This document shows, in pieces, positions 1 to 64,000 of a stretch of DNA of 64,000 nucleotides. The notes beneath the pieces were generated by a model. The model saw only the letters and a program-made list of their open reading frames with translations. It made no database searches and had not been told where the DNA came from. A program made the translations under genes and the position numbers. The stretch comes from Mobula hypostoma (taxonomy: Eukaryota): positions 52,020,001-52,084,000 of the forward strand of contig NC_086097.1 in assembly GCF_963921235.1 (NCBI RefSeq). The letters run 5' to 3'. The first letter of the stretch is position 1; the number at the start of each line of letters is the position of its first letter.

Positions 1-137
1 AAGTAAAGGCGCTGGTGGGCCTTCTTGGCAGTGAACTCTGCTTGGTTGGACCAAGTCAGGTCATTTGTGAGATTGACCCCAAGGAACTTAAAGCTTTTGA
101 CCTGTTCCACTTGCGCACCACCGATGTAAATTGGGTC
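1..137 (-). mobile_element. Rex1/Babar-type LINE RT fragment (runs off window start)
   Basis: Minus strand translates GAQVEQVKSFKFLGVNLTNDLTWSNQAEFTAKKAHQRLY, the post-YADD region of Rex1/Babar RT. Confidence 0.8.
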
Positions 138-1324
138 AATACAATATATGTATTGTATTTTAAATAGTTGAGTTACAATAAGTAGTTCAAAAAAAGAAAT
201 AAATTTAAAAAGTAGAGGTAGTGTTCATGGATTTAGAAATCGGGTGGCAGAGGGGAAGAAGCTGTTCTTGAATCACTATACGTGCCTTCAGGCTTCTGTA
301 CCTCCATCCGGATGGTAACGATGAGAGAATGGCATGTCCTGGGTGGTGAGCGTCATTAATGGTGGACGCCACTTTCCTGAGGCATCGCTCCTTGAAGCTA
401 TCTTCAGTACTATGAAGGCTAGTACCCATGATGGAGCTGACAAATTTTACAATTTTCTGCACCTTACTATGAACCTGTACAGTAGCCACCCCCCCCCACC
501 CCCACACTTACCAGACAGTGATGCAGCCTCTAAGAATGCTCTCCATAGTACATCTATAGAAGTTTCCGAGTATTTTAGGTGACAAAAAAAAAGTTTCCAA
601 GTATTTTAGGTCTCCTCCAACGCATACTGAAATATAGCGCTGTCTTGCCTTCTTTATAGCTGTATCAATATGTTGCGACCAGTTTAGGTCCTCAGAGATA
701 TTGACACTCAGGAACTTGAAATTGCTCACTCTTTCCACTTCTGATGCTTCTATGAGGACAGGTTTGTGTTCCCTCGTTCTACCCTTGCTGAAGTCCACAA
801 TCAGATCTTTGGTCTTACTGATGTTGAGTGCAGGGTCGTTGCTGCGACTCCACTTAACTAGTTGGTATATCTCATTCCCGTACACCCTCTCATCACCATC
901 TGAGCTAAGTGTGTTTTTAAATGTTGCTGCTGTAACAAAAGAATTTCCCACTCAGGATCAATCAGATATTTATTATTATTATTATTATTTCCAACCTGCA
1001 TAGATTGTGGTCCTCTGGTTAGGAAGTCAAGGATCCATTTGCAGAGGGAGGTTCTGTAGCTTTTCAATCAGGATGGTAGGAATGATGGTGTTGAAATGAA
1101 CAGCATCCTGACATGGGTATTTGTATTTTCCAGGTGATCCAAGTCTGCGTAGAGAGCCATTGAGATCGTGTTCTCTGTAGACCTATTGTGGCAATAGGCA
1201 AATTGCAGTGGGTCCAGGATTACCGAGACAAGATTTGATTCTAGCCATGTCGAACTTCTCAAAGCACTTCATCACCATAGATGTGAGTGCTACTGAGCGA
1301 TAGTCATTAAGGCAGCTCACGCTA

Positions 1325-2011
1325 CAGGCAGTCCCCGGGTTACCAACGAGATCCGTTCCTAAGTTTGTCTTTAAGTCGAATTTGTAGGTAAGTCCGAACA
1401 GGTACATACGATTCTTATTTAGCGTCAGTCAAATGTTTGTCTTGGTATACAGTATATATATTACCTTTCTATGCATTAGACCCCAGCGCCGATTCCCCGC
1501 CACCTCCACCTCCCAGTAGTGTCTCTGCAATGTGAATCCCTCCGATCCCAGTACACAAGCCCAGCTTGTGAATCTCTTCCCAGTGTCAGTGAGGTCCCTT
1601 TGTGTTCCGGTACATCTCACACTCTTCCAACCTTCAGACACCTCCATTTCCCGATACACCTCAACATCCAGGGTGACAGAAACGGGGAGAAAAGCAGAGA
1701 ATTAGAGAGTCCCCGTGGATTGGGAGGAGACTCGGGCAGCGCGGCCCGCAGGACCGGGAGAAGGCTGCTGAGCCTCAGGCACAGTCGGGTAGCCGACAGG
1801 AACTGTTTTCAGAGTTTTATCTAACTACAGCGGATGGACAACCAGTATCCCCCCGAGATTTATCCTCCAGGACGGAGAGCAGATTTCCCAGTCAACACAC
1901 ACAAAATGCTAGAAGCAGAATGTGTTCGGAGAGACGGACAGGCTTTATGGCAGTCCGTTCGTAAGTACGAGTTGTCCGTAGGTCGGACATTCGTAACCCA
2001 GGGACTGCCTG
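1325..2011. mobile_element. Non-autonomous Tigger/pogo-like DNA transposon carrying captured host DNA
   Basis: TIRs CAGGCAGTCCCCGGGTTAC (1325) and GTAACCCAGGGACTGCCTG (ends 2011) match at 18/19 positions. TA duplication at 1323-1324 and 2012-2013. No transposase. Confidence 0.9.
1478..1682 (-). pseudogene. TRIM-family B30.2 (PRY-SPRY) exon fragment, 3'-truncated, inside the MITE
   Basis: Translates SVTLDVEVYREMEVSEGWKSVRCTGTQRDLTDTGKRFTSWACVLGSEGFTLQRHYWEVEVAGNRRWGL, with the VTLD, KRF, CVLGSEGF and HYWEVEV hallmarks. It is preceded by CTAAT plus a polypyrimidine tract, but the acceptor AG is missing. Confidence 0.9.
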
Positions 2012-2079
2012 TACTCTTCTTGGGAATTGATATAATTGTTGCCCTTTTGAAGCAAGTGGGAACTTCCAACCATAGTAAT

Positions 2080-2520
2080 TCGGAACTATTTCCAGTATCC
2101 ATTGATTCTAGAAAGATCACCATTAATGCCCCCGCAATCTCTTCAGCTAATCCTTTCAGGATCCTGGGGTATAGTCTATCTGGTCCAGGTGACTTATTTA
2201 CCTTCAGAACTTTCAGCTTCTCAAGCACCTTGTCCTTAGTAACAGCAACTGCACTCATTCCTGCTCCCTGGCACTCCTGAACTTACAGCATACTGCTTGT
2301 ATCTTCCACAGCGAAGACTGTTGCAAAATATTTATTACATTAACATTATTAGGACTGATGCAAAGTTCAGCCACCATTTCTTTGTCCTACAACCTACCTC
2401 TCCAGTATCATTTTCCAGTAGACCAATATCCACTCTCACCTCCCTTTTACTCTTCATATATCTGAAAAACATTTGGTATTCTCTTTTATATGATTGACTA
2501 GCATACCTTCATATTTCATC
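2080..2520 (-). mobile_element. CR1 LINE ORF2 fragment
   Basis: KDKVLEKLKVLKVNKSPGPDRLYPRILKGLAEEIAGALMVIFLESMDTG (ORF 1860-2258). Confidence 0.85.
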
Positions 2521-2586
2521 TGTGTGAAGTCCAGTTACTATAAAGTGCTACAACTATGAAATTAATGAGGATGGAATGACTTTCTA

Positions 2587-2842
2587 ACTCCGCCATGGAT
2601 AGTCCCAAGCCCGGCTGGGAAAGGAGGAGTGTTGAGCATGGGTCTAGTAACTCAATTCTGTAAACAATCCACTGCTACAGAAACATCAACAGGAGCTCCA
2701 AAGACCTGATCCCTGAGAGAGGAAGGATCTTAAACGGGCTTCACCTGGGATCAACTTGAAGGACCGGCTCAGGACAGAGGAATCTGGCAAGCTGCTTCAG
2801 TGGCCTACGCCCCATTAGGGGTAATGGGCTTAAGAAGAACGA
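2587..2842 (+). mobile_element. Short non-autonomous RTE-derived element (5' UTR piece joined to 3' end)
   Basis: 13-bp TSD GAATGAC(T/C)TTCTA at 2574-2586 and 2843-2855. RTE-like 5' motif CCCAAGCCCGG..AAAGGAGGAG. The 3' part encodes an RTE-like C-terminus (AQDRGIWQ) and ends in an AAG-rich tail. Confidence 0.65.
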
Positions 2843-3524
2843 GAATGACCTTCTAGATGGTTTGTGTATTTTCTGCTGTTAATAATGTTTTATGCCCTGT
2901 TGAGCTGGCAGATTGTTAAATATCTCATCTGTGACATCTCCAAGCATTTCCTCCGTATTGTATGAAAATGCCACTGCAGCCTGCCTGCTGAAACCCTCAC
3001 CCTGCCACGATGTTATTACACCAGAAGTAGCTTGTGAATCAGGTGCCCCTTTTGTCTGAGATGACAGGCTGGATCTCATTAACAAGTATTAGGCTTCACC
3101 TTCGTTGAAATTATTAGTTGGCTCCTTCCCTTCGGTGTATGATTTCTAAATAGAATGTTGAGATTGCTTCAAAAATATCACAAGAAACATTTCTTGAGCT
3201 GTGGTGATGCTAGCATTACATCCAAATGGAAGCTAAAACTGAAACATTGTGCAGCTCCCAAGGTGGTTTTAAGAGGGTGCTGTGGATGCACCTTCAAATC
3301 CATGGCTCTTAGAGAGTGACAGCATGATTATATTGGTCATCAAGGTGTTTACAAAGATATTTTTTGCTGTTGCCACACCTAACCTGAGGCAGCTGGAAGT
3401 AGAAAGGATTGAATGAAAGAACACAGCTTTAAAATTCAGAATTGATTACCTTTTAGCTGAAGGTAGCATTTCCTGAAGAGAAAGGGGTGGTGAACTCCTT
3501 ATTTTAATTGGTTAGAAGTTTGGT

Positions 3525-6500
3525 CGGTCCTGGGTATGATTCTAAACTGCAACCAGTGATGAGGCTCTGATTGGGGACTTTCAGAGCTTTGGGAAAACTG
3601 GAGTTACCCCTTAGTCATTGTCACGTGACCGGCAACAATGAATATAGGATTAACTCAGGTTTTATAAAAACAATCAAACATTTATTAAACTCTGCTTAAT
3701 ATATATAAAAAATAAACAAACAAAAATCTTAACCAGAAGTAAACTGCTATGCGGCTATTTAACAAACCGCCACTCAGTACTAGTTCTTAAAGCGATAAAT
3801 GGGAAAACAGTTCTTAAAGTGGCAAATTCAAACACAGTTCTTAGAATGGTAAATTCGAAAGTCCAAGAGATTTATACAGAGAATTAGGATTTATACAGTT
3901 AATTAGGAGAGACTTTCCTGAAGTAAAGAATTCCTCGAAGACACGATGTCACTGCCAGTCCCAGCCGGATCCTGCCTTGTCCACAGGATTCACAAAGACG
4001 GAAATAAAAACAGTCTAATGGCACTGACCTTTCCCTCTGGATACAAGATACTGCACAGCCTTTTCTGCTGCTTTTAGCAGAGGCTATCTCACGCAGATCA
4101 CTCTTTCTTGAACGAATTCAATAATGGTCTATTCTCTCCAAAATCGCCAAATGACTCCTCCAGATTCCCTTCTTCACTCTCCAATACTACTGAAAAGGTA
4201 CATCAACAAATCTGGCAGCTATTGGTGAAACTACTGGCCCAACACTTCTGTACCTTACAATAGAAAGTAAAACTCCGTTTTAAAACTATACTGCATTATC
4301 AGATTAATAAGCAGCGAGGCGGAGTATTAGACTGATGATCTAACTGAAAACTAACTGCGTCACCAGGGGTCTACACTTATATACCTGATGAGAACAGGTC
4401 ATCAGGTGACCTCACATTGGCGGGAAAATTACATCATGTGACCTCCGCTGGATCATTACATCATCCTCACAAGACAGTCACAAGATATCCATGAAGTATG
4501 TAACATCATTCATTGCTCCCAGGGCCGCTCTGACCCAGAACGGTAACACCTGCAAGGGTTCCTGCTCAGGATACGAGCGAAGGCCAACGGCGGATCTGGC
4601 AGGTTCAGTAACTGAACTTATGACGGAGAAGGCAGATGAGCTAGGACCTCAAATGTCAACAGCTATAGTACAGGTGGATGAACATTTGGGAAGAGAAATG
4701 GTGATTTCTTTAGTTCGCCCAACGAAAGGCAATAGCAAACCACTGTTGCTAGATACTAGGTTTTCTAGAATCTATTTGCTAAGAATACCATGGTCAAACT
4801 CACAAAATGTATTGCACAACAACAACATCAAAAGAATCTTCAAGACAATTCTGAAGATGTTTCGCTTGGTAGGGTTGGTTCTGGGCAGTAGGGGATCCCC
4901 GACTGTCATCAAGCTACTGCTCATAAAATTCAAATAACACAGAAGAAAATTATTGCCACCTGAAATATAAGAACCCTATATCAAGCAGGAAGATTGGACA
5001 ATGTGATAAATGAAATGGAAAGACTAAAGATTAACATCATGGGAATTAATGAAGTTCGTTGGACAGGTGCTGGAACGTCAGAATAGAAATAAAACACTAA
5101 TTTATTCTTGTGGAACATCCCATACTAATGGAGTAGGAATTCTTATGGATGAAAACATGGTAAAAAGTCTTTTAGGACATTGGGCAATACCAGAAAGAGT
5201 GCTCCTTGTAAGATTCAGAGGACTACCATTTGATTTAGCAATTATACAGGTATATGCACCAACAACAGATGGAACAAATAAGGATATTGATATATTCTAT
5301 GAAGAGCTTGAACAAGCAAAGAATGGATGCAAATCTCAAGATATTGTTATTGTCATGGGAGATCTAAATGCTAAAGTAGGACAAGGTGCTGATGGAAATA
5401 CCATTGGAAAATTTGGACTGGGGAAAGAAATGAAAGAGGCAAGAAATGGGTAGAATGTTCCAAGATGAATAATCAGGTCATTATGAATACCTACTTTAAA
5501 AACCATTCAAGATGCTTATGGACGTGAAAAAGTCCAGGTGATAACACCAGAAATCAAATTAACTTTATTACTATAAACCAAAGATTTAGAAACTCAGTGA
5601 CTCAATGCAAAACATATCCAGGTGCAGACTGTAATAGTGACTATAACCCAGTACTATGTCATGTAAAAGTAAAACTTAAAAAACTAAAGAAGAAAAAACC
5701 TGAAAAATCCCTTGACTACTCACAATTAATTAAAAAAGAAAACTTAAGACAAACATTTACAATTGAAATAAGGAATAGCTTTCAAAGTCTAGAAATAGAA
5801 TCTGTTGAAGATGATAGCAATCATGTAGAAATGAAGTTTAACTCTCTAAAGGATGCTTTGGTTGAATCAGCAAAGTCAGTGATTCCTAAAAAAGAAAAAG
5901 GCCCGAAGAATAAATGGATGACAGATGAAATCAAAAATCTAATGGAAGAAAGGAGACAGAAGAAAGCAAATCCTATTGAATATAAGTCCTTGGATAAAAA
6001 AAGTTAAAAGCTTATGTCAGAAAGTCAAAGAAGAATGGTTAAACCAGGAATGTGAGTAATTAGAAAGAATCCCTATTACTGATCCAAAAAGGTTACACCA
6101 ATAAATCAAGAATATCGCTGGTAAAAAGCTCCTCTGTTCTTCAGGTGGATGTTTGAAAGCAAAGGACGGTACCATTATCATGGAAAAAGATGAGATTATG
6201 AACAGATGGACTGAGTATATTCAGCAATTGTTTGAAGACGATGGAGGTGAAAACCAGAAATTAAGAACATTGAAGGTCCAAGTATTTTAAAATCTGAAGT
6301 TCGTAATGCAATAAATAAGATGAAGAAAGGAAAGGCAGCAGGTCCTGATGAATTAGTAATAGGAAAAATTATCCTATAGAACCAATGACATTTATGAGGC
6401 TGGAATAATACCAGAAGAGATGAAAAAAATCAATATTTATCACTCTTCCTAAGAAACCTGGAGCAATAGAATGTGAATTACATAGGACCATAAGTTTAAT

Positions 6501-7760
6501 TAGTCATATCACCAAGATACTTCTAAGAATTTTGATGACAAGATCTAAAAGTAAAATACAAGCTGAAATAGGTAAAGAACAATGTGGTTTTGTGAAAGAC
6601 AAAGGTGCAGGAAACACAATATTGATGTTAAGGATACTATCAGAATGAACTATTCAAGTGCAAAAAGATTTGTTGTTTTGTGTTATCGACTACACAAAAG
6701 CATTTGATAAAGTGAAGCACAATAAGTTATTTGAAATATTACAGGAAACTCTAGATCTAGATTCGAAAGACCTCCGCCTAATCAGAAATCTGTACTGGGA
6801 ACAAACTGCCGCTATAAGAATAGATGGAGAAGTAAGTCAGTTTACAAAAATCAAGAGAGGCGTTAGACAAGGGTCTGTTTTCTCCCCTGATTTGTTTAAT
6901 GTGTACAGTGAAACAATATTACAAAAAATAAGAGACATCTTGGATATCAAAGTTGGCGGTGAAAACATCAATAATTTTAGATATGTGGATGACACTGTGT
7001 TAATTGAGAGTAAGGAGGAAGAACTACAAAATTTAATTGATATAGTTGTGGAAGAAAGTGAAAAATGGGTCTATCAATTGCAAAAAGACAATGCATGGTG
7101 ATATCCAAAGAGAAGGAGAATCCTATCTGCAGGCTGAGCATAAACAGGGAAGACATAAAACAATTACAGATCTTTTACTATACTTAGGAAGCTGGGTGAC
7201 ATCAGATGGCAGGTGGGACATGGACATCAAAAGAAGAATAGGGATGGCAAAGGACACCTTTACGAGAATGAAGAGTATACTGACCAACACTAAACTAGGC
7301 ATGCCAACCCGCCTCAGAGCACAGAAATGTTACCTTTATCCAGTTACGTTATTTGGCTCAGAATACTGGACAACGTCTAGTAACACGAGGAAACAAACTG
7401 AAGCAGCAGAGATGTGATTTTTGAGGAGGATGCAAAGAATATCATGGATGAAACGAATATCTAATGAGGATGTCATGAACAGAGCAAGCACAAAAAGAGA
7501 AATAATGTATGAGATCATGAAAAGGCAACGTAACTTCATTGGACATGTGATCAGGAAAGAGGAGTTAGAATGCACGGTAATTATGGGAAAGATTGAAGGG
7601 AAGAAAGCAAGAGGAAGGCAAAGACAAATGATGATGGAGACAGCAGCCAGAGAACTGGAAATGAATACCAATGAATTGATTCACTTGACGCAAAGCAGGA
7701 GTGTGTGGGCCATGGTAGTCAAAGCTCAAATTGGGCATGACACCTGATGATGATGATAAT
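3525..7760 (+). mobile_element. Full-length but disabled RTE-clade LINE (APE endonuclease + RT)
   Basis: APE motifs EVRWTG, IIQVYAPT, VMGDLNAKVG. RT motifs IDYTKAFDKV, GVRQGSVFSPDLFN, RYVDD, YLGS. (TGA)n tail and 9-bp TSD AAGTTTGGT at 3516-3524 and 7761-7769. Multiple stops and frameshifts. Confidence 0.9.
3619..4505 (-). mobile_element. Solo LTR (probably Gypsy) inserted in the RTE 5' UTR
   Basis: Termini TGTCAC...GTAACA and 4-bp TSD TCAT (3615-3618, 4506-4509). Strand inferred from a minus-strand AATAAA near 3682 and a TATA-like motif near 4380. Confidence 0.8.
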
Positions 7761-7994
7761 AAGTTTGGTACTGAATAACCCTTAAAGCCCTGGAAAGCAT
7801 AGTTTGCCAAAGCCATTCAAATATCCTGTCATCCAAGGGGGTCACTAACCAAAGTTTCAGTAGCCCCAACCACCCCACAGCTACAAAGGTGCTATTGAAA
7901 AAGAGAAGCCATTATCCATAATTGAAGATCATCACTCAGTTCTAAGACCGGATCTGGAATCTCACTAAGGAGAAGGGACCATTAGCTATATGAA

Positions 7995-8189
7995 GCGACA
8001 CACATAAAAGTTGCTGGTGAACGCAGCAGGCCAGGCAGCATCTCTAGGAAGAGGTGCAGTCGACGTTTCAGGCCGAGACCCTGAAACGTCGACTGCACCT
8101 CTTCCTAGAGATGCTGCCTGGCCTGCTGCATTCACCAGCAACTTTTATGTGTGTTGCTTGAATTTCCAGCATCTGCAGAATTCCTGTTG
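7995..8189. mobile_element. Fold-back Penelope-like (PLE) mini-element
   Basis: Near-perfect inverted arms of ~80 bp plus a ~30-nt unpaired tail. 13-bp TSD TTAGCTATATGAA (7982-7994, 8190-8202). Same sequence as the PLE ends at ~22900-23010 and ~56140-56245. Confidence 0.85.
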
Positions 8190-8284
8190 TTAGCTATATG
8201 AAATTGGGATTGGGATCACTGGCTTAGGGCACTGGACCAACTGGACAGTCAATGGACAGAGTATGTTTCATGGAAGAGGGTCAT

Positions 8285-9580
8285 AAAATAGATAGAAAAC
8301 AGCAGAATTACTAGGCTCCTTTAACCCCTTGGGTCTGCTCTGATTTTCAGCAAGATTATGGCTTCAACACCACTTTTCCACACACACTCTGGACCCTTTG
8401 AATCCCTTATAATCCAAATACCTGGCACATTGAATATATTCAATAACTCCTTCTCCAAGACTGCTTGGGTTAGTGAATTCTCAAGCATTATAACCCTCTG
8501 AGAGAAGAATTTCTTTCTTATCTCCAATTTTAATGGACATGTTCTTATTATCAAACTCTGACCCCTGGTTCTCAATGCCCCTACTAGGGAGAACTTCATC
8601 TTAGCATCTGCATGATCAATATCCCTCAGAATCTGATAAACAATAATTATAAGACCTGCCTACTCAACCTCTTGGTACACCCTCATCCAGGTATCAACCT
8701 AATGAACATTTCTCTGCACAGCCTACAAAATAAATATATGCTTCCTTAAACATGGTGACCTAAACTGTACCCAATACTCCAGCACCCTAAAACTTTGCAT
8801 CAAAACTTCCAATTTTTATACTCCATGATAACATCTCATTGGCCTTACAGCAACCGTGTTGCCAAACCTTTGAGTTCCTTGCATGAGGATCCCCACCAAC
8901 CCACCCCCAAAGTTTTTTGTACTACAACCTTTTGATGTCTCACTCTATTTAAATAATGCTTTTTTCAACAGTGGATAACCTGACATTTTCAAGCATCATG
9001 CTCCATCTGCAGTATCCTGGACGCTTTGCTAACCTGTGTGTCTTTGCAGGCACTTTCCGTCATCCTCACAGTTTGTTAACCCACATACCTTGTGGCATCA
9101 GCACATTTGACTGTAAAACCTACGTTTAAGACATTACCACAGAGTTCAACTAGTTAGGGTCTCAGCAAAGATCCCCATGCAATGCCTTTAGTTTCTAACG
9201 GCAGACCTGAAAATTATCCTGACATGTTTTTGTTAGTTAGTCAATCTCCCTAGAAATCCCCCAGTTATCTGTAATCTTATATAGTAATGTGGCACCTTAT
9301 CTAATGCCTTCTGGAAATCCAAAAGCATTACACCTACTGTTTCCACTTTATTCATCCTGTTTGTTCCCCCCACCAACATTGTAGCAAATTTGTCAAACAT
9401 GATTTGCCTTGCATGAAAACCATGTTGACTTGATTTGATTGCCTTATTTATAAATGCCCAGCTATTACTTCCTTAGTAAGAGATTCAAACATTTTCGCAA
9501 TGCCAGATGTTAGAATTAGTTTCCTGCTGTTTAATGGTAGTGTCTTATTTTCATTCCTTTTGGTCCTTTCCAGTACCCAG
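8285..9580 (-). mobile_element. Old CR1 LINE 3' portion
   Basis: RTRGQSLIIR..EIRKKFFSQRV C-terminal motif, degenerate DFQKA.DKVPH motif near 9290-9320, CR1-like 3' UTR. Confidence 0.75.
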
Positions 9581-9616
9581 GAAATTTGGTAGTTTACAAC
9601 CAATGCAACCACTTCC

Positions 9617-9970
9617 TATATATATATATATCTACCTTCTCCCATTCTCATTCCCTCTCTCTCAGCCTCTCATTTCTTCCCTCTCTCTGCCTCACTCTTT
9701 CACTCTCTCATCTCCTTCTCACTCTCTTCCTCTACCTCTCCCTTTCTTTCTCCTTCCCTCTCCTCTTTATTTCTGACTCCCTCTCTCTCCATTTCCCTCT
9801 CACTCTCTTTGCCTCTCCCTTGCTCTGTCCTTCTCTCTCAACCCTCTTTCTCTCTGTCTCCTCCTCCCTCCCTCTCTTCCTCCGCTCTCTCCTCTTCCTC
9901 TCTTCCTCTCCACCTCTCTCTCACGCTCCACCTTCTCTCCCTCTCCCCCCTCTCTCCCTCTCTCTCTCAT
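9617..9970. repeat. (TA)n followed by a ~340-bp CT-rich low-complexity tract
   Basis: Plus strand is almost entirely pyrimidine. Confidence 0.95.
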
Positions 9971-10814
9971 TTGCATATTGCTCCTTGCATACAACAAATA
10001 TAAGTGTGGTGTCCAGCCATGCTAATAACATGCAGCTCTACAAATGTATGTTGTTATTTGCAGTGAAAGGATAAACATGATCAAAATAGTCAGGAGCAAA
10101 ACAATCAGTTTGGTCTCCAGTTCAGCATAATTCAGTTAATGGTTATTTAGACAGCAATTTGTTTGTGACTCAGGATTGTTCACTCATCATGTCGGGTGAC
10201 CACATGTGGTTAATGGATGGGAAAATGACAAATGCTGCATTAGGCCACTACATCAAGGGCTGAGGACTGTGTACTGAAAGCCACTACCCAACTTATACAA
10301 ACAGCCCCATTTCCCTTGGTGGCTGTGTTTACATAAGGGGCATTGACAGCATTCCAAGGCAGGGCCAGCTGCAGGCTAATTCCTAAAATGACCACAAATT
10401 TTGGAACCAAATGCCTCATTTTTCACCTCGTCAAGAAAAAGTGAGAAAAATCTCTGACAGCAAGATAACAAACCGTTTAGTGGCAGGGAGTAAATGTTAA
10501 GTTATAGCTGACATTTCATATATCGATATCATGTGAGACTTCATTGTTACTATGACAACTATGAGAGATAAGAGATCTGCCTCCCACAGGCTGAACACAA
10601 TGGCTTATGTTGTTTTAGGAGTCCAGTTTTCCCACCTGGAGGAAATAGCTTCACAGTTGGTATCCTTAGTTTGACATTGCTAATTATGTCTATAAGTTAC
10701 CACAATTAATTTTAGTGTGGGCTTCTGACCATCGTCTTTAACCTCTTCAAGGAATGAATTAAATTTATTGGAATCTGAATCAGATTTATTATCACTTGTA
10801 TATGCTGTGAAACT

Positions 10815-11454
10815 AGGGTTGTCTATTGTGACCAGTGCTCCGAATGCGGCCTCCTCTACGTTGGTGAGAACCATCGTAAATTGGGGGACTGCTCCGTTGA
10901 GCACCTCCTCCCCATCTGCCGCGTGGGACTCCCCGGTGGCCAAACATTTAAATACCCGTTTCCATTCTGACATGTTGGTCCATGGCCTCCTCTTGTGCCA
11001 AGATGAGGCTACCCTCAGGGTGGAGGAGCAATACCTTGTATTCGGTCTGGTTAGCCACCTATCTGATGGCATTAATATTGATTTCCCCTTCTGGTAAGCA
11101 CATTTCATCTCTCTCCCCCCCACCCACCTTCCTCTATTCCCCACTCCGACCTTTTATTTCTTTGCACCTGCCTATTACTTCTCACTGGATCCCGCTCCTC
11201 CTTCCCTTTCTCCTGTGGTCCTCCATCCTCTCCTATCAGATTCTTTCCTCTCCAGCTCTTGACCTTTCCCACGCACTTGGCTTCAACTATCACCTTCCAG
11301 TTAGCCTTTTCCCCCTTCCCCAACCTTTTTATTCTGTCACCTTCCCCCTTCCTTTTTAGTCCTGATGAAGGGTCTCGGCCCGAAATATCGACTGTTTATT
11401 AATTTCCATTGATGCTGCCTGACCTGCTGAGTTCCTCCAGTGTTTTGTGTGTGT
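10815..11454 (+). mobile_element. Penelope-like element 3' part (GIY-YIG endonuclease end + pLTR)
   Basis: PVAKHLN..HSDMLVHGLL..EATLRVEEQYLVF..DGINIDF. TSD TGCTGTGAA(A/G)CT at 10803-10814 and 11455-11466. Hammerhead core at 11362. Confidence 0.85.
11357..11394 (+). ncRNA. Minimal type I hammerhead ribozyme motif in PLE pLTR
   Basis: TAGTC-CTGATGA-AGGGTCTCGGCCC-GAAA-TATC-GACTG: catalytic core, stem I (TAGTC/GACTG), stem II (GGG/CCC) and a palindromic, loopless stem III. Confidence 0.7.
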
Positions 11455-12619
11455 TGCTGTGAAGCTGGTTGTTTCATGGAAGCAGTACAGAATAAAAATA
11501 GAAAAATCTATAAATTACAAAAACAAATAAAAAGTGCAAAAAAAAAGTGAGGGAGTGTTCATGGACCATTCAGAAACCTGACTGTGGAGGGGGAGAAGCT
11601 GTTCATAAGTCATTGAATTTGGGTCTTCAGGCTCCTGTCCCCCTCCTCCCTGATGGTTCAAACGAGAAGAGGGCATGTCCCGGATGGTGAGGGTCCTTAA
11701 TAATAGATGCTTCTTCTCTGAGGCACAGCCTCTTAAAGCTGTCCTCAGGGGTGGGGAGGGATGTTTCTGAGGGAGCTGGCTGAGTTTACAACGCCTGCAG
11801 CCTCTTGTGATCCTGTGCACTAGAAGCTGGATATCAGGCTGTGATGCAGTCAGTTGGAATGCTCTCCATACATCCATAGACATTTGTAAGTCTTTGGTGA
11901 CATACCAAATCTCCTTAAACTCTTAACGAATGCCTTCTTCATAATGGCATCAATGTGTTTGGCCCAGGATAGGTCCCACCAAAATTATTGATGGTCAGAA
12001 ACTTGAAGCTGCTTTGCATCTCTGGTGCTTCAGTGACGACGGGTGTGTGCTCTCCTGACTTCCCCTTCCTGATGTTCCTTGTTCTTGCTGACGTGGAGTG
12101 CGAGGTTGTTGTTGTGACACCGCTCAACCAGCCAATCAATCTCATTCCTGTGAACATCTTCATTGCCATTTTATATTCTACAATAGTAGTAACTTATGCC
12201 ATAAGGATGGTCTGATTCTGAAGATTTAGCTGTAGAATTAGACTGTTCAACCTATTCAGTCTGCTCTCCCATTCAATCATGGCTGATTTTTTCCCCAATC
12301 CTATTCTTTTGCCTTCTCCCTGTAATCCTTAACCCCTTTACCAATCAAGAACCTATCACATTATCTTTTTCCAAAAAAAAGCAACATGATGTTTTACATA
12401 TTTCAGAGAGAGTAGACAGGTCTTTGTCTAATATCTTTTTCAAAAGACCAGAATTCGGATATTTTAGTATTCCCTCCATGTGATACTGGAAAGTCATCCT
12501 GGATCTGTATGTGACAACAGTGGCGTAGCTGGTGGGACTCTGACCTCCTTGAAGGTGACACGTTCAAGTCTCAACATGAAGGCTGAGCATGAACAATAAA
12601 GTTTTAAACTTATGTAGAA

Positions 12620-12815
12620 CTTTTCATGTCCCTCTCAGAAAGTCCTGAATCACTTTACAACTAATGAAGTTCACCTGTAGTGTGCCAAATAATACAAAAT
12701 ACCAGAAGGCCAATTTTATGCAGCAAATTAATGACCAAATAATCTGGTTTGAAAGTGTTATTTGATTTATAAATTGACCTGGACATGGGGAAAGCTTCTC
12801 TGCCTTTTCTTCTGA
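12620..12815 (-). mobile_element. Ancient DeuSINE (SacSINE1/AmnSINE1-like) remnant
   Basis: CACTTTACAACTAATGAAGT..GGCCAATTT..TAATGACCAAATAATCTG..GGACATGGGGAAAGCTTCTCTGC resembles the Deu-domain consensus as I recall it. Not aligned. Confidence 0.55.
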
Positions 12816-13060
12816 GTGACAAATATTACCAGTTGACCCTTTGCAAAAGATACTAGAGATGAAAAATTACCTACTGCCAATATTTTATTCCCATTCATGC
12901 TGAAGCAGAATTTCCAAACCTCGCCTAACTTGCACAACACACATTATGATCAATAAATCTGAAAATACATGCTGCATATTCTGCTTAAATTATTTTAGAT
13001 ACTCACGTGAAATGCTATTTAGTTCAGTCTAACTCATTGAAATTTTATTTTGATAAAAAT

Positions 13061-13270
13061 GAGCCCTTCCAGCCCAACGAGCCCACACTGCCCAATCACA
13101 CCCATGTGACTAATTAACCCATCACGTCTTTTAGAAAGTGGAAGAAACCAGAGCACCTAGTGGAATGCCCTACGGTTACAGGGAGAACATACAAACTCCT
13201 TACTGCCTGTGGCGAAATTGAACCTCAGTCGCAAGTACTGTAATACCAACCACAACTCTGCTGTGGTGGG
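13061..13270 (-). mobile_element. HE1-like tRNA-derived V-SINE
   Basis: GGGAGAACATACAAACTCC V-domain motif, reverse B-box (AATTGAACC) and a CR1-like tail (GCCCTTCCAGCCC). Confidence 0.7.
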
Positions 13271-13429
13271 CAAATATTCCAAATTGTATTTCTTATTTCA
13301 CAGCAGCTAAATAATTGTCCACACTCTTACCTGAAGATTACTTCTCCTGTTAGAATTATTTCCTATCAAAACCTGCAGTTTCCTGGATTCACTCCCATGT
13401 GCACAACCTATCAAATAAGAATAAAAGCA

Positions 13430-14090
13430 CATTAAAAATAGAAGAAGCAGTAAACCGTTTGTCCTTATAGGTTTGCTCTGCTATGCTATAAGATTATGGT
13501 TAATGTTTAACCTCAGCGCCACTTTCTTCCAATGTTCTTATATCACTTTATTCCCCTGATGTGCAAAACTCTATCCATCTTGCCATTGATGCACTCAATG
13601 TTTATAGTCTTCTTGGACGGAGAACTTCAAAAATTCACACTCCTTTGGGTGAGATATTGCTTCTCATCTCAGTCAGGAATGGTCAACCCTTTGGTTTGGG
13701 ATTGTGAGTTCTGGTTCAAGATTCACCAGCCAAGGGAATCTTCAACATACGAGGTACTGTTTTGCCAGACATCTTGAATAGATCAGAAAGTGATGGAGGA
13801 ACTCAGTGGGTCAGGCCACACAATGGTGAGAAAGAAACAATCGACCTTTCGGGCCAAGAACCTTCCAAAATGTCGTCTGTTTATTTATTTCCATAGATGC
13901 AACCTTCCCTGCTGAGTTCTTCCAACATTTTGTGTGTATTGCTCAAGAGAATCATTAACTTTGTATTTAGTCTGGCAAGCCAAACAAGGACTTTATATAT
14001 TTCAATGAGATCATTTCTTAATTCTGCTAAAGTCTGGAGAGTATTTTCAACACCTCTCTGGAATAGTCCACTGTCCCCACAGGCTTCAAG
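13430..14090 (-). mobile_element. Old CR1 3' end containing a degenerate PLE fold-back (~13790-13945)
   Basis: LRNDLIEIYK motif and CR1-type 3' UTR. Internal inverted PLE ends GGAGGAACTCAG / CTGAGTTCTTCC. Confidence 0.6.
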
Positions 14091-14174
14091 ACAGTCACCA
14101 TGATCTCGGTGCCCAACTATCTTAAACTGTCTTAACAACTACCATCCAGTGGCACTGACCTCAACAATAATGAC

Positions 14175-14306
14175 AAACAAGAGAAAATTTGCAGATGCTG
14201 GAAATCCAAGCAACACACACAAAATTCTGGAGCAACTCAGCAGGCCAGGCAGCATCTATGGGAAAGAGGAAACAGTCAACATTTCTGGATGAGACCCTTC
14301 ATCAGT
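14175..14306 (-). mobile_element. PLE 3' end with degenerate hammerhead motif
   Basis: Reverse complement reads CTGATGAAGGGTCTCATCCAGAAATGTTGACTG...CCAGCATCTGCA. Confidence 0.8.
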
Positions 14307-14945
14307 CAATGCAATGTTGGCATTCATTTCAAGGACAATAGAATATGAAAACAAGGAGATAATGCTGAGGCTTTATAAGACAGTAGTCAGGCCGCACACA
14401 GTATTGTCAATGGTTTTGGGTTCCATATCTCAGAAAGGATGAAGAGAGTCCAGAGGAGGTTTACGAGGATGCTTCTGGGAATGAAGAGTTTAACATATGA
14501 GGAGCGTTTGGCAGCTTTAGGCCTGTACTCACTGGAATTTAGAAGAATGCAGGGATGATTTCATTGAAACCTACCGAATGTTGAAAGGACTAGATAAGGT
14601 GGACGTTGAGAGGAATTTACCAATGGTGGAGGTGTCCAGAACGAGAGGGCACAGCCTCAGAATTGAAGGGTGACCCTTTAGAAGAGAGTTAAGGAGGAAT
14701 TTATTTTTTATAGCTGGAGAGTAGTGAATCAGTGGAATGCTCTGCCACAGACCGCTGTGGAGGCCAAGACCGAGGGTATATTTAAAATGAAAATTGATAG
14801 TTTCCTGACTGGTCAGGGCATCAAAGGATATGGCAAGAAAGCAGGTGTATGGGGTTGTGGGATCCAGGATCAGCCAGGATGGAATGGTGGCGCAGACTTG
14901 ATGAGCTGAATGGCCTAATTCTCCTTCTAGGTCTTATGGTCTTAT
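14307..14945 (+). mobile_element. CR1 LINE 3' end
   Basis: NAMLAFISR..MLRLYKT.VRP, RVQRRFTRML, WNALP motifs, 3' UTR hairpin and TCTTATGG tail. Confidence 0.85.
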
Positions 14946-16150
14946 GCTGTTTATCAACTTCAGCTTGGCATTTAATTTGATTATCCCTCAGCAGCTGGTG
15001 GGTAAACTGCCCTCATTGGATCTCAACACCTCTCTCTGCAACTGAATCTTGGACTTCTTGACATAAAGACCACAGTCAGTCCATGTTGGCAGAACAGCTC
15101 TAGCTCCATCACGCCGAGCACCGGTGCCCCAAGAGCTGCGTGCTTAGCCCACTGCTGTTCATGTTGCATGATGCATTACTGTACTGCTAGATGTGGCTCA
15201 AACTGAATCACCAAGTTCACTGATGACACAACAGTGTTTGGCCTCATCAACAACGATGACAAGATGGTGTATAGAAAGGAGGTAAATCAGCTTGTAGAAT
15301 AGCGCGAGCGCAACTTGAATCTCAAAGTGGACTAGACTAAGGAAATAATTATCGACATTAGGAAGTTACTGGCTGACTACTCCTCAATGCACATAAGTGG
15401 CTTTTCTGTGGAGAAATTTAGAAGCACCAAGTTTTTGGGAGTGCACATAACATGTGATTTCATCTGATCCCTCAACACCACTCTTTAGTCAAGAAAGCAC
15501 AACAGTGTCTCCACTTCCTAAAGAGATTGAGGCTCCCACCCCCACCTTCATTCCAATGAATTTTTACAGGAGCACCCTTGAGAGGGTCCTGACCAGCTAC
15601 GTCACCAACTGGTATGGGAATTGCAAGGCATCTGACTACAAGATCTTAGAAAGAATTGTAAGGACTGCTGAGGATCATTATGGTCTCTCTTCCACCCATC
15701 GGAGATATTTATCCAGAACGCTGTCTACGCAGGGCCCTTAGCATTGTCAATGATTCCTCCCTTCTGCCCCACAATCTCTTTGAACCCCCACCATCAGGCA
15801 GGAGGTAACATGGCATTAAGACAAGGACTGTTAGTGTGGGAAATAGTTTCTTCCCACTGGCTATGAGACTACAGAACTCCCTGCCAATAGCCAGGACTCA
15901 TTATTTATGAAGCACCAGTAGCTTTATACTGTTCACTTTTTAACTTGTTTGTATGTGCACCTTATGCTAAATGTCAATCTTCTGGAATTCATTTTATTAT
16001 TTTGAAATTTATTTGTGGTAATTTTACTCTATGAGTTGTGTGTGAGTTACTTGTACTGTGTTGTGCACCTTGATCCAGAGGAACATTGTTCTGTTTGGCA
16101 GTATAATGTATATGGATAAATGACATAGACTCTATCTTAAACTTGAACTT
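14946..16150 (+). mobile_element. Rex1/Babar LINE 3' portion
   Basis: Degenerate ILDFLT, CVLSPLLF, KFTDD, KFLGV, FYRSTLE motifs and (AACTTG)n tail. Confidence 0.8.
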
Positions 16151-16561
16151 GACAAAAGTAGTAAATGCTGGAAGGAGCCAGCAGGTTAGACAACATTTCT
16201 GGGAATAAAAACAGGGATAATATTTCAGGTCAAAGACCATTGGTCAGAACAGTAGAAGAAGAACATAAAACAAGTTAATTTGAAGTTTTAGAGAGGGTTG
16301 TGGAAGGATGGATAGACAAAGGAATATCTAATTGGATGAGGCCTGGATTGCCTTGGGGTTAACTTGAGAATAAGTTATGCAGTTGATAGAAGGATAGCTG
16401 GAGAGAAAAGGAACATGAACAGAAGCAATGAAATGAAAGCAATTTGAGCCAGGTAACATAAAGGTTGAAAAATGTGAGACTGAGAAATGTAAGTATTGCC
16501 AGTGGAGAGCATGAAACTGAGGATGGATGACCTACATCACACTAGTCCTTTGCTATACCGA

Positions 16562-19230
16562 GTCAGAGAGTAATATGTCACTGATACAGGCCCTTTGGCC
16601 CAATCAGTCCATGCTAACCACAGTGCCCATTCAGCTAGTCCCAATTTCCTGTATTTGGCCCATATCCCTCTAAGTCTCACTCCTCCATGAACCTAACCAA
16701 GTCCTTCTTAAATGAGATTACTGTATCTGCCTCAACCACTTTTTCAGGTGTCTCGTTCCATACACTCACCACCTTCTGCATGAAATGTTGCCCCTCAGGT
16801 CTCTTTTAAATATTTTCCCTCTTACTCTAAATCTATGCCCCCTAGTTTCAGTCTCTGCTACCCTGGAGAAAAGGCTGCTACCATTCATACCTCTCATAGT
16901 TATAAACACTTCTATCAGGTCACCCCTCATTCCAATGAATAAAGATCTAGGCTGGCCAACCTCTCTCTATAACTGAGGCACTCTTGACCTATCAACTTCC
17001 TCGTCAATTTTTCAATACAATTCTGGTTTAGCCACACCTTTCCTATAAAAGGATGACAAAACTATACACAGTACTCCGACTATGGGCTCACCAATGATTT
17101 ATACAACTGAAACATTATATCCCAACTCCAATACCAAATGGCCTAACTGATGAATACCAACAAGTTAATTGCCTTTTTCTCCTCACTGTCTGATTGTGAT
17201 ATCTCTTTCAATGTACTATGTATGTACTTGTATTCCTAATTCCCTCTGTTTCATTAAACTTCCTAGTGCCCTACTATTCATAGTATATGTGCTACACTGG
17301 TTTGACTTTTACCTTATACTTGTATGCATTGGAATCCATTTGCCACTTTTTGGCCCAGTTCCCTAACTGATCAAGATCTACAATAACCTTCTTCACTACT
17401 CCTAATTTTGTGTCAGCCACCTGATGCATTCATATCCAAGTCACTTATATTAATAAAGAATAATAATGGTCCCAACACTGACCCTGTGGCACACCACTAG
17501 TTACTGGCCTCCATTTTGAAAAACAACTTTCAGTCACCACCTTCTGCTTCCTACGTCCAAGTCAATTTTGAATCCACCTAACCAGCTCTCCCTGGATTCC
17601 ATGGCAACTAAACTTCCAAGTCAGCCTGCCATGTGGGAAGGTCTTAGTAAAGTCCAAATAAACAACATCCAAGGGTACACTGCTATACCCTTTAATGTAC
17701 TTCTTCAAAATACTCTAAAAGGTTTGTCAAGCACAACTTTTCACACACAAAGCCATGATGACCCCTCTTAATCAGATTCTGTTTATCCAAATGCTGTTAA
17801 ATCCTGTCCTTTAACGTACCCTTCAGTAATTTCTCCACTATTGATAACAGGCTGACAAGCCTAGCTTACCTTTGGTACCATTTTTAAATGATGCCATCTT
17901 GCAGTCTTCAGGAACTTCACAAGTGGGTAACGATGAAGCAACTATCTTGGTCAGGGCCTTTGCAATTTCCTCTCTCGCCTCGCAGAAAGTCTGAGGATTC
18001 ACTCAGCCAGGCCCTGGGTATTTATTCATCTTCGTGCACTGTAAGGCTGGAAATACCACCTCCCTGGTAAACACAGGGGAGAAATGTTTGTTGAAAATCC
18101 CACCCATTTCTTGCTGCTCAAGACGTAGGCGGCCCTGCTGATCTCTGGGGGAGCTAAACTCTCACCAGCCTCCCTTTCACTCTTAATACCGCTATGGAAC
18201 CTCTTGGATATTTCCTAACCTTACATCCCAGATCCATCTCATACTCTCTGTTTGCCAACCTGATTTTCCTCAAAATTTTTCTTAATCTTCATATACTCGT
18301 CAAAGTATTTACTCAGTCCTGACCTCCTAAGGGTGAACAGCTTTAAGTTCTTCAGCATACACATCACCGAAGATCTCACGTGGTCTGTACTTACCGGCTG
18401 TGAGGTGAAAAAAGCACAACGGCACCTCTTTCACCTCAGATAGTTGAAGAACTTTGGCTTGATTCCCCAGATTCTAAGGACTTCCTACAGGAGTACAATT
18501 GAGAGAATCCCAACTGGCTGCATCACTTCCCTCAATCACAGCACTCTGCAGAGAGTGATGTGGACAGCCCAGCGCATCTGTAGATGTGAGCTTCCCACTA
18601 TTCAGGACACTTACAGAGACAGGTGCATAAAAAGGGTCCAAAGGATCATTGGAGACCCGAGTCATCCCAACCACAAACTGTTCCAGCTGCTACCATCTGG
18701 GAAACAGTACTGCAGCGTAAAAGTCAGGACCAACAGGCTCTGGGACAGCTTCTTCCACCAGGCCATCAGACTGATTAATTCATGCTGATACAATTGTATT
18801 TCTATGCTATATTTACTGCCCTGTTGTACATACTATTTACTACTACTATTTATTACAAATTACTATAAATTGCACATTGCACATTTAGACGGAGACATAA
18901 CGTAAAGATTTTTATTCCTCATGTATGTGAAGGACATAAATAAAGTCAATTCAATTCAATTCCCCTGAAGTTTCTGCTAACTATTGGTCACACCAATAAT
19001 AATACTCCCACTCCTTGTTTCTACATTCTACCTACAAGGCCCCACTGGACAATACCCCAAGAATGTTATCTCTAAGTACTGCCCTATATCCTCCCTTATC
19101 AAGAAATCTACATCACCTCCTCACTTATCTGTAGCTCTGTCACGCTGGTTGCATCTGAATCCTGGAATACCAAGCTGCCAGTCCTGTCCTTATCTCAGCC
19201 ATGTTTCTGTTGTGACTATAACATCCTAGC
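16562..19230 (-). mobile_element. CR1 LINE, decayed with internal deletions
   Basis: Tail AGTCAGAGAG..CAGGCCCTTTGGCCCA at 16561, RT remnants (VPQG at ~17485) and endonuclease start (YDVIVTTETWL) at ~19195-19228. Confidence 0.75.
18330..18961 (+). mobile_element. Rex1/Babar LINE 3' fragment nested in CR1
   Basis: ORF 18444-18788 (YRSTIERI..DPSHPNHKLFQLLPSGKQY..DSFFHQAIRLIN) and (TCAAT)n tail. Confidence 0.85.
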
Positions 19231-19419
19231 CCTTAGAACCAAGCAGAGGTAAACAGAAACAAGGAGTTACTCAGAGTTACAGAATTTGATATTGAATCCA
19301 GAGGCTGCAACTTATCCGGATGAAAGATGAGGTATTGTTCCCTGAGTTTCATCATACTTTGTCATAATAGTACAGCAAGCCATTGAGAAGTCAGAGCAAG
19401 AGTATGATAGACAATTAGT

Positions 19420-19815
19420 TCCCACTACTTATTAAATGCTCCCAATGACATACGTCTCAAGCCTCTGACAACCAAGTCCAGTTCATAGCCTTCACCTGTG
19501 GCTTAGCGAAGTCGAGTGAAAACGTTTTCACTGACAGGAGAAGGGGCAATGGCGGGTAACTGGTGCCTTAAAACCAGTTGCTCTTGGGCAGTTGGGACTC
19601 GTCAGCCATGGTTGGCAGCTCATCTAGGAAATGGAAAACTCTGATCTCAAACCTCCACTCATGGGGAAGGCTTCAGTAGTAAATCCCAAGAAGCCAGAGC
19701 TAGGGTCCCTAAGGCAGTCCTACATTGAGTTTAATTCTAACTGGCAACTCCTAAAACGCCACTGGTGCCCAAACTTTCCGTTCCTTTGGATCGATCAGCT
19801 GTGTGGAAAGGGGGA
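19420..19815 (+). mobile_element. Unclassified LINE 5'-UTR-like repeat (RTE/Vingi-like)
   Basis: CATCTAGGA..GGAAAACTCTGATCTCAAACCTCC resembles RTE/Vingi 5' regions as recalled. No ORF. Confidence 0.35.
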
Positions 19816-19821
19816 GCCTTT

Positions 19822-20365
19822 GTTACCTAAAGCATCAAAAACTTCTATAGATGTAGCGTGGAGAGCATTCTGACAGGCTGCAGCACTGTCTGGTATAGAG
19901 GAGGTGTTGGGCTACAGCACAGGACTGAAAGAAGCTGCAGAAAGTTGTAAAATTAGTCAGTGCCATCTTGGGTACTAGCCTCCGTAGTATCCAAGACATC
20001 TTCACGGAGTGGTGCCTGAGAAAGGCGCCGTCTATTATTGAGAATCCTCATCACCCAGGACACGCTGTCTTTTCACTGTTACCGTCGGGAAGGAGGTACA
20101 GAAGCCTGAAAGCACACACTCAGTGATTCAGGAACAGCTTCTTCCCCTCTGCCATCCGATTCCTAAATGGACATTGAATCCTTGAACACCACTTCACTTT
20201 TTTATATTATTTCTGTCATGCACTATTTTTAATCTAACTATTTAATATAGAAATATTCTTATTGTAATTGATTTACTTATTTATTTTTTCTTTCTATATT
20301 ATCATGTATTGCATTGAACTGCTGCTTCTAAGTCAACAAATTTCACGACGCATGCTGGTGATGAT
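19822..20365 (+). mobile_element. Rex1/Babar LINE 3' fragment
   Basis: FYRCSVESILTGC, HHPGHAVFSLLPSGRRYRSL, RNSFFPSAIRFLN. Confidence 0.85.
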
Positions 20366-20979
20366 AAGCCTGATCATCATCCTGAATAACTTTTCCAATT
20401 TCATCTGCATTCAACAACTATCAGGATTAAACTCACCAGCCATTTGTTTGGAATATTTTCTTTTCTGTCTGCATCTTGCTATAAAAATAGGCAATTCATT
20501 AACCCTTTTTTTCGGAAAGCAATTATTTCTGTATATGGTGGATTTAGCTTCAGTATTTTCTGCTATCTGGTTTATATTGTGCTGCTGAATGACTAAGGGA
20601 ATGAAATCTACTGTGCAGTTCTTAATAGCCTTGAACAAAGTGCAGGGATTTTTGATGAATTTGTTATCCTCTGATCAGGTTTAACGTAGATCGGAATAAA
20701 TACATTGTGGAAGCTTCAATTTGTGCAGAGATTTCAAGACCAATCATTTGTCACTGTCACAAAAGACATTTGTGATAACTTTATGATTCAAGATCCTTCC
20801 AAGATTTTATGAGCCTTTCCAGTTTTCAAATCGCTCAAATCAGTCCATTGATGATACCAGAGCCTCTGCACAGCACTCTGTCCTGTCCCACCTGGAAAAT
20901 GCTGACTCATTAAGTCGGGAACACACATAAAAGTTGTTGGTGAACGCAGCAGGCCAGGCAGCATCTCTAGGAAGAGGTA

Positions 20980-21017
20980 CAGTCGATTTTTCGGGCCGAG
21001 ACCCTTCGTCAGGACTA
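20980..21017 (-). ncRNA. Minimal hammerhead ribozyme motif (PLE)
   Basis: Reverse complement TAGTC-CTGACGA-AGGGTCTCGGCCC-GAAA-AATC-GACTG. Core intact, stem III mutated. Confidence 0.6.
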
Positions 21018-22878
21018 ACTGAAAGAAGAGCTGGTAAGAGATTTGAAAGTGGGGGGGGGAAGGGGGAGATCCGAAGTGATAGGAGAAGACAGGAGGGGGA
21101 GAAATGGAGCCAAGAGCTGGACTGGTGATTGGCAAAAGGGATATGAGAGGATCATGGGACAGGAGGCCCAGGGAGAAGGAAAAGGGGGAGGGGGGAAAAG
21201 CCCAAAGGATGGGCAAGGGGTATAGTGAGAGGGACAGAGGGAGAAAAAGGAGAGAGAGAGAAAAAGAATGTGTGTATATAAATAAATAACGGATGGGGTA
21301 CAAGGGGGAGGTGGGGCATTAGCAGAAGTTTGAGGAGTCACTGTTCATGCCATCAGGTTGGAGGCTACCCAGACGGAATATAAGGTGTTGTTCTTCCAAC
21401 CTGAGTGTGGCTTCATCTTCACAGTAGAGGAGGTCGTGGATAGACATGTCAGAATGGGAATGGGATGTGGAATTAAAATGTGTGGCCACTGGAGATCCTG
21501 CTTTCTCTGGTGGACAAAGCGTAGGTTTTCAGCGAAATGATCTCCCAGTCTGCGTCAGGTGTCGCCAATATATAGAAGGCCACATCGGGAGCACCGGATG
21601 CAGTACATCACCCCAGCCGACTCACAGGTGAAATGTGAAAGCAGAGGGGTGGGGAGGGAAAGATGTGCTTAGTGGTGGGATCCCGTTGGAGGTGGTGGAA
21701 GTTACGGAGAATAATATGTTGGACCTGGAGGCTGGTGGGGTGGTAGGTGAGGACCAGGGGAACCCTATTCCTAGTGGGGTGGCAGGAGGATGGAGTGAGA
21801 GCAGATGTGCGTGAAATGGGGGAGATGTGTTTAAGAGCAGAGTTGATGGTGGAGGAAGGGAAGCCCCTTTCTTTAAAAAAGAAGGACATCTCACTCGTCC
21901 TGGAATGAAAAGCCTCATCCTGAGAGCAGATGCAGCGGAGACGGAGGAATTGCGAGAAGGGAGTGGCATTTTTGCAAGAGAGAGGAATAATCCAGATAGC
22001 CGTGAGAGTCAGTAGGCTTATAGTAGACATCAGTAGATAAGCTGTCTCCAGAGATAGAGACAGAAAGATCTAGAAAGGGGAGGGAGGTTTCCACAGGGAT
22101 CACTCCCTACGCGACTCCCTTGTCCATTTGTCCCCCCCATCCCTCCCCACTGATCTCCCTCCTGGCACTTATCCTTGTAAGTGGAACAAGTGCTACACAT
22201 GCCCTTACACTTCCTCCCTCACCACCATTCAGGGCCCCAGACAGTCCTTCCAGGTGAGGCGACACTTCACCTGTGAGTCGGCTGGGGTGATATACTGTGT
22301 CCGGCGCTCCTGATGTGGCCTTCTATATATCGGCGAGGCCCAACGCAGACTGGGAGATTGTTTTGCTGAACACCTACGTTCTGTCCGCCAGAGAAAGCAG
22401 GATCTCCCAGTGGCCAGACATTTTAATTCCACGTCCCATTCCCATTCTGACATGTCTATCCACGGCCTCCTCTACTGTAAAGATGAAGCCACACTCAGGC
22501 TGGAGGAACAACACCTTATATTCCGTCTGGGTAGCCTCCAACCTGATGGCATGAACATTGACTTCTCTAACTTCCGCTAATGCCCCACCTCCCCCTTGTA
22601 CCCCATCTGTTATTTATTGAAATACACACATTCTTTTTCTCTCTCTCCTTTTTCTCCCTTTGTCCCTCTCACTATACCCCTTGCCCATCCTTTGGGTTTT
22701 TCCCCCCTCCCCCTTTTCCTTCTCCCTGGGCCTCCTGTCCCATGATCCTCTCATATCCCTTTTGCCAATCACCTGTCCAGCTCTTGGCTCCATTTCTCCC
22801 CCTTCCGTCTTCTCCTAACATTTTGGATCTTCCCCTCCCCCTCCCACTTTCAAACCTCTTACTAGCTCTTCTTTCAGT

Positions 22879-22916
22879 TAGTCCTGACAAAGGGTCTCGG
22901 CCTGAAACGTCGACTG
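22879..22916 (+). ncRNA. Minimal hammerhead ribozyme motif (PLE), core mutated
   Basis: TAGTC-CTGACAA-AGGGTCTCGGCCT-GAAAC-GTC-GACTG. CUGANGA has become CUGACAA. Confidence 0.55.
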
Positions 22917-23029
22917 TACCTCTTCCTAGAGATGCTGCCTGGCCTGCTGCGTTCACCAGCAACTTTTATGTATGTTGCTTGAAATTCCAGCATCTGCAGA
23001 TTTCCTTGTGTTTACGTCATTAAGCCGAG

Positions 23030-24192
23030 ATGCTGTTTATTGACTTTAGCTCGACACGTAATGTGACCGTTGCTCAGAAGCTGGTGGGTAAACTGTCTTT
23101 GTTGGGTCTTAAAGCTTCTCCCTGACGCTGGATCCTGGAATTCTTGACAGAAAGGCTGCAGTCATTCAGTGTTGGCAGAAGCATTTCGAGCTCCATCACG
23201 CTGAGCACCAGCACTCCCCAGGACTGTGTGCTCTGCCCGCTGCTGTTCACGCTGCTGATGCACCACTGCACTGCTGGATCCAGTTCAAACCTAATCATCA
23301 AGTTCTCTGATGACACCACAGTGGTTGGCCACATCAACAATGACAAGGAGACAGTGAACAGAGAGGGGATAGAGTGGCTGGTAGAATGGTATGAGGACAA
23401 CTTGAACAAGACCAAAGAGATGATTGTGAACTTTAAGAAAGTGCAGGCTGACTACTCCTCACTGCACATGCACGGCTGCTTTGTGAGGAAAGTTCGGAGA
23501 ACCAAGTTTCTGGGAGTACACATAATGGACGATCTCACCTGGTTGCTCAGAACCTCTACTTTGGTCAAGAAAGCGCAGCAGCATCTCCTCTTCTTGGAGA
23601 TTTTGGCAAGAGTGGCTTCCCCAACAACCTCCCCACCCCCCGCTCCATTTTAACTAATTTTTACAAGAGCACCATTGAGAGTGTCCTGGAACAGGAATTG
23701 CAAGGCATCTAACTTCAAGTCCCTCCAAAGGATTGAGAGAAGCATTAGGGTCTCTCTTTAACTGCCATCTGAGATATTTATCAGGAGTGCTGCATATACA
23801 GGGCCCTTAGCATTGTCAATAATCCCTCCCATCTGTCCCACAATCTCTTTGACCCCCTATCATCAGACAGGAGCTACCATAGCATTAGAATGAGGACTGA
23901 TAGGATAGGAAACTGTTTCTTTCCTCTGGCCGTGAGACTACTGAACTCCCTGCCATCATCTAGGTCTCGTCATGTGTGAAGCACCAGTAGCGCTATACTG
24001 TTTACTTCTAAACTTGTGTCATTTATTCACCTTATTATTTGTTAATTTACTAGTGGTAATATTAATGTATGTGTTTTGTGTGTGTGAGATATATATACTG
24101 TGTTGTGCACCTTCGTCTGGAGGTGTGTTGTCTTATTTGGCAGTCAACGTGTGTGATTGAATGGCAATAAACTGAAGCTGAACTTGAATTTG
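23030..24192 (+). mobile_element. Rex1/Babar LINE 3' portion
   Basis: ORF 23144-23653: PQDCVLCPLLFTL, KFSDDTTVVG, KTKEMIVNF, KFLGVHI, KKAQQHL. Confidence 0.85.
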
Positions 24193-24554
24193 ATTCAAGC
24201 TTTAAACTGAGCAGTTTCTAGTGGGAACAATGAAGCATGAATGTGAGAGAGAGCAATGAAGCTTTTATCGTTCACTGCTAAAACATTTTCATCAATTAAG
24301 ATGGTCTGTTTATAATGATATCCACATTTCATGTATGCTCTATTGAGTGATCATACATACTTTTTTTATGAAATCATACCTGAAAATGCATATTTATATT
24401 TGTATCTGATGAAATGCTGAACAGATCGGTGTGCATTCACTCGAAAACTGCTGTACAATGCAGCATTAATAATGTGATAGAAATATGCATTTAGATATAT
24501 AAGTGACCAAAATGTACATGAATCTTCACATGATCCTCTTGGGTGCTCTTATTC

Positions 24555-24780
24555 AAAAACGCATGACAACTCATGTTCTCAGTATCACTTATTTTTTGGT
24601 ATTTGCGCTGTTTGTCCTCTTGTGCATGTTGGTTGTCTGTCAGTCTTCGTGGGTGTGGTTATCATTGATTATATTGTATTTATTTGTTCTACTGTGAATG
24701 CCTGCAAGAAATTGAATCTAAAAGTAATGTTATATGGCACATATACATACTTCGGTAATAAATTTACTTTGAACTTTGAT
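24555..24780 (+). mobile_element. Rex1-type 3' UTR fragment
   Basis: Ends AATAAATTTACTTTGAACTTTGA, like the Rex1 tails at ~52460-52490 and ~58990. Confidence 0.6.
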
Positions 24781-27009
24781 ATATTTTTAAGATGTATTGA
24801 GAAACCTGTGGAGAAAATTTAGTTTTATTAGTATTTCTGTTCTTAAAATAAAGTGGGAAAAATTAGTCTAATGACTTTCCACTCTAATGAATTCCATGCA
24901 GTATGGTTTTAAAATGATTTCCTGCAGGCTGCTCAGATAAGGAAACCAATGGACTGATAGACAATCTGTTCTTGAATTGACTGATTTATGCTGCTGTCAA
25001 GCAGATTGTTACCCAGTGGTATACATACATCACTGTTAAGTGCTTATGGAATGCATTATATAAATATTTAGGAAAGATTTACGTTGCAACTTCTACGAAT
25101 AATTCATATTTTTCTGAAACTCTGAAGTTATGGATTATTTCTGTTATCTTGGCTCATTTAGCTTGGATGGACATCTTGGACAATTTCAGCAAGGCCTCTG
25201 TTATGTCTAGCAATCTTACATCATGAATGTGGAATAACACATCGTGATTTTTGAAGTATCTGTCTGTTCTCCATATTCTTCTTTAGGGCTGTGTCATGGA
25301 TTCCACATGGGAATGGAGATAGAATAGTTTCCATCTTTAATATCTCAGAAAAGTGCTTAGGTTTGAGCATTACGGTGAGGACGCCGGACTGGATCAATGC
25401 AGGATGTGCTGGATGCTCAGTGGCTTCACTGCCTTGGACCTGAACAAGTGGGTGTATCAAGGTCTGACCAAGACTGCACCATGTCCCACTCGAGCTACTG
25501 CTGTGCACAGGAAGGCTAAATCTCCAATACAGCAACAACATTAGACGGTATCAAGAGATCCAGCATTCTAGGAAAAACTTACAACAACCTTATGAGTATG
25601 TTGGTAAGTTGTCAGGGTCTTCTGTGCCATTATATTCTTAGATGTATTGGCTTGAATCTTATCTCACTTTGTAGAATTAACCGTTACGCCATTATTTCTG
25701 ATACTTGGGAAGTATTTTTAATCATTTTAGGAACTAATGTTTACATCTGGGTGATTCTGTGGTTACAGATAAGAACATAACAAGAAAGGCCTGGTTCCTA
25801 CTTAAGCACTCCTCCTGATGACAGCTGACACTGAGAACTTTGAACATTGAACTCAGCCGAAGAAATTTACTTTGAACTTTGAACTCAGCAAAAGAGGCAT
25901 CACAGATCAAATTCAACGTCATAACATTATTGGCTTGAGGTCTCAGTTAGCACCATCAGTGTTGCTTTGTGAGTAGGTAAGTCTGCATTCATAGTCATTT
26001 TTATTTAAATGATTACTTTATTGCCTCGTATTTCTCCATAAATTCAATTTCGAAATTTGTAAAGAGTATCAGTGCAGTTTATTGTCCATTCTAAAATTCT
26101 TGTAAGGTAGCAGTTGGTTGTTTTACTGCCAGAGTAAAAAGTAGAACTCAAACAGGAATAAGCAGTGAATCTGGAAAGGGTGTGTCACTGAGAACGCCCC
26201 CACCAAAGACTTGTGCTTTAAATGCAGAAGTCTAAAAAAGGAGTTGCACAGGAAGCATCAGGGTCATGTTTCAACAGGTGCTGTAATTCTTGACATTATT
26301 CAGAAGGCTGAATAACAACATGAGACTTAGAACAGCAATGCATTAGCTATTAGTCACTGAAACATTTGCAGTAGCATTGGGATTTAGAATACAATTTAAG
26401 TGGTCCTTTAAAGCTATTTAAATATTCTGTGCTTTTCTGAATTAGCTCATCAGGTAGAAAGACAAAGGAATGAAGGGGTAGAAATAAAAATGGACTCAAG
26501 AATTCCCGTATAAAGTCAAAGGTGGGTGGAGTTGAACCATCTTCTGCAGGCCATACTTATGTGTGTGCTGAATAAGCAAAAGGTGATTTAACACCCTGCC
26601 ATGTGGCTAATACAGGACACACCTGGATGCCTGGAGAGTAAAATGGATTTGTTGCCTCCTCTGATGGGGGCTAATGATCACAGCTCTAGGATTTAGCAAA
26701 AGGTCAAAGATCCCAGTACTGGCCACTGGGGAAATCCCTTGTACACTTCCCTTCAGTTCAAAAATAACTTTTCACCCCTACTCCCTAGTTCCTTCCAGTC
26801 TAGCTGCTGCAACCCCTTTTCTTCTGTGATCTTCAATCTTAAGGATAGCTATATTCAACACTATAAATAAATTAACCAAGTTTCTCAAATTGACTCTTTT
26901 ACTGCTTAAAAAAAGTTCACAAAATTAACTGCCAGTATTTGGTTTTTAACATGCCCAAGTGAGTTTTTCTCAATCAATCCACACGTACCCAAATGAATAC
27001 TAACACTGA

Positions 27010-27770
27010 CCTTTATTTCTGTATTCAGAACTTCACCCACCGCGGAAGATTAACTGACTGGTCAGTGGCTGCAGTTTTTGATTCCTCAGGAATCTCCCTA
27101 AATCTGTTTGGAAGATTATAGCTGAGATCACTGCAATTTCTTCCCTTATTCCCTCAACAACCTCAAGTGCATTTCATCTGAATTAGGGGATTTATCTGCT
27201 TTATATACAGACAGCCATTCTAATGCTCCTCTTTCTGTTGATTTTTAGCCTGTCCAGAATCTCTGTCACACTTCAGCAGCCTCGCCTTCCTTGGTGAAAA
27301 CTGATGTAAAACCCTGTTTGCAGAAAACCTCATCTCATGTCCCCTCGCTTTTCACTTGCCCTCGGAAATTTCTGTCATCACCTGTGCTAACAATCTCGCG
27401 TTCTGTCGTGTGTTCATACCTCTGCTCTATTCTGCTTCTCCATCAGTTTGGTCATCCCTCGAGCTTCAACTTTAATTTCCCTACACTTCCTGGGAACGTA
27501 CTTCGACTGCAGTTAATGCATGCCCATCTTAACGGCCTCCCTTATCCAATTATAGTTTTCCCTGCCAAGCTTTGATTTCAATTCATCTGGCCAGATCCGT
27601 AGTCATCCCTTTAAAATTGTCCATTCTCCCATTGACTATTTTTATCTCGAGTGGCCCATATACTTTTCCATAATTATATTAAACCATATTATATTGTGAT
27701 CACTGCTTCCTGAAGTGTACGTCATCTTCAAGCTGACCCCCTCAAACAGGTAATTAAAGTACGCCCCAAG
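27010..27770 (-). mobile_element. Old CR1 ORF2 fragment
   Basis: GSSDHNIIWF endonuclease motif (ORF 27642-27920) and a reverse DKSP..DEMH.RLLRE motif near 27150-27200. Confidence 0.65.
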
Positions 27771-29662
27771 TGGTGTGTTTACCAACCTGGAACATAAAAA
27801 CATCAAGAGCCTCTCCTTTGTTCTCATGTGCTTTGGCAGAGTAATTAAAACTCTAATGCTGTGATGTTGTGTCACTGTCTTTGAGTCTAATGAGTTTAAA
27901 TACATGGTAAAAGAAAACACGTGTAGCTTGGCTTCGTGGATTAGGATCCACTAAATTCAGCAGCAAGGGGTCTTGGTTCCAAACTGATCTGTGCTAAATT
28001 GGTTAAACTGTCAGAGACTGTGATTAGAGGGTGATAATTAGTCACAGTAAGTTTGGGAAACTTCACTTCTGTATTTAATGATCCCCGTTGTAAAATGGGC
28101 TGGGTGAATTCCTTGTGTGAAGGCATATTTACATCTGGTACTGCGGTCCTTCATTCCTGGGAAATCTATAGTTTAGATTCAGACGTCAAGAACTATTTGG
28201 CCAAGCTTTTTGAGTTGTGCTCGCTCCTATTGAATTCGGTGAAGTTTTCAGAAGGGAAAAGAGGGCGATGCTTTGAAAAGAGACTGCTGCTCACTACTTG
28301 AGAAATTCTTTGTGTGATACACGTGCTTGTATCTATTCATTGGAAATAACTGGAAAAGGAGAAGAGTACAACGGGTGAAGGGTCAAAATGAAGATGACCC
28401 TCTGTGGTGCATGTTGAAATTACACTTTGATTGATCTTGTGCAAGTAACAGACCTCCAGGAACTTTACTCTTCTCTTCTATTCATTCTGTTAATTTCATT
28501 GTTTTTGTTTTAGAACACCCTACAACTGTCTGATAGAATATAAAGAAAATACATACAATTCATTTGAAATTTTATCAAAACTTGAAAAAAAGACATTTAG
28601 CGATAATCATTGGTCAAGACAGAAAATGTTACCTTTAGTAATTAATCCATTGTTTCCTATGAATATTAGCATTGATCATCACAAGGAGACATTGATTCCT
28701 TGCTGATGTACAGTTCGATGATGCCAGTTGACTTTTGGTGTTTCGGTCAAGTACTCGTTGTTAACATAAGAAGCTTGAACTACATGTTGAGGACTGGTCC
28801 TGTTAGAAATTCATGTCAACATGCATTAAGTAAATTGAATTGGAAGCATTTTACTCTCCTTCACTGAAAATTGCCAAGTCAAATGCATTGTAAATCCCAA
28901 GAGCTTGGTGATAATCAGCTAATTCTGCGAAATGATTATTCCAAGGCTTTCCTGTTTTCTATGCGCTAAATACTAATAAGATAAACTCGTATTAATCTAT
29001 CAGGAGAACAAAAGTAATGTTTAAAAAATAAATGATGTACTGTGTAGTATTTTAATGTATTTCTTCCTACCTAGGAAATTAAATTCCATTACTTTTTCAT
29101 TTAAAGCAATCTGATACAACTGGAAATGAATTTTTAATTCTGTAGGAAAGGTTACAATTGACACTCAAGACAAAGCAGGATGCTTATCTTGCTCAACACT
29201 GCAGGAGTTGGCAGAAGCCTGGACTACCACATGTGTTATCAGAGTTGAATGTTCTGGCCAGGATCCAATATCTTGTTTTTTTCTCTCTCGCCCAGCCAGG
29301 ATTTCATCAATCAGTAGGGGAACTTGTAAATTCTTTTACAATGTTGGTGAGGCAAGGTGGGGATGAGAATAGATGGCAGATATGTAAATAAGTATAAACT
29401 TAAGATAATTTTGCCTGATATTACTTTTAACTTGAACATTTAAAGATACAGAACCTTTTTCTAATTTTGCTGGAGATTTCAAGCAATTGTGTGCAATGAA
29501 GGTTGGAGGTTCATGAGTAGTTTGCAGTGGTGGTGTAGATGTTGCACGATAGTTGGTAGGCAACCAGTCTACATGTTGTAGATCAATGTCTACCTACTGA
29601 TGAAGTTGCCAATTCTGCAGAAGGTTTGTGTGTGTATGTGTGTCTGTCTGCCCTTACATATA

Positions 29663-31380
29663 TTCAAGTCAAGTCAAGTTCATTGTCACTTAACTATATA
29701 CATGTATATAATGTATAAAGAAACGAGACATTGTTTCTCAGGTCCAGGGTATAAAGCACGGTAGAACACATAACACACATAATGCATGATAACTTATGAA
29801 GGTAAAGATAAAATCTACAGATGAGTCACACAAATAACAAACTAAGGTGCATTAATTTTGAATGTAAGGTACAGAATAGATTAACCAGTGACACTTCAAC
29901 TACAATGCGGCAGAGAGTTCAGAAGCCTAATGGCTGGGGGAGGAAACTATTTCTCATCCAGACCATTCTTGTTTTTATGCATTGCAGTCTCTTGCCTGAT
30001 GGTAGAAAGTCAGAGAAGATGCTGGATGGGTGGGTGCGATCCTTAATAATAATAAGGGCCCTGTGTATGCAGCACTCCTGATAAATATCCCCGAAGGATG
30101 GTAGAGAGACCATGGAGATGATGGAGATGCAACTTGTCAGGATACTCTCAATAGTGCTCCTGTAAAACACAGTTAAGGTGGGTGGGGGGGGGTGGGGGGT
30201 GGGAGGTGGGAGCCTTGTCTGCCTCAATCTTCTTAGGAAGTGGAGGTGCTGCTGTGCCTTCTTCAGGGAGGTGATATTAAGGGACCAGGTGAGGCCTTCT
30301 GTGATGTGAACTCCCAGGAACTTGGTGCATTTAACTCTGTCTATGGAGGAGCCGTGTATTCGCAGAGGGGGTTCATCTGCAATATCCTGAAGCTCACAAT
30401 GATTTCTTTTGTCTTCTCCATGCTCAGGCTCAGGTTGGTCTTCTCACACCAATCCACCAGCCGCTCCACTTCCTCCCTATACTCCGTCTCGTCATTGTTC
30501 TCAATAAGGCCAATCACTTGTGTCTTCCGCAAACTTGCTGACACAGTTTGAGCTGGATCCTGCGACACAGTCATGTGTCAGCAGTGTGAACAGCAGTGGG
30601 CTGAGTACACAGCCTTGAGGAGAGCCTATGCTCAGCGTAATAGGACGAGAGACGTTGCTGCCCACACAGACTGACTGTGCTCTTACTGTTAAGAAGTCTA
30701 GTATCCAATTGTAGAGAGAGGTGTTGAGACATGGCAAGGACAGTTTCCCCACCAGTTTCTGGGATATGGTAGTGCTGAATGCCAAACTGAAGTCTATAAA
30801 CTGCAGTCTGGCATATGAGACCCCACTTTCCAGGTGGGACAGGACAAAGTGGAGGACTGAGCTGTTGCATCGTCAATGGATCGATTTGAGCGATAAGTGA
30901 CTGGAAAAGGTCCAGTGTAGTCAGGAGAAAGGCCTCAATGTGCTCCATGACCAGCTGCTCAAAGCATTGATGTTAATGCCACCGGATATTAATCATTTTG
31001 GCAGGTTACTATCACCTTCTTTGGCACTGGAATGATGCTTGCTGCCTTGAAAACTGGGGGACAATAGATTGTTCCAGAGAGATGTTGACTATATCCATCA
31101 GCTGGTTTGCACAGTCTTTCAGAACCCAACCTGGCATATTATTGGGCTCCGCAACTTTGCGTGGGTTGACTCTGGCCAGGGTCTTCCTCACCTCAGCTTC
31201 AGCCAGACCAAGTGTCTGCTCCCCTGGGGGAGGGGTGTCATCTTTGCCAGCACTTTGTTCTGTGCATCAAAATGGACTTTCAGCCTCTCAGGGAATGAAG
31301 CATCCTGGTCACTGACTCACAGGATAGATGAGGTCCATAATCCTCTGAATTCCCTACCACATGAGCCTCGTGTCGCTGTA
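29663..31380 (-). mobile_element. Rex1/Babar LINE
   Basis: YNWILDFLT..GSPQGCVLSPLLFTL..KFAED, EKTKEIIV, FYRSTIESILTSC..LPSGKR and (CAAGT)n tail at ~29665. Confidence 0.85.
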
Positions 31381-32376
31381 TTCTCAGGTCTGCTCTGCTG
31401 TAAGAGGGCAGATATTTTTAGAGTGATCCTTTACATGCTCAGAAGATCAAGAGCTAGATATATAGGAAATCACCACCATCTCACATTGATATATGTCTTT
31501 GGATTATGGACACGAGAGTCCAATATCTCCTTCTGTGGCATATATGAGTGTTCAGCAGGTAATCTGCCACCAGGGATATATCGTTGAAAGCAGAAAGAGA
31601 GTTCCTGTTCTCTTGATGATGCTGATTCCGTCTGTTTGAAGGCACATGGGATTCCGTTGTGAAGCTGGGACGCAGAAGGTCTTCAGTGTTTAGCATTTTA
31701 AAGCCCATTTTGTTCTGAGCTCATCATGTTGGAGGCAGCACAATGACATCATGAAAGAGAATGGTCTGAGGCAAGGAGGAACAACCACACCATGTAAGTG
31801 CAGACTTTAAAAACATTTCACAATAAAAATTACAATCACCTGCATTTCAAAACTTGAAATCACTTGATCAGTAAGCATCATCTCAGACGGCCAGACCTTG
31901 GGCATTCAGAAGAGTGTGTCACCAAAATAAGAAAGATATAGTTAATGAAAAATGTATATAATATTTGTACAATGCATCCTTGGAGTATTTAATATTAAAA
32001 TTGTGAACAACATCTTTTACAGGGCAGGCTAATTAATATATGTATGATATAAATTGATGCTTAGAAAAACTAAAATGCCAAGTTCTAATGAAGGCTCTTC
32101 AACATGAAATGTTAATTCTGTTTCTCTTTCTACAGATGCTGACAGGCTTGCTGAATATTTCCAATATTTTCTATTTTTACTTACGTTGACTTATTAGGCA
32201 AATAATGAAATGAGTTTGAAAAATATTTTGTTTCAACAGATTTTAATCTGGAGAAATTAGCAGATTAAAAGTTTCTTTTTCATTGGCAGCTATAAGGCTC
32301 CTGGATTAATTGAATGTAGGGAACTATAGCTACAAATTTATTTGACACAAAACCGATGTAGAAAATTAACTAAATA

Positions 32377-33217
32377 CTGTGGATTCCAGTTAATTGGGCC
32401 ATCAGTTAAACGGGACAGCCACTTACTTGAGGCAACTCTTAATGATTAAGAACTAATGGAGAAGATAGCTGGGATTTCCTTCATTTATTCGAGACACTAT
32501 GCCGCTTAATTGGGGCAGGAGAGTGTTGCTAAATAGTTTTTAAACTAGCATCAGACACGCGCACTTGTGTAGCCATTAGAGACTACGCTGTACTTAGAGC
32601 AAACAGGTTTTTAAAACAGTGTCAGTTGCATGTGCTTGTCTTCAAAAAGTCATGGTTTTTGACTTTGACGTTGGCAAGAAATAAGCAATAAGATAATTTA
32701 GAATTGTTTGGTTCACTGCAGTTTCAAGCATTCAGGCTTGGTGATGCCAGAAATGGTTGGAAGTGAAAATGAAATGAAATGACTTCACAACTTCAACAAG
32801 TTAGGAATTATGAAGAATTTGAAGGTATTGACGAACATCTTGAACATTACAATGCAAATGAAGATTTGGAGGATGCAGTCATTTTAAAGCGTTGTATGAT
32901 GGCAGTCCATTATCTACACTGGATATCTGCATTGATCTTTTTTCAGTTAAAGTCAATCAAAAGACAGCAGATGAATTCCTCCATTGATAACTATTAGGAA
33001 CTAATAAACAGTTTTATAGTATTGCAGTAATACTGATAGTGTTCTAATTTGTTCTGTATTTCATTTAATTGCATAATTTGTTACTCAGTTAAATGGTAGT
33101 TTGCCTTTTTTATACCTTTTTAAGTATTTCCCTGAAATTTCAGCCATATTGGAGCAGCTACTTAATATGGCCAAAATGTATTGGTCCTGATGTGTCCCAA
33201 TTAACTGGAATCTTCTG
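32377..33217 (+). mobile_element. Tigger/pogo deletion derivative (MITE)
   Basis: TIRs CTGTGGATTCCAGTTAATTGGG and CCCAATTAACTGGAATCTTCTG with TA on the left. Transposase C-terminal remnant (I.NCLVHCSFK..EEFEGIDEHL) at ~32690-32880. Confidence 0.8.
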
Positions 33218-33970
33218 ATTTAAATAACACAAAATGGTCTTCTTTTCTCCAACATAGTTTTGTCACAAAAATATATATCAAGCATTGTTGTTTTCTGCTC
33301 TGGGGTCTGTCTAGTCAAGGTCTCCGATGCTGACAACGCTGGAGTATGCAGGGTCAACACATGGAGAAGATTTGAAGAAAGCAAGTTGCATGTCCTGTAC
33401 AAAACTAGAGTCAGACCAGGGATGTCTAATGGTGAATAGAGATATGAAAGTCATTCATGGCATTAACTGGGAAAGGGAAATGTTTGGTGCAGCCTTTCTC
33501 AATAGTTCTTATAAATCCTGTTTTTGTACATAATATTATTACAGGCTATAAATATTGATATCTTTCTCACATTTTTGCAGAACTTTTGTACATTTACGAT
33601 TTTTTTTACTAAATTAGCCTCTACAGTTGATACATGTTATCTATAATACATTAGCAACGTGGAACTAAAACTGAATAATATTCTGGAGAGCATGACTCAT
33701 CGCCACGCTTCCTCGAGTACAACGTGCGGATGTGACCAGCCAAGCACCCAGGGACATGTAATTTATATTAGTGTACACTTCTTAATGAATAGTCTATTGG
33801 TACAATGATTCTAAAGACTGTGAAGAGAAATAGATTAATTGGTTTTTACATGACAATTTGTGTGGGTGTTGCTTCCACCTCACAGCAAAAAAAACTATCA
33901 CAAGAAAGTGACAGGCCAATTTCACATATACTGCAGATAGGATAGACACTACACACAATCAGCTCATTTC

Positions 33971-34199
33971 ATTCAGATTCAGATTCATTTATTTCTCATA
34001 AATACATAATAATGTACAGTGAATTGCTTTGTTTCCATTAACACTGAAACAACCTAAGAGTATGCTGGGGGGTGGGGGGTGCGGGGGCAGCCTGCAAGGG
34101 CCTCCACACATTCCGGCTCTAACACAGCATGTGCACAATGTCTAGTACAACAACAAGAAAAAAAATCAACCACAACAACAAAATAGGCCCTTTTCCTCC

Positions 34200-34250
<51 letters not shown>

Positions 34251-35400
34251 CACATACACACACACTCACATACACATATACACACACACTCACACGTACA
34301 CACACACTCACATACACACACACTGACATACACACCCGCACACATACACACACACTCACACACACATATACACACACACTCACACATACACACACACTCA
34401 CACACACCCACACACACAATGACATGCACACTCTCACATACATGTAGAAACACACACACACGCACATACAAACACACACACACACATGCACATACACACA
34501 CACACTCACACACACCCACACGCACATACACACACGCACACTCACACACACCCACACACACAATGACATGCACACACACTCACACGCGCACATACAAACA
34601 CACACACACACACACACACACTCACATACGCTCACATACACACACACTCACATACACATATCATACACATATACACACACACTCACACGTACACACACAC
34701 TCACATACACACACACTGACATACACACCCGCACACATACACACACACTCACACACACCCACACACACAATGACATGCACACTCTCACATACATGTAGAA
34801 ACACACACACACGCACATACAAACACACACACACACACGCACATACACACACACACTCACACACACCCACACGCACATACACACACACACACTCACACAC
34901 ACCCACACACACAATGACATGCACACACACTCACACGCGCACATACAAACACACACACACAAACACACACACACACGCACACGCACATACACATACACAC
35001 ACACACACTCACACACACCCACACACACAATGACATGCACACACACTCACATACACGTAGAAACACACACACACACGCACATACACACACACACACACAC
35101 ATACACACACACACACACACACAGACACACCAGACCTTCATTCTTAAGACAGGAAGACAGGCCGCCCCTGGGCCTTCCAGCCTTCAGTGGACATGTTGAC
35201 TTGCGGACATCAGGCCATTGACTTTCAGGCAGACGGACCTTGGTGATTTGACCATTGGGCCTCAGCTTCTGGACTTGCTGACTTTGGGCTTCGATCCATT
35301 GCCCCTGGGACTTACTGATCGTGGGTCTTGATTTCCAAACTTCAAACTCCATACTCGATTAGACCAGCGAGTCCAGAACTTACTGACTGAACCCAGGACT
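33971..35400 (-). mobile_element. Probable non-autonomous LINE-tailed repeat hosting the CA expansion
   Basis: ATTCAGATTCAGATTCATTTATT tail like those of Rex1-type elements, with GC-richer repeat-like sequence on both sides of the microsatellite. Confidence 0.4.
34202..35130. repeat. Compound (CA)n microsatellite with higher-order duplication
   Basis: ~930 bp of interrupted CA. CACAATGACATGCACA recurs 5 times and CATGTAGAAA occurs at 34441 and 34792. Confidence 0.95.
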
Positions 35401-36607
35401 GTAGAACTGAAGCACAAAATCCGGCTATTCTTTCCATCTTTGCGAAGAAATCTGGAGCTAATTCTACAGTACTGTCTCTGCCTACAGCACTAAATTTCCC
35501 TCATCCAGACATTGAAGGACTTGTTCTTTTAATCTAACCCTTAAGTATTCAATGTAAAGAAATTGCACTTAATCTCTTGCTCTCAAGTTTTCATGTGCAA
35601 TTTTAAGTTGATGGTCTTATGTTACTAGAACAAACTTTTATTTTGGCCTATGAAATTTTAAGATGTGAGTTTAGCAATGAATTTACAAATTCACAGTGAT
35701 ATATGCCTGACTGTTCACAGTGTACAGTATGTGTAACCAAATTAGCAAAGGAAACCAGAAACTCTTGAAATTAATACTAACCTCCTGTGCAAGTATTAGG
35801 ATGCCTTTACAAAATTGCGTGCTTTCTTTATCTGGCTGACGAAAAATACGGTGACAAAGCTCAAGAAATTGGCTGAAGCAATACTCATTAGGGAAATTAT
35901 CCTAATTGTATAAATTTGCTGAGGATCTTAGCAACATCGTCACCGATTCCCACAAACTGTGCCTGATCAAATCTTTACTTTTTTTCAAGCCATAGATCAG
36001 GCTCATTCTTGCTGTTCCTGGTTTTCAACACCTCTTGTGGATTGGTTACAGATTTGTAACACTGATACAATGTGAGCCAACAAGAGAGGTTTTTCACTGA
36101 GCAAAGCACATATATCCACCAAAGGTTTTGTCGTCCAGATTAATCTGGTGGAGCTTGTCTCAAGAAAGCCTTAATTTCTATGTTTTTTTTTCTAACTATA
36201 GCATGAGCAGGTCAAACATTGCAATCGTAAAGGAGTAAGGTGGGAAAATTGCCCATCATGTACCCCCACTCCTATCCACCACCTCCAACCCACACCTTTA
36301 TATAATTGACAGCCATCCATTGAAACAACAAGCCACAGCAGAAGAGGCTGAACTGGAGATCTCTGGAGCTAGGGTTTCCAGGTTTTGGTGGTTGGCTTCT
36401 TGTTCTAATAAGCCCTTTTGGTGACACAGAGCTTCTCAATATTATGACAGTTTGATTGCCATTGCAAAGGGGAACTTGGTTTATGATTGTCATGGTGCTG
36501 AGGTACACTAAAAAACATCTTGCATACCTGCCCATACAGATCATTTCACTAGAAAAATGCATTGAGATTGTACAAGGTAAAACAATAAAAGAAGAATGAA
36601 GAGTTAC

Positions 36608-39600
36608 TATTATGTTTTGTAACTCCAGAAAATAATTGAAAGAAAAACACAGGAGGCCTGGAAAACATGTCTACTTCATTTTCTTTTTAAGAGGCATTGA
36701 CATATGATGTGCTGGCATAATGACGTATGCCAGTCAGATAATTCTACTTATAACCCGTATTGAATCTTGTAAACAACAAAGAATGCTTAATTAAACAATA
36801 TATTTACAATGTTACTTAAACATTACTGAAATATTAAATACACAACACTCCCTGCTTAGATATAAACTACAACTCAATATAGAATGCATGTCAACTATAT
36901 ATACAGTATACTAATACAACTGCTATATAGACATCTACAGAATAGTCAATTTTAAATCATCTCATTCAGGCCAAGAGATTTAATCCTTGTGGAGGATTTC
37001 TTACTTTTGTGGGATAATGTCTTTCCTGACATTTCTTGGCAGGAGAGGCTTGTGTCTCTGAAATAATGTCAGGTTCTGGGGCCTTCTCCATGGTGGTGTA
37101 GGAGTTGACTCTGAGACTGCAGGTGACAGCTCTGGACATATTTCTTCTCTAACAATTGATTGCTGTCTTCAACTGATTAATGCATTGTCTCCAGATGACA
37201 TCAGGCACAATCTCCGCTGAGTAGGAGAGCGGTCCAATTCTGTCCTTCATCTTTCTGAACACCCACTTTTGATCATCCCTATAGTCCCTCACCAGGACTG
37301 CTTGCCCAGGAGTGAAACATCAATCCTCCTTGTTTGAGGAACCCTCAATTTGTCGCGGCTGTCTGTCCTGCATCCCTCTCCTGAGATTGGGTTTGAGAAG
37401 ATTTGGTGTGAGTGCAGGGGACGACCCAGGAACAGCATAGCTGGTGAGTTGTTGATTGTGGAGTGTGGTGCACTGCGATATGCAAAGAGGAACTTGTTGA
37501 GCTGATTCCGTGTCAGTGTAGTGTGTTCTGCTGACATTGTTCACAGTGTCTTCTTTAGACTCTGGGCAAACCTTTCCACCAAGCCATTTGTAGCTGGGTG
37601 TCATGGTGCCGATGGAATATGTCTTATTCCATTCATTTTCAGGAATGACTGAAACTGTTCCACAACAAACTGTGGTCCATTGTCACTGACTAAGTGTTTT
37701 AGAACACCAGTGCTTGAGAAGAGACTTTTCAACACATCAACTGTGTGCAAGGCTGTAGTAGAAGCTATTCGGAACACTTCTGGCCATCTTGTAGCTGCAT
37801 CCACTACTACCAAGAAATTTGTGCACATGGATGGCCTGGCAAAATCCACATGAATCTTCTGCCAGGGCAATGCTAGGGATGGAAGGGCGCTGCTCTTGGC
37901 ATCTACTGGATATGTTGGCATCCTGAACAATGCATGGCAATCTCCTTGATCTGCTGATCTGTCTCACTTCCATCACTATAACACGTGACATGATTGCACC
38001 TACACCATAAGCTGGATGTGTGAGTACAGAGTCTGACATCACCATGTCCTCTGTCTTTTGGAAAGGCATCTCACACTGCTTGCCTGTTGCCATTTCTTCA
38101 CGATTTAGTAGTGATGAGATCAAGGGGTGGAGTACAGTAACCAGGCTTGGCAAGAACCTGTTATGGTAATTGACAAACACTAAAAGGGCTGCTACTGTGA
38201 CAGGTCCTTGGGCCTTGGGGTTTCCATCTCAGCACGCCAGTATAATTCTTGTGTGTCAATGGTGCGCCCACAGTAAGTGGTACTTGGTTTAAAGTATTTA
38301 CACTTGTGTCATTCTCGGAGCCCATAATCTTCTAATCTTTTTAACACAGTCTTGAGTTTGTGGAGATGTTCCTTGTCAGCGTCACTAGTAACAATGATGT
38401 ACTCCAGGTAACACCGAGTGTCTGGGCAGCCTTGTAGCACCTAGCCCATAGCTTTCTGCTAGGTGCAGATGCTACTCCCAAATAAGCCTGTTATAGTGAT
38501 AAAGCCCTTTGTCAGTGCTTATGATGAGAAACACTTTGGACTCTTTTTCTCATCTCCATCTGTAACTAGGTTTCAGCTAAGTTCATTTTGCTGAAGCGTT
38601 TTCCTCCAGAAAGGTTTGCAAAGATATCCTCTAACCTGGGCAGAGGGTATTGATCTACTTTCAGTACCGAGTTGATGGTGATTAAAATCACTACCGATCC
38701 TGACAATTCCAATTCTTCTTGGCCCACTGGTGTTGCCCATGGGCTCTACTGAACCTTGGAAAGAATTTCTTCAGCCACCATGTGAACTAGCACACTGGCT
38801 ACTTTATCACTGCAGGTATAAGGAACCAGATAGGATTAGGGTGCGGCATTTTCATTTAACACTATTTTACCCTAGATATGTTTGAGTTTTCCAATGCCGT
38901 CCTTGAACACTGCTTTGGCATCATCCAGTACCTTTTTTAAATTCACTTTCAGTTGAGTCTCATGCAGGAGATGTGGCATGCAAATGGTAAATGGATCTCC
39001 AAACAGGTTGTAGTTGTCTCAGCCAATCATAGTCCTGCAATGCTGGATCCACCCTCCCCCCACTCCCCACCCCACCGTTTTTGTTACATACAAGCTCAAT
39101 TAGGCTTGTTGGTTGTTGTATTTCACTGTTATGAATGTCATTCCCATAGGAGTTTTTTTCCCCAGTATAACTTCTTAGTTGGGTATCTGCAGGGTTCCGT
39201 TTAGTATACTTGAAATGCTGTGAAAACTAACTTTGTGTTATGACTGAAACAGTTGAGCCTGTGTATGCTCATCCTCCTATTGCACTCAGCAAAACTGGCA
39301 CTTGTTTCTCGTTAGCTGTTCCATTTGCTATAAAATGCTACACAATTCATTTAGTATACTATACATCACCCAGTTATCTGTTGCGCAATCAAGGGCATCT
39401 ATATTTCTGACGTAGACAGTCATTTCTGCTTTGTTTTCTCATAATTTTCACCCACTACTCACTGTTTATGAACCTGTGAATTTTGTCCATTTTCTGCCTT
39501 TTGTTTTAACTCAATTATCTTTCTCCCCTTCTGAAGAAACAAGTGCTGCGCTTTTTTAAAAACTCAAACATCTCTCTTTCCCCTTGTAAAGAATAAAACA

Positions 39601-39700
39601 ATTTTTTTAACTCTAATGTCTCACTGCACTTCAACAGGTAGGTAGTTGTCTCAGGTTTGTTTTAAAACTTCTTCATCACCACTGTTATGTTTTGTAACAT
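36608..39700 (-). mobile_element. Decayed Ty3/Gypsy LTR retrotransposon, internally deleted
   Basis: Integrase PWQKIHVDFA..FLVVVDA..WPEVF..VSDNGPQF, RT remnants and gag start near 39420. 3' LTR at 36608-36847 follows a polypurine tract. Only ~17 bp of the 5' LTR and a PBS-like TGGTGATGAAG survive at ~39670-39700. Confidence 0.9.
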
Positions 39701-40111
39701 GTCAGGAAGACAAAAAAATTGGACAGCACAGAGAAGAGAAAAAGATGAAAATTCAAGCTGCAGTTTCAAAAAGAGCACTACTTTGCATGCTGTTGATGAA
39801 AAATCTGATAATGATGAGAGTGACACAGGATTGTGTAGCCTTGAGATTTACAGTGTGAAAATTAGCAATAGACAAGCAATGTAGTTTGCACCAGAAGTGA
39901 ATGTCAAATTAATTAAAATGGAATCGCACATTGGTTCAGCTGCTTCAGTCATTCCATAACATGAGTTTGAACGGCATTTCAAAGATACCAAAATGACTAT
40001 TGCAGATTTCCAACTCAGAACTTTTACTGGAGAAAAGGTAACTCCTGTGGGAATGACATTTGCGACAGTGCAATACAACAACCAACAGGTCACATTGAGC
40101 TTGTATATGGT

Positions 40112-40394
40112 GTTGGCACGTGGACAAGTGGTTAAGGTGTTTGTCTAGTGATTTGAAGGTCACTAGTTCGAGCCTTGGCTGAGGCAGCGTGTGTGTCCTT
40201 GAGCAAGGCACTTAACCACACCGGTGCCAAGCTGTATGGGTCCTAATGCCCTTCCATTGGACGACATAGGTGGCATGGGGAGGGGAGACTTGTAGCATGG
40301 GCAACTGCTGGTCTTCCATACAACCTTGCCCAGGCCTGTGCACTGGAAACTTTCCAAAGCGCAAGTTCATGGTCTCATGAGACTAACGGATGCC
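40112..40394 (+). mobile_element. tRNA-derived SINE
   Basis: A-box TGGACAAGTGG, B-box GTTCGAGCC and CORE-like GTGTCCTTGAGCAAGGCACTTAACC. 8-bp TSD TATATGGT (40104-40111, 40395-40402). Confidence 0.85.
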
Positions 40395-41461
40395 TATATG
40401 GTAAAAATAGGAGGACCAACCTTGTGGGGGTGTGATTGGCTGAGATAACTACAACTTTATTGCAGATCTATGCACAATTTGCATGCCACATCCCCTGCAA
40501 TGAAGCCAACTGAAAGTGAATTAAGAAAGATACTGGAAGATGCTATTGGAAAACTCAAACATATCAAGGGTAAAATAGTGTTAAATAAAAATACTGCACC
40601 ATAATTTTGCAAAGCCTATCTGGTTCCTTACACCATCTGTGATAAAGTAGCCGGTGAGCTAGTTTGCAAGGAGGCTGGACAAATTCTTTCCAAGGTTGAT
40701 TGGAGCCCATGGGCAATTCCAGTGATCCCAGCAGCCAAGAAGAATGGGTTTGTCTGGATCTGTGGTGATATTAAGGTCACCATCAACCCAGTACTGAAAA
40801 TAGATCCATACATTCTGCCCACTCTGTTATCTGGATGATATCATTGTTTCAGTAAAGATGATAAGGAACATCTCCAAAACCTCAAGACATTGTTAAAAAG
40901 ATTAGAAGATCATAGGCTTAGAGCACAATGTGACAAGTGAGAATTCTTTAGACTGAGCATCACTTACTGTGGTCAGACCATTGATGCACAAGCATTACAC
41001 AAGTGTGTTGAGAAAATTCAAGCAGTGGAGGATGCCCCCAGGCAAAAGGATGTGTCATAGTTGCAGTCTTTTTTAGGATTGTCTACTACTGTAACAGGTT
41101 CCTTCCAAATCTGGCTACTATGCTCCACCCTTTGAACTCATTACTACAGATCAGGAAGAAATGGCAATGGACAAAGTAGTGTGAGGTGGCTTTCCAAAAG
41201 GCAATGGAAATGATAGCAGATACTGTACTCACACATTATGATCCACATCATCCAGTGTAAGTTGTCTGTGAGACCTTAGCTTATTGTATAGGTGCAGTTG
41301 CATGTTATCAGTGATGGAACTGACCGCCCCATAGCTTTTGCATCATGTTCCTTTACCACTGCAGAGAAAGATTATGCACAGATTGACAGAGAGGCCTTGA
41401 GTCTGGATTGGAATGTAAAATGTTTCAGCCTGTACTTGTAAGGCAGAGAGTTTATACTTAT

Positions 41462-43254
41462 TGTCATGGTCCGGTCCTTGAAGTCTGTATTCCGGTTCAT
41501 AGTTCCTTATTCCAGGGTTTCTAGTTTTCCCCAGTTTCTGTTGTAGGCACATGATTCTCGTTTTGGGGCTGAGACATAAATACCTCTGCAAACCAGGGAT
41601 TCCCTGCTGGACTGTCCTGTTCCCCTCCTTGTCTTTTCCCCTTTGCCTGACTCTCTGCCTGGATACCTCGCCTGCACCACTGTCGAGTTCAATCGCCAAT
41701 GCAGAGATGGAACTGTCTGTCATTCTTCAGTGTTTGTCTCTTCTTGTCCTCGCCTCAGTGGGGTAAGACAGGCCATTCTTCCGTTACCCTGCAGGGGGAT
41801 CTGTCTTGTCTTGTCCTTGTCTCTGTGGAGAAATCAGGCCGTTCTGCAGTTGCCCTGCAGGGGGATCTGTCTTGTGCTTGCCTCCGTGGGGTAAGTCTGG
41901 CCTATCTGCCATTGCCCTGCAGGGGGATCTGTCTTGTCTTGTCCTTGCCTCCATGAGGTAAGTCAGGCCGTTCTGCCGTTACTCAACGGATGTCCCACCT
42001 TGGTGTGGAGATGAAGTTGAGTCCCGACTTGTCTAAGTATAAAGTCCCGGCTCGATGTTGATGTACAGTTCCCAGTCTGTCTCCGAGCTCCAGCCTCCGA
42101 GTTATCAACCTCCACATTCCAAGCCTCAAGACCCCAAGCCTGTCTCCAAGCCTCAAGCCTCAAGCCTCAAGCCTCAAGACTTCAAGCCTGTCTCCAAGCC
42201 TCAAGACCCATATAACCATATAACAATTACAGCACGGAAACAGGCCATCTCGGCCCTTCTAGTCCATGCTGAACACTTACTCTCACCTAGTCTCACCGAC
42301 CTGCACTCAACCCATAACCTTCTAATTATGTAGTGTGATAGAATAACTATTGGTGGTGATTTTGGAAAGAAGGGATGATGGATCGAGCTAATCCAGGCTT
42401 TAGATGTTGAAACTGTGATTTACAAATCTCAGAAAGATCCAAAGTAACTTAATCCCCATTCATCTAAACAGACATAGTAGAGTTAGGAATGTCCATGAGT
42501 GAAGTTTCAAAAGAGGCTGTATTCCATTGTCCATCTGCAGAGGCAGCCTCAACCTCTTCAGCGGGAGCATTTTAGGTAAATGAGATAGAGAACTGAATGG
42601 AAGATACACTGCAAATTTTTTAGCCAAGTATAGTGGATTCCAGTTAATTAGGCCATCAGTTAATCAGACAGCCACTTACTTGGGACAATTAAAATCAGTC
42701 AGACTTGATTGATGTGTTTACAATTGACTTGCATCGTCATCCATGTTACCCCATACTTACAAACATTCTATCTACAGGATAACTTATGGGCCATAGAATA
42801 TTGGCAACAAAATTTAAACCTGATGGTTGAGTATAGTAGCACAGATTGTTCTGGCACCACGCTGCTGACATTTTCCAAGTGAGTTAGCTGTTTGACAAAT
42901 GCATTTTCATCACTGTTGTATGATAGCCAAATTGTTTATTGCATGATAAAACCCAAGCCTGTCTCCAAGCCTTAAGCCTCAAGACCCCAAGCCTGTCTCC
43001 AAACCTCAAGCCTCAGGACCCCAGCCTCCCGTCCTGCAGTCATGTCATGTCCAAGACCCAGGTTCTGGAGCCTGAGCCCGAGGCAAGACCCAGGTTCTGG
43101 GTCCTTGTCCAGTTTCTGGCTCGGTGTCCAAGCCCAAGTCTGCGTTCTTGTCCCTGCTCTTTGTCTGTATCCTGTCACGTCCCTACTCTGGTCAAGTCCT
43201 GTTCAGTGTCTGTGTCTTGCGTTTGGGTCCGCTACCAGCGCCCCCATTGTGACA
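41462..43254 (+). mobile_element. Solo LTR with internal tandem repeats and a foreign insert
   Basis: TGTCA...TGACA termini and 5-bp TSD CTTAT (41457-41461, 43255-43259). About four ~60-bp units at 41735-41980 and CAAGCCT-based repeats. The host Gypsy RNase H reads through when the LTR is removed. Confidence 0.85.
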
Positions 43255-43502
43255 CTTATTACTGATCATGAACCACTGGTGTCCATTTTCAACCCACAGC
43301 AGAGTGTTCCACTAACAGCAGCAGCTCAAATGCAGAGATGGGCTCTGTTTCTTGGAGGATAGAATTCAAGATGAATTTCAGTGGACAGCTAATCATGGAA
43401 ATGCCGATGGATTATCCTGTTTTTCCTTGGAAAAGGAAATACCTGAAAAATTTACTGAAAAACAAACTCCTCTTGATGGATTCTCCCTGACACAAACTGA
43501 AT

Positions 43503-46500
43503 GAACTCCAGATCATTCAGCAGGCTGAAGGGGTGATTGATAGGGTATATAGAGAGGTATTTAGACCCAAGGGACAGGACACAGGAGGCTGGGTGACAGT
43601 CATGAAGGGGAACGGGTTAAGGAGCCAGTGCAGAGAATCCCAATGGCCATCCCCTCAACAAAAGGTATTTCACTTTGGATGCTGTTGGGGAAGATGAACT
43701 AGCAGAGGAAAGTCACAATCATCGGATCTCTGGCACTGAGTTTGCCTCTGTGATTCAGAGGGGAAGGGGAAAGAAGAGGCACACTGTGGTGATGGGAGAT
43801 TTATTAGTAAGGGGAATGGACAGGAGGTTTTGTGAGCAAAAATGAGATTCCTGGATGGTATGTTGCCTCCTGGGTGCCAGGATCTGGGATATCTCAGATC
43901 GAGTCCTCAGCATTCTTAGGTGGGAGGGTGAGCAGCCTGAGGTCGTCATCCTTGTCGGTACCAATGACATTGGTAGGAAGAGTGATAAGGTTCTACATAG
44001 GGAATACAGGGAGTTAGGTTCTAAAGGGTAGGACCCCAGGGTTGTGATCTCAGGATTGCTACCCATGTCACGTGTAGTGAGGCTAGAACTGGGAATATTA
44101 TACAGTTTAACATGTGGCCAGGGAGTTGGTGTAGGAGGAAGGACATAAGATTTTTGAATCATTGGTCTCTCTTCCAGAGAAGGTGGGACTGTACAGAAAG
44201 AACGGTTTGCACTTGAACTGGCGGAGGTGGTCTAATATCGTAGTGGGAAGGTTTGCTAATGCTGCACGGTGGGGTTTAGACTAGAGTTGCAGGAGGATGG
44301 GAACCAGAGTACCAGAACTGTTAGTGGAGAGGCTCTAGAGGCAGACGTTGGTAAGACCTCAGACAAAGTTAGGAATCAAAAGGTTGGGCATGGTCTGACA
44401 AAGTCAGAATGGATGAATACAGGACTGACGGTTCTCTATCTGACTCATCGTTTCCACAGATACTGCCCAACCTGCTGAGTTCCTCCAGCGAGTTGTGAGT
44501 GGTTCTCTATCTGAATATGCACAGTATGCGGAATAAGGTAGATGAACTTGCAGCACGGTTGCAGATTGGCTGGTATGATGTTGTAGGCATCATGGAATCA
44601 TGGCTGAAAGATTATAGCTGGGAGCTTAATGTCCAAGGATATACATTGTATCAAAAGGATAGGCAGGAATGCAGGTGGGGGGGCGGCATTGCTCTTTGGT
44701 GAAAATGAAATCAATTCATTAGAAAGAGAAGACATAGGGTCGGAAAGTGTTGAATCATTGTAGATAGAACTAAGGAACTGCAAGGGTAAAAAGACCCTGA
44801 CTGGAGTTGCATACAGACCCCCAAAAGGTATTAAGGATATTACCGACAAATTACAACAGGAGATAGAAACGCATGCCAAAAGGGCAATGTTACAATAGTC
44901 ATGGGGGATGTCAATATGTAGATAGATTGGGGAAAATCAGGTTTGTGCTGGATTACAGGAGGGGGAATTTCTAGAGTGCCTATGAGATGGCTTTTTAGAG
45001 CAGCTTGTGGTTGAGCCCATTAGGGGACCAGCTATTCCGGACTGGGTGTTGTACGATGAACAACAATTGATCGGAGAGCTTAAGGTAAAAGAACCCTTTG
45101 GGGAAAGTGATCATAATATAATTGAGTTCACCCTGAAATTTGAGAAGGGGAAGCTAAAGTCAGCTGTATCAGTATTGTTGTGGAGTAAATGGAATTACAG
45201 AGGCATGAGAGAGGAGTTGGCCAGAATTGATCGGGAAAAAACACTGGCAGGGATGACGACAGAGCAGCAATAGCTGGAATTTCTGGAAGCAATTCAGAAA
45301 GCACAGGATGTGTACATCCCAAAGAGGAAAAAGTATTCTAAAGGAAAGATGGCTGACAACAGAAGTCAAAGCCAACATAAAAGCCTAAGAGAGGGTATAT
45401 AATGGAGCAAAGATTAGTTGGAAGTTAGAGGATTGGGAAACTTTTAACAACCAGCAGAAGGCAACCAATACAATCATTAAGAAGATAAAGATGGAATACA
45501 AAAGTAAGCTAGCCAATAACATTAAAGAGGTTTAATTAATGCCAAAGGTTTCTTCAGATACATAAAATGTAAAAGAGAGGCGAGAGTAGATATCGGACTG
45601 CTGGAAAATGATGCTGGAGAGGTAGTTATGGGGGACAACGAAATAGCGGACAGACTGAATAAGTGTTTTGCATTAGACTCACTGTGAAAGACACTAGCAG
45701 TATGGTGGAAGTTCCAGGTGTTGGGGGCATGAAGTGTGCAAAATTATCATAACTAGAGACAAGGTTCTTGAGAAACTGAAAGGTCTGAAAGCAGATAGGT
45801 CAACTGGATCAGATAGTGTACACTCCAGAGTTCTGAAAGAGGTGGCTGAAGAGATTGTGGAGGCATTAGTAATGATCTTTCAAGGATCACTAGATTCTGG
45901 AATGATTCTGGAAGACTGGAAAATTGCAAAAGTCACTCCACTCTTCAAGAAGGGAGAGAAGAAGAAGAAGGGAAACTGTAGACCAGTTAGTCTGACCTCA
46001 GTGCTTGGGAAAATGTTGGAATCGATTATTAAGGATGAGGTCTCAGGGTGCTGGGAGGCACATGATAAAATAAGCCATAGTCAGCATGGCTTCCTCAAAG
46101 GAAAATCTTGCCTGACAAATCTATCGGAATTCTTTGAAGAAGTTACAAGCAGGATAAGCAAAAGATAATCAGTTGGATTTTCTGAAGGCCTTTGATAAGG
46201 TGCCACACACTTTGTGTGACTGTTTAACAAGCTATGAGTCCATGGTATTACAGGAAAGATTCTGGCATGGATAAAGCAGTGGCTGATTGGCAGGAGGCAA
46301 AGAGTGGGAATAAGGGGAACCTTTCTAGTTGGCTGTTAGTTACTAGTGGTGTTCCACAGGGGTCTGTGTTGAGAACAATTCTTTTTCATTATATGGCAAT
46401 GATTTGGATGATGGAATTGATGGCTGTGTTGCAAAGTTTACAGACGATATAAAGATGGGTGGAGGGGCAGATAGTTTTGAGGAAGTAAAGGGGCTACAGA

Positions 46501-46989
46501 AGGACTGAGACAGATAGAAGAAATGGCAGATGGAAAACAGTGTCGGAAAGTATATGGTCATGCACTTTGGTAGAAGGAATGAAGGGGTTGACTATTTTCT
46601 AAATGGAGAGAAAATACAAAAAAACTGAGAGAAATTCAGAAGAATGAGGGGAGACCTCACTGAAACATATTGAATAGTGAAAGGCCTTGATAGAGTGGAT
46701 GTGGAAAGGATACTTCCTGTGGACACAGCTTTTCAGAACAGAGATGAGGAAGAATTTCTTTAACCAGAGGGTGGTGAATCTGTGGAATTCTTTGACACAG
46801 GCTGCTGTGGAGGCCATGTCTTTATGTATATTTAAGGCAGAAGTTGATAGATTCTTGATCAGTCAGGGCATGAAGGGAGACAGGGAGAAGGCAAGAGATC
46901 AGGGCTGAGAGGAAAATTGGATCAGCCATGATGAAATGGTGGAGCAGACTTGATGAGCCAAATGGCCTAATTGTACTCTGTATCTTATG
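43503..46989 (+). mobile_element. Long CR1 LINE (ORF1 SGNH-esterase region + ORF2), disabled
   Basis: ORF1 VVMGDLLVRG..VCCLLGARI..PEVVILVGTNDIG. ORF2 YDVVGIMESWL, GESDHNII, GNCRPVSLTS, SQHGFLKGKSCLTNL, SGVPQGSV, KFTDD. CR1 3' UTR present, deletion near 46630. Confidence 0.9.
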
Positions 46990-49900
46990 GAATATCTCCC
47001 TATGATAGCAGAGATGGTCCAAAGGGAAACTAGAAAAGACTTCACATTATCTCAGGTCTACATAGCCACTCAAAATGGCTGGAATGTGCAACAAAAATCC
47101 CACTTCCCTTATTTTTACCAGTGCTGGGATGAACTTGTCCTCGATGGGGCTTATGTGGTGATTGAGGGATTGAGTGTTGTTGTAACATCCAAGCTGAGAG
47201 TGAATGTGTTGGAGGAGTTGCATGCTGGTCATCTGGGCGTGGTGAAAATGAAAACAGCAGCTCAAAGTTTTCTCTGGAGGCCTGGGATATATCCACAGAT
47301 TGAGCATCTTGCTATACACTATACGCATGCCAACATGTCCAGAAGATGCCAAGAGCAGCACCTCTCCATCCCTGAGAAAGGCCTGCATTGCCCTGGTAGA
47401 GGATTCATGTAGATTTTGCTGGACCGTTCATGGGCAGAAATCTCTTGGTAGTAGTGGCTGTAGCTACAAGGTGGCCAGAAGTGTTCCTAGTGACCTCCAC
47501 TGCAGCCTTGCACACTGTTGATCTGTTGAGAAGCCTCTTTGCAAAGACTGAATGTTCCATAATGGACTACAGTTTGTGGAGGAACAGTTTCAATTATTCC
47601 TGAAAATGAATGGAATAAGACAAATTATATCTGCACCCTATCACCCAGCTGCAAATGGTTTGGTGGAAAGGTTTGTCCAGAGTCTAAAGAACACAATGTG
47701 CACAATGTCAGCCGAACACAACACTAACACTGAACCAGAAGCTTGCTAATTTCCTCCTTGCATATCGTAATGCAACACCCTACATGACCCAGACCTCACC
47801 ATCTATGTTGTTTCTGGGTTGTCTTTTGCATTCATACTTGGATCTCCTCAAACTCAGTCTCAGACGGAGGACACAAGACAGGCGGCTGAGACAAGCTGAA
47901 GGCTCCTCAAACAAGGAGGTTCAATGTTTCACTCCTGGACAAGCAGTCCTGGTGAGGGACTACAGGGATGATCAAAAGTGGGTGTTCAAAAGGATTAAGG
48001 ACAGAACTGGACCACTCTCCTAATAGTGGAGATTGAGTCTGATATCATCTGGAGACAACACATCAATCAGTTGAGGAGAGCAGAGTCAATTGATAGAGAA
48101 GAAAGTTGCCTGCCACTGTCAGAACCACATCCTGCAGACTCAGTCAGCTCCTACCGCCACCACGAAGGAGGCCCCAGGACCTGAGATTGCTTCAAAGTCA
48201 CAACTCTGATCCACCAAACAGAGTGATCCTGCATGTCACGAAAGACGTTATCTCACAAGAATAAGAAATCCTCTACAGCGATTACATCTTTAAGCCCAAA
48301 TGGAACAATTTAAAACTTACAATGCTGTGGATGTCTGTATAGAGTAGTTGTGTTAGATAGTATACTGTGTATATAGTTGAGATGCATTCTACATTGAGTT
48401 GGAGTAAATAGCTAAGCAGGGAGGAATGTTGTTTCAATATTTTGGTTGTATTTGAGTAATCTTGTATCTAGATTGGTTGATTGAGCATTCCTGTTTGTTT
48501 AACTAATTAATTACGGGTCATATGCAAAAAATATGTTAATTGTATATGTCATTATACTATCACGTGATACTCGAACTACACCTGTATTTCGGACTCCTCG
48601 CATCTCCTTTTGAATTAATTTAATGTTTTGAAGTTACAAAACATAACAATGGCCAACTGAATTAATTTAACTGTATGATAATTGAATTAAATCTGTCGTT
48701 AAATCTGGTCTTCTACTAAATCTGGCCTTAAATTCATTGAATATGAAGGTGGCTGATGGATCTAAATCTCCCTTCAACTGAAAGACCTGGAATGAGGTAG
48801 TAAAGTTTAACAGCTCATAATAATGATAGCATTCCTTTCATAATTTTTTGAGTTCTTGGTTTTAAAATGTTTCTGATTTTGAATAAAACATTGCAAAATT
48901 ATCTGGAAGAGTTTAACCTGGACAAATTTGAGTTGCATGATGTGTACCTGGTGTATTCAATACTTCAGCAATCATTCCAAAATTATTTCCTAGCTTTTCT
49001 TTCAAAGGAAACCTCTGTGGGAATATAATTTTTCAATAAAGCCTTTGAGCCACACTGAACTCAGAATGTGGTATTGTGCAATGCCTCCGTTTAACAAATT
49101 GAAGAGAATTAATTTTGTCATTAAGAAAACTTTAATCAACATGTGGATACATTTATGATGTTATTTAGAAAAAGTTTTTCAAATTGAGTCAGAGTCATAG
49201 AACACTACAGCACAGAATCAGGTCCTTTGGCTAATCTAGTCGATGCCAAACTTCTCTGCCTAGTCTCATTGACCATTAAATATTTCACCTTTCACTCTTA
49301 ACTCATGACCTTTAGTTCTAGTAGTGAGATGTCATTCAATATTTTGGTGCTCCACTACATGTCTAATGTTTTTACATTCAGTGTGATAATGTGGCATGAA
49401 CTATTTATGTTGTGCACTTTCTGTTGCGTTACAGATCTGAAGCAAAATAGACTTCTTCAGGCAATTTATTTCTCCATTCGCCATCAGGCTGCGTTTCATA
49501 CTTGAGTGTGTAATTTTAGTTATATTCATCTTAAAAAATATCACTGTTTCAGGCTTTTGTAAGTTAACATTAAATTGGGTGAGTTACCAACCTCAAGTGG
49601 TCATGAAGGGGAAAACAGTCTAACAGTGTGACACATGTTACAATGCTGACAGGCATGGATCTGAAAAGATGGCTATTTCCTTTTCCCTAGTGGGACTGAG
49701 ATTTTACAAAAGTAGATGGTTCAGCATATTTCAAATTCCTTTTGGAGCCTGATGGCTTGCTACACATTTCCAGTAGCCATAGCTGACACAATGAGCTATC
49801 GTCAACAGCTATGTTTCAAATGAGTCCAAGCAAGAGTAATTTATTTTAGCATACTTTCAAGTTATCAAGGGCTGCAGCTCATTATTTGCCTAATAGGCAC

Positions 49901-50898
49901 TGAATATCCTTTAATATGTTGCAGTTTAAAATAGTTGTCCTTCACTTAGCAAACTTGCATTTGACAATGGAATCTTTGAATTTGGAATTTCCATATTTGA
50001 AATCAAAAATGGGTGGATTACCATTGAATGACTGAGGTCTGACAGAATCCTGGAATGCCCTCCTTTCTCTTGATCATTTATAAGTCTCCACAACTGCTTC
50101 TTTGCCAGCTGGCATGAAATCTTGATGGATGGTTGCAAGTCATCAGGAAAGTAAAACCAAACCTTTCCCTTGATTTCCAGCGATCTAAAATGAATGCATG
50201 AGCTTAGTAAAACTAAAATGAATTTAACAAACGTTTTATTCATATGCAATGAAGTCCTTTGTTAAGTTAACAGCACAAATATTTCAGTTATAAAAATGCA
50301 TTTATAATTTATCACATTTATCTTCAAAATGTATTTGTCATTTATAGTAAAAATTTTTATGGATTTTGTGAAGACTACCCCTGCTAACTTTTTGAAGTGA
50401 AAGCATTAGCGTTAATATGATTGAAAGGTTCATGACTTTAACCACTGCTGAATATACCAACATGAGCTTTTCTATAGTCTCCATCACCAACTTGTAAATT
50501 TCCCTGAAATCATTCCAGGTTGCAATCAATGTCAAAATTGTCATCCTTTCCTCCCAAATATTCACTATATACATCTACACTTGTTTTCCATAACCATCTG
50601 TTGTAAAATATGATAGAACTTTCAACAGAAATATTTGCTGAAGGTGCTCTTGTGATTGTTTATTCTGTACTTGTCCAAATGTTGGCTCACTTTCCCAATT
50701 GATCTAGACTCAGTTGTAATCTTAGATAACCTTCTTCATCATCCTCTGTACCACCAAATTTTATTGTCATCTGTACTTACCATTCCAACTAATTCTCATC
50801 CAAATTATTAACAGAAATTATGAACAATAATGGATCTGCTAAATATTGCTCCACAACCACTTTCTGATTCCAAAGAAAAGTAGCATCCACCATCAAAA

Positions 50899-52110
50899 TG
50901 TTGCAAGGGGCGGCTGGAGGAAGTGGACCCAAGTGCAGGACACAGGCATGGAGACTTGACATGGAGACAGACTTGGACTTGACTTGGACGCGGAGCCAGG
51001 ACTTAGACTTGACTTGGACACAGAGTCTGGACTTGGACTTGACTGGAACACAGAGCCTGGACTTGGACTTCACTGGAACACAGAGCCTGGACTTGGACTT
51101 CACTGGAACACAGAGCCTGGACTTGGACTTCACTGGAACACAGAGCCTGGACTTGGACTTCACTGGAACACAGAGCCTGGACTTGGACTTGACTGGAACA
51201 CAGAGCCTGGACTTGGACTTGACTGGAACACAGAGCCTGGACTTGGACTTGACTTGGACACAGAGCCTGGACTTGGACTTGACTGGAACACAGAGCCTGG
51301 ACTTGGACTTGACTGGAACACAGAGCCTGGACTTGGACTTGACTTGGACACAGAGCCTGGACTTGGACTTGACTGGAACACAGAGCCTGGACTTGGACTT
51401 GACTGGAACACAGAGCCTGGACTTGGACTTGACTGGAACACAGAGCCTGGACTTGGACTTGACTTGGACACAGAGCCTGGACTTGGACTTGACTGGAACA
51501 CAGAGCCTGGACTTGGACTGGGACACAAAGAGACAGAATTCCCATAGCGGCAAATGGCCGGACCTACTCAGCTGGAAATGAGATGACTAAACCAAACAAA
51601 AACAGGCAATACGTATCTTGACATGGAGAAGCTCATGAAGCGGCAAATGGCTGGCAATCACTTGACTGGACACGAAGCCTTGACTTGGACTGAGACTTGG
51701 AGCCTTCAAAACAAAACAACAGGCCACTCGAATCCCGGTTCAGAGCAGCGGCAAAACTCAGCTGGACACGAGACAACAAAAACAAACAACGATAGAGCAC
51801 TCACATCGCGGGTTGGAGCAGTGGCAATATGGCCGGCATCACACAGCTGGACATGAGACAACAAAAACAAACAACAACAGACAATATGAGTCTTGACACG
51901 AAGCTCATGAAGATGGTCCATTATTCTTGGCGGCTCAGAACATTCATCGCCGCCCTGGCTACGGTGACAAACCAGCAGCGAGTAGATGTAAGCTGGAGTT
52001 TTTATGCTGCCAATTCAAATGAGAATCAGGTGCCCTAATCAAGGAGCCCAGTGGAACACGGGGAAAAGGAAATTAACTGAAATGAGGAGTCAACAGACCG
52101 GATTGTGACA
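50899..52110 (-). mobile_element. Solo LTR related to 41462-43254, with an expanded minisatellite
   Basis: TG...CA termini and TSD CAAAA/CAAAG. Shares terminal motifs (GGACCCAA.TGCA.GACACAG; TCCGGTC; GGCAC.TGATTCTC) with the 41462-43254 LTR in opposite orientation. Confidence 0.8.
50971..51527. repeat. 30-bp minisatellite, 18 full units plus a partial unit
   Basis: Unit ACTTGGACTTGACTGGAACACAGAGCCTGG with variant middles CACTGGAACA and GACTTGGACA. No spacers. Confidence 0.97.
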
Positions 52111-53313
52111 CAAAGATCTGCGCTACCCAGACTGTGCTCTTTTCTCACTGCTGCCATCAGGGAGAAGGTACAAGAGCCTCAGGACTCACACCACCAGATT
52201 CAAGAACAGTTACTACCCCTCAACCGTCAGGCTCTTGAATAAAATGGGATAACTACACTCATTCTATTTGTGGTGTTCCCATAACCAATGGTCTCACTTC
52301 AAGGACTCTATCTTGTTATTCCATGTTCTCATTATTTATTGTTATTTATTTATATTTGCAGAATTTGTTGTTCATTGACCCTGTTTACAGTTACCGTTCT
52401 ATAGATTTTATTAAGTATACCCGCAAGAAAAAGAATCTTAGAGTTGTATGTGGTGAAAATAAGTTTTACTTTGAACTTTGAACTTTTGAACTTAGAAGCA
52501 CCAAACCAATGTTATACCTAAATGGCTAGCTCATGTTGAAACCCATGTGATCTAACCTTCCAAACCAGCCTATCATGCAGGGCCCTGTCAAAGGTCTTGC
52601 TAAAGTTCACGTGGATAATGGATACTGCCTCTCCCTCAACAATCCTCTCAGCCACATTTTCATAAATCTCAGTCAAATTTATGAGACATGATTTCCCATG
52701 TACATAGCCTTGCTACCTGTCCTTGCCTTTCCAAATGCAAGTAGATCCCCTCTCTCAGAATCTCCTCCTATAACTTTCCCATCACTGATGTTAGGTTCTC
52801 TGGCCTGTAGTTCCATGACTTGTTCTGGCAGCTCTTCTTAAAGACACAACATTAACACTCCCTAGATTTTCCATACCTCACCCACAGCTAATGATAATAT
52901 AAATAACTCCATCAGGACCTCAGCATTTTCTTCCCTACCTTCCCACAATGTCCTAGGATATACTTGGTCAAGCTCTGGGGACTTACCAACGTTGATGTGC
53001 TTTAAGTTCACCATCACCTTCTCTGTAATATTGTGGATATGTTTCAGGATATCACTAATCTCTTCTCTGAGTTATCTAGCTTCCATGATTTGCTCCATGG
53101 TAAATATTGACGAGAAACATTTATTGGAAACCTCATCCCTCTTTATGCCTTCAAACATGGATGAACACAATTATCCATAAGGAGCCCCATTCTGTCCCTA
53201 TTTACCCTTTTGCTTTTATAACTGTTCATATTTGCTGCAGTGCTATACTGAGTTCTTCTCCAGGGATTCACATGCACAATGTATTTAATAAGAAAGCTCA
53301 TCCTAATCTAACA

Positions 53314-53484
53314 ACCAAAAAAGTGCTGGAAGAACTTAGCAGGTCAGGCAGCATCTGTAGAAAGGAGTAACGAGTCAATGTTGACTCATTATTCCTTTTC
53401 ATAGATGCTGCCTGATCTGCTGAGCTCCCCCAGTATTTTGTGTGAGTTACTCTGGATTTGCAGCATCTGTTGAATCTCTTGTGT
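53314..53484. mobile_element. Older fold-back PLE mini-element
   Basis: Inverted arms (GCAGGTCAGGCAGCATCT / AGATGCTGCCTGATCTGC) plus tail. TSD TCCTA(A/T)TCTAACA at 53301-53313 and 53485-53497. Confidence 0.75.
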
Positions 53485-55211
53485 TCCTATTCTAACATCT
53501 CATATTGGTCTCTAACACTATCCATTGAAATCATGATGGTGTAGCCAAAGGATGCTTATTCCAAGGGCCAGAGCTGCTCTGCAACCAGGCTCAGGGCTCA
53601 ATTTATTTTACAAATCCAGGAGAGTACTGAATGCTGGAAGCTGCAAGGAAGCTCTTCTATTGACCTTATGAAATTGTTATGCTCCTTCCCTAAAAGAAGA
53701 AACAGGGCTACAGGGATCTTGTTCCTGAATTCAAAACCTGGGTAAGGATGTGACCACATCCATCTACTAGGGATACCTTTTTCCCTTCCTTGTAATCTTA
53801 CTGCTCCTGTACACTGCTCTATAACTTCCAGTTTGTGCTCCCTCCTTGTCCAGGTCATTTTCTGCTATGGATGTCTTTGAGCAGGTGTGTGGTTAAGCAG
53901 CACTCAGTGAAGGCAGCCCCCTCTGCTTCTTCTCAAAGAGAATCACATGAGTCCCAGAAGTCTGAGAGTATCCTGGGACAACAGGATTAACTTTCTTGCA
54001 ACCAATGCAATACAAAGGAGGTGCTAAAAGCAGTTATTGCACTGACCCAAGTCTCCTTCTTAATAGGCCAAAGCTTCATTATTTGTGGTCAACATGATGT
54101 GGGATATAAACGCTTGGATAGAACATAATTTACTATAGGAGAAAATAATGCACTAGGTGCCCTGTTTCCAGAACATAATCCACTGTGATATGTGACTTCC
54201 ACATTTTTATCACAATCAATCAGAAACAGATTACCCCATAATTACAGATGTGACAATTGGTCAAACTGTGGGTGTGCAGAGAACTCAGGTTGTTTTTTTT
54301 TAATTCAAATGACACAATCCCCTAAATATAGGACAAAAATAATAACTTGATAGAATGAAAGGTGTAGTCTAGCAAAGTTTAGCAAAGCCACTTAATACAT
54401 GTTAATAAAGAAACATATCTGTAGAATCAAATGAGGTATTTTGAATTGTGCTCCTTGTTGCTTGCCAAAAGGTTAGTCACCTCAATAAAAGCTGCAAATA
54501 CTTGCACATCCACACAAATTAACATGGGAAGGCATCTTTACCACTAATTGGCAATAGAACTCATTAAATTGTTACTTACTCATTCTATTCAAACATACTT
54601 TTCCTTTTGTCAGTTTAAGAATGCATAAACCTTTCTTTTAATCAATGTTTCTCAGGTGAAGTTGTTTAAATCTTATATATATTGAAATAAATTTTTGAAA
54701 GGTGCACTGTAGGTATCTCATAAGCTGTAAAAAGCTAGAATGCTCTTAACATTTTGAATCAGAAGTTTATAAAATCTTGATTCCACTTCCTGCACTAACT
54801 GCATATTTAAAGCTAAAAATACCTTTCAGTGAAAGAAAACTAACTGCCAAGTGAGCTTTTTATAAAACAGTTATGTCCAAAGCAAATGTTATTCACTTAG
54901 ATTAACAAGTAATTCTCCCTATTGTGGAGCAGAATATCCACTCTTTTTCAGACTCAATATTTCCAATGTTTATGTTCATTACTTCTTGTCAGGAACTTCT
55001 TGGTGTTCATTTTGTGCACCGTTCTTGTACAATAGCATCACGCATAACACAGGAATTGCAGCAGAACTCCCAACAATATTAAAGCTTTTTAATTTCCTAC
55101 TAAATTGACATTCCTTCAGTCTTTTTAATTGAACAAATTATGATTTAAAGTAACACACATCAAAGTTGCTGGTGAACGCAGCGGGCCAGGCAGCATCTCT
55201 AGGAAGAGGTA

Positions 55212-55249
55212 CTGTCGACGTTTCGGGCCGAGACCGTTCGTCAGGACTA
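55212..55249 (-). ncRNA. Minimal hammerhead ribozyme motif (PLE)
   Basis: Reverse complement TAGTC-CTGACGA-ACGGTCTCGGCCC-GAAAC-GTC-GACAG. Core and GUC triplet intact. Confidence 0.65.
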
Positions 55250-56113
55250 ACTGAAGAAAGAGCTAGTAAGAGATTTGAAAGTGGGAGGGGGAGGGGGAGA
55301 TCCAAAATGATAGGAGAAGACAGGAGGAGGAGGGATGGAGCCAAGAGCTGGACAGGTGATTGGCAAAAGGGATATGAGAGGATCATGGGACAGGAGGCCC
55401 AGGGAGAAAGAAAAGGGGGGAGGGGGAAAAAAGCCCAGAGGATGGGCAAGGGGTATAGTGACAGGGACAAAAAGGAGAGAGAGAGAAAGAATGTGTGTAT
55501 ATAAATAAATAACAGATGGGGTACAAGGGGGAGGTGGGGCATTAGCGGAAGTTTGAGAAGTCAATGTTCATGCCATCAGGTTGGAGGCTACCCAGACGGA
55601 ATATAGGGTGTTGTTCCTCCAACCTGAGTGTGGCTTCATCTTTACAGTAGAGGAGGCCGTGGATAGCCATATCAGAATGGGAATGGGACGTGGAATTAAA
55701 ATGTGTGGCCACTGGGAGATCCTGCTTTCTCTGGCAGACAGAGCGTAGGTGTTCAGCGAAACGATCTCCCGGTCTGTGTCGGGTCTCGCCAATATATAGA
55801 AGGCCACATGGGGAGCACTGGAGGCAGTATATCACCCCAACCGACTCACAGGTGAAGTGTCGCCTCACCTGGAAGGACTGTCTGGGGCCCTGAATGGTGG
55901 TAAGGGAGGAAGTGTAAGGGCAAGTTTCAGCGAAACGATCTCCCAGTCTGCGTCGGGTTAACCTACTGTCCAGCCCATGATCCTCTCATATCCCTTTTGC
56001 CAATCATCTGTCCAGTTCTTGGCTCCATCCCTCCCCCTCCTGTCTTCTCCTATCATTTCAGATCTACCCTTCCCCCTCCCACTTTCAAATCTCTTACTAG
56101 CTCTTCTTTCAGT

Positions 56114-56151
56114 TAGTCCTGACGAAAGGTCTCGGCCCGAAACATCGACTG
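56114..56151 (+). ncRNA. Minimal hammerhead ribozyme motif (PLE)
   Basis: TAGTC-CTGACGA-AAGGTCTCGGCCC-GAAAC-ATC-GACTG. Confidence 0.6.
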
Positions 56152-56821
56152 TACCTCTTCCTAGAGATGCTACCTGGCCTGCTGCGTTCACCAGCAACTT
56201 TGATGTGTGATGCTTGAATTTCCAGCATCTGCAGAATTCCTCGTGTTATGATTTAAAGTAAGAAGGTTTAATGTGAAGTTTCTATTAAGATCAATGTTTT
56301 TCTCCAACATTACTGTTATAGATTTGTTGAATTAAAATGCATGATTTGTTGTCATTAGGGTGCTGTTGACACCTGAAACTGCCAATATTGTCTGTATGCT
56401 GTAAATTAAAAGCAGAGCTAATGCTCGAGCATATACCTGACTGCTATTTCTGATCCTTGGGGATAGGATCAGACTGTGTATACTGAACTTCATGGGATCT
56501 AACCTTAGAATAAAGTAAATCCTGTTATTCTGAATCTTTGGTTAGTTCTCAGCTGCTTTTAGAACATTGAGCTGCCAAATCTACTTAATGGTAGCTTATT
56601 TCAATATTTGTAAAACCGTCACCGTAAACAGGTTAATGGAGTAGGTTGGAAAGTTAAAATATGACTGTTTCCTCTGTAGCTTCTTTCCCATTTTTGTCTA
56701 TTTTACGTTTATAACAGACCAAAGCACAAATATCTTTTTTCTACAATTGCTTGATTCTACACTCTGCGGCCACTTTGCTCTGTAGCTCCTGTACCTAATA
56801 AAGTGTCTACTGAGTGCACAC

Positions 56822-57603
56822 CTATGTCCATTTAGGAATCGGATGGCAGAGGGGAAGAAGCTGTTCCTGAATCGCTGAGTGTGTGCCGATGGTAACAGTG
56901 AGAAAAGGGCATGCTCTATGTGCTGGAGGTCCTTAATAATGGACACTGCCTTTCTGAGTCATCGCTCCTTGAAGATGTCCTGGGTGCTTTGTAGGCTAGT
57001 ACCCAAGATGGAGCTGACTAGATTTACAATCCTCTGCAGCTTCTTTCAGTCTCATGCAGTAGCCCTCCCATATGAGACAGTGATGCAGCCTGTCAGAATG
57101 CTCTCCATGGTACTTCTATAGAAGTTCTTGAGCACATTTGTTGACATACCAAATCTTCTCAAACTCCTAATGAAGTATAGTCACTGTCTTGCCTTCTTTA
57201 TAACTGTATAGATATGTTGGGACCAGGTTAGATTCTCAGAGATCTAGACACCCAGGAACTTGAAACTGCTCACTCTCTGAACTTCTGATCCCTCTATGAG
57301 GATTTTGTATGTGTTCCTTCACCTTACCCTTCCTGAAGTCCACAATCAACTCTTTCGTCTTACTGATGTTGAGTGCCAGGTTGTTGCTGCGACACTGCTC
57401 CACTAGTTGACATATCTCACTCCTGTACGTCCTGTTGTCTCCCTCTGAGATTCTACCAACAGTGGTTGTATCATCAGCAAATTTATAGATGGTATTTGAG
57501 CTATGCCAAGTTACACAGTCACGGGTATAGTAAGAGCAGAGCAGTGGGCTAAGCTCACACCCTTGAGGTGCACCAGTGTTGATCATCAGCGAGGAGGAGA
57601 TAT
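56822..57603 (-). mobile_element. Rex1/Babar LINE RT fragment
   Basis: NTGAPQGCELSPLL..YKFADDTTTVG..LNISKTKELIVDFRK and RFRNSFFPSAIRFLN. Confidence 0.88.
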
Positions 57604-57605
57604 TA

Positions 57606-58585
57606 GACCATAAGACCATACAATATAGGAGCAGAAGTAGGCCATTCGGCCCATTGAGTCTGCTCCGCCATTCAATCGTGGGCTGATCCAATTCTTCCAG
57701 TCATGCCCACTCCCCTGCTTTCACCCCATACCCTTTGATGCCCTGGCTAATCAAGAAACTATCTATCTCTGCCTTAAATACACCCAATGATGGCCTTCAC
57801 AGCTGCTCATGGCAACAAATTCCACAGATTTACCACCCTCTGACTAAAGTAATTTCTCCGCATCTCAGTTCTAAAAGGACGTCCTTCAATCCTGAAGTCG
57901 TGCCCTCTTGTCCTAGAATCCCCTACCATGGGAAATAACGTTGCCATATCTAATCTGTTCAGGCCTTTTAACATTCAGAATGTTTCTATGAGATCCACCC
58001 TCATTCTCCTGAACTCCAGGGAATACAGCCAGATGTTCCTCATACGGTAACCTTTTAATTCCTGGAATCATTCTTGTGAATCTTCTCTGAACCCTCTCCA
58101 ATGTCAGTATACCTGTTTTAAAATAAGGAGCCCAAAACAGCACACAATACTCCAAGTGTGGTCTCATATGTGCCTTATAGAGCCTCAACATCACATCCCT
58201 GCTCTTATATTCTACACCTCTAAAAATGAATGCCAACATTGCATTCACCTTCTTTACAACCGACTCAACCTGGAGGTTAACCTTTAGGGTATCTTGCACA
58301 AGGACTCCCAAGTCCCTTTGCATCTCTGCATTTTGAATTCTCTCCCCATCTAAATAATAGTCTGCCCATTTATTTCTTCCACCAAAGTGCATGACCATAC
58401 ACTTTCCAACACTGTATTTCATTTGCCACTTCTTTGCCCATTCCCCTCCCTCTGCAGGCTCTCTGTTTCCTCAGCACTACCCGCTCCTCCAGCTATCTTT
58501 GTATCATCGGCAAATTTTGCCACAAATCCATTAATACCATAGTCCAAATCATTGACGTACATCGTAAAAAGCAGCGGTCCCAACA
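57606..58585 (-). mobile_element. CR1 LINE 3' end
   Basis: ORF 57913-58422 (KCMVMHFG..QRDLGVLV..LYKAHMRPHLEYCVLFWAP..LERVQRRFTRMIPG) and ACCATAAG tail. Confidence 0.9.
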
Positions 58586-59194
58586 CAGAGGAGAAATTTC
58601 TTTACCGAGAGAGAGATGAATCTGTGGAATTGGTTGCCACAGGTGGCTGTGGAGGCCAAGTCTTTATGTAGAACAACCAGAGGAAAACCATGCAGTAACA
58701 GGAAGAAGATGGAAACCGCACTTGTCAGGATTGCACACTTTTTCAAGGGCTGTGCTGCACTTTGCCACTCTGCCTATGCTGAGAGATAATAATATATGAG
58801 CTTTGCACCAAATTCCTCAGGTAATATTACAGGATGTTAGAATAGTAGTCAAATACGCTTATTGCAACCAGTTGCAGAACTACTATGAAAATGTAAGAGA
58901 TAATATCTTTCTTTGACTTTGTCTCTGCTTGTCGTTACTGAATGCTCTATAATCAATTTACTAATCTGACATTGATGTCAGATAAATCAAAGTTCGAAAA
59001 GTTCAAAGTAAATTCATTATCAAAGTAGATATATGTCACCATACAGAATCTTGAGATTCATTTTCTTGTGGGCATACACAATAACCATAATAGAATCAGT
59101 GAAAGACCACACCAACAGGGCTGACAGCCAGTGTGCAGAAGACAACAAACTGTGCAGATACAAAAGGAAAGAAAGAAAAAAGAAATAATAATAA

Positions 59195-60862
59195 TTTTCC
59201 AGGGCGACTCTCTAAGCCCACTATAGTTTTGTCTAGCTTTAAATCCACTCTCTAATTTACTGAATCAGACAGAATAGGGTATCTAATCAGAAAATAACCA
59301 AACAAATTATACCTTGACACACCTTGTATACATGGACAATTTGAAATTATATGCTCCCCAATCGGTAAAGCTAAACCAATTAATTCAAATAGTCGATCTA
59401 TTTTTGAAAGATATAAACATGAACTGTGGACTCGGTAAGTGCAGAACATTAAACATGAAGAAAGATGCAATAGAGCCTATAGAATACAAACCTGAGCTGC
59501 AGGATACAATACAACTGAAGGATGAATATGAAACATAAAGGTATCTGGGATATCATCAAGCAAAGAAAATAGATGATAGCGCAATGGAGCGAAAACTTCC
59601 AACAAAATTTACTTCAAGTTTTAAGGAAATCTGCCAAACAGAGCTCAATAGTAAAATAATAATAAGCACGTTCAATATACCCATATTAACATATTCTTTT
59701 GGCATAATATCTTGTTCTGAAACCGATCTGGAAGATTTACAAAGAAAAATAAGAACTGAAATCATACGTACACTTGAACACAGTTAGATTAGCACTACCC
59801 AGGACAGGAGGAGGAAGAGGAATAACTGACATAATCAATTTATTATAGATTGGCCCACAAATCGTATTATGACTGATCCATTATTACAGACAGGACAATA
59901 CTAATAACTGTCCAGATATAACATTACAGCATAAACAAGTAAAAACAACTTTCTTCATAGATAATAGCCATACTAAATACACATAACAAACAGAAATCAG
60001 TAAGTGAAAAACATCAGAAGGATTTTGAATTTAAAGGAGAAATTGAAAGGCCACGGAACATGAACAAGGTATACATGGTCCCAATAGTAGTATCTACAAT
60101 TGGTATCATCTCAAGTCACTACACAATAATATTAAATAATTAGGCCTATACAGCAGTATTTATGTAAATCTTCAGAAGGCCAGCTGTGTACATACATCTA
60201 CTGATGCTTCTGGACACATCTTCAGTGATGATCCTAGAATCATCGGGTGTTTCGGGTCTTTCAACATCATACAACCTCCTCCAGGTGACCCAGCCGGGGC
60301 TGATCAGACCCCAGCTTGTGTCCAGATGGCTAGCTACTTATGACTCCATGGCTCCCCTCTTTTGAGCCGCAGCCATCTTGAGGCCCTCTCTGCCACATCG
60401 GTGGTACTGTGGATGGCTCTCCTCTTCCTCTCTCCCTCGATGCCCAAAATGCTGAATGCTCTAACTAAGAAATGGGCTGTGAATCCCCTACAGCCAACCT
60501 CCACTGGGAGACACCTCACTCTCCATCCAGCCTGCTGACAGTTGCTGGCCAGTCCTGCGTACTTGGAGAGCTTCCTTTCAAAGGCCTCTTCCAAGCTAAC
60601 TTCCTATGGGACTGTCAGCTCCAGCAGCACCACTTGCTTAGTACACTCAGACACTAGGACAATGTCTGGTGGCAGCAATATGGTTGGGGAACTTCAGCTG
60701 CCGTTCGAGGTCCACCAACAGCTGCCAGTCCCTTGCAGAGGTCAGGATGCCTGCAGAATTCTAAACACCACTGGAGTGGTCCAAAGGTTCCTCGCAATTG
60801 AGAAATGAATGTGCTTGGCTATACCTGTATCTCAGGTTTTTCCAGCTTGAGCTGAAAAAAAA
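59195..60862 (+). mobile_element. R4/Dong-clade non-LTR element, 5'-truncated and internally deleted
   Basis: IFQGDSLSPL.FCLALNPLS, THLVYMDNLKLY, GLGKC, YLGY, IPILTYSFG, NCPDI, VPIVVSTIGII. The C-terminus LQKA/ILNTTGVVQRFLAIEK* is split by the HERO insert. Confidence 0.8.
60184..60757 (-). mobile_element. HERO/NeSL-type RLE non-LTR element 3' end
   Basis: PDIVLVSECTKQVVLLELTVP..EEAFERKLSKY..GWRVRCLPVEVGCRGF..AERASRWLRLKR plus 3' UTR. Confidence 0.8.
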
Positions 60863-61187
60863 TAAACCAAATAATAACAAATGAATAAACAATAAATATT
60901 GAGAATATGAGGTGGAGAGTCCTTGAAAATGAATCCATAGATTATAGGAACAGTTCAGTGATGGAACAGTGAAGTTGAGTGAAGTTATCTCCTCTGGTTT
61001 AAGAGCCTGACTGTTGAGGGATAATAACTGTTCCTGAACCTGGTGGTGTGAATCCTGAGGCTCCTGTCCCTTCTTCTTGATGACAGCAACGAGAAGAGAG
61101 CGTGACCTGGATCCTGGGGGTCCCTGGTAATGGATGCTGCTTTTCAGTGCCATGGTGGGGAGGGCTTTACCCGTGATGGACTGGGCC

Positions 61188-61950
61188 AGAATCAAAATCA
61201 GGATCAGGTTTAATATCATCGGCATATGTTGTGAAATTTGCTAACTTAGTGGCAACAGTACAATGCAATACATGATAATATAGGGAAAAATAATAAGTAA
61301 ATCAATGACAGCAAATATATATATATATTCAATAGTTAAATTAAAAATAGTGCAAAGACAGGAATAATAAAAATGAGCTAGTGTTCATTGGTCCAATGTC
61401 CATTTGGAAATCGGATGGCAGAGAGAAAGAAGCTGTTTATGAATTGCTGAGTGTGTGCCCTCAGGCTCTGTACCTCCTACCTAATGGTAACAATGAGAAG
61501 AGGGCATGTCCTGGTTGATGGGGGTCTTTAATGATGGACGTCACCTTTCTGAGACATCACTTCTCGAAGATGTCTTGGATACCGCGGAGGCTAGTACCTA
61601 TGATAGAGCTGACTAATTTTACAAATTTCTGCAACTTATTTCAATCTTGTGCAGTAACACCCCCCCCCCCCCATTAGCAGTGATGCAGACGGTCAGAATG
61701 CTCTACACGGTACATCTGTAAAAGTTTTCGACAGTTTAGGTGACAAATCAAATCTCCTCAAACTCCCAATGAAATACAGTATAGCCAGTCTTGCCTTCTT
61801 TATAGCTGCATCCATATGCTGGGATCAGGTTAGATCCTCAGAGATCTTGACACACAGGAACTTGAATTGCTCACTCACTCCACTTCTGATCCCTCTCTGA
61901 GGATTGTTTTGTGATCACTTGTCCTGCCCTTTCTGAAGTCCATATTATTT
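61188..61950 (-). mobile_element. Second Rex1/Babar 3' fragment
   Basis: AGAATCAAAATCAGGATCAGG tail and reverse NFYRCTV.SILTVCIT and KDPHQPGHALFSLLP motifs. Confidence 0.8.
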
Positions 61951-62571
61951 CTTTTTGTAGGATTTTCCATTCAAGGGCATTTGAGTTTCCATACCAGGCT
62001 GTGATGCAGCCAGTTAACATACTCTCCAGTACACATCTGTCGAAGTTTGTCAAAGTTTTAAGATGTCATATCGAGTCTTTGCAAACTCCAAAGGAAGTAG
62101 AGGCGCTGCCACGCTTTCTGCATAATAGCACGTCAGTGCTGGGCCCAGGACAAATCCTCAGAAATGATAACACAAAGGGGTTTAAAGTTGCGGATCCTCT
62201 CCACCCCGATCCTCCACTGAGGACTGGCTCATGGACCTCCAGTTTCCTCCTGAACAATAATCAGCTCCTTGGCCTTGATGACATTGAGTAAGAGGTTGTG
62301 GTTCTGGCACCTCTCGGCCAGATTTTCAATCTCACTTCTATATGCTGCTTCATCACCACTTTTGGTTCAGCCAGCAACAGTGATGTCATCAGCATTGGTG
62401 CTGTGCTTAGCCACACAGTCATAATTGTAAAGTGAGTAGAGCAGGGGGCTGAGTAAGCAGTCTAAATTCATGTTGCTTTGCTCTTTGTTAATAATGAACT
62501 AATACTGCAGACTTTGAATGTTTGCAAGAACATTATGAATGACAGATCGATGTAATATAAGTGAAACTTAC

Positions 62572-63325
62572 GGTCAAGATGGTGCCTGCGTACAAAGTTC
62601 CTTTGGTCGACATCTTCTGGAGAGATCATGAAACCATATATTTCACTTCTTTTATGTCTTTTACATTTGTTTTTTCTGTCTTGAATGTGTTTCTGGAACT
62701 GTTGGAGCATGTGATTTGCAGATTGGAGATTGTTTGGGTGTTTCAGCACTCTACAGTCTCAAAGGGGATTCCAGGAGGCAGAGGCAGCGTGCGGGAAACT
62801 CGTGGCGAGAAGGCTGCAAACCGATGTTTGACTCCATTTCGCCAATTAAAGCTTCCGTTGTTCGCCAATTAAAGCGACGAGAGAGATTGAGACGTCAGTT
62901 GCCTGCCCTTCTATCGCTGGGGGATCACTCTGCTGTCGGAGAGGGTAAACTGCCTTTTTAACGCTGCTGAAATCTCTCTTCTACAGAGAGGGGAGATTGC
63001 CTTTTTATTGCTGGTGAGATCGTTCTATTATGGAGAGGGAGAATGTTACCCAGGTTTTCTGCATTTTGAATGTAGGCTTGGACTGTGGACTTTTTTTCAA
63101 TCTTAAGGTTTTGTTGTATTCTGTGTTTTTTGCCCAATATTTCAATTTTTATGTGTGGGGGAGGGGGATTTGGGGGTTGGTGTGCCTGTTCCATTTTTGT
63201 TCATTTTGGGTTTGATGATTGTGCTGCTATTCTTCTCTTTCTTGGTTTTGTGACTATCTGGAGAAGAAAAATTTCAGAGTTGTATTCTTTGATCATAACT
63301 GAACCTTTGAACCATTGAACCTTTC
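62572..63325 (+). mobile_element. Probable non-autonomous LINE derivative
   Basis: Starts GGTCAAGATGG, a CAAGATGGCG-type LINE 5' motif. CpG-rich body, ends in (TGAACCTT)-like tail repeats, no RT motifs. Confidence 0.5.
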
Positions 63326-64000
63326 AGTAAATCTTCCATTTTTCTATCATCAGTCATGGAACATATCATCTATGGAAATATCACCCATCTTTATTGAACC
63401 TGGAAGTCTCCTATATTTCTTTCATCCCCATATCCCTTTTCTGTCTGGTAGCAATGAACTGGCTCTTTAATTATGGTTCTTCAGTCTTTTGCATCTTATC
63501 CTAGGGTGTCATCCTGGTGCTCTGTGATTTTTATTTTTGGCTTTTAAACAAATTTATAAAGAATTCCCTTAAGTGCACAATCATTTCATATGAAGCAAAT
63601 TTATTGGTGCTTTTTAAAAATCCCATTCTATGCCTTTACAAACTGACCCAAGAAATTATTGATGAGTTTTAATGAGAAACTTGTAGTGAACCATCCTGTT
63701 AAGTATAAATGCAGAAGGGAAATGGTCTAAATGGGGTTGACTTCGAGCTGCAGTAGATCCCTTTGCTCCATGGCACTCTTGAGTCTCTTTAACATTGGGA
63801 GATGTGGTTAATTCCAGGCCATGTTCTCTGGGTTATGTGACCCTTACTAGTATGTGAGAATCTGTCCAGGGGGGAAATCTGAAGTCAAATGCTGTCTGCC
63901 TGAAAGGCTGTAAATGTACTTGGAGACTGTGCAGGGGAGACTAGAATTCAATAATGCTGTACTTTGAAAAACCAGAAAAGTAGGTTTTCCCACTTCAGTT

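What the first reader, a model, noticed from the sequence alone, without database searches (positions are those of the whole stretch)
1325..2011. Pack-type Tigger MITE carrying an intron-exon piece of a TRIM PRY-SPRY gene
Seen: 19-bp TIRs (18/19 match) and TA duplicated on both sides. The flanking Rex1 rejoins cleanly when the 687 bp are removed. Between the arms lie ~440 bp of foreign DNA (~1477-1918): 68 stop-free codons of a B30.2 domain, preceded by CTAAT, a polypyrimidine tract and CpG-rich intron-like DNA. The acceptor reads CTCCCCG|TT, so the AG is lost. Known: B30.2 is the target-recognition module of TRIM proteins, which are expanded in fishes. Gene-fragment capture by DNA transposons is common in plants (Pack-MULEs) and reported much less often in vertebrates. 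Inference: the retained intron implies DNA-level capture. If the cargo-bearing form is multicopy, it would be a mobile vehicle spreading B30.2 exon pieces or antisense/small-RNA templates against TRIM genes.
Basis: partly seen in the sequence, partly recalled or inferred. Interest (0 to 1): 0.8.

Follow-up and report, generated by a model that had tools for sequence, protein, structure and literature searches.

The report
Ray transposon carrying immune-gene pieces
A dead cut-and-paste transposon in a ray genome holds an intron-and-exon piece of a TRIM-type immune gene at two unrelated sites, and about 100 sister copies hold DNA from just behind the same exon, so this transposon family likely picked up DNA from the immune-gene cluster twice and spread it as decaying, likely passive cargo.

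Summary
Observation confirmed and extended. Window 1325-2011 is a TA-flanked pogo/Tigger-type derivative: 152-bp and 72-bp arms around about 465 bp (1477-1941) copied from the last intron and B30.2 exon of a ray TRIM or butyrophilin-like gene (Pfam PRY, E 1e-12). A second copy on contig C75 has both junctions and unrelated flanks. A close relative has both copies. Two more distant relatives have a clean empty site at C75 yet carry the right junction elsewhere. So this is a real multicopy Pack-TIR; Tan et al. 2021 found only 4 among 281 in 100 animal genomes. The cargo is decaying: both acceptors are broken, C75 has a stop, and there is no sign of purifying selection.

New here: the same family has a second cargo lineage, 97 sites on 29 contigs, carrying DNA 30-285 nt behind the stop codon of the same exon, in the opposite orientation. 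Best reading: abortive gap repair with template switching, likely twice at the TRIM cluster, then transposition in trans. New member of a known kind, with an unexplained repeat hit on one gene family.

The parts
1323..1324 (.). Left TA of the target-site duplication
   Evidence: Sequence; the empty site keeps one TA
1325..1476 (+). Left Tigger arm, parent positions 1-156 (the end downstream of the transposase, which runs on the minus strand); 24-bp TIR in the family consensus
   Evidence: 38 of 40 scored hits match the arm only and stop at 1474-1476; 7 private and 0 shared changes in 151 sites
1477..1682 (-). First 206 nt of the terminal B30.2 exon (PRY and start of SPRY); in-frame 3-bp deletion; base 1477 is filler or a changed donor base
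   Evidence: PRY E 1.2e-12; at most 84% identical to donor exons; exon start fixed by annotated proteins
1683..1705 (-). Branch-point motif CTAAT, pyrimidine tract and broken acceptor (A of AG missing)
   Evidence: Alignment with 9 donor loci that all keep CAG|TC
1706..1895 (-). GC-rich end of the donor's last intron, with one unit of a 34-35-bp minisatellite that is multi-unit in C96-type donors and in the C75 copy
   Evidence: 74-82% matches only at B30.2 cluster loci among 40 scored
1896..1941 (-). Start of the cargo: a piece of a common repeat that lies in the donor intron, with a 16-bp gap shared by both copies; AG microhomology at 1940-1941
   Evidence: Donor alignments; the 34-nt end is found only in the two copies at up to 3 mismatches
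1940..2011 (+). Right Tigger arm, last 72 bp of the parent, with TIR
   Evidence: 38 of 40 scored hits are arm-only; 3 private and 0 shared changes
2012..2013 (.). Right TA of the target-site duplication
   Evidence: Sequence
1018..1322 (-). Host non-LTR retrotransposon (Rex1-like by recall), part after the insertion in reading order
   Evidence: Translation and rejoined frame
2014..2080 (-). Short remainder of the host retrotransposon, then a CR1-like reverse-transcriptase piece (label recalled)
   Evidence: Translation

Best explanation
This is a non-autonomous pogo/Tigger-type transposon whose interior was replaced, likely during abortive repair of an excision break, by an intron-exon piece of a TRIM-type B30.2 gene, and which was then likely moved in trans to at least two sites as passive, decaying cargo. 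Shown: the anatomy; a single origin of the two cargos; unrelated flanks; a clean empty site in two relatives; decay; and a sister lineage (forms B, C, D; 97 sites) with one shared junction to DNA behind the same exon. Inferred: repair synthesis copied 156 bp from one end and 72 bp from the other, switched template at a 2-bp microhomology, and end-joined on the other side. Both ends stayed intact, so the transposase of the then-active family could move it. Also inferred: the sister lineage is a second capture by the same arm type. The likely shared cause is a source element near the TRIM cluster, or the GC-rich terminal-exon module acting as a favoured template.
For: Second copy: C75:45272425-45273246 is 88-89% identical, TA-flanked, with both junctions; best flank similarity E 0.045. 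Each junction pattern matches exactly at 2 places; 19 other near matches are not copies.

One origin: the two exon pieces form one clade, 100/100, with 24 shared and 7 + 7 private changes. The arms share 0 of 223 changes, so capture was into a fresh element. Arm and cargo divergence agree, 28/223 vs 36/389, p 0.22.

Relatives: organism B has both insertions. D and E join the C75 flanks, skipping 824 nt, with sides of 131 and 244 nt. D and E have contigs across the right junction: 2 listed in D, 1 in E by at least 31 nt and 1 by 28. C, D and E have contigs across the C75-type acceptor deletion.

Parent: HTH_Tnp_Tc5 and DDE_1 domains and many deletion derivatives of 216-1492 bp. Large terminal-biased deletions are what Tan et al. 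expect from excision repair (PMC8277862 section 8).

Sister lineage.
Against: The exact donor was not found: at best 88% of exon sites match either copy, while each extant paralog has a neighbour at 92% or more. Microhomology is only 2 bp and on one side, near chance. The left junction is not bridged in the listed contigs of C, D or E (tables cut to 32 rows). Zero shared arm changes would also fit conversion between resident copies. No family copy with the transposase's DNA-binding part lies inside the TRIM clusters among 150 listed matches, so the near-cluster source is not shown. No copy links the two cargos (0 of 49 extra loci with exon DNA).
Confidence: 0.82

Rival explanations
1. Forms A and B-D come from one longer, partly inverted capture that later deletions cut down in different ways.
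For: Two independent captures within the same 1.1-kb module of one gene family are very unlikely by chance (rough estimate 1e-4 of the genome: about 150 first-look exon candidates, times 1.1 kb, over 3.48 Gb). Form D and form A have the same arm type. Form D has a 17-bp filler at its left junction. B, C and D are already deletion products of one capture.
Against: The orientations are opposite. The B-D cargo is 95-96% like C96-type donors, whereas form A reaches at most 88%, which suggests different donors. None of 49 further junction loci holds exon DNA, nor did the element-borne cargo of the 30 form-B and 13 form-C/D loci.
Confidence: 0.25
2. The cargo spread without transposition: a resident Tigger was gap-filled, and a break in another resident copy was repaired from it.
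For: The arms share no derived change. Tan et al. find gap filling of resident elements to be the usual route (PMC8277862 section 8).
Against: D and E have no Tigger at the C75 site. Arms and cargo have diverged equally. Both breakpoints are base-identical. Several more copies appear in relatives.
Confidence: 0.07
3. The cargo is kept or amplified because it works, as an exon donor or as a source of antisense or small RNA against the TRIM cluster.
For: The window copy has an open PRY frame and an exact 36-nt match to one donor. Form B reached about 85 copies.
Against: Acceptors are broken in both copies and C75 has a stop. Private changes are 4 synonymous and 13 non-synonymous against 51 and 156 sites. 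CpG observed/expected has fallen from 0.78 in a donor to 0.58. Form B's cargo starts behind the likely poly(A) signal at +602. No host-gene-like open frame of 120 aa or more was recognised by eye in the window.
Confidence: 0.07
4. The second copy arose by segmental duplication, or the element is an assembly artefact.
For: Both right flanks begin TACTCT.
Against: TACT follows 8 of 41 family copies. The flanks are otherwise unrelated. Contigs of organism A bridge both junctions with 0 differences (possibly the source sample), and B holds the orthologs.
Confidence: 0.01

Closest known systems
Multicopy Pack-TIRs of animals, e.g. Pack-hAT-N8_XT of the western clawed frog (Tan et al. 2021, PMC8277862; abstract, sections 7-9, passages and supplement rows read)
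   Same: TE ends with target duplications around host DNA; copies far from the donor; no cargo-less element at the orthologous site in outgroups; short microhomology; GC-rich cargo (0.55 against 0.42 for the window).
   Different: Host is a ray; their one cartilaginous fish, elephant shark, had 0 Pack-TIRs. The cargo is a coding exon of an immune gene family with its intron. A second lineage of the same family reaches 97 sites, against 3 for their frog example. One TE family hits one gene family twice.
Single-copy Pack-Tigger1 of gibbons (same paper, section 8)
   Same: Tigger vehicle with TA duplication.
   Different: That one was filled after insertion, with cargo-less orthologs in outgroups and typically small gaps. 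Here almost the whole interior is replaced and the element moved afterwards.
Ssk-FB4 of Drosophila melanogaster (same paper, section 9) and plant Pack-MULEs (recalled)
   Same: Capture followed by repeated transposition.
   Different: Ssk-FB4 holds an almost whole gene and makes protein. This cargo is a promoterless, acceptor-dead fragment in a short-TIR pogo element, not a MULE.
pogo superfamily, Tigger family (Gao et al. 2020, PMC7386202; passages read)
   Same: TIRs of 40 bp or less; parent has CENP-B-type HTH and DDE_1 domains; TA duplication.
   Different: Placement in the Tigger clade by tree and the catalytic spacing were not tested.

Membership tests
pogo/Tigger non-autonomous element | TA target-site duplication | tested here: met
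   Both copies; the empty sites keep one TA
pogo/Tigger non-autonomous element | Short TIRs (40 bp or less) | tested here: met
   24 bp in the consensus of 12 copies
pogo/Tigger non-autonomous element | Parent encodes a CENP-B-type HTH and a DDE_1 transposase | tested here: met
   L055: PF03221 E 4.6e-7, PF03184 E 6.9e-12
pogo/Tigger non-autonomous element | Transposase groups with Tigger rather than another pogo family | not tested
   No tree built; the label rests on domains and recall
Multicopy Pack-TIR (Tan et al. 2021) | Host, non-TE DNA between two TE ends | tested here: met
   Contiguous intron-exon match to B30.2 genes
Multicopy Pack-TIR (Tan et al. 2021) | Donor copies are not themselves inside the TE | tested here: met
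   No arm match in 80 kb around three donors or in 17 cluster loci
Multicopy Pack-TIR (Tan et al. 2021) | Same junctions at different insertion sites | tested here: met
   2 sites for form A; 97 sites for the sister junction, control 0
Multicopy Pack-TIR (Tan et al. 2021) | No cargo-less element at the orthologous site in outgroups | tested here: met
   C75 site empty in organisms D and E; the C1 site could not be judged because its flanks are a high-copy repeat
MITE | High copy number | tested here: not met
   Form A has 2 copies in this genome; only the sister form B is numerous
TRIM gene as donor | B30.2 exon preceded by RING and B-box exons | tested here: inconclusive
   RING exons lie 11-21 kb upstream at three donor loci, but butyrophilin-like ray proteins use the same exon and the exact donor was not found
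Functional captured exon | Intact splice acceptor and purifying selection | tested here: not met
Functional captured exon | Transcription or small-RNA production | not testable with these tools
   No usable RNA run was laid

The most novel reading that the evidence does not exclude
The terminal-exon module of the ray TRIM/butyrophilin cluster is a capture hotspot for one Tigger lineage, and the roughly 100 dispersed copies of TRIM-derived DNA act in trans on the cluster as small-RNA sources or regulatory elements, or gave the carrier a transposition advantage.
Probability: 0.08. Interest if true: 0.75.

Novelty: new member of a known kind. Interest (0 to 1): 0.5.

Why it matters
Multicopy Pack-TIRs are rare in vertebrates (4 of 281 in PMC8277862), and that survey could not resolve their origin for want of close outgroups. 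Here close relatives give filled and empty sites. The unchanged arms date capture to the family's active phase, and deletion derivatives record the order of events. One transposon family took DNA from the same immune-gene module twice, or once in a complex way. That makes the question of what makes a locus a capture template testable in ray genomes. The cargo also preserves a B30.2 paralog no longer found among the best hits here. There is no evidence of a host function.

Tried and rejected
More form-A copies in this genome: six searches and two junction patterns gave only C1 and C75. DNA searches scored 40 candidates each, out of 70 to 1434, so degraded copies may be missed.

Exact donor: not found among 47 distinct donor loci.

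Expression: no RNA holder listed; this is no evidence either way, and no RNA run was laid.

Left junction in organisms C, D and E: not seen in the listed rows, but the tables were cut.

Idea that the DNA behind the exon is a dispersed repeat: rejected; among 40 scored places the non-element matches are at B30.2 cluster loci.

Longer cargo linking the two lineages: 0 of 49 (46 show form-B-range cargo, 3 gave no hit).

Source element inside the cluster: not found; two family copies on C96 lie 3.8 Mb or more away, as chance would give. No intact transposase frame of this family among 150 listed matches.

Same family as the rDNA-carrying Tigger of earlier notes: rejected, no BLAST hit.

Selection against acceptors, from two losses: dropped, because the C75-type loss is shared by contigs in relatives and so arose once in a source copy.

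Literature: 'Pack-TIR' is in 3 papers. Searches (listings only, apart from the papers named) showed no report of this element. Passages of bioRxiv 10.1101/2025.06.08.657570 had nothing on it. Subscription journals and repeat libraries such as Repbase or Dfam were not searched. No earlier scan note matched by words or sequence.

Full report
Observation. The element spans 1325-2011 between two TA dinucleotides, with inverted ends 92% complementary over 24 nt including the TA. Removing it and one TA restores a retrotransposon reading frame, and 5 of 24 hits among fetched loci span the rejoined site. The name Rex1 is recalled. The minus strand carries 68 open codons that hit PRY at E 1.2e-12. The best-scoring single-domain relatives of the donor exon are proteins of myliobatiform rays, named zinc-binding protein A33-like, TRIM39-like, nuclear factor 7-like or butyrophilin-like (best 120 of 1200 listed). 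The host is therefore likely a ray.

The vehicle. Junction searches show many family copies whose match stops at window 1476 on the left and starts at 1940 on the right (38 of 40 scored hits each). Of 41 copies with both ends, lengths run from 216 to 1492 bp and most are internal deletions of one parent. A long copy encodes HTH_Tnp_Tc5 and DDE_1 pieces, so the parent is pogo-type; 'Tigger' rests on these domains and recall. Copies lie about 5% from the arm consensus. No intact frame of this family was seen among 150 listed matches. Form A keeps parent positions 1-156 and the last 72 bp; the transposase and its 5' leader are gone.

The cargo. Positions 1477-1941 match B30.2 loci on C12, C96 and C9 in one piece at 77-82%. 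Annotated proteins begin this exon at VSVTLD after unrelated upstream exons. RING and B-box exons lie 11-21 kb upstream at three loci. So 1683-1941 is true intron and capture was at DNA level. Donors keep CTAAT...CAG|TC; the window has lost the A. The right junction has a 2-bp microhomology and the left is blunt or has one filler base. The exact donor is missing: at best 88% of exon sites agree with either copy, while extant paralogs have neighbours at 92% or more (47 loci). Butyrophilin-like genes use the same exon, so TRIM is likely but not certain.

Copy number and mobility. A second copy at C75:45272425-45273246 has both junctions, TA on both sides and unrelated flanks. It carries about 4-5 units of the donor's 35-bp minisatellite, has lost the whole acceptor, and has an in-frame stop. 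No third copy was found. The two exon pieces form one clade (100/100) with 24 shared and 7 + 7 private changes. The arms share 0 of 223 changes and have 10 and 18 private ones. Arm and cargo divergence do not differ (p 0.22). Capture therefore went into a fresh element and the copies parted soon after.

Related species. Contigs of organism A bridge both junctions without differences, though this may be the source sample. Organism B has the C1 insertion, with contigs across both flank-TIR borders and about 97% identity, and the C75 insertion. Organisms D and E, 7-8% diverged in the flanks, join the C75 flanks directly, skipping 824 nt, the element plus one TA. They nevertheless have contigs across the right cargo-arm junction (D: 2 listed; E: 1 by at least 31 nt and 1 by 28; 3 and 5 contigs cover the last cargo bases). 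C, D and E have overlapping contigs that run across the C75-type acceptor deletion. The form is thus older than the C75 insertion and likely present at several loci in relatives. Alleles cannot be told from loci in contigs, and the left junction was not seen there in tables cut to 32 rows.

A second cargo lineage. Among the 39 other family copies, three hold DNA from behind the same exon. With the exon start as 0, the stop is at +533 and an AATAAA at +602. Form B carries about +656 to +817; all 40 scored candidates span both junctions at 86-92%. Form C carries +596 to +817 or less, at 12 places. Form D (C12:50.41 Mb) carries +565 to +817 behind a 17-bp filler. B, long C and D share one right junction, found at 97 sites on 29 contigs with control 0. 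They are one capture trimmed by deletions, and in B and D it replaces the transposase start. TA flanks both ends in 14 of 19 B and 8 of 8 C copies with automatic ends. Outside elements this DNA was found only at B30.2 loci among 40 scored places, and the C consensus is 95-96% like C96-type donors. Its orientation is opposite to form A. No copy joins the two cargos (0 of 49). Two other inserts (L051, 246 bp; L038, 85 bp) were not identified.

Mechanism. The best reading is excision of an active element, repair synthesis from both ends, a template switch at microhomology, end-joining, and then mobilisation in trans. Tan et al. expect large, terminal-biased deletions from excision repair and small internal gaps from gap filling of resident elements (PMC8277862 section 8); form A fits the former. 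Their fork-switch model (section 9) cannot be excluded. Hitting the same 1.1-kb module twice has a rough chance of 1e-4, so a shared cause is needed. It could be a source element near the cluster (their cis bias), a favoured GC-rich template, or one complex capture (rival, 0.25). None is shown. A different TA-flanked family in this genome carries the 28S rRNA start (earlier notes; checked), which fits a bias towards GC-rich tandem loci but does not prove it.

Function. Nothing supports one. Both acceptors are broken, private changes are neutral in pattern (4 synonymous and 13 non-synonymous against 51 and 156 sites), the open frame is expected by chance (P 0.80), and CpG is decaying. Exact matches to donors reach 36 and 27 nt, so a small-RNA role is possible but untested.

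Comparison and novelty. It meets the tested features of a multicopy Pack-TIR. Tan et al. found 4 such cases among 281 unique Pack-TIRs, in frog and alligator, and none of any kind in elephant shark (sections 7-9 and supplement rows). I found no report of this element in the searches; subscription journals and repeat libraries were not covered. Verdict: new member of a known kind, well documented by filled and empty sites, with an unexplained repeat hit on one immune-gene module. Interest 0.5.

Noticed in passing
L045, L059, L076, L195-L236, L247, L275-L323 (G000, 29 contigs): Sister Pack lineage of the same family with DNA from behind the B30.2 exon; 97 junction sites; forms B, C and D.
   Followed up: yes
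Run X13 (organism F) laid on window 1150-2200: Holds both transposon arms at 88% or more, with the parent's inner sequence as loose ends, but next to no cover on the retrotransposon flanks or the cargo (10 of 30 bins). A distant host with the same family would hint at horizontal transfer.
   Followed up: no
L191:2671-3384, L192:2186-2968, L194:2849-3728: A different TA-flanked TIR family carrying the 28S rRNA start (RF02543, E 5.8e-20 for L191).
   Followed up: partly
L138, L177, L179, L187, L249 and other C96-type donors: A 34-35-bp GC-rich minisatellite of variable unit number sits just before the branch point of the last intron.
   Followed up: partly
G000 C12 0.3-13.3 Mb, C96 5.3-7.5 Mb, C9 203.4-203.8 Mb: Large clusters of B30.2 exons, at least 47 distinct loci fetched, near contig ends; annotated TRIM and butyrophilin-like ray proteins share a near-identical terminal exon.
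   Followed up: partly
L003 and other donors, upstream of the exon: The reading frame stays open about 90 codons back into the intron at several donors, and 2 of the database protein stretches read through it; likely a GC effect and mis-prediction.
   Followed up: no
L051 element 229-474; L038 element 245-329: Unidentified inserts in family copies; the first looks like a tRNA-derived SINE by recall.
   Followed up: no
window 36742-38022 and 47385-48529: Inverted pair of LTR-retrotransposon integrase fragments about 10 kb apart.
   Followed up: no
window 20920-23012 and 55143-56247: Penelope-like pieces (label recalled; weak GIY-YIG hit, E 0.007) in direct and inverted arrangement, 90-95% alike.
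   Followed up: no
window 50970-51519 and 34202-35130: An 18-copy 30-bp tandem array, 95% matched and open in several frames, and a long degenerate CA array.
   Followed up: no
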